A stretch of DNA of 41,616 bases from Nitrospirota bacterium (GTDB lineage Bacteria > Nitrospirota > Thermodesulfovibrionia > Thermodesulfovibrionales > UBA9159). The stretch lies in assembly GCA_037442785.1 (NCBI GenBank), contig JBBIPQ010000004.1, positions 1 to 41,616 on the forward strand, given 5' to 3'. A program made the translations under genes and the position numbers. Below the pieces are notes generated by a model that did no database searches, was not told where the DNA came from, and saw only the letters and a list, made by a program, of their open reading frames with translations. Shown here in pieces: positions 1 through 41,616 of the stretch. How positions within the stretch are numbered: the first letter of the stretch is position 1; each line of letters opens with the position of its first letter.

Positions 1-771
1 TAAATCATCGGGTTTGATGAGGGAGTGTTCATATATGAATAGTAGGGCTGTTATCATCATACCAAGGTAGTAGAGATAAGACATATGAAATATTATACCT
101 GAAAGCACAAGAAGACCCCATGTTATGGCGTGGCAGAAACGGGATACCATTATAGATCTTTTTATCCCGAATCTGGAAGGAATCGAAAAAAGCCCGTAAG
201 AACGATCGAAATCTATATCCTGAAGTGCGTAAAGGATGTCAAAGCCTGCAAGCCAAAAGACCACCGCAAGCCCCAATAGTATTATCCTGGTGTCAAGGCT
301 ACCTTTAACCGCTATCCATGCGCCTAAGGGTGCAGCAGATATAGTAACACCAAGTATAAAATGGGATAGCCATGTAAATCTCTTTGTGTAGGAATAGAGG
401 ATAATGAATGCCATTGCTATAGGAGCAAGCTTCAAGCAGAGGGGATTCAGCATGGAGGCGGAGAGAATGAATAAAAAAAAGGATATGATGACAAAAAAGA
501 TAGCCTCAGCGGGTCTAACCTTGCCTGATGGAATCTCCCTCCCGGCTGTCCTTGGATTTGCCATGTCTATATCTTTATCAATGATCCTGTTAAGTCCCAT
601 TGCTGCTGTTCGGGCAGAAACCATGGCCACTATTATCCAGAATAGAACCCTGCCTTGCGGTATCCCCCTTGAGGCGATTAAGGTGGATGTAAGGGCAAAT
701 GGAAGGGCAAAGATCGAATGAGAAAACTTGATCATCCTGAGATAGAGTGATGCCTTCTGCAGGATTGACAT
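1..771 (-). CDS. UbiA-family aromatic polyprenyltransferase (4-hydroxybenzoate polyprenyltransferase-like, possibly MqnP-type). The C-terminus runs off the window.
   Basis: My own minus-strand translation from ATG 771..769 is open to position 1: MSILQKASLYLRMIKFSHSIFALPFAL...NRIIDKDID...FDILYALQDIDFD. Both Asp-rich UbiA motifs (NxxxDxxxD and DxxYAxxDxxxD) are present, with multiple TM helices. It is missing from the ORF track because it is truncated. The start abuts the stop of the upstream gene (TGAATG). Confidence 0.85.
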   Translation of the reverse strand, partial: MSILQKASLYLRMIKFSHSIFALPFALTSTLIASRGIPQGRVLFWIIVAMVSARTAAMGLNRIIDKDIDMANPRTAGREIPSGKVRPAEAIFFVIISFFLFILSASMLNPLCLKLAPIAMAFIILYSYTKRFTWLSHFILGVTISAAPLGAWIAVKGSLDTRIILLGLAVVFWLAGFDILYALQDIDFDRSYGLFSIPSRFGIKRSIMVSRFCHAITWGLLVLSGIIFHMSYLYYLGMMITALLFIYEHSLIKPDDL

Positions 772-1539
772 TCAGGTGCTCCTTGACATCATCCTCAGGG
801 TATGAACAAGCCCTTCAATAAGGAATATAATAGATTCAACATCAAGGAAGTTTCCTGTAATCCTGTCAAAGACAATATTCAATGAGGAAGGGAATTCATT
901 ATCCCCCTCTGAGTAAAGGATCAGTATCCTTATCTTTGGAAGGAGATCGATCATCCAGGCTCTATCAGCCGGGAAGCCAGAAATAGGTCTTGCACCTATC
1001 ATTTCGAGATATGGGTTGATCCTGTCCATAAGGTTATCGAATAGTTCTCTGAGGGGTTCCTCACAATCCCTTTTAAAAGTGGATGATTTAACAAGGCCTC
1101 CTTTTAATTCAGAAAAGGACATCCATTGCCCTGTAAACTCTCCTTTTCCCTTGTTTCTTATATAATGGAGGAGAAGGATACTGATCCATTTGTTACGAGG
1201 CTCGGGGATGATATTGCCTTTTTTATCAATCAGGTAGTTTATCCCGATGCAATGAATCTCAATGGAATCATCCCTTATTCTGGCACCGAGTCCAGGGGCA
1301 GCCAGAACAATATCTATGTCCTCTAACTCCCCCTTTAGTGACCTTATCAACTCATCCCTCCAGTCACCTTGTTTCAACATTGATTGTATCTCATTGACCT
1401 TTGAAGGGTGAATATATTTGCACTCACTGAGTCCTTCACGACTTGTCTTCAGGTTGATCGCAAAGGCCATACATGTTCTCTGAGGGCACTCTCCGCAGTT
1501 TGTCTTTGGCAAAAGTTTGTATATCTCTAAAGGATTCAA
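772..1539 (-). CDS. DUF3786-like protein with an N-terminal CFeSP/RnfB-type putative 4Fe-4S binding domain
   Basis: 255-aa ORF. The N-terminus LPKTNCGECPQRTCMAFA resembles the 'putative Fe-S cluster' domain of corrinoid Fe-S protein and RnfB. The remainder resembles DUF3786. It is tightly packed in a four-gene minus-strand operon. Confidence 0.65.
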   Translation of the reverse strand: MNPLEIYKLLPKTNCGECPQRTCMAFAINLKTSREGLSECKYIHPSKVNEIQSMLKQGDWRDELIRSLKGELEDIDIVLAAPGLGARIRDDSIEIHCIGINYLIDKKGNIIPEPRNKWISILLLHYIRNKGKGEFTGQWMSFSELKGGLVKSSTFKRDCEEPLRELFDNLMDRINPYLEMIGARPISGFPADRAWMIDLLPKIRILILYSEGDNEFPSSLNIVFDRITGNFLDVESIIFLIEGLVHTLRMMSRST

Positions 1540-1542
1540 AGA

Positions 1543-1740
1543 CTATCTTCCTTTATGCATCCTGATGAAGTTTTCAATTGACCTGTCATAGGTCCTTTCA
1601 AAGTCCCTGTTGAAGAAACAGGCTGGGAGTTCTCCATTCTTCCTGTGATAATGCAGGCATTCACAACAACGGTATTTTCTTGAACATGGCTCATAGGTGC
1701 AATTACAGTATCTTCTGTTTGTCTCCATTATACATTCCAT
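1543..1740 (-). CDS. Small cysteine-rich protein (DUF6485-like)
   Basis: 65-aa ORF with 8 Cys ([21 protein letters not shown]...LPACFF). SD GAGGTGA lies upstream. There is a 3-nt gap to the next gene. Confidence 0.6.
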
Positions 1741-1784
1741 AGGATCACCTCACATATGTTTTTACTTATATATAGTTTATCACA

Positions 1785-2414
1785 TCAGGAAAGGATGGGA
1801 AAGGGTCTGGTCTTTTCCCTGTAAATAAAGAGGAAAAAATCATAGGGAATCATGTCATGCCTTAAAGAAACAAAGGGGGAGAGGTTCTCAATTGCGAAGC
1901 TCAGTATATCCTTAGGTCTTAGATAGAAGAGCTCATAGTCCTTCCTGGGGCTATAAGAAGACAGGGCATTAAAGACAAGGGCCTTTTTGCAATGACTGAA
2001 GAGTTTGATAAGGGTTGATCTTATTAGGTCCTCAAGGCCGTTTACCTTCAGATTGAAGACACCACAAATAAATATGAAGTCATAGTCTTCAGTCAGTTCT
2101 TCCTTTTCTATATCGAGAACCCTGAAGTCTACTCCCGGATATTTGTCCCTTGCAAGATTAATAAGGTTCTCATTTATATCAATTCCGGTATACCTTACCT
2201 CAATTCCCTTATCCCTCAGAAATCCGTAAAAGTCCCCCTTTCCGCATCCAAAGTCCAGTACGTTGCAATGCCTGATATCTCCCACCTCAAGCATTGCCTC
2301 ATAGTGCATCTCTTGTCCCTCTTTTGTCCATCTAACCGCTTCGGGTCTGTCTCCGAACAGCATGAGATTTTTATTGAAAAAAGAGATTATGTATTCCTTC
2401 GATAGGTTATTCAT
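1785..2414 (-). CDS. Class I SAM-dependent methyltransferase
   Basis: 209-aa ORF with the SAM-binding motif VLDFGCGKGDF. First gene of the operon. TATAAT lies 5 nt upstream of the ATG and there is no SD. Confidence 0.8.
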   Translation of the reverse strand: MNNLSKEYIISFFNKNLMLFGDRPEAVRWTKEGQEMHYEAMLEVGDIRHCNVLDFGCGKGDFYGFLRDKGIEVRYTGIDINENLINLARDKYPGVDFRVLDIEKEELTEDYDFIFICGVFNLKVNGLEDLIRSTLIKLFSHCKKALVFNALSSYSPRKDYELFYLRPKDILSFAIENLSPFVSLRHDMIPYDFFLFIYREKTRPFPILS

Positions 2415-2419
2415 GGGAT

Positions 2420-2425
2420 ATTATA
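2420..2425 (-). promoter_or_regulatory. -10 box (TATAAT) 5 nt upstream of the methyltransferase ATG; candidate leaderless promoter
   Basis: Plus strand attata at 2420..2425 is TATAAT on the minus strand. The spacer is atccc, then ATG 2414..2412. No purine-rich SD. Confidence 0.45.
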
Positions 2426-2579
2426 GTATATTTTATGGGTGTCACTATCTTTGCTTTCTCCCCTGTAGCGGTAGAAGTATTACGGTAGACCGGCCCATAG
2501 CAATAGACTTCCAGCAAGTAGCAAAGGCTTAGTGGAACTTAGATTTGTTCCCGTTCGATCAACAAATTTAGATCGGAAA

Positions 2580-2609
2580 TTGACAGCCTCACTGATTTTG
2601 TGTTATTTT
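2580..2609 (+). promoter_or_regulatory. Putative sigma70-type promoter for the small zinc-ribbon gene
   Basis: TTGACA at 2580..2585, followed about 17-18 bp later by TGtTATTTT (extended -10-like) at 2601..2609. Confidence 0.35.
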
Positions 2610-2721
2610 AAAAAGTTTCATTTTGGACGTTAAAACTGGGACAGTCAAAGCATAGATGATACCAATCGGTTATTGCCTTTGAAAGGCATACTAATTCCAT
2701 AAGAGAAAGGAGGTCAGATAA

Positions 2722-2880
2722 GTGGCAGAAAAGGGTAAGTCAAAGACGGATGTGACAGCAAGGGCAGAGAACAAGGTAAAGGCACAGATCTGTCGCAACT
2801 GTGGTAATAAGATCGATGTTGTGATGGCAGTTTCTCCCTCTGGCAAGAAAAGGATGAGGCGTGTCTGTTGCGGTGAATAA
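2722..2880 (+). CDS. Small (52 aa) lysine/arginine-rich zinc-ribbon-like protein, GTG start
   Basis: Not in the ORF track because it is under 60 aa. AAGGAGG SD at about 2708..2714, GTG at 2722, translation VAEKGKSKTDVTARAENKVKAQICRNCGNKIDVVMAVSPSGKKRMRRVCCGE, stop TAA 2878..2880. It is followed by a GC hairpin terminator. Confidence 0.55.
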   Translation: MAEKGKSKTDVTARAENKVKAQICRNCGNKIDVVMAVSPSGKKRMRRVCCGE

Positions 2881-2895
2881 AGAAAGAATAATGAA

Positions 2896-2921
2896 GGGGC
2901 AGATTCCTGCCCCTAAATTTT
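2896..2921 (+). terminator. Rho-independent terminator
   Basis: Stem GGGGCAG (2896..2902), loop ATTC, stem CTGCCCC (2907..2913), then TAAATTTTGTCTCTT. Confidence 0.6.
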
Positions 2922-2936
2922 GTCTCTTAGGTAGAG

Positions 2937-3677
2937 ATGTCTCAGCCTGTATCAGAAGAAGTCACCCTTGATAGTATAAGAGATATAAGGCTATACCAGC
3001 CCAGGATTGGTTATCGGTTTTCTGTTGATTCCCTTTTGCTTTTCAATTTTATTAAACTTCACAGGATTGGCAGTATCGCTGATATCGGAGCTGGAAGTGG
3101 CATTATCGGTCTTCTCCTTGCAAAGAGATATGAGAAGTCAAGGGTTGTTTTGTTTGAGATTCAGCACAAACTATCTGAACTTGCCCTGAAGAATATCGAG
3201 ATAAATGCCCTCCAGGATCGCGTTACAGTATATAATGTAGATGTGAAAGAGATCCCCTCTCTTTACCCATCCTTCTATTCTTCATTTGATGTTGTTGTAT
3301 CAAATCCACCTTTTAGAAAGATAAGATCTGGCCGAATCAATCCATACGAGGAAAAGGCGCTGGCCCGTCACGAGATTGCTATTGACCTTTCAGGACTCTT
3401 AAAGATAGCAGACTTTCTTCTAAGGCCAAGAGGAAGGTTGTTCCTGATATACCATCCTTCAAGGCTCTTAGAGATTATTGATGGGTTAAGGAAGAAAGGT
3501 ATTGAGGCAAAGAGACTGCAATTTGTCCACTCCAGCATTCAAACCGAGGCGAAGATGGTACTTATTGAGGGGGTAAAATCTGGCAGGGCCGGGCTAAGGG
3601 TAGAGAAACCATTCTTTATTTATAACGAGATAGGTGGATATACTGAAAAGATGAGGTCTATATATGGGGATCTTTGA
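2937..3677 (+). CDS. SAM-dependent N6-adenine methyltransferase, tRNA1(Val) m6A37 methyltransferase (YfiC/TrmN6)-like
   Basis: 246 aa with the SAM motif DIGAGSGIIG and the catalytic NPPF motif (VVSNPPFRK). Length and layout match the YfiC family. Confidence 0.65.
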   Translation: MSQPVSEEVTLDSIRDIRLYQPRIGYRFSVDSLLLFNFIKLHRIGSIADIGAGSGIIGLLLAKRYEKSRVVLFEIQHKLSELALKNIEINALQDRVTVYNVDVKEIPSLYPSFYSSFDVVVSNPPFRKIRSGRINPYEEKALARHEIAIDLSGLLKIADFLLRPRGRLFLIYHPSRLLEIIDGLRKKGIEAKRLQFVHSSIQTEAKMVLIEGVKSGRAGLRVEKPFFIYNEIGGYTEKMRSIYGDL

Positions 3678-3729
3678 TATGGTTGAAGGAAGTAGATCAA
3701 ATTTATACAACATCAGGTAAGTAAGCAGA

Positions 3730-3760
3730 CGATGGATAACGGGACTCCCGTTACCCATCG
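3730..3760. terminator. Strong hairpin between convergent genes (possible bidirectional terminator)
   Basis: 13 bp pair between 3730..3743 and 3747..3760 with one A/C mismatch and loop ACT. The T-tract is weak on both strands (CCCTTTCT on +). Confidence 0.35.
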
Positions 3761-3934
3761 CCCTTTCTATACAATTATCTCGCTTTGTGAGAATGAGGAA
3801 CTCGCTAATGTGCACCATGTATCAGGACCGGTAGACACCTAACGCAAACAAGCTTGCTCTCTCCGGCATGGATGCAATTCAGGTACACAAAATTCTTTTC
3901 ATCCCTGCCACAGACAAAACATTTTATTTCCATC

Positions 3935-4138
3935 TTATTGCCCTGCCTCATTTATCTCTTTTACTACCTTGTCAGGGTCAACATTGTGCATCATGGCCCC
4001 AAAGGCTATAGACTCCATCTTTATCCCTGGACAGGTGAAGCAGCCATTTCCAAAGTACTTCTCAATGACCTTTCTTGCCTCTGGGTCATTGATTACATCT
4101 CCTATTACTGTATCCTTTGTGATCTTCTTTGTTGTCAT
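3935..4138 (-). CDS. DUF1858 / hybrid-cluster-protein-associated redox disulfide protein (ScdA_N-like)
   Basis: 67 aa. The GCFTCPG CxxC motif and overall pattern (...HNVDPDKVVKEIN) are typical of DUF1858. SD AAGGAGG lies upstream. Confidence 0.75.
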   Translation of the reverse strand: MTTKKITKDTVIGDVINDPEARKVIEKYFGNGCFTCPGIKMESIAFGAMMHNVDPDKVVKEINEAGQ

Positions 4139-4201
4139 CTTTACACCTCCTTGTATTTAGCCTATCCAATTATGGTTCCTTTCTCCATGATCTTGCTCAT
4201 A

Positions 4202-4660
4202 TTATGCTATAAGCCTTTCCCCAAGGAGGTCGCCCTTAACGCCGATGATGATCTCCGTAAGCGGGATGGCTTTTCCTGATCTCTTTATGGCCTCCCTTAA
4301 AACAGCGGTCATCCCTCCACAGCATGGGACCTCCATCCTGAGGCATGTCACGGTCTTTACAGACATATTAGTGAATATCTCTGTAAACTTTTCAACATAA
4401 TACATTGCATCATCGAGCTTGGGACATCCTATCAGGACCTTTTTGTCTCCAAGAAACCTTTTATGAAAATCATGAACCGCAAAGGCAGTACAATCAGCAG
4501 CAACAAGGAGATCCGCATCGTTTAGGAAGGGTGCAACGGTCCCTATGAGCTTAATCTGTATTGGCCAGTGGGAGAGCCTTGGAGCAATACCAGTTGTCTC
4601 CCTTGAAATATCCCCGACTGTTGAACAGGACGGACACTCTTCAATTGTCTTTTTCGTCAT
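4202..4660 (-). CDS. Cysteine-rich putative Fe-S protein of unknown function (WPIQ...GCPKLD...MEVPCCGG motifs)
   Basis: 152 aa with conserved-looking Cys motifs. AGGAGG SD. Forms a two-gene unit with the DUF1858 gene. Proteins with this motif set are commonly annotated as ferredoxin-like near hcp. That comes from my recollection and is not verified. Confidence 0.5.
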   Translation of the reverse strand: MTKKTIEECPSCSTVGDISRETTGIAPRLSHWPIQIKLIGTVAPFLNDADLLVAADCTAFAVHDFHKRFLGDKKVLIGCPKLDDAMYYVEKFTEIFTNMSVKTVTCLRMEVPCCGGMTAVLREAIKRSGKAIPLTEIIIGVKGDLLGERLIA

Positions 4661-4718
4661 TTTTAACCTCCTGATATCTTTATATTCAAAATATAGCTAT
4701 TCTGTCAGGATGTCCTCC

Positions 4719-4732
4719 ATGATTTATATCAT
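4719..4732. promoter_or_regulatory. FNR/CRP-type palindrome ATGATTTATATCAT (TGAT-N4-ATCA core)
   Basis: Perfect 5+4+5 palindrome centred 65.5 bp upstream of ATG 4660. It lies about 33 bp upstream of the centre of a TATATT -10 (minus strand, 4690..4695), a class II-like geometry. Confidence 0.5.
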
Positions 4733-4741
4733 AGTGAGCTG

Positions 4742-5242
4742 TCAATATATGGTCCCCAGAACCAGGACCCAGTAGATCCTTCCTTTATTTACTATACGGG
4801 CAGCACCGACATCCTTGAATACTGGATTCATTACATTCTTACAATGTCCCTCGCTATTCAGCCATGCCATTAACATATCCTCTGCGGTCATGTAACCTTC
4901 CCCTATATTCTCAGCATAAGCCTTCCATTTATAGCCTGTTGAACTTATCCTTTCTCCCGAATCGCTTCCATCCCTTCCCATGTGGCTCAATGTCTCCCTT
5001 GATGCCATATCTTTCGCGTGAATAAGGGCTGCCTGTGCAAGCCTGCTGTCCCACCTGAGCGGTCTCGAAGGACTGAACAACTTATTGCCACATTTTCCTC
5101 CTGATGCCCTTTTCAGATTTATTATCTCTATCATCTTTATTATATTTTTATCTTTCCCTTCTCCTGATATGGATGTTCCAGGAAGGATTAATGTTAAAAT
5201 GATAATAACTATTATGATGAACAGATATCTGAGTCTCTTCAT
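4742..5242 (-). CDS. Secreted CAP/SCP (YkwD-like, cysteine-rich secretory protein family) domain protein
   Basis: 166 aa. N-terminal signal peptide (MKRLRYLFIIIVIIILTLILPG). CAP-domain motifs: W...LA.AA..HA.DM, GEN, and GH..N in WLNSEGHCKNVM. Confidence 0.8.
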   Translation of the reverse strand: MKRLRYLFIIIVIIILTLILPGTSISGEGKDKNIIKMIEIINLKRASGGKCGNKLFSPSRPLRWDSRLAQAALIHAKDMASRETLSHMGRDGSDSGERISSTGYKWKAYAENIGEGYMTAEDMLMAWLNSEGHCKNVMNPVFKDVGAARIVNKGRIYWVLVLGTIY

Positions 5243-5260
5243 AATCTTATTAACCGATAT

Positions 5261-5274
5261 ATGAGATTAATCAT
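5261..5274. promoter_or_regulatory. Second FNR/CRP-type site ATGAGATTAATCAT
   Basis: 12/14 identical to the minus-strand reading of the 4719..4732 site. Centred 64.5 bp upstream of ATG 5332 and about 35 bp upstream of the centre of TATAAT at 5300..5305. Confidence 0.45.
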
Positions 5275-5331
5275 AGCATATAAGTCTTCTTCAAGATAGT
5301 ATAATAATAAAAAATTTAAAGGAGGAAGGAT

Positions 5332-5742
5332 ATGGACAGATTCGTAAAAAACTTTATCATCACGAGCATCGTTTATCTTGCTATAGCCTCAATACTTGGT
5401 CTCTTGATGCTTGGGCATCCTTCTCTAATGTACATGAAGTTTATTCATTCCCATCTCAACATGCTCGGTTGGGTCTCGATGATGATCTTTGGGGTTGGGT
5501 ATCATATACTGCCAAGGTTTACTGGAAGGCCCCTCATGTATCCTAAACTTGGTGAACTGCATTTCTGGCTTGCAAATATAAGCCTAATCGGCATGCTTTT
5601 ATTTTATCTCCTTGGCACGGTTAATACTGAAGTCTCCATATTCAGGAGTCTTTCAACCGTATTTGGGCTGATTCAGGCAGTATCGATATTCCTTTTCTTT
5701 TATAATATGCTTGCGACGATGCTCACTAAGACAGAATCATGA
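5332..5742 (+). CDS. Small 4-TM membrane protein with heme-copper-oxidase subunit I-like His motifs
   Basis: 136 aa, four predicted TM helices. FIHSHLNMLGWVSMMIFGVGYHILPRF resembles a helix pair of CcoN/NorB-type subunit I. AAAGGAGG SD. Function unknown. Confidence 0.5.
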   Translation: MDRFVKNFIITSIVYLAIASILGLLMLGHPSLMYMKFIHSHLNMLGWVSMMIFGVGYHILPRFTGRPLMYPKLGELHFWLANISLIGMLLFYLLGTVNTEVSIFRSLSTVFGLIQAVSIFLFFYNMLATMLTKTES

Positions 5743-5762
5743 GAAATAAGGAAACTCGCGAA

Positions 5763-5840
5763 ATGGGGACGGACATTCAGAAGACAGACTCTATCCTCTG
5801 TTTATCTGTTTGTCTGTCATCTGGCTTCTGTCAACAGTAG
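5763..5840 (+). CDS. Hypothetical 25-aa Cys-rich peptide MGTDIQKTDSILCLSVCLSSGFCQQ (speculative)
   Basis: ATG 5763 with AAGGA about 10 nt upstream. Its 5' part is the 21-nt repeat shared with 14856..14876, and both copies are in the same reading frame. Confidence 0.2.
   Translation: MGTDIQKTDSILCLSVCLSSGFCQQ
5767..5787 (+). repeat. 21-nt intergenic repeat, copy B (ggacggacattcagaagacag)
   Basis: 19/21 identical to 14856..14876. GACAGAC-like motifs recur nearby, including an inverted copy gtctgtc at 5812..5818. Confidence 0.6.
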
Positions 5841-5897
5841 GGGGTTCCCCATAAAGGAAAGAAGTCAAGACCTGAGCTGCCTGATTAGCTGTCCATC

Positions 5898-6569
5898 TCA
5901 ATAACAGAGACTCTGTAACTTCTTGATATCCTTTATAATGATCTTGCCCTCTCTGTCCGAGACCATACCGAGTTTTTTGAATTTGCTCATCGTCCTTATA
6001 GATGTCTCTACCGTGGTCCCTACCATCTCCGCAATATCCTGCTTGGTAATCTTCATATCTATAAGGACACCGCCTTCTATCTTCTTTCCTGTCTTGTCTG
6101 CGAGCTTCAGAAGGAGAGCAGCGATTCGGGCTTCAACGCGCTCAAGGGCAATATTTTTTAATGTCTCATGGGATTCCTTCATCCTGTCGCCGAGCTGGAG
6201 GGCCATGCAATACATGAGACCCGGGAATCTATCAAAAATCCTCATCAGGTTAGATCTCGATATCTTTAGTAGTTCAGTATCTTCCATGGCAATGGCATTG
6301 GCAGGATAGGGGAAACCCTTTATTACAGCGAGCCCTCCAAAAAAATCAGTAGGGGCGATGATTTCAAGAATAATCTCTTTTCCTTCCTGGGATAATTTAG
6401 TGATCTTTACCTTTCCATTCAGGACTATATAAAACCATTCAGAGGGATCTCCTTCTGAGAATATAACATCCTTCTTTTTGACAGAGACCTTGATTATATA
6501 TGGGTGAATCTCTTTTAATTCATCGGGGGTCAGAGAGTTAAATAATGATATCTTGTTTAGATCAACCAT
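5898..6569 (-). CDS. Crp/Fnr-family transcriptional regulator
   Basis: 223 aa with an N-terminal cNMP-binding beta-barrel (FSEGDPSEWFYIVLNGKVKI) and a C-terminal HTH (ITKQDIAEMVGTTVETSIRTMSKF). There is no N-terminal Cys cluster, so it is not a classical O2-sensing Fnr. Confidence 0.85.
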   Translation of the reverse strand: MVDLNKISLFNSLTPDELKEIHPYIIKVSVKKKDVIFSEGDPSEWFYIVLNGKVKITKLSQEGKEIILEIIAPTDFFGGLAVIKGFPYPANAIAMEDTELLKISRSNLMRIFDRFPGLMYCMALQLGDRMKESHETLKNIALERVEARIAALLLKLADKTGKKIEGGVLIDMKITKQDIAEMVGTTVETSIRTMSKFKKLGMVSDREGKIIIKDIKKLQSLCY

Positions 6570-6578
6570 TACATGATC

Positions 6579-7064
6579 TTATTTCTTAACGCCTTCTCTT
6601 GCAATAGCTACCTTGCCAGTTCTTACGAATTCCTTTATTCCTATGGGTTTCATGAGCTCTATGAATGCCTCTATCTTTTTCTCATCCCCTGTAATCTCAA
6701 TGGTGTATGTCTTCGGGCTCGAATCTACAATTCTTCCTCTGAAGATCTCTGTTAGGCTTAGTACCTCTGCCTTTTGTTCCGGTCTGGGAGAGACCTTGAT
6801 TAATATCATCTCCCTCTCGACATGGTCGAGTTCTGTCATATCAATGACCTTAATGACGTCTATCAGTTTATTAAGCTGTTTTGTTATCTGCTCTATGACC
6901 CAGTCATCTCCGGTTGTCACGATCGTCATGATAGAGATCTGTGGGTCTATGGTTTCGCCGACAGAGAGACTTTCGATGTTATATCCCCGTCCGCTGAAGA
7001 GACCTGCTACCCTTGATAGAACCCCAAACTTATTCTCAACGAGGACAGAAATAGTATGTCTCAT
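6579..7064 (-). CDS. ilvN: Acetolactate synthase small (regulatory) subunit
   Basis: 161 aa. The ACT domain start [33 protein letters not shown] is canonical IlvH/IlvN. It lies immediately downstream of ilvB. Confidence 0.9.
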
Positions 7065-7068
7065 TGGA

Positions 7069-8799
7069 TCACCTTACTGCCCTTAATTTCTTCTCTTTTT
7101 TCTCTGGCTCTTCAAAGAGCATATGGTCAATCGGCGCTCCTGCCGGAACCATTGGATAGACCTTTTCCTTCCAGTCCACAATAAAGTCCATAAAAACAGG
7201 CTTTTTGATCTTAAATGCCTCTTTCAGAACCGGCTCTACCTCTGAGGGCTTTGTGGCTCGTAGCCCCACTGCTCCATAGGCCTGAGCAACAGCAACAAAA
7301 TCAGGCACAACATCAAGGTGGCTGTAGGAGTAACGCTCATTATAAAAGAGTTCCTGCCATTGCCTCACCATGCCAAGATAATGATTATTCAGTATGGCCA
7401 CCTTTACAGGAAGATTGTTCACCACAGCCGTGGCCAGTTCCTGTATGTTCATTTGTATGCTACCATCACCGGCAATATCGATAACAAGTTTATCAGGGAA
7501 TGCTAATTGGGCTCCGATGGCTGCTGGAAAACCATAGCCCATGGTGCCCAGACCACCTGATGAAAGGAATGTCCTTGGTTTATCAAATTTATAAAACTGG
7601 GCTGCCCACATCTGGTTCTGTCCAACCTCAGTGGTTATGATCGCATTACCCTTTGTAAGTTCATAGATCTTCTCAACAACAAACTGTGGTTTTATAACGG
7701 TCTCACTTTTCGTGTAACTAAGTGGCCTTTCTGCCTTCCATGCCTCAATCTGTCTTAACCAGGCCTTTCTGATCTCTATCCACTGCTCCTTTATCTCCTC
7801 TTTCAATATCCTGTTCAGAACCGTCAGGACATTCTTCACATCTCCAACAATCGGTATATCAACCCTTACATTCTTTCTTATCGAGGTTGGGTCTATATCA
7901 ATATGGACTATCTTTGCATGTGGTGCAAAGGCCTCTATCTTGCCTGTGACCCTGTCATCAAAACGCATACCTATCGCGATGAGCAGATCGGATTCCTGAA
8001 CAGCCTTGTTTGCATAATAGGTACCGTGCATGCCAAGCATCCCGAGGGATAGGTTATGGGTGCCTGGAAAGCTCCCAAGCCCCATCAATGTCATGGTGAC
8101 AGGGATTTCAGCATATTCTGCGAGTTCTTTGAGTTCCTTTGATGCCCCTGAGATGATTACCCCACCGCCTGCTATTATCAGGGGTTTTTTTGCCTTTCCT
8201 ATCTCGAGGGCTGCCTGCTTGATCATCCATTTATTACCCTCATAAGTAGGCCTGTAACTCCTTATATCAACCTTCTCAGGCCAGACAAAGTCGGTCTTCG
8301 CTGCAGTGACATCCTTTGGAAGGTCTATCAATACAGGACCGGGTCTACCTGTTGTTGCAATATGGAAGGCCTCTCTAATGATCCGACTGAGATCCTTCAC
8401 ATCCTTTACAAGGTAGTTGTATTTTGTACAGGGTCTTGTTATCCCGACAATATCTGCCTCCTGAAAGGCATCATTTCCAATAAGCATCTTTGGTACCTGA
8501 CCTGACATCACGACTAAAGGCACAGAGTCCATTGATGCGGTAGCTATACCTGTAACAGTGTTTGTGGCACCGGGCCCGGAGGTTACAAGAACAACCCCTG
8601 GTTTGCCAGTTGCCCTGGCATAGCCGTCAGCAGCATGCACTGCACCCTGTTCGTGCCTCGTAAGGATAAGCTTGATGTCCTTTTCATCATAGAGCAGGTC
8701 AAAGATGTTAAGTACCACACCGCCGGGGTAGCCGAAGATATGCTTAACGCCCTCTCTCTTGAGACATTCTACAATTATCTCTGCACCTGATAATTTCAT
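7069..8799 (-). CDS. ilvB: Acetolactate synthase large (catalytic) subunit, ThDP-dependent
   Basis: 576 aa. Canonical N-terminus ([23 protein letters not shown]) and ThDP motif (GDGS...NN). Confidence 0.92.
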
Positions 8800-8839
8800 G
8801 GTTTCCTATTCTAACAAAAAATCTCCTCGAATGCAAAAG

Positions 8840-9835
8840 TCAGTCATCGAACTCTGTCCTCAATGTTCGGTTCATCAGATCCTCAACAGCCTCCAGAGGA
8901 GGCCTATCCTCATAAAGGACATGATATACCTGTTCAACAATCGGCATAGGGACTATGTATCTTTTTGATAATTCATAGGCAGATTCGGCTGTATCTATCC
9001 CTTCAATAACCGATCTCATGCCAGATAGTATATCCTTTAACCTTTCGCCCTTTCCGAGCCTGTAACCAAGGGTATAGTTTCTTGAAAGTGGTGCAGTGCT
9101 GGTCAGGACGAGATCACCAATGCCACTCAGGCCAGAAAAGGTCTTTTCCTTTGCCCCCATTGCCTTTCCGAGTCTCTTCATTTCCGAAAGCCCCCTTGTT
9201 ATCAGGGCTGCCCTTGCATTGAATCCCAGGCCGAGACCATCAGAAATACCTGCTGCTATTGCCATGACATTCTTCAGGGCACCACCGAGTTCAACCCCAA
9301 GGATGTCATCGTGTGTATAAACCCTGAAATAGCTGGTATTGAACATCTCCTGAAGAAGAAGCGAGAGAGCCTTATCCTCTGATGCTATCGTGACAGCAGT
9401 GGGAAGTCTTCTGATTACCTCTTTAGCAAAACTTGGACCTGATAGAACTGCTATCCTGTGATTGGTAAGTTCTTTAATAACCGAGGATATGGTTAGCAGG
9501 GATCCCTTCTCAATCCCCTTAGATACACTTATGATTATAGCCTCTTTCCTGATAAATGGTACTGATTCACCGATTATCCTTCTTACATACTGGGACGGGA
9601 CAGCGCACACAACAAACATGGCCTTATTTATTGCCATTTCAAGATCATCTGTCACGATGATACTATCCGGGAGAGGGTGATCAGGTAGATAGAGGCTGTT
9701 AACCCTTTTCTCTCTTATCTCCTCGGCAAGTTCTTTTTCATACACCCATAGAGAGACATCGTAACCCTTCTCACTGAGAAGGCATGAGAGGGTCGTTCCC
9801 CAGCTTCCAGCACCTATCACAGCTATATAGCTCAT
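8840..9835 (-). CDS. gpsA: NAD(P)H-dependent glycerol-3-phosphate dehydrogenase
   Basis: 331 aa. Rossmann motif IAVIGAGSWGT and GpsA signature GALKNVMAIAAGISDGLGLG. Confidence 0.92.
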   Translation of the reverse strand: MSYIAVIGAGSWGTTLSCLLSEKGYDVSLWVYEKELAEEIREKRVNSLYLPDHPLPDSIIVTDDLEMAINKAMFVVCAVPSQYVRRIIGESVPFIRKEAIIISVSKGIEKGSLLTISSVIKELTNHRIAVLSGPSFAKEVIRRLPTAVTIASEDKALSLLLQEMFNTSYFRVYTHDDILGVELGGALKNVMAIAAGISDGLGLGFNARAALITRGLSEMKRLGKAMGAKEKTFSGLSGIGDLVLTSTAPLSRNYTLGYRLGKGERLKDILSGMRSVIEGIDTAESAYELSKRYIVPMPIVEQVYHVLYEDRPPLEAVEDLMNRTLRTEFDD

Positions 9836-9848
9836 AAATTGACCTGTA

Positions 9849-9878
9849 AATATAGCAGATATTTACAAAGTAGTTCAA
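9849..9878 (-). promoter_or_regulatory. Putative gpsA-ilvBN promoter (TTGAAC-18-TATATT) giving a very short leader
   Basis: Minus strand TTGAAC (9878..9873), 18-bp spacer, TATATT (9854..9849). Only 13 nt to ATG 9835 and no SD. Confidence 0.4.
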
Positions 9879-9947
9879 CCAGATCTGGTCCTTTTCCCCA
9901 TTTCTTATCTCCAGATTGTTGTCAGCAAGGAAGCGAGGCTCTTTTAG

Positions 9948-9953
9948 TATAAT
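9948..9953 (+). promoter_or_regulatory. -10 box TATAAT 6 nt upstream of the pdxA ATG; candidate leaderless promoter
   Basis: TATAAT 9948..9953, spacer ATAAAG, ATG 9960. No SD. Confidence 0.45.
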
Positions 9954-9959
9954 ATAAAG

Positions 9960-10958
9960 ATGGAAAACCCGAAGAGGATTGCCATTACGATGGGTGACCC
10001 TGCTGGTGTAGGTCCCGAGATTGTACTGAAGGCATTGAAAAATCCCGATGTCAAGGGACTTTGCAGATTCGTAATAATTGGTGATCTTTCAGTCCTTGAA
10101 AGGGTTGTAGAAGAGATGAATTTGCCCTTTGACCAACAAGTAGTTGAGTTTATTGATATGAACATCATAAAAGAGAGACACTTTGATAGGAACAGGCCTG
10201 CTGCCTTGAATGGCATTGCCTCTGTCTCATACATTAAAAAGGCTATAGAACTCGCCCTGACAGGCTATGTGGATGCCATTGTAACTGCACCTGTATCAAA
10301 GGAGGCCTTGAATATGGCTGGTTTTAAGTGGCCAGGACATACCGAGATGCTCGCAGAACTGACAAGCACAGAAGACTATGCGATGATGTTTTACAGTGAT
10401 AGATTGAAGCTTGTTCTTGTTACAATCCACACTGCTTTAAGAGATGTCCCTGACCTTATAAAAAAGGGAAAGATCCTGAAAACGATAATACTTGCAAGGA
10501 ATGCTTGTGATATGATGGATATAAAACATCCATTGATTGCAGTGGCAGGATTGAATCCCCATGCTGGTGAATCTGGTATGTTTGGCGATGAGGAGATAAA
10601 GGAGATCATTCCGGCAGTGAAAGAGGCACAGGCGATGGGCATTCCTGTATCCGGACCATATCCAGCGGATACCCTCTTTTACAGGGCATATAAAGGAGAA
10701 TTCGATATGATTGTATGTATGTATCATGATCAGGGACTTGTCCCTCTTAAAATGGTGGCCTTTGATAAGGCCGTAAATGTTACGGTTGGGTTGCCTATAA
10801 TAAGGACATCCCCTGATCATGGAACTGCCTATGACATTGCCTGGAAAGGTATTGCAGATCCATCAAGCATGATTGAGGCGATAAAACTGGCAGTTAGGAT
10901 GAGGATCGTGAAAGGAGGAGGTAAATGCTCTTTGAACCCTTTAACCTCGCAGGGATAG
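9960..10958 (+). CDS. pdxA: 4-hydroxythreonine-4-phosphate dehydrogenase
   Basis: 332 aa. PdxA motifs: ITMGDPAGVGPEI, GHTE, NPHAGE, DHGTA. Confidence 0.9.
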   Translation: MENPKRIAITMGDPAGVGPEIVLKALKNPDVKGLCRFVIIGDLSVLERVVEEMNLPFDQQVVEFIDMNIIKERHFDRNRPAALNGIASVSYIKKAIELALTGYVDAIVTAPVSKEALNMAGFKWPGHTEMLAELTSTEDYAMMFYSDRLKLVLVTIHTALRDVPDLIKKGKILKTIILARNACDMMDIKHPLIAVAGLNPHAGESGMFGDEEIKEIIPAVKEAQAMGIPVSGPYPADTLFYRAYKGEFDMIVCMYHDQGLVPLKMVAFDKAVNVTVGLPIIRTSPDHGTAYDIAWKGIADPSSMIEAIKLAVRMRIVKGGGKCSLNPLTSQG

Positions 10959-12013
10959 AGATCAGGAATCGCATTGTCCGCTCAGCCACCTATGAAAAGA
11001 GGGCTGATGAGGATGGTTTTGTTACAGACTCCCTGATTGAATTTTATAAGACCATTACAATGGGTGGTGCTGGATTGATAATTACCGGGAATGCCCTTGT
11101 CCATCCCACAGGCAGAACCATTACACAGATGCTCTGTATCCATAGTGATATCTATGTTAAGGGCCTTGAAAGGCTTGCCACCGCTGTTCATGAACTCGGA
11201 GGTGTGATATTCCTTCAACTTGTTCATGGAGGAAGGCAGTCCCTTCCTATACTCCTTGGAGGACAGATGCCAATGGCACCCTCAGCAGTCTATGACCCAT
11301 CAACAGAGGTGATGCCCCGGGAGATGACGGATGCAGAGATATGGAAGATTATAGATGCCTTTGCTGATGGAGCAAGGAGGGCAAGGGTCGCTGGTTTTGA
11401 TGGTATTCAGATTCACGGTGCCCATGGGTATCTCATTAGCGAATTCCTCTCCCCTCATACTAACAGAAGGGATGATTACTGGGGTGGAGATGAGGAGAGA
11501 AGATTCCATTTTGTTGAGGAGGTTTTTAAGGCGATAAGGAAGGAGGTCGGGGATGATTATCCTGTGATAATAAAGATGAATGCTGATGATGGACTTGATG
11601 GCGGATTGTTTCCTGATGAGGCAGCAAGGATCGCAAAGAGACTTGAATCTTTGGGGATTGATGCTATTGAGGTAAGTGGCGGCATGTACGAGGCTGGCAA
11701 AAGGACCGCAAGAACTGACATACTGAGGCCTGAGGATGAGGCCTATTTCAGGGATGCTGCAAGGCTTTTCAAGAGGAATGTCAATATCCCTGTGATAGTT
11801 GTGGGTGGTATAAGGTCAAGGTCTATCATGGAGGATATCCTTGAAAAAGGGGATGCAGACCTCATATCCCTTTCAAGACCCCTGATAAGGGAGCCTGACC
11901 TCCCTGAGAGATTGAAAAAGGGTAAGGATAAGGCAGACTGCATTTCCTGCAATGGCTGTATGAATTTCAGGAAACTGGACGTTGTCAGGTGTGTACAGAT
12001 AAAGGATAATTAA
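10925..12013 (+). CDS. NADH:flavin oxidoreductase, Old Yellow Enzyme family (2,4-dienoyl-CoA reductase N-domain-like)
   Basis: 362 aa. OYE motifs: [32 protein letters not shown]. Strong SD GGAGGAGG. Overlaps the pdxA 3' end by 34 nt. Confidence 0.85.
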
Positions 12014-12015
12014 GG

Positions 12016-12990
12016 ATGCTTTTCTATATAGCAAAGAGGCTTATGATGATGGTGCCTATAATATTCGGGATTACCCTTATAACCTTTGTTGTGATTCATC
12101 TTGCTCCAGGTGGTCCTGTGGAGGTTCAAACAGAGATGCAGCTTAAGGCCTCTGCACAGGCGAGGGAGAACCTTAAAAAGCTCTACGGGCTTGATAAGCC
12201 CCTTCATATTCAGTATCTGGATTGGCTAAAGAGGTTCGTGATGCTTGATTTTGGAAAGTCCTTTGTAGATGGAAGGGATGTTATGAAGAAGATTATCGAG
12301 AGGATACCTGTCACACTCTCTATTAATATACTATCCCTGTTGCTGATAATAACTACGGCAATCCCCATAGGCGTTATCTCTGCAACAAAGAGGTATTCCC
12401 TTTTTGATAAGATATCGACGATTTTTGTTTTCATAGGTTTTTCAACACCAACGTTCTGGCTTGCCCTCATGCTCATGATAATATTTGGTGTGAATCTTGG
12501 AATCCTTCCAATATCAGGTATACATAGCATTGATGTATCAGAGATGGGTTTTTTTGAGAGAATGATCGATTTTGCAAGGCACCTTATATTGCCAGTTGGT
12601 GTCTCTGCCTTTGGAGGCATTGCTGGGCTCAGCAGATATAGCAGATCAAGCATGCTTGAAGTAATTAGACAGGACTATATAAGGACAGCAAGGGCAAAGG
12701 GTCTCCCTGAATCTCAGGTTATACTCAGGCATGCCTTCAGGAATGCCCTTATGCCTGTCATTACTATCCTGGGTCTATCCATACCAGGACTTATAGGTGG
12801 AGGCGTGATATTCGAGACCATATTCTCTATCCCAGGGATGGGCCAACTCTTTTATTCCTCTGCCATGTCAAGGGACTATCCAACGATAATGGGGATACTC
12901 GTGATTGTATCCGTCCTTACCCTTTTAGGAAATCTCCTTGCGGACATATCCTACGCAATAGTTGATCCAAGGATAAGGAGGTCAGGGTAA
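12016..12990 (+). CDS. ABC transporter permease, oligopeptide/dipeptide (OppB/DppB) family
   Basis: 324 aa with a typical N-terminus ([31 protein letters not shown]) and EAA-loop region. Confidence 0.85.
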
Positions 12991-13851
12991 ATGAGACTCT
13001 CCTTAATGGTATGGAGAAGGTTCAGGAGAAACGGGCTTGCCCTTATAGGTCTTACCATTGTTATGGCAATGGTCATTATTGCCCTGTCAGCCCCTGTGAT
13101 AGCACCCTATGACCCTGTTTCCATAGATGTTCATAATGTGTTTTCGCCACCCTCGAGGTCCCATCCCTTTGGAACAGATGAACTTGGCAGGGATGTCCTT
13201 TCCAGGATGATCTGGGGTAGCCGGGTATCTTTGCAGGTCGGAATAATTGCCGTGGGTATTGCCATAATCCTTGGCACTATTCTTGGCTCCATCGCGGGTT
13301 ATTATGGAGGAAGGGTTGATTCTGTAATCATGAGATTTGTTGATATAATGCTTGCCTTTCCAACCCTTTTTCTGATCCTTGCAGTTATATCTATTCTTGA
13401 GCCCAGTATATACAATATAATGTTCATCATAGGTCTAACAGGGTGGATGGATGTTGCAAGGCTTGTGAGGGCAGAGTTCCTTACCCTGAAGGAGAGGGAT
13501 TTTGTGCTTGCTGCTAAGGCATCAGGGGCGAGCAACCTCAGGATAATCTTCAGCCATATACTTCCAAATGCCCTCTCTCCTGTTTTTGTTGCAGCAACCT
13601 TTGGGATAGCTGGTGCGATCCTTGTTGAATCTGGTCTTTCCTTTCTCGGTCTTGGTGTTCAGCCACCTAATCCAAGCTGGGGAAATATTATAACCTCTGG
13701 AAAAGATAATATAGAGGTTGCCTGGTGGTTATCCCTCTTCCCGGGTCTTGCAATCCTGATTACTGTCTTGAGCTATAACCTTGTTGGTGAGGGCCTGAGG
13801 GATTCTATTGATCCCAGGTTCTGGGAGGCAGAGGATAGAGGACAGGAATAG
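12991..13851 (+). CDS. ABC transporter permease, oligopeptide/dipeptide (OppC/DppC) family
   Basis: 286 aa. The N-terminal OppC motif HPFGTDELGRDVLSRMIWG is present. The start abuts the oppB-like stop. Confidence 0.85.
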   Translation: MRLSLMVWRRFRRNGLALIGLTIVMAMVIIALSAPVIAPYDPVSIDVHNVFSPPSRSHPFGTDELGRDVLSRMIWGSRVSLQVGIIAVGIAIILGTILGSIAGYYGGRVDSVIMRFVDIMLAFPTLFLILAVISILEPSIYNIMFIIGLTGWMDVARLVRAEFLTLKERDFVLAAKASGASNLRIIFSHILPNALSPVFVAATFGIAGAILVESGLSFLGLGVQPPNPSWGNIITSGKDNIEVAWWLSLFPGLAILITVLSYNLVGEGLRDSIDPRFWEAEDRGQE

Positions 13852-13855
13852 GGCA

Positions 13856-13882
13856 TCCCAAAAAGTCAGAGACCTTTTGGGA
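13856..13882 (+). terminator. A/T-rich hairpin (possible weak terminator); copy A of a small palindromic element
   Basis: TCCCAAAA (13856..13863) pairs with TTTTGGGA (13875..13882), with an 11-nt loop. It lies just after the oppC-like stop and resembles 33456..33492. Confidence 0.35.
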
Positions 13883-13919
13883 CCCCGGTGAAGTTTTTAT
13901 TCTCCTTTGCCAAATTTTC

Positions 13920-13928
13920 TGATATAAT
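13920..13928 (+). promoter_or_regulatory. Extended -10 promoter TGaTATAAT upstream of the pterin-binding gene
   Basis: TG 13920..13921, TATAAT 13923..13928. This predicts a leader of about 100 nt ending in AGGAGG before ATG 14039. Confidence 0.4.
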
Positions 13929-14038
13929 TCTTTTAAGAAAGGGGATGCTGAAAGATCAATGATTTTTGGTACCAGTTGGTAAGGTGCTCATTAGATCTCA
14001 TTCCCTTTTTGCATCATAACAAATAAACAGGAGGAGTC

Positions 14039-14824
14039 ATGATAGTAATAGCAGAGAATCTCAATGTTAGAAACAAACAGTACATGGAGGCATTGAGGAA
14101 CAAGGACAGGGCTGCTATAGCAGATCTTGCAAGGGCTTTAAAAGATGCGGGGGCTGATATTATTAATGCTCAGTGTTCCCCTGATGGTTCAGGGGATGAG
14201 GAAAATCTTCCTTTCGTAACAGGGGTTGTTACAGAATCATCTGGTCTTAAGGTTTGTCTTGATTCGAGGAATGTTGAGGCTATCAGAAACTCCCTGGGTC
14301 TCTGTAAGGAACCGCCTCTTATAAATTATATCTCAGCTACTGAGCCTTCAGAGATAGAAGATCTTTTTGAGATTGTAGCAGAATCACGGGCAGAGATTGT
14401 GCTGAGGGCAGCAAGGGGGACGGTTCCTGTTACCCTAGAGGCAAGACTCCAGATAATTGAGGATCTCCTTGAGGAGGCTAATGCCTCTGATATTCCGAAT
14501 GAGAGGCTCTATCTTGATCCCTCAATTGTCCACATAGGTCGAGGGATGGGACAGGATCATGTGGTCAATTCCTGTGAATTGATAAGGGTAGTAAAGGAAC
14601 TGGTGGAACCTCCTGTAAGTACAGTGGCCTGGATCTCAAACATCTCAACTGGCATGCCTGCAAAGATAAGACCCATGATCAATGCCTCTTTTTTGATTTA
14701 TATTGCTGGTGCCGGGCTTGATGCAGCCATGGTGGATGTCCTTGATCCTGAGATGAGGCGGGCTATCTATCTGGTTAAATCCTTCAGGGACGAGATAATA
14801 TTTTCTCCTGCTGATGTCTCCTGA
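14039..14824 (+). CDS. Pterin-binding (DHPS-like) protein, methyltetrahydrofolate:corrinoid methyltransferase (AcsE/MeTr)-like
   Basis: 261 aa. IAENLNV...GADIINAQ...CLDSRN...LINYIS...YLDPSI...ISNISTG follows the pterin-binding TIM-barrel pattern of MeTr/MetH. Confidence 0.7.
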   Translation: MIVIAENLNVRNKQYMEALRNKDRAAIADLARALKDAGADIINAQCSPDGSGDEENLPFVTGVVTESSGLKVCLDSRNVEAIRNSLGLCKEPPLINYISATEPSEIEDLFEIVAESRAEIVLRAARGTVPVTLEARLQIIEDLLEEANASDIPNERLYLDPSIVHIGRGMGQDHVVNSCELIRVVKELVEPPVSTVAWISNISTGMPAKIRPMINASFLIYIAGAGLDAAMVDVLDPEMRRAIYLVKSFRDEIIFSPADVS

Positions 14825-14836
14825 TCTGTTAAGCCG

Positions 14837-14896
14837 ATGAGGACAGACATACAGAGGACAGACATGCAGAAGACAGTCTGTCTAATTAAGGGGTGA
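14837..14896 (+). CDS. Hypothetical 19-aa uORF/peptide MRTDIQRTDMQKTVCLIKG (speculative)
   Basis: ATG 14837. The stop TGA 14894..14896 overlaps the SD and lies 4 nt before the GTG start of the next gene. Contains a tandem RTD(I/M)Q unit. Shares the 21-nt repeat, and its frame, with 5763..5840. Confidence 0.2.
   Translation: MRTDIQRTDMQKTVCLIKG
14856..14876 (+). repeat. 21-nt intergenic repeat, copy A (ggacagacatgcagaagacag)
   Basis: 19/21 identical to 5767..5787. Preceded by a direct half-copy gaggacagacat at 14839..14850 and followed by the palindrome agacag-t-ctgtct (14871..14883). Confidence 0.6.
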
Positions 14897-14900
14897 TGCA

Positions 14901-15737
14901 GTGTTAAAACTCAGAGACGGCATAGTGGAGTTGTATCGAAAGGCCATCTCAACCATACCCACTGATGTTGAGGAGGCACTGAGGAAGGCTAAGGACAGTG
15001 AAAGGGATGAAGGTGCAAGGGATTTTATTGAAGATATAATCGAAAATATCCGATCCTTGAGGCAGCAGTCTTTACCCCTCTGTAAAGATATGGGTATCCC
15101 AACCTTTGTTGTGAGATCACCAAGGGGATTAAGTCAGAGAGAGATAGTGAAGACCATCTATGAGGCTACTGCTGAAGCAACAGAGAAGATACCCCTTCAG
15201 CCGAGTGCAATAGACATTATTACAGAAACGCCTTCAGCAGATAACACGGGACAGGGCTTTCCAATCATATATTTTGAGGAATCCACAAATGATACACTCA
15301 GGATAGATCTGTTGCTTAAGGGTGCAGACTGTGAGGTTCTCGGACAGACCTATTCCTTGCCTGATGAAAAAACAGGTGCGGAAAGGAGCCTTGACGGTGT
15401 GAAAATAGTGGTTAAGGATGCTATAAAAAGATCGGGTGGCAGGGGATGCATGCCCTTCATAATCGGTGTTGGCGTTGGGGGGGCAAAGGATCAGGTATCG
15501 GTTTTGTCAAAGATGCAGCTCTTCAGGAAGCTGGGAGACAGGAATGAGTTGCCCACTATTGCAAGTCTTGAAGATGATCTTCTCCTCGAGCTAAACAGTC
15601 TTGGCCTTCCCTGGATGAAGGGAAGTAGTTCAATCATTGGAGTAAAGATAGGTGTTAACCATCGCCATCTATCCTCATATCTTGTTGATGTATCCTTCAG
15701 TTGCTGGGCTACAAGGCGTGTAAGGCTCATATGGTAG
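14901..15737 (+). CDS. Fe-S type hydro-lyase alpha subunit (class I fumarate hydratase / L-tartrate dehydratase alpha-like)
   Basis: 278 aa, GTG start. The pattern LPLCKDMGIP (compare CQDTG), GVGVGG and a C-terminal Cys matches the FumA N-domain / TtdA. No beta subunit is adjacent. Confidence 0.7.
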   Translation: MLKLRDGIVELYRKAISTIPTDVEEALRKAKDSERDEGARDFIEDIIENIRSLRQQSLPLCKDMGIPTFVVRSPRGLSQREIVKTIYEATAEATEKIPLQPSAIDIITETPSADNTGQGFPIIYFEESTNDTLRIDLLLKGADCEVLGQTYSLPDEKTGAERSLDGVKIVVKDAIKRSGGRGCMPFIIGVGVGGAKDQVSVLSKMQLFRKLGDRNELPTIASLEDDLLLELNSLGLPWMKGSSSIIGVKIGVNHRHLSSYLVDVSFSCWATRRVRLIW

Positions 15738-15741
15738 TACT

Positions 15742-16650
15742 ATGATATTCATAGCAGGTGGCACTGGCTTTATTGGTAAGAATCTCTTGAAGGCATTGAA
15801 ACAGGGTAATTATGTGGTCAGGTGTCTTGCAAGGACAGAGGAGAGGGCCGAACTCTGCAGAAAGACAGGCTTTGACGCAGTTACAGGGGATATAACCGAA
15901 AGGGAGAGTCTCAAGGGGAAGCTCGAAGGCGTAGAAATGGTCGTTCACCTTGTTGGCATAATCGAAGAACAGGGCGGGATGACCTTCGAGAAGGTCCATG
16001 TGAAAGGGACAAGGAATCTTGTTGATGAGGCAAAGAAGGCGGGTGTCAGGCATTTCTTCTTTCAATCAGCCCTTGGTGCTTCCTTGGAGTCTGACGCAGT
16101 TTACCAGCGGACAAAGGCCGAGGCAGAAGAGATTGTTAAGGATAGCGGGATACCATATACAATCTTCAGACCTTCTCTTGTGATTGGTGAAAAGGATGGT
16201 TTTACAGAGAGGTTGAAGGAATTGGTAAGGGTTGGCCCGTTTGTGCCAATCCCTGGAACGGGTAATGGGAGGTTTCAGCCGATATTTGTTGAAGACTGGG
16301 TCAGATGTTTCCTTTGTATTATAGGAAGGGATGAGGCCATTGGCAGGATCTATGAGTTCGGCGGCCCTGAACATCTGACTTATAATGAGCTTGTGATGCA
16401 ATTAATGGAAGTCATGAATATAAAAAAGCCATTGGTTCATATACCAGTCTCCATTGCAAGGTTCGGAATCCCCTTTATCGGGATCGGGAATAAGATCGGT
16501 AGGATAATCGGAAAGAAGATACCCACTGTTACAGCAGAGCAATTGATGCTTCTTGAGAGGGACAATATCTGCGATATCGATTCTGTTAAGAGACTTTTTG
16601 GGTTTGAGCCGCTCAGGTACAAAGATGCCTTAAGATTATTTATCAGGTGA
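15742..16650 (+). CDS. NAD(P)-binding SDR (atypical, NDUFA9/NmrA-like epimerase/dehydratase family)
   Basis: 302 aa. N-terminal Rossmann motif IFIAGGTGFIGKNL. Confidence 0.75.
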   Translation: MIFIAGGTGFIGKNLLKALKQGNYVVRCLARTEERAELCRKTGFDAVTGDITERESLKGKLEGVEMVVHLVGIIEEQGGMTFEKVHVKGTRNLVDEAKKAGVRHFFFQSALGASLESDAVYQRTKAEAEEIVKDSGIPYTIFRPSLVIGEKDGFTERLKELVRVGPFVPIPGTGNGRFQPIFVEDWVRCFLCIIGRDEAIGRIYEFGGPEHLTYNELVMQLMEVMNIKKPLVHIPVSIARFGIPFIGIGNKIGRIIGKKIPTVTAEQLMLLERDNICDIDSVKRLFGFEPLRYKDALRLFIR

Positions 16651-17063
16651 TGAGATTCGAGGTTTTAGATATATCGGGAGATGTAGGGATCAGGGCCTTT
16701 GGCAAAAGCCTTGAGGAGTTATTCGTAAATGCCGCCTCAGGGATGTATAATCTGATTACTGACACAGAGGCAGTGGAGAGGAAAAGGGACATGGATGTGG
16801 AGGTGAAAAGCCATTCTTTAGAGGGCCTTCTTGTATCATGGCTTAATGAACTGATCTTTCAGTTTGATACATATGGATTCATAGGAAGGGATATCAATAT
16901 CAGGGAATTTTCTGAAAATGAGATAAAGGCCACTCTGACAGGTGAGGAGTTTGATGAGTCAAGACACGACAAAAGACTGCTCATTAAGGCAGCCACATAT
17001 CATCAATTAAAGATCGAGAGGGTTGGAGAGGAATGGAAGGCAGAGATTATCTTTGATATCTAA
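16650..17063 (+). CDS. Archease (RtcB activator/chaperone)
   Basis: About 137 aa. [16 protein letters not shown]...[10 protein letters not shown]...W.AEIIFDI matches the archease fold signature. ATG 16650 overlaps the upstream TGA (TGATG). The ORF track starts one codon earlier, at GTG 16647. Confidence 0.85.
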
Positions 17064-17077
17064 GGGAGGTGATCTTT

Positions 17078-18523
17078 ATGACATTAGAGGGACTGAAGAG
17101 GATAGATGAAACAAGGTTAGAGGTCCCTGTGGGTTACAGGGCTGGTATGAGGGTCAGGGGCATAATCTTTGTGGATGATCTCCTTGAAAAAGAACTGGAG
17201 AAACAGTCAATCGATCAGGTTGCCAATGTGGCAACCCTCCCTGGTATAGTGGGGGCATCCCTGGCAATGCCAGATATTCACACCGGCTATGGGTTTGCGA
17301 TAGGGGGAGTGGCAGCCTTTGATCTTAAGGAAGGTATCATCTCGCCAGGAGGTGTTGGTTATGATATAAATTGAGGGGTCAGACTCCTCAGGAGCAACCT
17401 CACCAGGGAAGATGTTGCTCCGAGGATTAAGGACCTCGTCGGGGTCCTTTACAATGAGATACCATCGGGTGTTGGCTCAAAGGGAAAGATACGTCTTGAT
17501 CCAGACAGTGAAAGAAGGCTATTGATTAAGGGTGCAAGATGGGCTGTTGAGCAAGGCTATGGAGAACCCTCGGACCTTGAAAAGATCGAGTCAGGGGGCT
17601 GTATAGAAGGGGCTGATCCCTCCCTCATAAGCAATAAGGCTTACGAGAGGGGAAGGGCACAACAGGGCACACTCGGATCAGGGAATCACTTCTTAGAGAT
17701 ACAGTATGTTGAGGAGATATACGATGAAAAGATTGCCACTGCCCTTGGACTTTTCAGAAATCAGGTAACCATAATGATCCATACAGGTTCAAGGGGGTTT
17801 GGACACCAGGTCTGCACAGACTTCCTTGAGGTAATGGAAAGGGCAGTAACAAAGTACAATATCTCCCTTCCTGATAAGGAGCTTGCCTGCGCCCCCTTTG
17901 GAAGCCCTGAGGCTCAGGATTATCTGTCTGCCATGAGGGCTGCGGCAAATTATGCCTGGGCAAACAGGCAGTGCATCATGCACTGGACGAGGGAGGCCTT
18001 TTTAAAGGTATTCAGTGCTACTCCGAGGGAGCTTGGGATGTCCCTTATCTATGATGTGGCTCACAATATAGCAAAGATCGAGGAGCATGATATCGATGGG
18101 AAAAGGATGAAACTCATTGTTCATAGAAAAGGGGCAACAAGGGCATTTCCGCCAGGACATCCTGAACTTCCTGACATTTATAAGCCAGTAGGACAGCCTG
18201 TCCTTATCCCTGGTGACATGGGGAGGGCCTCATATGTCCTTATTGGGACAGATAGGGCAATGGAGGAGACCTTTGGCTCAACCTGTCATGGTGCTGGACG
18301 GGTCATGTCAAGGCATCAGGCCATTAGACAGGCAAAAGGGAGGGCCATATGGAGAGAAATGGAGGATAGAGGCATAATCGTGAGGTCAGCAGGGAGGGAG
18401 ACCCTTGCAGAGGAGATGTCAGAGGCGTACAAGGATATCTCAAATGTGGTTGATGTGGTTCACAGGGCTGGCATATCAAAGAAGTTGGCAAAGCTGAGGC
18501 CAATGGGCGTTATTAAGGGTTGA
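17078..18523 (+). CDS. rtcB: RNA-splicing ligase RtcB, with in-frame TGA (17372..17374) at the conserved metal-binding Cys; candidate selenoprotein
   Basis: ORFs 17069..17374 and 17522..18523 are in the same frame (offset 453 nt). The intervening 49 codons are stop-free and read [37 protein letters not shown], which is RtcB-like. The sequence around the stop is [17 protein letters not shown], versus the conserved GYDINCGVRL. The C-terminal part carries RtcB His motifs ([20 protein letters not shown]). GGGAGG SD lies 8 nt before ATG 17078. Confidence 0.8.
17385..17426 (+). promoter_or_regulatory. Candidate bacterial SECIS hairpin downstream of the RtcB TGA
   Basis: 5' arm 17385..17398 (tcctcaggagcaac) pairs with 3' arm 17414..17426 (gttgctccgagga), giving 13 bp with a single bulged A at 17390. 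The 15-nt loop ctcaccagggaagat contains GGG. The stem starts 10-11 nt after the TGA and the loop starts about 24 nt after it. Confidence 0.5.
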
Positions 18524-18552
18524 TATAAATCATAGATTGAGAATTATCCTCA

Positions 18553-18561
18553 TGGTAACAT
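18553..18561 (+). promoter_or_regulatory. Weaker extended -10 (TGgTAACAT) 6 nt upstream of the rseC-like ATG
   Basis: TG 18553..18554, TAACAT 18556..18561, spacer TATTTT, ATG 18568. No SD. Confidence 0.3.
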
Positions 18562-18567
18562 TATTTT

Positions 18568-19029
18568 ATGAAGCCTTCAATACCCGAAACAGGAACTGTA
18601 ATCAGGATCAACAATGGTCTGGCCACTGTTATGCTTGATGGTGGTGAATCATGCAAGAACTGCAGTGCTGGAAAACTCGGTATCTGCAAGCCCTCGGGCA
18701 ATGTATCAATTATAACTGCTGAGGTTACAGAGAGAATAAATCCTGGTGATTCTGTTAGGATCATTCTTGATAGATCTGCTCAGTCAAAGGGGATGGTTCT
18801 TGCCTTTATAGTTCCTTTGTTTTCATTGTTTGTTGGTACATTTCTGGGTTATATAATGAGTACAAAGGCATCAATACCCTATTTCGAGGTCATAACAGGC
18901 TTCACATTTTTTTTTGTAGCTTCCCTGTTGACACTGAAAAGGCTTAAAAGGATGGATTCCACTGTCAGGCTTTCCTTGAAGAAGATCAGTGATTCAGGAT
19001 TCTCAGATGAGATAGTAAGCCCTGATTAG
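18568..19029 (+). CDS. RseC/MucC-family protein (SoxR-reducing system RseC-like)
   Basis: 153 aa. N-terminal soluble domain with a C..C......C cluster (ESCKNCSAGKLGICK), followed by two TM helices, as in RseC. Confidence 0.7.
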   Translation: MKPSIPETGTVIRINNGLATVMLDGGESCKNCSAGKLGICKPSGNVSIITAEVTERINPGDSVRIILDRSAQSKGMVLAFIVPLFSLFVGTFLGYIMSTKASIPYFEVITGFTFFFVASLLTLKRLKRMDSTVRLSLKKISDSGFSDEIVSPD

Positions 19030-19727
19030 GGGTTGCGATTGAGGATCACATAGGTGGCACCGAGGCCACCGTCTTTGTCTCTTGCAGTGGCGTAAGCAAT
19101 GATATATCTCTTGAACTTGCCCTGAAGCCATTTTGCGAGGGCTGCCTTTAGCACAGGCCCTTTCGGAGACCTGAGCCCCCTTCCATGTATTATCTTTACA
19201 CAGGAAAGCCCCTTGCTTATGGAGTTTCTCAGAAATCTTGCTATCTCTGCCTCAGCCTCTGATAGGGTCATGCCATGGAGGTCTATGTAGTCCTGGATAG
19301 AAAAATCACCCCTGTGAAGTCTCTCGCAGAGGTCTTTCCTTGACCCTGTATTTACCCATTCCATGTATTCTCCTGTATCAGATAGCCTGATCGATGTATT
19401 CCCTGTCACAATGGACATCAGGAGTTCCCTTACCTCTTCTACTTCATCCTTTTTCTTTTTCTCTGCAAGTTCAATCTTTTTCTTTCTAATAGTGGTCTCT
19501 CTAAACTCCTTTATCTCCCTTACATCTGCCATGGCCATCTTGAAGATTTCCTCATCAGAGAGTTTCTCGTAATAGGGGTCCACTGAAGCTCTTTGAAGGA
19601 TTTCAGAAAATTCTATTTGTGCAGAATCCTGTTTTGAAGATCTCAATGAAAGGGATTGATCCAGATAATCTTTCAATTTTTTAAAGGAATTGAGCGTTAC
19701 CGATGCCTTTTTTGTGGCTGCACTCAT
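19026..19727 (-). CDS. Smr (MutS2-related small) domain protein
   Basis: 233 aa. The C-terminal Smr domain reads IDLHGMTLSEAEAEIARFL...VKIIHGRGLRSPKGPVLK. Convergent 4-nt overlap with the rseC-like gene. Confidence 0.8.
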   Translation of the reverse strand: MSAATKKASVTLNSFKKLKDYLDQSLSLRSSKQDSAQIEFSEILQRASVDPYYEKLSDEEIFKMAMADVREIKEFRETTIRKKKIELAEKKKKDEVEEVRELLMSIVTGNTSIRLSDTGEYMEWVNTGSRKDLCERLHRGDFSIQDYIDLHGMTLSEAEAEIARFLRNSISKGLSCVKIIHGRGLRSPKGPVLKAALAKWLQGKFKRYIIAYATARDKDGGLGATYVILNRNP

Positions 19728-19981
19728 ATTGCAAATCCCCTAAAATAATCATATCAGAAAGTGTATATACAAAACAATCCGTTCAGAACCCCCTTGCCTC
19801 ATGTAAAAATCTACATTTCATTTCGTGAAGCAGTCCCTAATAGGCAACTTTTGAAGAAGAAATCAAAGATTATCTGTTCCCTGTCTTTTGTCTGACTTCT
19901 TAATCGGGTAACGGTTCATTTCGTTTAGGATTTTGATGAGGCAATTCGAATTTTCTCTGTTGCTCTATTGATCTATTGTTG

Positions 19982-19990
19982 TGATATAAT
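19982..19990 (+). promoter_or_regulatory. Extended -10 TGaTATAAT 7 nt upstream of the fur-family ATG; candidate leaderless promoter
   Basis: TG 19982..19983, TATAAT 19985..19990, spacer CTGAAAA, ATG 19998. No SD. Confidence 0.5.
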
Positions 19991-19997
19991 CTGAAAA

Positions 19998-20438
19998 ATG
20001 AAGGTATTAAAGGAAGAGGCAAGAAAGAGATTCTATGAATACATAAAGAAACAAGGTCTCAGAAACACCAGACAAAGGGAAGAGATCCTTGATGCCTTTC
20101 TGTCATCAGGAGGTCATATCACTCTAGATGAGATCTTCGAGCGTGTCAAGAAAAAGGACTCATCCATTGGTTATGCCACTGTTCACAGAAACCTCGCCCT
20201 TCTTCTGGATTCTGGCCTTGCAGAAGAGATAAAGGTTGGTAAAGGCAAGACCAGATACGAACAGATGCATATGAGGAAGCATCATGATCATCTCATATGT
20301 CTAAGGTGTGGAAGATTCATTGAGGTAATGGATGAAAACATAGAGAGGCTTCAGGATAAACTGGCAAGGGATAATGATTTCGAACCTGTAAGGCATAAGT
20401 TAGAGATCTATGGTTATTGTAAGGATTGTCGCGATTGA
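19998..20438 (+). CDS. Fur-family metalloregulator (Fur/Zur/PerR type)
   Basis: 146 aa. Winged helix (GYATVHRNL), HHDHLICLRCG and C-terminal CKDC structural Zn motifs. Confidence 0.85.
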   Translation: MKVLKEEARKRFYEYIKKQGLRNTRQREEILDAFLSSGGHITLDEIFERVKKKDSSIGYATVHRNLALLLDSGLAEEIKVGKGKTRYEQMHMRKHHDHLICLRCGRFIEVMDENIERLQDKLARDNDFEPVRHKLEIYGYCKDCRD

Positions 20439-20451
20439 TTAGGATTCCAGA

Positions 20452-21858
20452 GTGACCAGATTTCCCAGCCCCGGCTATAGCATAACCATCCGCCTTGAGA
20501 TAGAAAACAGGATAGGCATGTTCTCTCGAATCGCAAATGCTATCAGTGAGACAGGGGGAGACCTTGGTTCAATAGACATTGTAAGGGTAGAGCGTGGAAA
20601 GATCATAAGGGATATAACTGTTAATGCCCGTGATGAGGCCCATGAGAGGGAGATAGTAAACTCGGTAAGGAAGATCGAGGGCATCCGGGTTCTGAGGGTA
20701 ATGGACAGGACATTTTCTGTCCATGAAGGGGGAAAGATCGAGATTCACAATAAGGTGCCCCTTAGAAACAGGGATGACCTCTCAAAGGTATATACACCAG
20801 GGGTTGCAAGGGTTTGCAGAGATATTCAGGAACACAGAAACCATGCCTACAGGTACACCATTAAGGGAAATTCCGTAGCTATCGTAACCGATGGATCAGC
20901 AGTCCTTGGTCTCGGTGATATAGGGCCCGAGGCATCCCTGCCTGTCATGGAAGGAAAGGCGATGATATTCAAGGAATTCGCAGACATAGATGCCTTTCCA
21001 ATTGCATTGAACACAAAGGACACAGAGGAGATAATCCAAACAGTAAAGAATCTTTCGCCCGCATTTGGCGGGATAAACTTAGAGGACATCTCCGCACCAA
21101 GGTGCTTTGAGATCGAATCGAGATTGAGGAAGGAACTGAACATACCTGTAATACATGATGACCAGCATGGAACTGCGGTTGTTGTGCTCGCTGCCCTTAT
21201 AAATATTGGAAGGCTGCTGAAAAAAGATATAAAGAAGTTTAAAATCGTTGTGGCTGGTGCCGGAGCAGCCGGGACAGCAACAACAAAGATGCTTATTTCC
21301 TACGGGATTAAGGATGTCACTGTCTGTGACAGAGATGGTACTATCTATGCCAGGAGGAAAAAGAACATGAATCCCTATAAGAGGGAACTTGCAAGGATCA
21401 CAAATCCATCAGGGATAAGGGGGAGCATATCTGAGGCCATGAAGGGAGCCAATGTTTTTATAGGTCTTTCGGCCCCAAACATAATAACAATCGAAGATAT
21501 AAAGGCTATGTCAAGGGATGCTGTTTTATTTGTCCTTGCTAACCCAGAGCCCGAGATACCACCTGAAGAGGCCCTTCCCATTGTAAGGGTTCTTGCAACA
21601 GGAAGGTCAGACTATCCGAACCAGATAAACAATATGCTCAGCTTCCCTGGCATCTTTCGAGGTCTCCTTGATGTGAGGGCAAGGGGTGTGAATGAAGAGA
21701 TCAAGTCTGCTGCTGCCCGTGCAATCGCATACACGCTTACGGATGATGACCTTAATGAGGACTATATAATACCCAGCGGGTTTGATAGAAGGGTAGTCAA
21801 TGCTGTTGCCCATGAGGTGGCAGAGGCTGCAAAGGCAACGGGATTACTGAGGCCGTGA
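20452..21858 (+). CDS. NAD(P)-dependent malic enzyme with N-terminal ACT domain
   Basis: 468 aa, GTG start (start uncertain). Malic enzyme motifs: VYTPGVA, VAIVTDGSAVLGLGDIGP, GGINLEDI, VVAGAGAAG. Confidence 0.88.
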   Translation: MTRFPSPGYSITIRLEIENRIGMFSRIANAISETGGDLGSIDIVRVERGKIIRDITVNARDEAHEREIVNSVRKIEGIRVLRVMDRTFSVHEGGKIEIHNKVPLRNRDDLSKVYTPGVARVCRDIQEHRNHAYRYTIKGNSVAIVTDGSAVLGLGDIGPEASLPVMEGKAMIFKEFADIDAFPIALNTKDTEEIIQTVKNLSPAFGGINLEDISAPRCFEIESRLRKELNIPVIHDDQHGTAVVVLAALINIGRLLKKDIKKFKIVVAGAGAAGTATTKMLISYGIKDVTVCDRDGTIYARRKKNMNPYKRELARITNPSGIRGSISEAMKGANVFIGLSAPNIITIEDIKAMSRDAVLFVLANPEPEIPPEEALPIVRVLATGRSDYPNQINNMLSFPGIFRGLLDVRARGVNEEIKSAAARAIAYTLTDDDLNEDYIIPSGFDRRVVNAVAHEVAEAAKATGLLRP

Positions 21859-21948
21859 TTAGTTGACCCTGATCCATGTCTCGTGATCCGCTTAACGGAC
21901 AAAGGAAAAGAGAACCGATAATATATTCAGCATGATAAGGATTCTTAT

Positions 21949-23460
21949 ATGAACAAGTGGCTTGTTGCAATAACAGTGATGCTTCCAACCCTTATCGAGA
22001 TAATTGACACCTCTGTTGTCAACGTTGCCCTTGGCCACATAAGAGGAAGTCTTTCAGCTGGTATTGACGAGTCCACATGGACAATAACCTCTTACCTCGT
22101 ATCAAATGCTATAATTATCCCTATGACCGGGTGGCTCAGCCGGGTCATAGGCAGAAAAAGGTATCTTATCTTCTCCATATCCCTCTTTACCCTGAGTTCT
22201 TTCCTCTGCGGTTCTGCCTGGGATCTCCAGAGCCTTATATTCTTCAGGGTTCTTCAGGGTATTGGTGGCGGTGCCCTTCAACCCCTCTCACAGGCCATAC
22301 TGCTTGAGACATTTCCACCCCATCAGCACGGTATAGCCATGGCTATATTCGGTATAGGTATAATGTTTGGTCCAATAATCGGTCCTCTCCTTGGAGGATG
22401 GATAACTGATAACTGGTCATGGCACTGGATATTCTTTATAAATGTCCCTATAGGTATTGTTTCCATACTTATGGTCATATTCTTTATAATCGACCCACCA
22501 TATATGAAGAAGATAAAGATGAAGATAGATTACTGGGGGCTTATCCTTCTTGCCATCGGTCTCGGTTGCCTCCAAGTGGTGCTTGATAAGGGTCAGATGG
22601 AGGACTGGTTTTCATCAAGGTTTATAACAACCCTGACAGTTATATCGGTTCTCTCACTTTCATTGTTTGTCATTATTGAGCTTTACTTTGCAAGGCAGCC
22701 TGTAGTAAATCTGAGGGCATTTAAGAACATCTCCTTTGCAACAGGTAATATTGTTATGTTCTTTGCCTTCTTCAACCTCTTCGGGAGCATAGTCCTTCTC
22801 CCTATCTACCTTCAGACCCTTATGGGCTATACCGCAACACTGGCAGGTCTTGTGCTCGGCCCTGGAGGCTTTGCAACACTCTTTGCGATGCCTGTTGCTG
22901 GGAGGCTCGTTACTAAGGTGAATCCAAAGGCACTCCTTGCCTTTGGCATAATAGTGGCTTCGTACTCTACCCATCTCATGTCAGGTTTCAATCTCAATGC
23001 TGATTTTATCACTGTCAGTATACCAAGGATCGTCCTTGGTATTGGCATGGGATTCCTCTTTATACCCCTTACCACGCTCACAATGGCTGGCATAAGAAAA
23101 GAGGATATGGGGAATGCCACGGCGATATATAATCTGCTGAGAAACCTTGGGGGGAGTTTCGGTGTTGCCTTTGTTACTACAATGATTGCAAGAAGGGCGC
23201 AGTTCCATCAATTAAGGCTTGTGGAAAACCTCACACCCCTTGATAGTATCTATCAATGGGCAAGTGAGAGGGCATCAGAACTGCTTCAGTTAAGGGGACT
23301 TCCTCCTTCCTTATCAGAGATAACCGGACAGGGCCTTATCTATAGAAACCTCCTGAGAGAGGCATCCATGATATCCTTTAATGATGCATTCCATCTTCTC
23401 AGTATCTTAATGATACTCGTCTTACCACTTATATTACTGATGAGGCATAAGCATGGATGA
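21949..23460 (+). CDS. MFS transporter, DHA2 (EmrB/QacA) 14-TMS drug:H+ antiporter family
   Basis: 503 aa. The N-terminus LIEIIDTSVVNVALGHIRGSL matches the EmrB-type motif. 14 hydrophobic segments. Confidence 0.85.
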   Translation: MNKWLVAITVMLPTLIEIIDTSVVNVALGHIRGSLSAGIDESTWTITSYLVSNAIIIPMTGWLSRVIGRKRYLIFSISLFTLSSFLCGSAWDLQSLIFFRVLQGIGGGALQPLSQAILLETFPPHQHGIAMAIFGIGIMFGPIIGPLLGGWITDNWSWHWIFFINVPIGIVSILMVIFFIIDPPYMKKIKMKIDYWGLILLAIGLGCLQVVLDKGQMEDWFSSRFITTLTVISVLSLSLFVIIELYFARQPVVNLRAFKNISFATGNIVMFFAFFNLFGSIVLLPIYLQTLMGYTATLAGLVLGPGGFATLFAMPVAGRLVTKVNPKALLAFGIIVASYSTHLMSGFNLNADFITVSIPRIVLGIGMGFLFIPLTTLTMAGIRKEDMGNATAIYNLLRNLGGSFGVAFVTTMIARRAQFHQLRLVENLTPLDSIYQWASERASELLQLRGLPPSLSEITGQGLIYRNLLREASMISFNDAFHLLSILMILVLPLILLMRHKHG

Positions 23461-23507
23461 TGGATCTGGCTCAAGGCTATTGGCTGTTGGGTGATAGGGG
23501 ATAGGGG

Positions 23508-24113
23508 ATGTATATGGGAAATTGGGAAAATATAATCTACACCTTTATACCAATCTTTGTTGCCATAGATATATTTGCAATTGTCCCTATCTTTGTGGCA
23601 ATGACAGAGGGTTTATCCCAGAAGAAGGTTAGGTCAGTAGAGAGAGAATCTGTTATTACTGCCTTTGCCGTAGGGATGGTCTTTATTGCCCTTGGAGAAG
23701 GGATATTCAGTATCCTGGGTATTACTACCGATGATTTTAAGATTGCCGGCGGGATAATATTACTGATCCTTGCTATCCTCGATTTAACGGGTTACACAAA
23801 GCTGCGGAAACAATCAAAGGGTACAGGCGTAGTCCCTCTTGGGGTACCATTAATCGTTGGGCCCGCTGTGCTCACAACAATGCTCGTCCTTGTTGACCAT
23901 TATGGCGTAATTCCAACGATCATATCCTTCATAACGAATCTCTTTATAGTATGGCTATCCCTGAGGGCATCATCAAGGCTAATGAACATCTTTGGCCGTG
24001 GCGGGATTACCGCTGTATCAAAGATAATGGCCCTCCTTCTTGCCTCAATAGCTGTGATGATGATAAGGATCGGGATCCTCAATATTGTCAATTTGACATT
24101 ACCTAACCCTTAA
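23508..24113 (+). CDS. MarC-family (UPF0056) integral membrane protein
   Basis: 201 aa with six TM segments and a MarC-like N-terminus. The start may be ATG 23514. Confidence 0.75.
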   Translation: MYMGNWENIIYTFIPIFVAIDIFAIVPIFVAMTEGLSQKKVRSVERESVITAFAVGMVFIALGEGIFSILGITTDDFKIAGGIILLILAILDLTGYTKLRKQSKGTGVVPLGVPLIVGPAVLTTMLVLVDHYGVIPTIISFITNLFIVWLSLRASSRLMNIFGRGGITAVSKIMALLLASIAVMMIRIGILNIVNLTLPNP

Positions 24114-24124
24114 TAGTAAATTTG

Positions 24125-25423
24125 ATGGTGTCTAATAATATGAAGGGATCAGCAGTAACTGAACAGATACGTAGAAGGCTATGCATCCTCTATTTTATTG
24201 TCACATTCGTGCTTGTTAGCCTTCTTTTACTTAATATGAGACATCTCTATAAACCAGCAAATGAATTCCTTGATTTTCTTCCAGAATTATCGATCACTGT
24301 GATTATAATCTCTAACCTTTTCCTCGCCATAGCAGGTTTTTATCTCTCTGCTGTGCTCTCCAAACAGGTCCTTAGAAGGATTGATGATTACAGCAACAGA
24401 CTTAACAGTATACTGACTGTTATGAAGAGTATAAGGGAGGAGGTCCACAGTGATCTTCTCCTTGAAAAGATACTGGACTATTGCATATCCCTTACGAGAT
24501 CCGAGGCGGGAGTCCTGATGCTTAATGAGGGTGGCAGTCTCGTGATCAAAGCAACTAAGGGGGTAGGGGAAATGAAGGGAAGGACAGTCAGCGGAAAGAG
24601 AGGGGCATGTTTGTGGAGCTTACGATTGGGAGAGCCTGTTATCATTAATGATGTAACTGCTGATGATAGGTATAATCCTGATGTGGATTTAATGATCGGT
24701 ACTGAAAGTAGTGGTTCTATTCTCTGTATCCCTTTAAAGACAAAGAAAGGTCACCTGGGCGTGATTGAGGTTATGAACAGGTCCAGAGAGGCCTATGGCG
24801 AGGCTGACATTGAGATAATTAAATACCTTGCTGATCAGGCTGCAATATCCATTGAACGGGCAAGTTTCTATGAAGATCAGAAAAATTTTGAGATTCACAT
24901 AACAGACATCCTCCTTGACACTATCGACAGGTTTCTGCCTGAAAAACAGGGGCATTCGAGAAGGGTGGCAAAGTATGCGAACATGATTGCAAGGGCACTC
25001 GATCTTCCTGATGAAAGAAGGAGAAGACTTTATATGGCGAGTCTGCTCCATGATATAGGGTTTCTCAGTATACCCTATGAAAGGTCATTCGAAAGGGAAT
25101 ACTATACCCTCCATCCTATAACAGGTTATGAGATGCTGAGACCTATTAGCTTTTACAGTGATATTGCCCCTCATATTCTCTACCATCACGAGAGATACGA
25201 TGGTGGCGGCTATCCAGAAAACAGAAAGGCAGAGGAGATACCCCTCGAATCGAGGATAATTGCTATTGCTGAGGCCTTTGATTCGATGGTTAGCAAGATC
25301 ACCTATAAATCTCGCCGTAGTATGGATGAGGCCATAGATGAATTGATTGTGAACAGGGGCAAGCAGTTCGACCCTGAACTTGTTGATATCTTTGTAAAGA
25401 ATATCAGAGAACCCCTCGAATAA
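24125..25423 (+). CDS. Membrane-anchored GAF + HD-GYP domain protein (putative c-di-GMP phosphodiesterase)
   Basis: About 432 aa. Two N-terminal TM helices, a GAF-like middle domain and a C-terminal HD...HHERYDGGGYP motif. The ORF track begins at TTG 24122, and I prefer ATG 24125. Confidence 0.85.
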   Translation: MVSNNMKGSAVTEQIRRRLCILYFIVTFVLVSLLLLNMRHLYKPANEFLDFLPELSITVIIISNLFLAIAGFYLSAVLSKQVLRRIDDYSNRLNSILTVMKSIREEVHSDLLLEKILDYCISLTRSEAGVLMLNEGGSLVIKATKGVGEMKGRTVSGKRGACLWSLRLGEPVIINDVTADDRYNPDVDLMIGTESSGSILCIPLKTKKGHLGVIEVMNRSREAYGEADIEIIKYLADQAAISIERASFYEDQKNFEIHITDILLDTIDRFLPEKQGHSRRVAKYANMIARALDLPDERRRRLYMASLLHDIGFLSIPYERSFEREYYTLHPITGYEMLRPISFYSDIAPHILYHHERYDGGGYPENRKAEEIPLESRIIAIAEAFDSMVSKITYKSRRSMDEAIDELIVNRGKQFDPELVDIFVKNIREPLE

Positions 25424-25441
25424 CACACCAGGTTTTTAAGC

Positions 25442-26239
25442 ATGTATCGGGATATATTAAATCGGATAAGGGATCGGCTCCTGAAAGGCATAAAGGAGAT
25501 AAAGGCGTCCGCTGACTTTCGGCAGTCCCTTGGAAAGGGCGCTGCGGGAGATAAGACCTATCCTGTTGACAGGTTTGCGGAAGATATAATAATCTCGGAG
25601 TTTGAGTCATCAGGGGAAGGATTCACAATCATATCAGAGGAATACGGGATAATGGATATCAGGGGAGGTGGTAAAAGGGTTTTAATAGATCCTATAGATG
25701 GCAGTAAAAATGCAATATCAGGGATACCTTTTTTCTGTTCCTCTATTGCTATTGCCGATGGAGACGACATCGGAAGCATTGAGACAGCCTGTGTAATAAA
25801 TCTTATCAATGGTGACGAGTTCCTTGCTGAAAGGGGAAAGGGAGCCTATCTAAATAACGAAAGGATCTGGACCCAGGAGGATGATAAATTTTATTTAATT
25901 GCCTATGAGGCACAGTCTCCAGGAAAGGACATCCCCAGGATATTACCACTCCTGTCAGCTGCCCATAAGACAAGGTGCCTCGGGGCAACAGCCCTTGACC
26001 TTGCCTATCTCGCAAGGGGCTCTATCAGTGTGTTTGTTAATCCATCCCTATCAAGGAGCTTTGACTTCGCAGGGGGTTACCTCCTCGTCAGGGAGGCTGG
26101 GGGTATATTCACCGATATTGAGGGCAAATCAGTTGAGGGGATCGAGATAGGCCTGAAAAAGAGTGCGCCCCTTCTGGCATCTGCGAATATTGAACTACAT
26201 CAGAAGGCACTAAGATTGTTGAAAGGAGTTTCAGAATGA
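25442..26239 (+). CDS. Inositol monophosphatase family protein (IMPase/FBPase-type)
   Basis: 265 aa. Motifs: ISEE, LIDPIDGSKN, GATALDLAYLARG. Confidence 0.8.
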   Translation: MYRDILNRIRDRLLKGIKEIKASADFRQSLGKGAAGDKTYPVDRFAEDIIISEFESSGEGFTIISEEYGIMDIRGGGKRVLIDPIDGSKNAISGIPFFCSSIAIADGDDIGSIETACVINLINGDEFLAERGKGAYLNNERIWTQEDDKFYLIAYEAQSPGKDIPRILPLLSAAHKTRCLGATALDLAYLARGSISVFVNPSLSRSFDFAGGYLLVREAGGIFTDIEGKSVEGIEIGLKKSAPLLASANIELHQKALRLLKGVSE

Positions 26240-26922
26240 AGGATATAAACAGACGGGAACCCCGAATGATTCCATTATGGAGCAGTGATGTAAAGTATGT
26301 ACTCCTTGATATGGACGGCACCCTCCTTGATAAGTATTTTGATGATTATTTCTGGGAGCATCTTGTTCCTGAAAGATATGCGGAGAAATATAATATGACC
26401 TTTGGTAAGGCAAAGGAATATCTGATGAAAAAATACAAACACCACGAAGGCACCCTTAACTGGACAGATATTGACTTCTGGTCGAGGGAACTTAACCTGG
26501 ATATTCCAGCCCTTAAGGAGCAGATTAAACATCTCATTGAGGTGCATCCCCATGTGGAAGAATTCCTTAAGGAATTGAAGAAACACAAGAAAAAGGTCTT
26601 CCTGGTGACAAACGCCCATTTCAAGGTCCTTGATCTGAAGATGAAAAAGACCGAACTGGGAAGATACTTTGATGCCTGTATCACCTCCTTTGATATGTCT
26701 TTTCCAAAGGAAGACCTGAGATTCTGGGAAAGGGCTGAGAAGAGACTTGGGTTTGAAAAGGAGAGGACCCTCTTCATTGATGACACAAAGGAGATATTGA
26801 GAAAGGCAAGGGAATTTGGTATAAGGTACATCATTTATAAGGCAAGGGCCAACTCAAAGGAGGCTCCGAAAAGGTCTCAGGAGTTTCCAACCCTTTATGA
26901 TTTTAAGGAACTATTACCATAG
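26236..26922 (+). CDS. HAD-superfamily hydrolase
   Basis: 228 aa. Motif I is LLDMDGTLLD, motif II is VTNA, and motif IV is IDD. Its ATGA start overlaps the upstream stop. Confidence 0.7.
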   Translation: MKDINRREPRMIPLWSSDVKYVLLDMDGTLLDKYFDDYFWEHLVPERYAEKYNMTFGKAKEYLMKKYKHHEGTLNWTDIDFWSRELNLDIPALKEQIKHLIEVHPHVEEFLKELKKHKKKVFLVTNAHFKVLDLKMKKTELGRYFDACITSFDMSFPKEDLRFWERAEKRLGFEKERTLFIDDTKEILRKAREFGIRYIIYKARANSKEAPKRSQEFPTLYDFKELLP

Positions 26923-28260
26923 ATGGATTATTCTGACGCAATCTCATATCTCTATGGCTTGCAGAAATATGGTATCAAGTTCGGTCTTGATAACACCATA
27001 AGACTCCTTGCCCTTTTCGGTGACCCCCACCAGGAATTCAGGGCCATCCATGTGGCGGGCACGAACGGAAAGGGATCCACCTCTGCCATGATAGCATCGA
27101 TGCTAAAGTCTCATGGTTATAGGGTTGGCCTCTTCACATCACCTCACCTCGTAAGCTTTACAGAGAGGATAAGGATAAATATGAAAGAGATAGGGGAGAG
27201 GGATGTTATCGATCTCACCAAAGAGATAAAAGCCGTGATTGATAGGGTCAACCAGGCCCTGAATGGTACCCTGAAGCCCACCTTCTTTGAATTTGTTACG
27301 GTCATGGCATTTTTTTATTTTTCAAGGAGGGGTGTTGACTGGGCAGTTATTGAAACAGGGATGGGAGGAAGACTCGATGCCACTAATGTGATCACACCCT
27401 CTGTATCTGTAATTACAAGGATAGGTCTTGACCATCAGGAATTCCTTGGCAATACTATCAGGGCAATCGCCATGGAAAAGGCCGGGATAATCAAGGAGGG
27501 GATCCCTGTTGTCTCAGCCTCACAGGATGAAGAGGCCCTTGAGGTGATCATGAACAGGGCTGCTGAGATGGACTCGGAAATCCATGTGTATAACAGGGAC
27601 TTCCGGGCTATTATGAGGGATATTAATATCAGAGGCATAAACTTTGATTACCAGGGAAGAGAGGTCTTCAGGAATCTCTATGTTCCTCTTTCAGGAGACC
27701 ATCAGCTTGAAAATGCCTCTTTGGCTGTTAAGGCCATTGAGATTGCCCTTGGAACAAATCTGAGGGGGCCTTCTGTAAGACGAGGCCTATCAAATACAAG
27801 ATGGCCTGGACGGCTTGAGCTTTTGAGAAGACCCCTTGAGCCTTATGACTTTTTAATAGATGGCGCCCATAATCCCTCTGCTGCCGAGGCTATTGAAAGG
27901 GCATTGAATAGTTTTTATAGGGCGTCCTACGACAGGATAGTATTTATAATCGGCGTCATGGCTGATAAGGACATAGAAGGGATCTTGAAACCCCTCTTGC
28001 CCCTTTCTTACCATACAATATTTACAGCCCCTGATTATGACAGGGCAGCATCCCCTGAATTGCTACTTGAGATAGCCTCAAAGCAAGGGTTTAATGCAGA
28101 GTCATGTCCCTCAATAAGGGAATCCCTTAATAGGGCGATGGCAATGGCAAGGGGCCTTTCAGGAAGAACATTGATAGTGATCACAGGCTCCTTTTACACA
28201 ACAGGGCAGGCCATGGAAGAACTGGGAAGAAAAGGGGTGCTACCAAGATTGAGGGAATGA
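26923..28260 (+). CDS. folC: Bifunctional folylpolyglutamate synthase / dihydrofolate synthase
   Basis: 445 aa. Motifs: HVAGTNGKGST P-loop, SPHL, GLDHQEFLGNT, DGAHNP. Confidence 0.88.
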   Translation: MDYSDAISYLYGLQKYGIKFGLDNTIRLLALFGDPHQEFRAIHVAGTNGKGSTSAMIASMLKSHGYRVGLFTSPHLVSFTERIRINMKEIGERDVIDLTKEIKAVIDRVNQALNGTLKPTFFEFVTVMAFFYFSRRGVDWAVIETGMGGRLDATNVITPSVSVITRIGLDHQEFLGNTIRAIAMEKAGIIKEGIPVVSASQDEEALEVIMNRAAEMDSEIHVYNRDFRAIMRDINIRGINFDYQGREVFRNLYVPLSGDHQLENASLAVKAIEIALGTNLRGPSVRRGLSNTRWPGRLELLRRPLEPYDFLIDGAHNPSAAEAIERALNSFYRASYDRIVFIIGVMADKDIEGILKPLLPLSYHTIFTAPDYDRAASPELLLEIASKQGFNAESCPSIRESLNRAMAMARGLSGRTLIVITGSFYTTGQAMEELGRKGVLPRLRE

Positions 28261-30296
28261 GCAACAGGGTATTGGTTATTGGTTTATTGCTCATGGCCTC
28301 TGGCTCGTGGCTTCTGGCTCATGGCTTCTGTTTTTCCATAGCCTCTGCAGAGATCATTGTTGAGTCAGAATTCCTTGAGTATGATGCAAGGTCATCAACC
28401 TACTCAGCCCGTGGAGATGTGAAGATTACGAGGGATTCAGCCACGATCAATGCTGATGAGGTAACATACGATGAGAAGACCTCAGAGGCCTCCGCATCAG
28501 GTAATGTCCTGTACATTGATCCAGCCGTGAGGATTAAGGCAAAAAAGGCCTTCCTCAATATAGATAAAGACACGGGCAAACTCATTGAGGCTGAGATATT
28601 CTATAAAAAAGAAAACTACCATATCAGGGGCAAAGAGATAGAGAAGACCTCTGATAAGGATTACCTTTTGAAAGATGCCACCTTTACGACCTGTGAGGGC
28701 ACTGTTGGTGGGCCCTTACCTGACTGGTGCTTCAAAGGAAGGGACGTACATATAATACTCGATGAGAAGATAAATGCCCGTAATGTGACCTTTAATATAA
28801 AGGGTCTACCCATCTTTTATTCTCCCTATCTAACAGCACCCCTTCAGGAAAGGAAGACTGGCCTCTTGATACCTTCGATAGGGCTTGTGGAATCAAAGGG
28901 ACTTCATTATGAGCAGCCCTTTTACTGGGCAATATCAGACAACAGGGATGCAACCTTAACCCTTGATATTTATGGTAAAAGGGCCCTTGGAGAGGGCATT
29001 GAATACAGACATATTGAGAGGGGTGGGCTGAAGGGAAACTACTGGATCTATCATCTGAGGGATGATAAATTCAAGACTGACTTCTGGGATATAAAGGGTA
29101 TCTTTGACAGGAGGGAAGGCAATATCACTGCCTTTGTGAACCTCAATTATATCAACTCCTTACTCTATTACAGGGAGTATAACCCCTATGTGAACTCAAG
29201 GAGGGCATTCCTTGATCCAGCATCCTATCTCAACGCTACCACAGGAAGATTTTTTGAATCTGTAGCAGAGGTGAAATACAGGTTAACGAATGCTTCGCTT
29301 TCACTTCATTCCCGTTATATCATTGATCTAAAGGATGGGGTTGATCAATCCACCATTCCCCAGAGGCTGCCTGAGATTAGTTATTTTCTTTATCCCAGGA
29401 TGATTGGTCCTGGGACATTCACTCTTACTGCCTCAGCAACCAATTTCTTCAGAGAAGAAGGCCCCAGGGGTCAGAGGATAGACATCTATCCAAGGTTTAC
29501 AATCTCATCAGGAGAAAGATTGATCATTACCCATTCCATCGGATTAAGGGCAACATCGTATCTTTTGAATAGAACAGAGGATTTCTCACAGGCCCCCATA
29601 AGGACAGGGCTTGATTACTCTGTAACGGCACTGATGAGATTAAAGAAAAGATACTCAGGGTTTACACACATCATAGAACCATCCATAGATTATACCTTTA
29701 TCCCGACTATAAAATCTGACATCCCTTTCTTCGATGGCATCGAACTTTACCAGAAGACATCAAGGATAAATCTCTCTATAATGAATAGATTCATTTCGAC
29801 AAAGAGGGAATTCCTGACATTAAGGATCACCCAGCCCATTGATACTTATAAGGGAGATAGGCCTCTAATGCCCTTAATTATCGAGGCGGCTATCAGAGGC
29901 CCACTTACCATGAGAGGGGAGTTATCCTATGATTCTGGTCTTGGAAGGGTAGAGGGTCTGAACTCTGACCTATCCTTTAGTATCTCAGACCTCTGGGCAG
30001 ATTCTGTGAGACCGACGATCTTTCGGGATACCCTTCTTTCCCTGGGACAGAGATACAACAGGGAAGAAGACATCCTCTATTATTCCTTTGGTTTAAAGGG
30101 AAACCCGCTGAAAGCCATCTCCTACGAAGGCTATTTCTGGTATGATGCAAAGACTGGAAACACAAAGAACATAATAGGGAAGATAAGCTACCAGCGCCAG
30201 TGCTGGGGCATAACTGCTATAGTGACAAAGCGTGAAAGGGGTTATAGCCTCTCTTTTCTATTTAATTTCCTTGGCCTGGGTACGCTCAAGATTTAA
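28257..30296 (+). CDS. lptD: LPS-assembly outer-membrane protein LptD (OstA family)
   Basis: 679 aa. Signal peptide, an N-terminal OstA-like beta-jellyroll repeat pattern and a long beta-barrel-type C-terminus. Confidence 0.75.
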   Translation: MSNRVLVIGLLLMASGSWLLAHGFCFSIASAEIIVESEFLEYDARSSTYSARGDVKITRDSATINADEVTYDEKTSEASASGNVLYIDPAVRIKAKKAFLNIDKDTGKLIEAEIFYKKENYHIRGKEIEKTSDKDYLLKDATFTTCEGTVGGPLPDWCFKGRDVHIILDEKINARNVTFNIKGLPIFYSPYLTAPLQERKTGLLIPSIGLVESKGLHYEQPFYWAISDNRDATLTLDIYGKRALGEGIEYRHIERGGLKGNYWIYHLRDDKFKTDFWDIKGIFDRREGNITAFVNLNYINSLLYYREYNPYVNSRRAFLDPASYLNATTGRFFESVAEVKYRLTNASLSLHSRYIIDLKDGVDQSTIPQRLPEISYFLYPRMIGPGTFTLTASATNFFREEGPRGQRIDIYPRFTISSGERLIITHSIGLRATSYLLNRTEDFSQAPIRTGLDYSVTALMRLKKRYSGFTHIIEPSIDYTFIPTIKSDIPFFDGIELYQKTSRINLSIMNRFISTKREFLTLRITQPIDTYKGDRPLMPLIIEAAIRGPLTMRGELSYDSGLGRVEGLNSDLSFSISDLWADSVRPTIFRDTLLSLGQRYNREEDILYYSFGLKGNPLKAISYEGYFWYDAKTGNTKNIIGKISYQRQCWGITAIVTKRERGYSLSFLFNFLGLGTLKI

Positions 30297-30813
30297 GCCT
30301 CTCTATGAGAGACTCGATCATTCTAACGGATTCCGAAGGATGTAGACGATCAGTATCAATGATTATCTCTGGATTGAGGGGTTCCTCATAGGGAACCGTA
30401 ACACCAGGGACAGGCCATCCAGCCTTTGCCTTTTCATATATATCTCTTGGAGCCTCATGGGTCTCGAGCCTGACCTTTTCCCTCTCTATACAGGTATCAA
30501 TGGGACATCTGAGATAGATTTCCCCAAATCTACCAATCATACTCCGAGCAAGGTCTCTCCATCTTCGCATATTCCCTGTTGCATCGATTATCACATCATG
30601 ACCATACCTTACAAGGATGGATGCTGTATAAACAAGGCAGCGATAGACCATCTCCCTCTCAGAATCAGAATAGGTAGGCTCAGGTGTGACAAACTTTCTC
30701 AATTCATCCATCCTCAAGATGATAAAATCTGGATGATTCTCTTTAATCCCCTCTGCGATGGTGCTCTTTCCGCTTCCTGGCAGTCCAGTTATCCAGAGTG
30801 CTATTGAATTCAT
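30286..30813 (-). CDS. P-loop kinase, adenylylsulfate (APS) kinase-like
   Basis: 175 aa. The Walker A motif is ITGLPGSGKSTIA, with the short APS-kinase-like architecture (ER...IIDATG...EIYLRCPIDTCIEREK). Substrate uncertain. Confidence 0.55.
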   Translation of the reverse strand: MNSIALWITGLPGSGKSTIAEGIKENHPDFIILRMDELRKFVTPEPTYSDSEREMVYRCLVYTASILVRYGHDVIIDATGNMRRWRDLARSMIGRFGEIYLRCPIDTCIEREKVRLETHEAPRDIYEKAKAGWPVPGVTVPYEEPLNPEIIIDTDRLHPSESVRMIESLIERLKS

Positions 30814-30814
30814 C

Positions 30815-31945
30815 CTAACTACCTGTGCTCGCCTTTCCCATGATCTGAACGAATCTTGCTATCCCATTGCGAGTTATAAGCCCCTCTATCCTTCCATTCT
30901 TTAGAACCACAAGCCTTCCAGTGTCCTCACTGATCATTATCTCAAGGGCCTTTAATGCATCATCATCCTCAGAGACCTCCCACCTCTCATTATGGGGTAA
31001 AAAGACCTCTGACACCTTTACATATTGCCATCCATCCCTTGGCACATTCTTTACCTCCTTTAAGGTGAGAAAGCCTATGTGGATACCGTCTCTTACTACA
31101 GGAAATCCACCATACCCATACCTCAGAAAGAAATCATTGACAGCTCTGTCAAGGGTCATATCAGGTGAAAGGGTAACAACATCCCTCACCATTATGTTCC
31201 TGACCTTAACACCCTTGAGGGTCTCCTCAAGGCTTGCCTGTTGATAGCTCGTCTGTGCTGCTGTGTGGAGAAACCAGCCGATAAGCATGAGCCACAGACC
31301 ACCGGTAAACCCTGAGAAGAGTGAAAAGATACCGAATATTATGAAGAATATTGCAATCCTCTGGCCAAGGATCGAAGCCCTTCTTGTGGCATAAAAGAAG
31401 TCCTTTGACCTCTGCCATAAAAAGGCCCTCACTACCCTTCCACCATCCATGGGGAATCCAGGGATGAGATTGAATATACCAAGGACGAGATTGAGTCTGG
31501 ATAGGTAATCAAATATCGCCCTCATTATCTGACCTGAGGAGAGGACATAGAGGAGATAAAAGACCACAGAAAGGGCAAGGCTTGATAGGGGGCCTGCTAC
31601 AGCTATCCTGAACTCTGCCTTTGGATCAGGTGGTTCACCCTTCATGCTGGCCACTCCACCGAATATGAAGAGGGTTATGCTCAGAATGGTGAGCCTGTAC
31701 CTCCTTGCAACAAGGGAATGGGATATCTCATGAAGGGCAACAGAGGTAAATAACAGAAGGGAGGCTAAGATACTTCCAGTCCAGTAAGAAAGTCTTGGTA
31801 ATTCAGGAGCTACCTTTGGGAAGTAAAATGTTGAAAGGGACCAGGTTATTAGACCGAATATAATAAGCCAGGAGAAGTGAACCCTTATAGGAATCCTCAT
31901 TATTGTGGCTATCTTCCACGAGCCATGCTCTAAGGGTGGAGCCAT
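30815..31945 (-). CDS. Site-2 protease family (M50) zinc metalloprotease with tandem CBS domains
   Basis: 376 aa. HEISHSL (HExxH) in a TM helix, a second metal-ligand region NLIPGFPMDGG, and a C-terminal CBS pair. Confidence 0.85.
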   Translation of the reverse strand: MAPPLEHGSWKIATIMRIPIRVHFSWLIIFGLITWSLSTFYFPKVAPELPRLSYWTGSILASLLLFTSVALHEISHSLVARRYRLTILSITLFIFGGVASMKGEPPDPKAEFRIAVAGPLSSLALSVVFYLLYVLSSGQIMRAIFDYLSRLNLVLGIFNLIPGFPMDGGRVVRAFLWQRSKDFFYATRRASILGQRIAIFFIIFGIFSLFSGFTGGLWLMLIGWFLHTAAQTSYQQASLEETLKGVKVRNIMVRDVVTLSPDMTLDRAVNDFFLRYGYGGFPVVRDGIHIGFLTLKEVKNVPRDGWQYVKVSEVFLPHNERWEVSEDDDALKALEIMISEDTGRLVVLKNGRIEGLITRNGIARFVQIMGKASTGS

Positions 31946-31947
31946 TA

Positions 31948-33006
31948 TCAGATCTCCTTAAGTAAACGTCTCGATTCCTCCATGACCTCCTCGGGTGTCA
32001 TTATGGCGCCGCCAGGTCTGCCATAGAAATGAACCCTTGATCTTCCATTTACAGAGAGTCTCACATCCTCCACCATCTGCCCTGCGTTTAATTCAACGGT
32101 CAGAAAGATCCTGCCATCTCCTGATAGGGACGCTATCTCCCTTTCAGGGAATGGGAAAAGGGTTACTGGCCTGAAGAGGCCGACCTTTTTACCTTCCCTT
32201 CTGAGCCTTTTTACAGTAGACAATGAGATACGGGCAGCAATACCAAAGGCCACAATAATCAATTCAGCATCATCAATCATAGATGTTGAATACATTACCT
32301 CTCTTTCCCTTATCCTCCTGTACTTGTCCTGGAGGATATAATTCCTCCTTTCCAGTTCCCCTTCTCCCATATAGAGGGATTTTATAACATTCGGTTTCCG
32401 TCCCTTGCATCCTGTTAGTGCCCAGTCTTTCGATGGCAGGTCAGGCATCTTGTAATCGACTGGAATAAAAGGCTCCATCATCTGGCCTATGATTCCATCG
32501 CAAAGGATCATGACAGGTGTCCTGTATTCATCAGCCTTATCAAAGGCAAGCATCGTCAGTTCCCACAGTTCCTGATGGTTGTAAGGGGCCAAAACAATCA
32601 ATCTGTAATCACCATGACCTCCACCCTTAACGGCCTGAAAATAATCAGATTGACTTCCTGATATGTTCCCGAGGCCTGGACCTCCCCGCTGCATATTCAC
32701 TATAACTGCTGGCAACTCAGCACCAGCAAGGTAAGATATACCTTCCTGTTTAAGGCTTATTCCAGGGCTGCTCGATGAAGTCATTGCCCTCACACCACAG
32801 GCAGATGCCCCATACACCATATTGATAGCAGCAAGCTCACTTTCTGCCTGGATAAATATGCCACCCACCTCAGGCATCCTCATAGCCATGTATTCAGGGA
32901 TCTCATTCTGGGGAGTGATGGGATAGCCCGCATAGAATCTGCAGCCTGCCTGAATAGCAGCCTCAGCGATCACTTCATTTCCCTTCATGAACAGCTTTTC
33001 ATTCAT
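31948..33006 (-). CDS. 2-oxoacid:ferredoxin oxidoreductase alpha subunit (KorA/VorB type)
   Basis: MNEKLFMKGNEVIAEAAIQAGCRFYAGYPITPQNEI is the canonical N-terminus. The ORF track starts 21 codons earlier (33069). I prefer ATG 33006 because family N-termini start 5-8 aa before KGNE and a TGtTATAAT box lies 7 nt upstream. No beta, gamma or delta subunit genes are adjacent. Confidence 0.8.
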   Translation of the reverse strand: MNEKLFMKGNEVIAEAAIQAGCRFYAGYPITPQNEIPEYMAMRMPEVGGIFIQAESELAAINMVYGASACGVRAMTSSSSPGISLKQEGISYLAGAELPAVIVNMQRGGPGLGNISGSQSDYFQAVKGGGHGDYRLIVLAPYNHQELWELTMLAFDKADEYRTPVMILCDGIIGQMMEPFIPVDYKMPDLPSKDWALTGCKGRKPNVIKSLYMGEGELERRNYILQDKYRRIREREVMYSTSMIDDAELIIVAFGIAARISLSTVKRLRREGKKVGLFRPVTLFPFPEREIASLSGDGRIFLTVELNAGQMVEDVRLSVNGRSRVHFYGRPGGAIMTPEEVMEESRRLLKEI

Positions 33007-33013
33007 ACATGGA

Positions 33014-33022
33014 ATTATAACA
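33014..33022 (-). promoter_or_regulatory. Extended -10 TGtTATAAT 7 nt upstream of the preferred korA-like ATG; candidate leaderless promoter
   Basis: The minus strand reads TGTTATAAT (33022..33014), spacer TCCATGT, ATG 33006..33004. Confidence 0.45.
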
Positions 33023-33134
33023 CAACTTCCAATCTCCTTCACCCCTAACCATATCTTCCAAGGGTGCATTCCCCCACTCCCTCTTCACCGATTTTAGAAC
33101 CGCTTGAGAAGATGAAGAAGACGGGCTTAGCTAA

Positions 33135-33232
33135 GAGCAGTAGTGCAGTGGAGCAGCAAAGCAGTGGTGCAGCATTTTTAACAAGGGATAATTATTCCTC
33201 ACTTTATTTACTGCTCCATTGCTCTAATGCTC
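33135..33232. repeat. Imperfect 26-nt inverted repeat with internal direct repeats in a divergent intergenic region
   Basis: gagcagtagtgcagtggagcagcaaa (33135..33160) matches the reverse complement of tttactgctccattgctctaatgctc (33207..33232) at 22/26 positions. The direct repeat gcagt[a/g]gtgcag occurs at 33138..33149 and 33161..33172. Confidence 0.5.
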
Positions 33233-33274
33233 ACTGTTCGAAGAGATTATTTTTGAGGGAGGAATGCCGTTTGC

Positions 33275-33303
33275 TTGACAGAATACAGCCTAAATGATAA
33301 TAT
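33275..33303 (+). promoter_or_regulatory. Sigma70-type promoter TTGACA-17-TAATAT, 5 nt upstream of ATG 33309; candidate leaderless promoter
   Basis: TTGACA 33275..33280, 17-bp spacer, TAATAT 33298..33303, spacer TTCTT, ATG 33309. The -10 overlaps the ORF-track start at 33294, which makes that start unlikely. Confidence 0.5.
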
Positions 33304-33308
33304 TTCTT

Positions 33309-34043
33309 ATGCTTTTAGGTTTGAGGATAGCGTTGATAATAGCTCTGCTTGGTGCTATTGCAGAGGCTGATATCTATAAATATGAAGATGAAAATGGAGT
33401 CATCTACTACACTGATTTTCCTCTGAACAAGAGGGCAGAGAGGATAATGCGAACACCCCAAAAAATCAAGGATTTTTTGGGGACCCCAATGCTGTCCACC
33501 AGTCCTGATAAGGAGGAAGTTGCCAGAGGTGACAACAAAGGGGTCAGTAACATAGTCCTGGAAAAGGCAAGCAAGTATAACCTTGATCCATCCCTTGTTC
33601 ATGCGGTTATTAAGGCTGAGTCCAATGGTAATCCCTATGCAGTTTCTAAAAAAGGGGCCATGGGTTTAATGCAACTCATGCCCTCAACTGCCAGTGATCT
33701 CCGCGTTAGAAATCCCTTTGATCCTGAGGACAATATAGATGGAGGTACTAGATACCTTAGATACCTGATAGACAAATTTGGTGGTGACCTGACCCTTGCC
33801 CTTGCTGCATACAATGCGGGCCCGAAGACGGTTGAGAAGACAGGGAATGTGCCTCCCATACCCGAGACAAAACATTATGTTAAGAAGGTTATGTCCCTTT
33901 ATAAAGGAGGAAATCATGCCTCATCAGTTCAGGGTTCTGAGAATACACCACCAAAACCCGCACCCATATACAGGGTTGTGATGGAGGACGGGACTATCCT
34001 GTTCACGAATTCCCCTTTTTATAAGAAAAATCCCAGGTTATAA
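33309..34043 (+). CDS. Soluble lytic murein transglycosylase (SLT domain) with N-terminal DUF4124-like region
   Basis: Signal peptide MLLGLRIALIIALLGAIAEA and DIYKYEDENGVIYYTD (DUF4124-like). The SLT catalytic motif is ESNGNPYAVSKKGAMGLMQLMPSTA...AYNAGP. The ORF-track start is 33294. Confidence 0.8.
   Translation: MLLGLRIALIIALLGAIAEADIYKYEDENGVIYYTDFPLNKRAERIMRTPQKIKDFLGTPMLSTSPDKEEVARGDNKGVSNIVLEKASKYNLDPSLVHAVIKAESNGNPYAVSKKGAMGLMQLMPSTASDLRVRNPFDPEDNIDGGTRYLRYLIDKFGGDLTLALAAYNAGPKTVEKTGNVPPIPETKHYVKKVMSLYKGGNHASSVQGSENTPPKPAPIYRVVMEDGTILFTNSPFYKKNPRL
33456..33482 (+). repeat. Perfect 11-bp-stem palindrome inside the SLT coding region; copy B of the small palindromic element
   Basis: CCCCAAAAAAT-caagg-ATTTTTTGGGG. 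With its flank (to 33491) it aligns at about 27/35 positions with 13857..13890, and all mismatches are transitions. Confidence 0.5.
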
Positions 34044-35020
34044 TGACAGAGAATCTTGTTGAAGACATACTCAGATGGAAGTCCGAGAGGCGGGCAATTA
34101 TTCTTTCCCATAACTATCAGAGGCCTGAGGTCCAGGATATTGCTGACTTTGTTGGGGATTCCCTTGAGCTATCAAGGACAGCAGCCGGAATCGAGTGTGA
34201 TGTCATAGTTTTCTGTGGGGTTCATTTTATGGCAGAGAGTGCCTCAATCCTTTCCCCTGATAAGATCGTCCTTCTACCAGAGCCAGAGGCCACCTGTCCA
34301 ATGGCTGCCATGATTACTGTTGGACAGCCAAGAAAGGTCTGGAAGACCTTTCCAGGATATGAGGTTCAGCCAACCTTTGTCTTTCCCCATGACTTTACAT
34401 TGATGGATATTAAGGCCCAGTATCCTGGCGTTCCAGTGGTTGCCTATGTAAATACTACTGCTGATGTTAAGGCAGAAAGCGATATATGCTGTACCTCAGC
34501 AAATGTTGTAAAGGTCATCGAGTCACTTCCTGAGGATCGGGTTATATGCATACCCGATAGAAACCTTTCTGCCTGGGCACAAAAAAATACAGGTAAAAAG
34601 ATCATATCCTGGGATGGCTTCTGCCATGTCCATGACAGGGTTACAAAGGAGGATGTCTATAAGGCAAGAAAGGAGTATCCTGACGCTCTCTTGATGGCCC
34701 ATCCCGAGTGCAGGATAGAGGTCCTTGAACTGGCTGATCATGTAACAAGCACATCGGGTATGCTCAGGTTTGCAAGATCCTCTGATGCAAAGAGGTTTAT
34801 AGTCGGAACCGAGACAGGCATCATCCATAGACTTGAGAAGGAAAACCCTGATAAGGAATTTTATCCACTAAGGAAAGACATGATCTGTCCAAATATGAAG
34901 AAGACCACATTGAATAGTGTTCTACGGTCATTAAAGGAGATGAAACATATCATTAAGGTTCCTGAGGATATCCGGATCCCAGCCAGAAAGGCCCTTGACA
35001 GGATGCTCGAGATAAAGTAG
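34043..35020 (+). CDS. nadA: Quinolinate synthase
   Basis: 325 aa. NadA motifs: ILSHNYQ, DFVGDSL, CGVHFMAE, CPMA, YVNT.A.VKA, CTSAN, and the CHVH and CPNM cluster ligands. Confidence 0.9.
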   Translation: MTENLVEDILRWKSERRAIILSHNYQRPEVQDIADFVGDSLELSRTAAGIECDVIVFCGVHFMAESASILSPDKIVLLPEPEATCPMAAMITVGQPRKVWKTFPGYEVQPTFVFPHDFTLMDIKAQYPGVPVVAYVNTTADVKAESDICCTSANVVKVIESLPEDRVICIPDRNLSAWAQKNTGKKIISWDGFCHVHDRVTKEDVYKARKEYPDALLMAHPECRIEVLELADHVTSTSGMLRFARSSDAKRFIVGTETGIIHRLEKENPDKEFYPLRKDMICPNMKKTTLNSVLRSLKEMKHIIKVPEDIRIPARKALDRMLEIK

Positions 35021-36138
35021 TGTCTCTTCTAAAACAAAGGATCATAGAAAGGATCAGGTCAGAAGGCCCTATTAACTTTGAGGCATTTATGGAGATGGCC
35101 CTGTATTACCCAGGGCTGGGCTATTATTCCCGGCAATCAACAGTGATTGGAAGAGATGGAGACTTCTACACATGCCCTCACCTTCATTCGATCTTTGGTG
35201 CAATGATAGGAAGGCAGATGGTAGAGTTCTGGATTATCATCGGAAAGTCTAACTTCCATCTGATTGAGATGGGGGCTGGGGAGGGTTGTCTTGCCAGGGA
35301 TTTGCTCAATTACCTGAAGACCTTCTGGCCTGATTTCTTTAATAGACTCACTTACACCATAATAGAGAAGAATCCTTCAGTTAAGGAAAGACAGGAGAGA
35401 TTACTCTCTGATTTCTCAGGAAGGATCAGATGGCTGGGTGATATTGATGACCTGGATGATTTTGAGGGCTGTCTATTCTCAAATGAACTCCTTGACTCAT
35501 TCCCGGTAAGACTTATTGTGATGGATGAGGATCTGAAGGAAGTCTTTGTATCTATCGATGACGATGACAATCTCATTGAGATAAAGAAGGACTGCACCCC
35601 TGAGGTAAGAGAATACCTGGAGGAGTTCAATATTGAACTACCGCGAGGCTACAGGACAGAGGTCAATCTCAGGATAAGGGAATGGCTGGTTAAGGTCAAT
35701 AACAGGCTAAAGGAAGGATTTATTATGACTGTAGATTATGGGTATTCAGCCCCTGATTATTACAGTGAGGAAAGGAATAGAGGAACCTTGCTCTGTTATC
35801 ACAATCACAGGATAGAAGAAAACCCCTTTGAAGATATTGGTGACCAGGATATAACTGCCCATATAAATTTTTCTTCCCTTAAAAAATGGGGGGAAGACCT
35901 GGGAATAAAGACCATCGGTTTTTGTGAGCAAGGCCCGTATCTTGTATCACTTGGGATTGATGAGGTAATAAGGGAGTTGTGCGGTGATTCCCCTGATCCC
36001 TTTGATATAGCAAGGATAAAAGGACTCCTCTTACCAGAGGGTATGGGAGAGTCCCATAAGGTTATGATTCAGTACAAGGTAAACAGGGATATAAGACTGA
36101 GAGGCTTTAACCTAAGGAATCGCCTCAACTGGCTATGA
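35020..36138 (+). CDS. SAM-dependent methyltransferase, MidA/NDUFAF7 (DUF185) family
   Basis: 372 aa. The GTG start overlaps the nadA stop (TAGTG). INFEAFMEMALYYPGLGYY and EMGAGEG are typical of MidA. Confidence 0.8.
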   Translation: MSLLKQRIIERIRSEGPINFEAFMEMALYYPGLGYYSRQSTVIGRDGDFYTCPHLHSIFGAMIGRQMVEFWIIIGKSNFHLIEMGAGEGCLARDLLNYLKTFWPDFFNRLTYTIIEKNPSVKERQERLLSDFSGRIRWLGDIDDLDDFEGCLFSNELLDSFPVRLIVMDEDLKEVFVSIDDDDNLIEIKKDCTPEVREYLEEFNIELPRGYRTEVNLRIREWLVKVNNRLKEGFIMTVDYGYSAPDYYSEERNRGTLLCYHNHRIEENPFEDIGDQDITAHINFSSLKKWGEDLGIKTIGFCEQGPYLVSLGIDEVIRELCGDSPDPFDIARIKGLLLPEGMGESHKVMIQYKVNRDIRLRGFNLRNRLNWL

Positions 36139-36883
36139 CCCTCAACCTCTCTACACTCCTCTTGACCCTTTCAGGGGTGTGTGATTCAATCGTGTAGATA
36201 CATTCTCTATCTTTGAGCTTCCTGAAAAGAGAATCAAAGTCAAAGTTTCCTTCACCGATGGGTAGATGGGAGTCAAAGGAGCGGTCATTGTCATGAAGAT
36301 GAAGTTCGAAGATGTAAGTCCCGAGCATATCAAGCCATTCTGTCAAAGGTAGCTTGCTGAAAAGGTTGAAATGGCCTGTATCGAAGCATATACCAAAATT
36401 CTCTGAATGTAATTCCCCCATCAGTTGAAGGAGGTTTGATGGCTCATCCTCAAAGATATTCTCGATTGCGATCTTTGTCCCGAGGGCCTCTGCCCTCTTA
36501 ATGAGGGTTGGCCATGTCTTCACGCTTCCTTCAAGCCAGACATCTATCCTGTGGGCATACTTCCATTTCTCGTATCCTGAATGAAAGACGATCGTGACTG
36601 GTCTCAGTATCTCTGATATATCCAGGATGCTGGAAAATCTTGCTATGGTAACGTCCCTTACCTTTGAGTCAACAGCACCAGGTGATAGGTCCATGAAAGG
36701 GGCATGGATTGAGAGGGAAGGGCAATGATTGAGACTTTCCTTTAGAGAGATTATATCCCTTTCCCTCAGGGTATCAAGGGATGAGGATGGGAAGTATATC
36801 TCTGGACAGAGACCTTCCCTCCTCAGGAGGTCGATATGGTCTTCTAAACGGGCACAGGGGATGTGGACATGGATTCCTCTCAC
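36125..36883 (-). CDS. Xylose isomerase-like TIM-barrel protein (sugar phosphate isomerase/epimerase family)
   Basis: 252 aa. Motifs: HAPF, IENI, CFDTGHFNLF, HLHDN. Confidence 0.7.
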   Translation of the reverse strand: MRGIHVHIPCARLEDHIDLLRREGLCPEIYFPSSSLDTLRERDIISLKESLNHCPSLSIHAPFMDLSPGAVDSKVRDVTIARFSSILDISEILRPVTIVFHSGYEKWKYAHRIDVWLEGSVKTWPTLIKRAEALGTKIAIENIFEDEPSNLLQLMGELHSENFGICFDTGHFNLFSKLPLTEWLDMLGTYIFELHLHDNDRSFDSHLPIGEGNFDFDSLFRKLKDRECIYTIESHTPERVKRSVERLRVIAS

Positions 36884-37149
36884 GATGTTTTATCCTGAGA
36901 AGAAGTGGTGCTTTCGTTCTTGTTTGTTGAACCATTTCCTTTATCTTTCCCCTCTGTCTTTTTCCCATTATTAGAGGCATAATCTGTCTTATACCATCCG
37001 CTACCTTTCAGCACAAAGGAAGTCCTGGAAATGAGCTTTCTGACAGCACCATTACAGTCCGGACATTCAATGAGGGGATCGTCACCGAACCTCTGGGTGA
37101 TCTCGTGGATCTTTCCGCAGGAAAGACACTCATATTCATACACTGGCAT
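36880..37149 (-). CDS. FmdB-family zinc-ribbon protein (CxxC_CxxC_SSSS)
   Basis: 89 aa. MPVYEYECLSCGKIHEITQ...ECPDCNG is the canonical FmdB motif. Polar low-complexity tail. GAGGAGG SD. Confidence 0.8.
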   Translation of the reverse strand: MPVYEYECLSCGKIHEITQRFGDDPLIECPDCNGAVRKLISRTSFVLKGSGWYKTDYASNNGKKTEGKDKGNGSTNKNESTTSSQDKTS

Positions 37150-37179
37150 GACAAAACCTCCTCATCAAATTTTTTTTAA

Positions 37180-37208
37180 ATATAACCGATTTTAGAGGAT
37201 CAGGTCAA
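37180..37208 (-). promoter_or_regulatory. Sigma70-type promoter TTGACC-17-TTATAT for the fmdB-like/TIM-barrel unit
   Basis: Minus strand TTGACC (37208..37203), 17-bp spacer, TTATAT (37185..37180), then a leader of about 24 nt with an SD. Confidence 0.45.
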
Positions 37209-37221
37209 ATCTTAATCTTAT

Positions 37222-38493
37222 TTATTGTTCAAGATACAGCTCTCCTCTGTCATAGTCATAGGCAAAGAGTTCTGCATACCTTCCCCAATCAATGGCTATT
37301 TCTAACTGGTTCCATGCCTCATCAGTCGTAAAATGGTTCTCCAGTATCTCTATGAAGAAGTCCTCTGATATCCTGTGCTTTGATGTGGACTGAAGGACCT
37401 GTGTTATCTGTTTAATTAGCTGAATATTATTCAGGGCTGTTTCCCTGAATATCTCTTTCTTCATGAGAGTATCTGCCTCAGCAAACTCCTTTCCCTTTCT
37501 GATGAGTATAAAGTCTCCTTCTTTTATCTCTCCAAAACCGAGAAACACAGAGGCCTCCATAAGGGGGAATATATCGTCTACCTCCATGCTGAGCTCAGAT
37601 GCTAATGTGGGGATATCAACCCGTCCATCCCTATCATAGACAAGCTCGATGAGACCTGATATTGCACCAACCTTTGTATGGGGAAGGAACTGGTACCTCT
37701 CCCTCTTCATGAGGAATGGTATCTCCTCAGCTGGCTTTGTGAGTATTGTATATATCCTGTCCAGTATATAAAGGAAGTCCTTTGATCCTTTATCCCTCAT
37801 GTGTGGAAGATCTATACTGACGTCTGCCTTTACCCTTCCAGGGTTATGACTTAATATGATTGCCCTGTCTGACATGAAGACCGCCTCTTCAATATTATGG
37901 GTTACGAATATGATGGATTTTATGGGCATCTTTCTCTCCATCCACAGGGTGACAAGCTCACCTCTCAGGTTGTCTGCTGTCAGGACATCCAGGGCAGAGA
38001 ATGGCTCATCCATGAAAAGGACCTCGGGCTCAACCACGAGGGCACGAGCGATCCCGACCCTCTGCCTCATTCCTCCTGAAAGTTCCCTTGGATAGGCATC
38101 CTCGAAGCCGTCAAGACCAACGAGATCAAGCATCCTCAGGGAGCGATCTCTTATCTCCTGATCGGATAGACTGGATGCCCTGAGACCCATCTCTACATTT
38201 TCAAGTACAGTGAGCCATGGGAATAGGGCAAAACTCTGGAAGACCATCGCAATCTTTGGCATTGTCTTTCTGAGAGGAAGTCCGTGATAAAAGACCTCTC
38301 CTGATGAGGGAAGGGACAGCCCCGCCATAATCCTGAGAAGGGTTGACTTTCCAGCCCCTGAAGGGCCAAGTATAGAAACGAACTCGTTGTCCTTTATCTG
38401 GATATTGATATCCTCAAGGACAGCGATCTCCTTTCCTCCACTCATTGGATAGGACTTTGTAATACCCTTTGTCTCAAGGATCACGTCAGCCAT
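37222..38493 (-). CDS. ABC transporter ATP-binding protein (NitT/TauT family) with a C-terminal accessory domain
   Basis: 423 aa. Walker A GPSGAGKST, signature LSGGMRQR, Walker B LFMDEPFSALD, plus a C-terminal extension of about 170 aa. Confidence 0.85.
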   Translation of the reverse strand: MADVILETKGITKSYPMSGGKEIAVLEDINIQIKDNEFVSILGPSGAGKSTLLRIMAGLSLPSSGEVFYHGLPLRKTMPKIAMVFQSFALFPWLTVLENVEMGLRASSLSDQEIRDRSLRMLDLVGLDGFEDAYPRELSGGMRQRVGIARALVVEPEVLFMDEPFSALDVLTADNLRGELVTLWMERKMPIKSIIFVTHNIEEAVFMSDRAIILSHNPGRVKADVSIDLPHMRDKGSKDFLYILDRIYTILTKPAEEIPFLMKRERYQFLPHTKVGAISGLIELVYDRDGRVDIPTLASELSMEVDDIFPLMEASVFLGFGEIKEGDFILIRKGKEFAEADTLMKKEIFRETALNNIQLIKQITQVLQSTSKHRISEDFFIEILENHFTTDEAWNQLEIAIDWGRYAELFAYDYDRGELYLEQ

Positions 38494-38496
38494 ATT

Positions 38497-40212
38497 CTAA
38501 TCCAGTCTATATTTCTCCTCTGCAAGGGCAAATAACCTCTTCCACAGGAGTCTATTGATACTGACCACTATGATCGCCATTGATACAGTGCTGAGGAGGA
38601 GGACATGGAAATTTCCTGAAACGGTTGACTCAAATATCAAACTTCCCAACCCTTTTGTCTTAATTGTCTCACCTCCAAAGGTGACATATTCCGATACGAT
38701 CGTTGCATTCCAGGCTCCTCCTGTAGCAGTGATCAGACCTGTTACAAGATAGGGAAATATCCCTGGAAGGATCAGGGTCTTCCATCTCTTCCATCCCTTA
38801 ATCCTGAATATCTTTATAACATCCTTGAGTTCCTGTGGTATGGCACTTGCTCCGGCAATAACATTGAATAGTATATACCATTGGGTGCCAAGGAGCATAA
38901 GAAAGATTGAGCCAATTGTTAGTCCACCACCTAATCTTATCAATATGACCAAAATAACAGGGAATATGGCTGTTGCTGGTATTGATGAGGCTATCTGTAC
39001 AAGGGGTTGCAGGATCCGGGATGCTTTTGGGTTCATGCCAATATAAACCCCGACAGGGACTGTCCAGAGGGTTGCCAGGAGTATTGCAGTAGTCGTTCTC
39101 AGGATAGAATAAAAGGAGGAGATAATTACAGATACATACTCCTCTGCTGGTATGGCTGAAAATATTATCATTGCCCTTATCAATGACCATAACAATGCAA
39201 TTATTGCTGAGACCAGAAAAACAAGTTTGAAAGCCTTCTTTAATGGATTGATAAAACCAGGATAATGGGATGTCCTGACCCTTTTTGCCCTTGATTCAAT
39301 TAATCTTATAATCTTGCCCACACCTTCTGAAATGACCTTAACGAGGAGGGACCTTCTCAGGATATTGAGGACAAAGGATTCCCTCTCCTCTTCTGCCTGT
39401 ATCGGGTCAAACCTGAATTTCTGAGACCAGGCTATGAGAGGTCTCCAGAAGAATATATCGAGGGCAATTATCACAGTGATCATAGCACCCAGACCATAAA
39501 GGACAGAGATCATATCACCATGACTTGCAGCAGTCTGTATGTAAGAGCCAAGCCCTGGGAGTCTGAAATCCCTGTCTTTAAGCACGAACATCTCACAGGC
39601 CATAAGAAAGAACCACCCACCTGAGACTGACATCATGCTGTTCCAGACAAGGCCGATTGCGCTGAAAGGAAGATCAAGTTTTAAGAATCTTATAAATCTG
39701 CTATGTCTGAATATCCTTGTTACCTCAATCAATTCCCTCGGGATGGTCTTTAATGAGATATAATAGCTGAAGGCCATGTTCCAGACCTGTCCTGTAAAGA
39801 TCAATAATATAGACGCAAGTTCTATGCCGAGCCTCCTGTCATGGAAGATTGCAATCATCGCAAGGACAACGCCGGGGAGGAAGGACAGGACAGGTATTGA
39901 TTGGAGGATGTCGAGCAAAGGTATCATAACCTTCTCGGAAAGTTTGCTCCTATTTGCCGTATAACCATACCATATAGAAAAGGATAGAGAAAGAATGTAG
40001 GCAATAAATATCCGAACGACCGAATTTGCCGCGTAAAGAGGTATGTAGGAAACATGGAGATCTATATCTGTGGTTGGCTGGATCTCGTATCTCCAGCCCG
40101 AGGCAACATAGATTATTATGGTAAGAACCCCTATTATTGACAATAATACCATAATGTCTATTGTCTTGAACCTAATAGATATAGACGGGTATTGAATCGG
40201 AATCTTTAGCAT
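38497..40212 (-). CDS. ABC transporter permease with duplicated (two-module) transmembrane domain, NitT/TauT family
   Basis: 571 aa, about 12 TM segments in two homologous halves. There is a 3-nt gap to the ATPase gene. Confidence 0.8.
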   Translation of the reverse strand: MLKIPIQYPSISIRFKTIDIMVLLSIIGVLTIIIYVASGWRYEIQPTTDIDLHVSYIPLYAANSVVRIFIAYILSLSFSIWYGYTANRSKLSEKVMIPLLDILQSIPVLSFLPGVVLAMIAIFHDRRLGIELASILLIFTGQVWNMAFSYYISLKTIPRELIEVTRIFRHSRFIRFLKLDLPFSAIGLVWNSMMSVSGGWFFLMACEMFVLKDRDFRLPGLGSYIQTAASHGDMISVLYGLGAMITVIIALDIFFWRPLIAWSQKFRFDPIQAEEERESFVLNILRRSLLVKVISEGVGKIIRLIESRAKRVRTSHYPGFINPLKKAFKLVFLVSAIIALLWSLIRAMIIFSAIPAEEYVSVIISSFYSILRTTTAILLATLWTVPVGVYIGMNPKASRILQPLVQIASSIPATAIFPVILVILIRLGGGLTIGSIFLMLLGTQWYILFNVIAGASAIPQELKDVIKIFRIKGWKRWKTLILPGIFPYLVTGLITATGGAWNATIVSEYVTFGGETIKTKGLGSLIFESTVSGNFHVLLLSTVSMAIIVVSINRLLWKRLFALAEEKYRLD

Positions 40213-40217
40213 GACAT

Positions 40218-40223
40218 ATTATA
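40218..40223 (-). promoter_or_regulatory. -10 box TATAAT 5 nt upstream of the permease ATG; candidate leaderless promoter
   Basis: Plus strand attata 40218..40223, spacer (minus) ATGTC, ATG 40212..40210. No SD. Confidence 0.45.
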
Positions 40224-40233
40224 CAAGATGATG

Positions 40234-40242
40234 TGGTATAAT
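40234..40242 (+). promoter_or_regulatory. Extended -10 TGgTATAAT 5 nt upstream of the tauE-like ATG; candidate leaderless promoter
   Basis: TG 40234..40235, TATAAT 40237..40242, spacer TTTTC, ATG 40248. No SD. Confidence 0.5.
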
Positions 40243-40247
40243 TTTTC

Positions 40248-41177
40248 ATGGATTCCTTTGATGTTGTCTTTTCTATATCCGGGGTCAGGACTAATATCTT
40301 TATCCCTCCCTTAGTGGCCATGTTTATATCCTTTTTTACATCAATGGGAGGAGTATCCGGGGCATTTCTCCTATTGCCCTTCCAGATGAGCGTCCTGAAT
40401 TATACCGCTCCTTCAGTGAGCAGTACTAATCATGTATTCAATATCATTGCAATACCAAGTGGCGTTTATCGATATATCAAAGAGGGGCGTATGGCGTGGC
40501 CCCTCTCAATGATTATTATTGCAGGCACATTACCAGGGGTATTTATCGGATATTATCTCAGGGTCTTGTATTTACCGGACCCGAGGTCATTTAAACTCTT
40601 TGTTGGCCTTGTTTTGCTTTATATTGGTATCAGACTCTTAAAAGAGATCCTGGGCAAGTCAAGATCATCAACCCTTAAGACCCTTGATGATAGAATCAGG
40701 GAGAAAAAGGGTTTATCAGAGGAGGCCACTGTCAGGACAGTGGCTTTTTCATTAAAGAAGGTGGAATACGAATTCTGGGGTGAGAGATTTTCTTTCCCAA
40801 CGATGAGCATGTTTTTTCTTGCCCTTGTCGTGGGTATAATAGGAGGTGCCTATGGCATAGGTGGCGGTGCTATAATTGCTCCATTCTGTGTGGCTGTCTT
40901 TCACTTGCCTGTCTACACAATAGCAGGGGCTGCCTTAATGGGGACCTTTATGACATCTATTGCAGGTGCAGTATTCTTTACATTCGTCCCTCTGACCAAT
41001 GGGGTATCTGCAATGCCTGACTGGTCCCTTGGGATACTCTTTGGGATTGGTGGCTTCTTCGGTATGTATTTAGGCGCAAGGACCCAGAGATTTGTTCCGC
41101 AGAGATCCATAAAGATCATGCTTTGTCTGGTTATCCTCTTTCTGGCCTTAAGGTATATTGGTCAGTTTTTCAGCTAA
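40248..41177 (+). CDS. TauE/SafE-family (sulfite exporter-like) anion permease
   Basis: 309 aa, two-repeat 4+4 TM layout with glycine-rich helices (GGVSGAFLLLP, GGAYGIGGGAIIAP). Confidence 0.8.
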   Translation: MDSFDVVFSISGVRTNIFIPPLVAMFISFFTSMGGVSGAFLLLPFQMSVLNYTAPSVSSTNHVFNIIAIPSGVYRYIKEGRMAWPLSMIIIAGTLPGVFIGYYLRVLYLPDPRSFKLFVGLVLLYIGIRLLKEILGKSRSSTLKTLDDRIREKKGLSEEATVRTVAFSLKKVEYEFWGERFSFPTMSMFFLALVVGIIGGAYGIGGGAIIAPFCVAVFHLPVYTIAGAALMGTFMTSIAGAVFFTFVPLTNGVSAMPDWSLGILFGIGGFFGMYLGARTQRFVPQRSIKIMLCLVILFLALRYIGQFFS

Positions 41178-41226
41178 CTTCCTTTTTTGACAAATCAGAG
41201 GTCTATCATATAAATTATAAAATCCT

Positions 41227-41320
41227 GGAGAGGTGCCGGAGTGGTTGAACGGGCGCGACTGGAAATCGCGTGTGGGGTCTAAAAGCCCCACCGTGGGTTC
41301 AAATCCCACCCTCTCCGCCA
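41227..41320 (+). tRNA. tRNA-Ser (anticodon GGA), class II with a long variable arm and encoded CCA
   Basis: Folded by hand. Acceptor GGAGAGG/CCTCTCC, D-stem CCG/CGG with GG in the loop, anticodon stem CGCGA/TCGCG with loop CT-GGA-AA, variable arm GTGGGG/CCCCAC, T-arm GTGGG-TTCAAAT-CCCAC, discriminator G, CCA. Confidence 0.9.
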
Positions 41321-41429
41321 TGGCTTTCTTTTAAATTTAAATGATTCATGCGTTTTGAAATGCTTTAACCGTCAGTAAATCGTCAGTAACTGACCATATA
41401 CCTAATGGCTAAAAGCCAGGGAGGTATAA

Positions 41430-41516
41430 ATGGAGTGGGAGAAGATAGCAGAAAAGATAAGGGAGTATAGCTGCTTAAGCAGCGGGTTAGAGGTTGACTA
41501 TCCTGAAATATTATGA
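41430..41516 (+). CDS. Hypothetical 28-aa ORF MEWEKIAEKIREYSCLSSGLEVDYPEIL (speculative)
   Basis: GGGAGG SD 6-7 nt upstream of ATG 41430. No recognisable family. Lies downstream of tRNA-Ser. Confidence 0.15.
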   Translation: MEWEKIAEKIREYSCLSSGLEVDYPEIL

Positions 41517-41616
41517 TATTTTAACAACACAGATATCGTAAAAGGCGCCCTGAAGGCTGTAAGGGCATTTAACTTAAATAAAGAGGAATGCGATGGTATT
41601 GAGAGATAGCATGGCA

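What the first reader, a model, noticed from the sequence alone, without database searches (positions are those of the whole stretch)
17069..18523. RtcB RNA ligase with an in-frame UGA at the invariant metal-binding cysteine: candidate selenocysteine-RtcB
**What the sequence shows.** The ORF track splits RtcB into 101-aa and 333-aa pieces.
- Both pieces are in the same frame, since 17522-17069 = 453 = 151 codons.
- The only stop between them is TGA at 17372..17374.
- The 49 codons after it are stop-free and read [37 protein letters not shown]. That is recognisably RtcB (GVRL and PSGVGS are conserved blocks).
- The local context is [16 protein letters not shown], while RtcB proteins have GxDINCGVRL.

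**Why it matters.** The replaced Cys is Cys98 in Pyrococcus horikoshii numbering, as I recall it. It is the residue that bridges or ligates the active-site Mn2+ ions.
- Cys-to-Sec replacement at a catalytic or metal-binding Cys is the hallmark of genuine selenoproteins.
- A decayed pseudogene would not be expected to keep 484 codons clean apart from one stop at exactly this codon.
- I do not recall RtcB among the classical bacterial selenoprotein families, but I cannot search databases to confirm novelty.
Basis: partly seen in the sequence, partly recalled or inferred. Interest (0 to 1): 0.85.

Follow-up and report, generated by a model that had tools for sequence, protein, structure and literature searches.

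The report
Natural selenocysteine form of RtcB ligase
The RNA-repair ligase RtcB in this bacterium, and in at least 118 other bacterial species, has a recoded UGA (almost certainly selenocysteine) in place of the cysteine that holds its two catalytic metal ions, and I found this form in no selenoprotein catalogue or gene annotation that I could check.

Summary
rtcB (17078..18523, 481 codons) has one in-frame TGA at 17372..17374, which aligns with Pyrococcus horikoshii Cys98, the residue that binds both active-site Mn2+ ions.

It is not an error or a pseudogene:
- Seven independently assembled strains of the same species keep the TGA. Of 44 variable sites, 38 are at third codon positions.
Close relatives carry TGC or TGT.
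- TGA is the commonest ordinary stop in the window (20 of 40 genes).

A hairpin follows at a fixed distance.
- In the Nitrospirota type, which includes the window, pairs covary and the fold is far more stable than synonymous recodings (z = -4.5).
- In other phyla it is a short stem with a GGUC-type loop, as in canonical bacterial SECIS elements.
- Cys forms lack both.

The archease cofactor gene sits directly upstream. SelA and SelB occur in the same class, and one MAG has both SelA and TGA-RtcB.

RtcB is absent from a May 2026 catalogue of 119 prokaryotic selenoprotein families and from NCBIfam. Databases hold many truncated 97-98 aa stubs instead.

Verdict: a real selenoprotein family that appears undescribed. 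Selenium incorporation itself is untested.

The parts
16650..17063 (+). Archease gene, the RtcB activation cofactor. It ends at TAA 17061..17063, 14 nt before the rtcB start, so the two genes probably form one operon.
   Evidence: Pfam PF01951, E = 1.1e-42. Called as 137 aa in seven independent assemblies. Archease lies next to rtcB in 97/116 Sec loci and 52/73 Cys loci.
17064..17071 (+). Shine-Dalgarno sequence GGGAGGTG for rtcB
   Evidence: Read directly from the sequence. It lies 6 nt upstream of ATG 17078.
17078..18523 (+). Full-length rtcB: 481 codons plus the terminal TGA, read through the internal UGA.
   Evidence: Translation. Pfam PF01139 covers residues 47-481 against model positions 1-426 of 426. 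E = 3.6e-191 to P. horikoshii RtcB, with D95, H203, H234, H329 and H404 all conserved.
17372..17374 (+). In-frame UGA, codon 99: the proposed selenocysteine codon. It is equivalent to P. horikoshii Cys98, E. coli Cys78 and human Cys122.
   Evidence: TGA at the same codon in 118 species genomes and in 7 assemblies of this species.
17385..17426 (+). SECIS-like hairpin. The stem starts 10 nt after the UGA. It has 16 stem positions, with a bulged A at 17390 and a C.U mismatch at 17399/17413, and a 9-nt loop ACCAGGGAA at 17402..17410.
   Evidence: MFE -31.5 kcal/mol, z = -3.65 against dinucleotide shuffles. z = -4.5 against synonymous recodings. Across 28 Nitrospirota sequences, 84% of cells are paired and 6 pairs show compensatory changes, against 2.4 +/- 1.0 in shuffles.
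17375..17437 (+). Outer helix (GGGGUC 17375..17380 with GACCUC 17432..17437) enclosing the hairpin. It is weakly supported.
   Evidence: Part of the MFE fold. 82.7% of cells are paired but no compensatory change is seen (helix 1).

Best explanation
The window encodes an archease-rtcB operon in a Thermodesulfovibrionales-like bacterium (Nitrospirota).

**Proposed mechanism**
- Codon 99 of rtcB is UGA. It is decoded as selenocysteine by the standard bacterial route: SelA-made Sec-tRNA(Sec) is delivered by SelB, which is tethered to the hairpin just downstream in the mRNA.
- The product is a full-length 481-residue RtcB. A selenolate replaces the thiolate that binds both active-site Mn2+ ions next to the guanylylated histidine.
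- The enzyme should carry out the usual GTP- and archease-dependent 3'-phosphate/5'-OH RNA ligation.

**Shown here**
- The UGA and its exact alignment to the metal-binding Cys.
- Conservation across many species.
- Purifying selection on the reading frame after the UGA.
- The hairpin that accompanies the TGA forms.
- Sec machinery in the lineage.

**Inferred**
- That Sec, rather than another residue, is inserted.
- That the hairpin is what SelB binds.
- The reason for using Sec. My preferred reason: this Cys is the known oxidation-sensitive weak point of RtcB, and a selenolate resists irreversible over-oxidation. This is the same argument made for [NiFeSe] hydrogenases.
For: **Position**
- The UGA aligns with P. 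horikoshii Cys98.
- Cys98 ligates both Mn2+ ions and its mutation kills the ligase (PMC10630183).

**Sec/Cys pairing**
- Among the closest relatives, 5 loci have TGA and 5 have TGC/TGT. More distant homologues all have Cys.
- A rough NJ tree of 151 sequences needs at least 9 Sec/Cys switches.

**Breadth**
- They have about 100 clean codons before it and 382-383 after it.
- They come from Nitrospirota, Desulfobacterota, Acidobacteriota, Binatia, Gemmatimonadales and others.

**Same species**
- 7 Logan assemblies from different runs are 98.5-99% identical and all have TGA.
- 38 of 44 variable sites are third codon positions, including 6 of 8 in the stretch between the TGA and the next possible start.

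**Hairpin**
- Window z = -4.5 against synonymous recoding. The Sec set has mean z -1.27 against -0.32 for the Cys set (p = 0.0025).
- Compensatory pairs occur in the Nitrospirota type.
- In 88 Sec sequences from other phyla, 81% of stem cells are paired against 36% in Cys forms. Their loops read GGUC, GGUU or GGGU starting at position +25. This fits the published bSECIS model (PMC13188914).

**Genetic code**
- TGA terminates 20 of 40 genes in the window.

**Function retained**
- All other catalytic residues are conserved, and archease is adjacent.

**Machinery**
- SelA plus SelB occur in Nitrospirota/Thermodesulfovibrionia MAGs.
- MAG CAZXBI01 has both SelA and TGA-RtcB.

**Oxidation sensitivity of this Cys**
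- PMC12263435 and PMC10630183.
Against: - No selenium measurement or protein evidence exists.
- The window's own genome could not be searched for selA, selB, selC or selD. None is in the 41.6 kb window.
- The window's hairpin meets three of four published bSECIS criteria. [quoted passage not shown] Only about half of the 28 Nitrospirota-type loops do, by my reading of the alignment.
- No Rfam family matches the element.
[quoted passage not shown] Sec at this site is therefore not automatically benign.
- A selenolate is a soft ligand, and pairing it with hard Mn2+ is chemically unusual.
- The hairpin tests are partly confounded by shared ancestry and by coding constraint.
Confidence: 0.88

Rival explanations
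1. The UGA is read through, but a standard amino acid is inserted instead of selenocysteine. Candidates are Cys, Trp or Gly, delivered by a suppressor or near-cognate tRNA. Cys could also be delivered by the Sec machinery itself when selenium is scarce.
For: - Nothing here measures which residue is inserted.
- The window's hairpin loop lacks the consensus G.
- Engineered Sec98 destabilised the archaeal enzyme.
Against: - TGA is the commonest true stop in the window (20 of 40), so there is no general suppression or code change.
- The recoding is confined to one codon that is Cys in every homologue.
- It is accompanied by a position-fixed hairpin. In most phyla that hairpin has the canonical GGUC-type SECIS loop.
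- The taxa involved are Sec users.
- If Cys were wanted, one base change to TGC or TGT would give it. That change has happened repeatedly, so keeping TGA implies a benefit.
Confidence: 0.05
2. The gene is truly split. A 98-residue N-terminal piece and a separately initiated C-terminal piece are made and assemble into an active enzyme.
For: - Gene callers predict exactly this: 98 aa plus 333 aa.
- Public databases hold many such stubs.
Against: - There is no start codon or ribosome-binding site after the TGA. The first in-frame start is TTG at 17522, 50 codons downstream. Starting there would delete conserved blocks such as GVRLLR and PSGVGSKG.
- Those 49 codons are nonetheless under coding constraint: 6 of 8 within-species variable sites there are at third positions.
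- The metal-binding residue itself would be missing from both pieces.
Confidence: 0.03
3. rtcB is a pseudogene inactivated by a nonsense mutation.
For: - There is an internal stop codon.
- 3 of 118 related TGA genes also carry frameshifts or gaps (L119, L146, L148).
Against: - The same single stop, at the same codon, occurs in 118 species across several phyla with otherwise clean frames.
- Variation falls mainly at third codon positions both before and after the stop.
- All catalytic residues are retained.
- The archease partner is retained.
Confidence: 0.02
4. The TGA is a sequencing or assembly error for TGC or TGT.
For: None beyond the prior possibility. One related MAG (L003) has an assembly gap at this exact spot.
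Against: - Seven contigs assembled independently from seven sequencing runs all read TGA.
- So do 118 other species genomes.
Confidence: 0.005

Closest known systems
RtcB 3'-phosphate/5'-OH RNA ligase (Pfam PF01139), e.g. P. horikoshii PH1602 (PDB 1UC2, 4DWQ, 4ISZ), E. coli RtcB, human RTCB
   Same: - Full-length domain match, with a highly significant alignment to the archaeal enzyme (E = 3.6e-191).
- All metal ligands (D95, H203, H234, H329) and the guanylylated H404 are conserved.
- The archease cofactor gene is adjacent.
   Different: The invariant metal-binding Cys (Cys98/Cys78/Cys122) is encoded by UGA instead of TGC or TGT. Every characterised RtcB has Cys here.
Engineered P. horikoshii RtcB U98 (Haruna et al. 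2014, PMC4150793)
   Same: Selenocysteine at the same residue of the same enzyme family.
   Different: - It was made artificially through a UAG codon and EF-Tu, without a SECIS.
- It was reported to cleave itself.
- The present genes are natural, use UGA with a downstream hairpin, and are conserved across many species.
Selenoenzymes in which Sec is a metal ligand: formate dehydrogenase FdhA (Mo/W) and [NiFeSe] hydrogenase (Ni)
   Same: - A Sec/Cys pair at a residue that coordinates the catalytic metal.
- The recoding mechanism is bacterial (an in-ORF SECIS).
- The suggested benefit is protection of the site from irreversible oxidation (PMC13188914).
   Different: - Those are redox enzymes with Mo, W or Ni.
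- RtcB is a nucleotidyl-transfer RNA ligase with two Mn2+ ions and no net redox chemistry.
E. coli fdhF-type bacterial SECIS element and the bSECISearch consensus
   Same: - It is a hairpin inside the ORF just after the UGA, with 27 nt between the UGA and the loop (allowed range 16-37).
- In Desulfobacterota and Acidobacteriota RtcB the loop is GGUC, as in fdhF by my recollection.
   Different: - The window's Nitrospirota-type element is a longer stem of about 16 positions.
- Its loop is 9 nt and purine-rich, and often lacks G in the first two loop positions.
Intein-containing RtcB (NCBIfam NF038162)
   Same: It involves the same Cys: inteins insert exactly at this residue. One example is L028, a Thermodesulfovibrio relative.
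   Different: An intein is a protein-splicing insertion, not a codon recoding. The window has no intein.

Membership tests
RtcB RNA ligase (PF01139) | Full-length match to the family profile | tested here: met
   PF01139, E = 2.8e-181. Model positions 1-426 of 426 are matched by residues 47-481.
RtcB RNA ligase (PF01139) | Metal ligands Asp95, His203, His234 and His329, and the guanylylated His404 (P. horikoshii numbering) | tested here: met
   All five are identical in the residue-by-residue alignment to 1UC2/4DWQ.
RtcB RNA ligase (PF01139) | Invariant Cys98 that binds both metal ions | tested here: not met
   The codon is UGA. If it is read as Sec, the chemistry is analogous (selenolate for thiolate), but the residue is not Cys.
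RtcB RNA ligase (PF01139) | GTP/Mn2+-dependent 3'-P/5'-OH ligation activity | not testable with these tools
   Needs biochemistry. The adjacent archease gene is consistent with a working enzyme.
Bacterial selenoprotein (SelB/SECIS-decoded UGA) | In-frame UGA aligned with Cys in homologues (Sec/Cys pair) | tested here: met
   TGA in 118 species genomes. TGC or TGT in 73 distinct homologous loci at the same codon.
Bacterial selenoprotein (SelB/SECIS-decoded UGA) | Reading frame conserved and under selection downstream of the UGA | tested here: met
   - 382-383 clean codons follow the UGA in nearly all loci.
- 31 of 37 within-species variable sites after the UGA are third codon positions.
Bacterial selenoprotein (SelB/SECIS-decoded UGA) | bSECIS: loop of 3-9 nt, stem of 4-16 bp, 16-37 nt from UGA to loop, MFE <= -7.5 kcal/mol | tested here: met
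   The window has a 9-nt loop, about 16 stem positions, 27 nt spacing and MFE -31.5. Criteria are taken from PMC13188914.
Bacterial selenoprotein (SelB/SECIS-decoded UGA) | [quoted passage not shown] | tested here: not met
   - The window's loop is ACCAGGGAA.
- About half of the 28 Nitrospirota-type loops have the G, by my reading of the alignment.
- In other phyla 80 of 88 loops start with G: GGUC, GGUU, GGGU and similar.
- The source notes that a minority of accepted bSECIS elements also fail this rule.
Bacterial selenoprotein (SelB/SECIS-decoded UGA) | Hairpin specific to the UGA forms and supported by covariation | tested here: met
   - 6 pairs show compensatory changes, against 2.4 +/- 1.0 in shuffles (0 of 500 reach it).
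- 84% of cells are paired, against 42-61% with slid partners.
- Sec and Cys sets differ in recoding z-scores, in loop position and in stem pairing, 81% against 36%.
Bacterial selenoprotein (SelB/SECIS-decoded UGA) | selA, selB, selC and selD present in the same genome | not testable with these tools
   - Only 41.6 kb of this genome is available, and it holds none of these genes.
- At lineage level, SelA plus SelB are present in Nitrospirota/Thermodesulfovibrionia MAGs.
- MAG CAZXBI01 has both SelA and TGA-RtcB.
Bacterial selenoprotein (SelB/SECIS-decoded UGA) | Selenium demonstrated in the protein | not testable with these tools
   Requires 75Se labelling or mass spectrometry.

The most novel reading that the evidence does not exclude
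RtcB is a large, phylogenetically broad selenoprotein family that has gone unrecognised.
- It would be the first selenoenzyme acting on nucleic-acid ends.
- It would be the first with a selenolate binding a di-Mn2+ centre in a non-redox reaction.
- Sec has been gained or lost at this one codon many times, and each lineage has written its own SECIS into the peptide that follows. In Desulfobacterota, for example, the peptide ..RSGLSR.. is encoded by CGC UCA GGU CUG AGC CGC.
- The likely selective driver is protection of RtcB's oxidation-prone active-site residue. Animals address the same weakness with a dedicated protein, PYROXD1.
Probability: 0.8. Interest if true: 0.82.

Novelty: new variant of a known kind. 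Interest (0 to 1): 0.78.

Why it matters
**For selenium biology**
- It adds a widespread family to a catalogue that listed 119 families in May 2026. It is found in at least 118 species genomes in about six phyla.
- It extends selenoproteins from mostly redox chemistry into RNA repair and ligation.

**For RtcB enzymology**
- It is a natural experiment on the one residue known to make the ligase oxidation-sensitive.
- Comparing natural Sec and Cys orthologues at 80-85% identity would test directly whether selenium protects the di-metal site or shifts metal preference.

**For annotation**
- Gene callers currently cut these genes into a 97-98 aa stub and a shortened C-terminal piece.
- RtcB will therefore be scored as missing or broken in many Nitrospirota, Desulfobacterota and Acidobacteriota genomes.

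**For SECIS models**
- The Nitrospirota-type hairpin is a well-populated example that departs from the consensus rule for the apical loop.

Tried and rejected
- **Rfam scan.** No SECIS or other family matched the region, only chance hits with E > 1. Bacterial SECIS elements do not appear to be captured by the Rfam models.
- **RNAalifold on all 116 Sec sequences together.** It gave no consensus. At least three hairpin types and two pairing registers exist, so I analysed clades separately.
- **Sec machinery or tRNA-Sec near rtcB.** tblastn with E. coli SelA, SelB and SelD, plus ARAGORN, on the window and about 200 RtcB loci found nothing. ARAGORN did find 23 tRNA-Sec genes in the SelA loci, so the method works. 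The genes are simply not linked to rtcB.
- **Second selenoprotein in the flanks.** Listing in-frame TGAs with redox motifs produced only noise. One promising case was just two adjacent genes, cobA/hemD then ksgA.
- **Cross-matching MAG accessions.** Comparing SelA loci with TGA-RtcB loci gave one overlap, CAZXBI01.
- **Looking up the window's archease by exact sequence.** Nothing was found, because the start codon I had chosen differed from the gene callers'. Looking up the 98-aa RtcB stub worked instead.
- **Genetic-code reassignment.** Rejected.
- **Two Saccharibacteria pattern hits (L102, L156).** These are chance matches, not RtcB.
Full report
**1. The observation**

- One frame runs from 17069 to the TGA at 18521..18523.
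- It has a single internal stop, TGA at 17372..17374, in the context [20 protein letters not shown].

Two details need correction.
- The most plausible start is ATG 17078..17080. It lies 6 nt downstream of a GGGAGGTG Shine-Dalgarno that directly follows the stop of the upstream gene. The protein is therefore 481 residues with the UGA at residue 99.
- All 382 codons after the UGA are open, not just the next 49.

With Cys placed at the UGA, the product matches Pfam RtcB from end to end (E = 2.8e-181). It aligns with P. horikoshii RtcB (PDB 1UC2/4DWQ/4ISZ) at E = 3.6e-191.
- In that alignment the UGA lies opposite Cys98.
- Asp95, His203, His234, His329 and the guanylylated His404 are all identical.
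- According to a 2023 review, Cys98 ligates both Mn2+ ions (Mn1: C98, H234, H329; Mn2: D95, C98, H203). Mutating the equivalent Cys in the E. coli, Pyrobaculum aerophilum and human enzymes kills ligation (PMC10630183).

**2. Not an error, a pseudogene or a code change**

*Error.*
- The 98-residue stub that gene callers predict from this gene is on record on nine contigs, one of them the window itself.
- Seven of them, assembled independently from seven sequencing runs, were retrieved.
- They are 98.5-99% identical to the window over rtcB, have the same gene order, and all read TGA at codon 99.

*Decay.*
- Across these strains 44 sites vary, and 38 are third codon positions.
- After the UGA the figure is 31 of 37, with only seven mostly conservative amino-acid changes in the whole gene.
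- In the 49 codons between the UGA and the next possible start (TTG 17522), 6 of 8 variable sites are third positions.
- The region after the UGA is therefore translated in the same frame as the region before it.

*Code change.* TGA ends 20 of the 40 large genes in the window, so it is not a general sense codon.

**3. Relatives**

The 80 most similar loci from species-representative genomes gave a clean Sec/Cys picture.
- Five Thermodesulfovibrionales/Nitrospirota MAGs at 73-84% protein identity have TGA.
- Five others at 69-77% identity have TGC or TGT.
- All more distant homologues have Cys.

I then scanned the same collection for a degenerate DNA pattern encoding G-[YF]-D-I-N-TGA-G.
- 118 of the 120 hits are RtcB genes with about 100 clean codons before the TGA.
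- They have 382-383 clean codons after it, or run off a contig end.
- Three have frameshifts or gaps.
- Two Saccharibacteria hits are chance matches.

The carriers include:
- Nitrospirota, including Ca. Magnetobacterium casense and one complete chromosome;
- many Desulfobacterota (Syntrophia, Syntrophorhabdia, Desulfobacteria, Desulfarculaceae);
- Acidobacteriota (Vicinamibacterales and others, two complete chromosomes);
- Binatia, Gemmatimonadales, Eisenbacteria, a Polyangiaceae MAG and a Planctomycetota MAG.

A rough neighbour-joining tree of 151 complete sequences needs at least nine Sec/Cys switches. Cys forms sit nested inside Sec clades.

Archease, the RtcB activation factor, lies directly upstream in the window (PF01951). 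It is in the flanks of 97/116 Sec loci and 52/73 Cys loci. The TGA genes therefore sit in the normal functional context.

**4. The RNA element**

In the window a strong hairpin starts 10 nt after the UGA.
- Its sequence is CCUC-A-GGAGCAACCUC / ACCAGGGAA / GAUGUUGCUCC-GAGG, enclosed by a weaker outer helix.
- MFE is -31.5 kcal/mol, z = -3.65 against dinucleotide shuffles.
- Because the element lies in coding sequence, I also recoded the region with synonymous codons drawn from each gene's own usage. None of 100 recodings folded as well as the window (z = -4.5).
- As a group the Sec sequences are more structured than the Cys sequences: mean z -1.27 against -0.32, and 29% against 4% below -2 (p = 0.0025).

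I tested a fixed structure on 28 Nitrospirota Sec sequences.
- 84% of cells are paired, against 42-61% when partners are slid.
- Six pairs have changes on both sides (17 cells), against 2.4 +/- 1.0 in shuffles. No shuffle out of 500 reached the observed value.
- Pair 18-51, for example, is C-G in 18 sequences, G-C in 7 and U-A in 1.
- The count is conservative, because two pairing registers coexist.
- The window's single C.U mismatch (T at 17413) is strain-specific. All seven sister assemblies have G there, which restores the pair.

Outside Nitrospirota the element is different and more canonical.
- It is a short stem such as GCGCUCA-GGUC-UGAGC(C)GC, with the loop starting at +25.
- Of 116 Sec sequences, 73 have their best simple hairpin loop starting at +24 to +26. 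Cys forms are scattered.
- In the 88 non-Nitrospirota Sec sequences, 81% of five stem pairs are formed, against 36% in Cys forms.
- 80 of those 88 loops begin with G: GGUC 37, GGUU 12, GGGU 9, GUGU 8.
- This fits the published bacterial SECIS model: loop 3-9 nt, stem 4-16 bp, G in the first two loop positions, 16-37 nt from the UGA, MFE <= -7.5 (PMC13188914).
- The loop resembles the E. coli fdhF loop, by my recollection.
- The peptide after Sec in these lineages, ..RSGLSR.., is the translation of that palindrome.

The window's Nitrospirota-type hairpin meets the size, spacing and energy criteria. It does not meet the loop-G rule, and about half of its 28 relatives do, by my reading of the alignment. 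Rfam has no matching family. I therefore call it SECIS-like, well supported as a structure, and non-canonical in its loop.

**5. Sec machinery**

- The window holds no sel gene and no tRNA-Sec. Its only tRNA is tRNA-Ser(GGA).
- The rest of the genome is not available, so the same-genome test cannot be done.
- At lineage level, I seeded a search with A. aeolicus and E. coli SelA, then repeated it with two Nitrospirota SelA sequences found that way.
- This located SelA in several Thermodesulfovibrionia/Nitrospirota MAGs, with SelB alongside in four loci.
- One MAG, Syntrophorhabdus sp. CAZXBI01, appears in both the SelA set and the TGA-RtcB set.
- Another, JAOZUU01, has SelA but a Cys-RtcB, so Sec-capable organisms do not all use the Sec form.
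- Deltaproteobacteria are documented as selenoprotein-rich (PMC5029168). Nitrospirae selB/selC arrangements are discussed in PMC13188914.

**6. What is known**

- Full-text searches combining RtcB with selenocysteine or selenoprotein, and related terms (RNA ligase, splicing ligase, PF01139, COG1690), found no report of a natural Sec-RtcB.
- The only relevant paper engineered Sec at position 98 of P. horikoshii RtcB through UAG. [quoted passage not shown]
- A May 2026 review that presents itself as the most comprehensive inventory lists 119 prokaryotic selenoprotein families and subfamilies. None is RtcB or any ligase.
- The main texts of BSepDB (111 families) and deep-Sep do not mention RtcB or any ligase either.
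- NCBIfam (June 2026) has RtcB models, including intein exceptions, but no selenoprotein model.
- In the protein database, the 120 best matches to the full-length query are all Cys forms.
- The 120 best matches to the N-terminal 98 residues are almost all 97-98-residue stubs, labelled 'hypothetical protein', 'tRNA-splicing ligase RtcB' or 'RtcB family protein'.
- The Sec forms are therefore present in public data in quantity but are truncated by annotation.
- Limits: subscription journals and most supplementary tables were not searchable.

**7. Mechanism and its rivals**

The best-supported reading is SelB/SECIS-directed insertion of selenocysteine at residue 99. This gives a full-length RtcB whose di-Mn2+ site is bound by a selenolate.

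Why Sec is used is inference.
- The equivalent cysteine is the documented oxidation-sensitive weak point of RtcB.
- It is found oxidised in aerobically purified archaeal enzyme. In humans PYROXD1 protects it, and thioredoxin regulates the complex's redox state (PMC10630183, PMC12263435, PMC10653391).
- Selenolates resist irreversible over-oxidation, the same argument made for [NiFeSe] hydrogenases.
- A lower pKa or an altered metal preference are alternatives.

Rivals:
- insertion of another residue at the UGA (about 5%);
- a truly split two-polypeptide enzyme (about 3%; no start codon follows the UGA, and the key residue would be missing);
- a pseudogene (about 2%);
- a sequencing error (below 1%).

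Points against the main reading:
- there is no direct selenium evidence;
- the window's hairpin loop is non-canonical;
- the engineered U98 enzyme was reported to cleave itself;
- a soft selenolate on hard Mn2+ is chemically unusual.

**8. Verdict**

- As an RtcB, it is a new variant: the defining Cys is replaced by a recoded UGA.
- As a selenoprotein, it is a family that appears undescribed and is surprisingly widespread.
- Selenium incorporation, the SelB-hairpin interaction and the functional advantage remain to be shown by experiment.

Noticed in passing
L028 (CAZTLF010000009.1, Thermodesulfovibrio sp.), locus about 1456-3000: An intein is inserted exactly at the Cys98-equivalent of RtcB (..GVGYDIN|CLSPDTKVLTEHGY..). 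In close relatives the same codon is thus Cys, Sec or an intein insertion site. NCBIfam has an 'intein-containing RtcB' exception model (NF038162).
   Followed up: partly
window 17413 (hairpin position 42): The window has T here, giving a C.U mismatch in the stem and an Asp codon. All seven independent assemblies of the same species have G, giving a C-G pair and Glu. The window strain therefore carries a slightly weakened hairpin.
   Followed up: yes
L081-L199, positions +17..+37 after the TGA: In Desulfobacterota and Acidobacteriota Sec-RtcB, the peptide after Sec is ..RSGLSR.., encoded by CGC UCA GGU CUG AGC CGC. The SECIS stem and GGUC loop appear to dictate the amino-acid sequence. Cys forms read ..RTNLT.. 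or similar.
   Followed up: partly
L003 (DOHC01000061.1, UBA8922), locus about 420: This MAG has 'NN' and about 33 nt missing exactly across the Sec/Cys codon of rtcB. It looks like an assembly or scaffolding gap at the site, so its codon cannot be read.
   Followed up: no
L119, L146, L148: Three of the 118 TGA-RtcB genes also have local frameshifts or an N gap downstream. They may be pseudogenes or MAG assembly errors.
   Followed up: partly
L220/L038 (MAG JAOZUU01) and L289/L177 (MAG CAZXBI01): One Desulfobacterales MAG has SelA but a Cys-RtcB. One Syntrophorhabdus MAG has SelA and a TGA-RtcB. Having Sec machinery does not by itself determine which form is used.
   Followed up: partly
Nitrospirota SelA/SelB loci L223/L282, L283, L301: ARAGORN found no tRNA-Sec in these loci, although it found 23 in other SelA loci. 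A review states that selC can be embedded in selB in Nitrospirae, so an unusual tRNA-Sec may escape the tool.
   Followed up: no
window 41227-41320 (+): tRNA-Ser (anticodon GGA), the only RNA gene detected in the window by ARAGORN and Rfam.
   Followed up: yes
window 5332-5742 (+): A 136-residue ORF matches a fragment of cytochrome oxidase subunit I (PF00115, positions 319-401 of 436) exactly at the gathering score of 34.8 bits. It may be a gene remnant or a small membrane protein.
   Followed up: no
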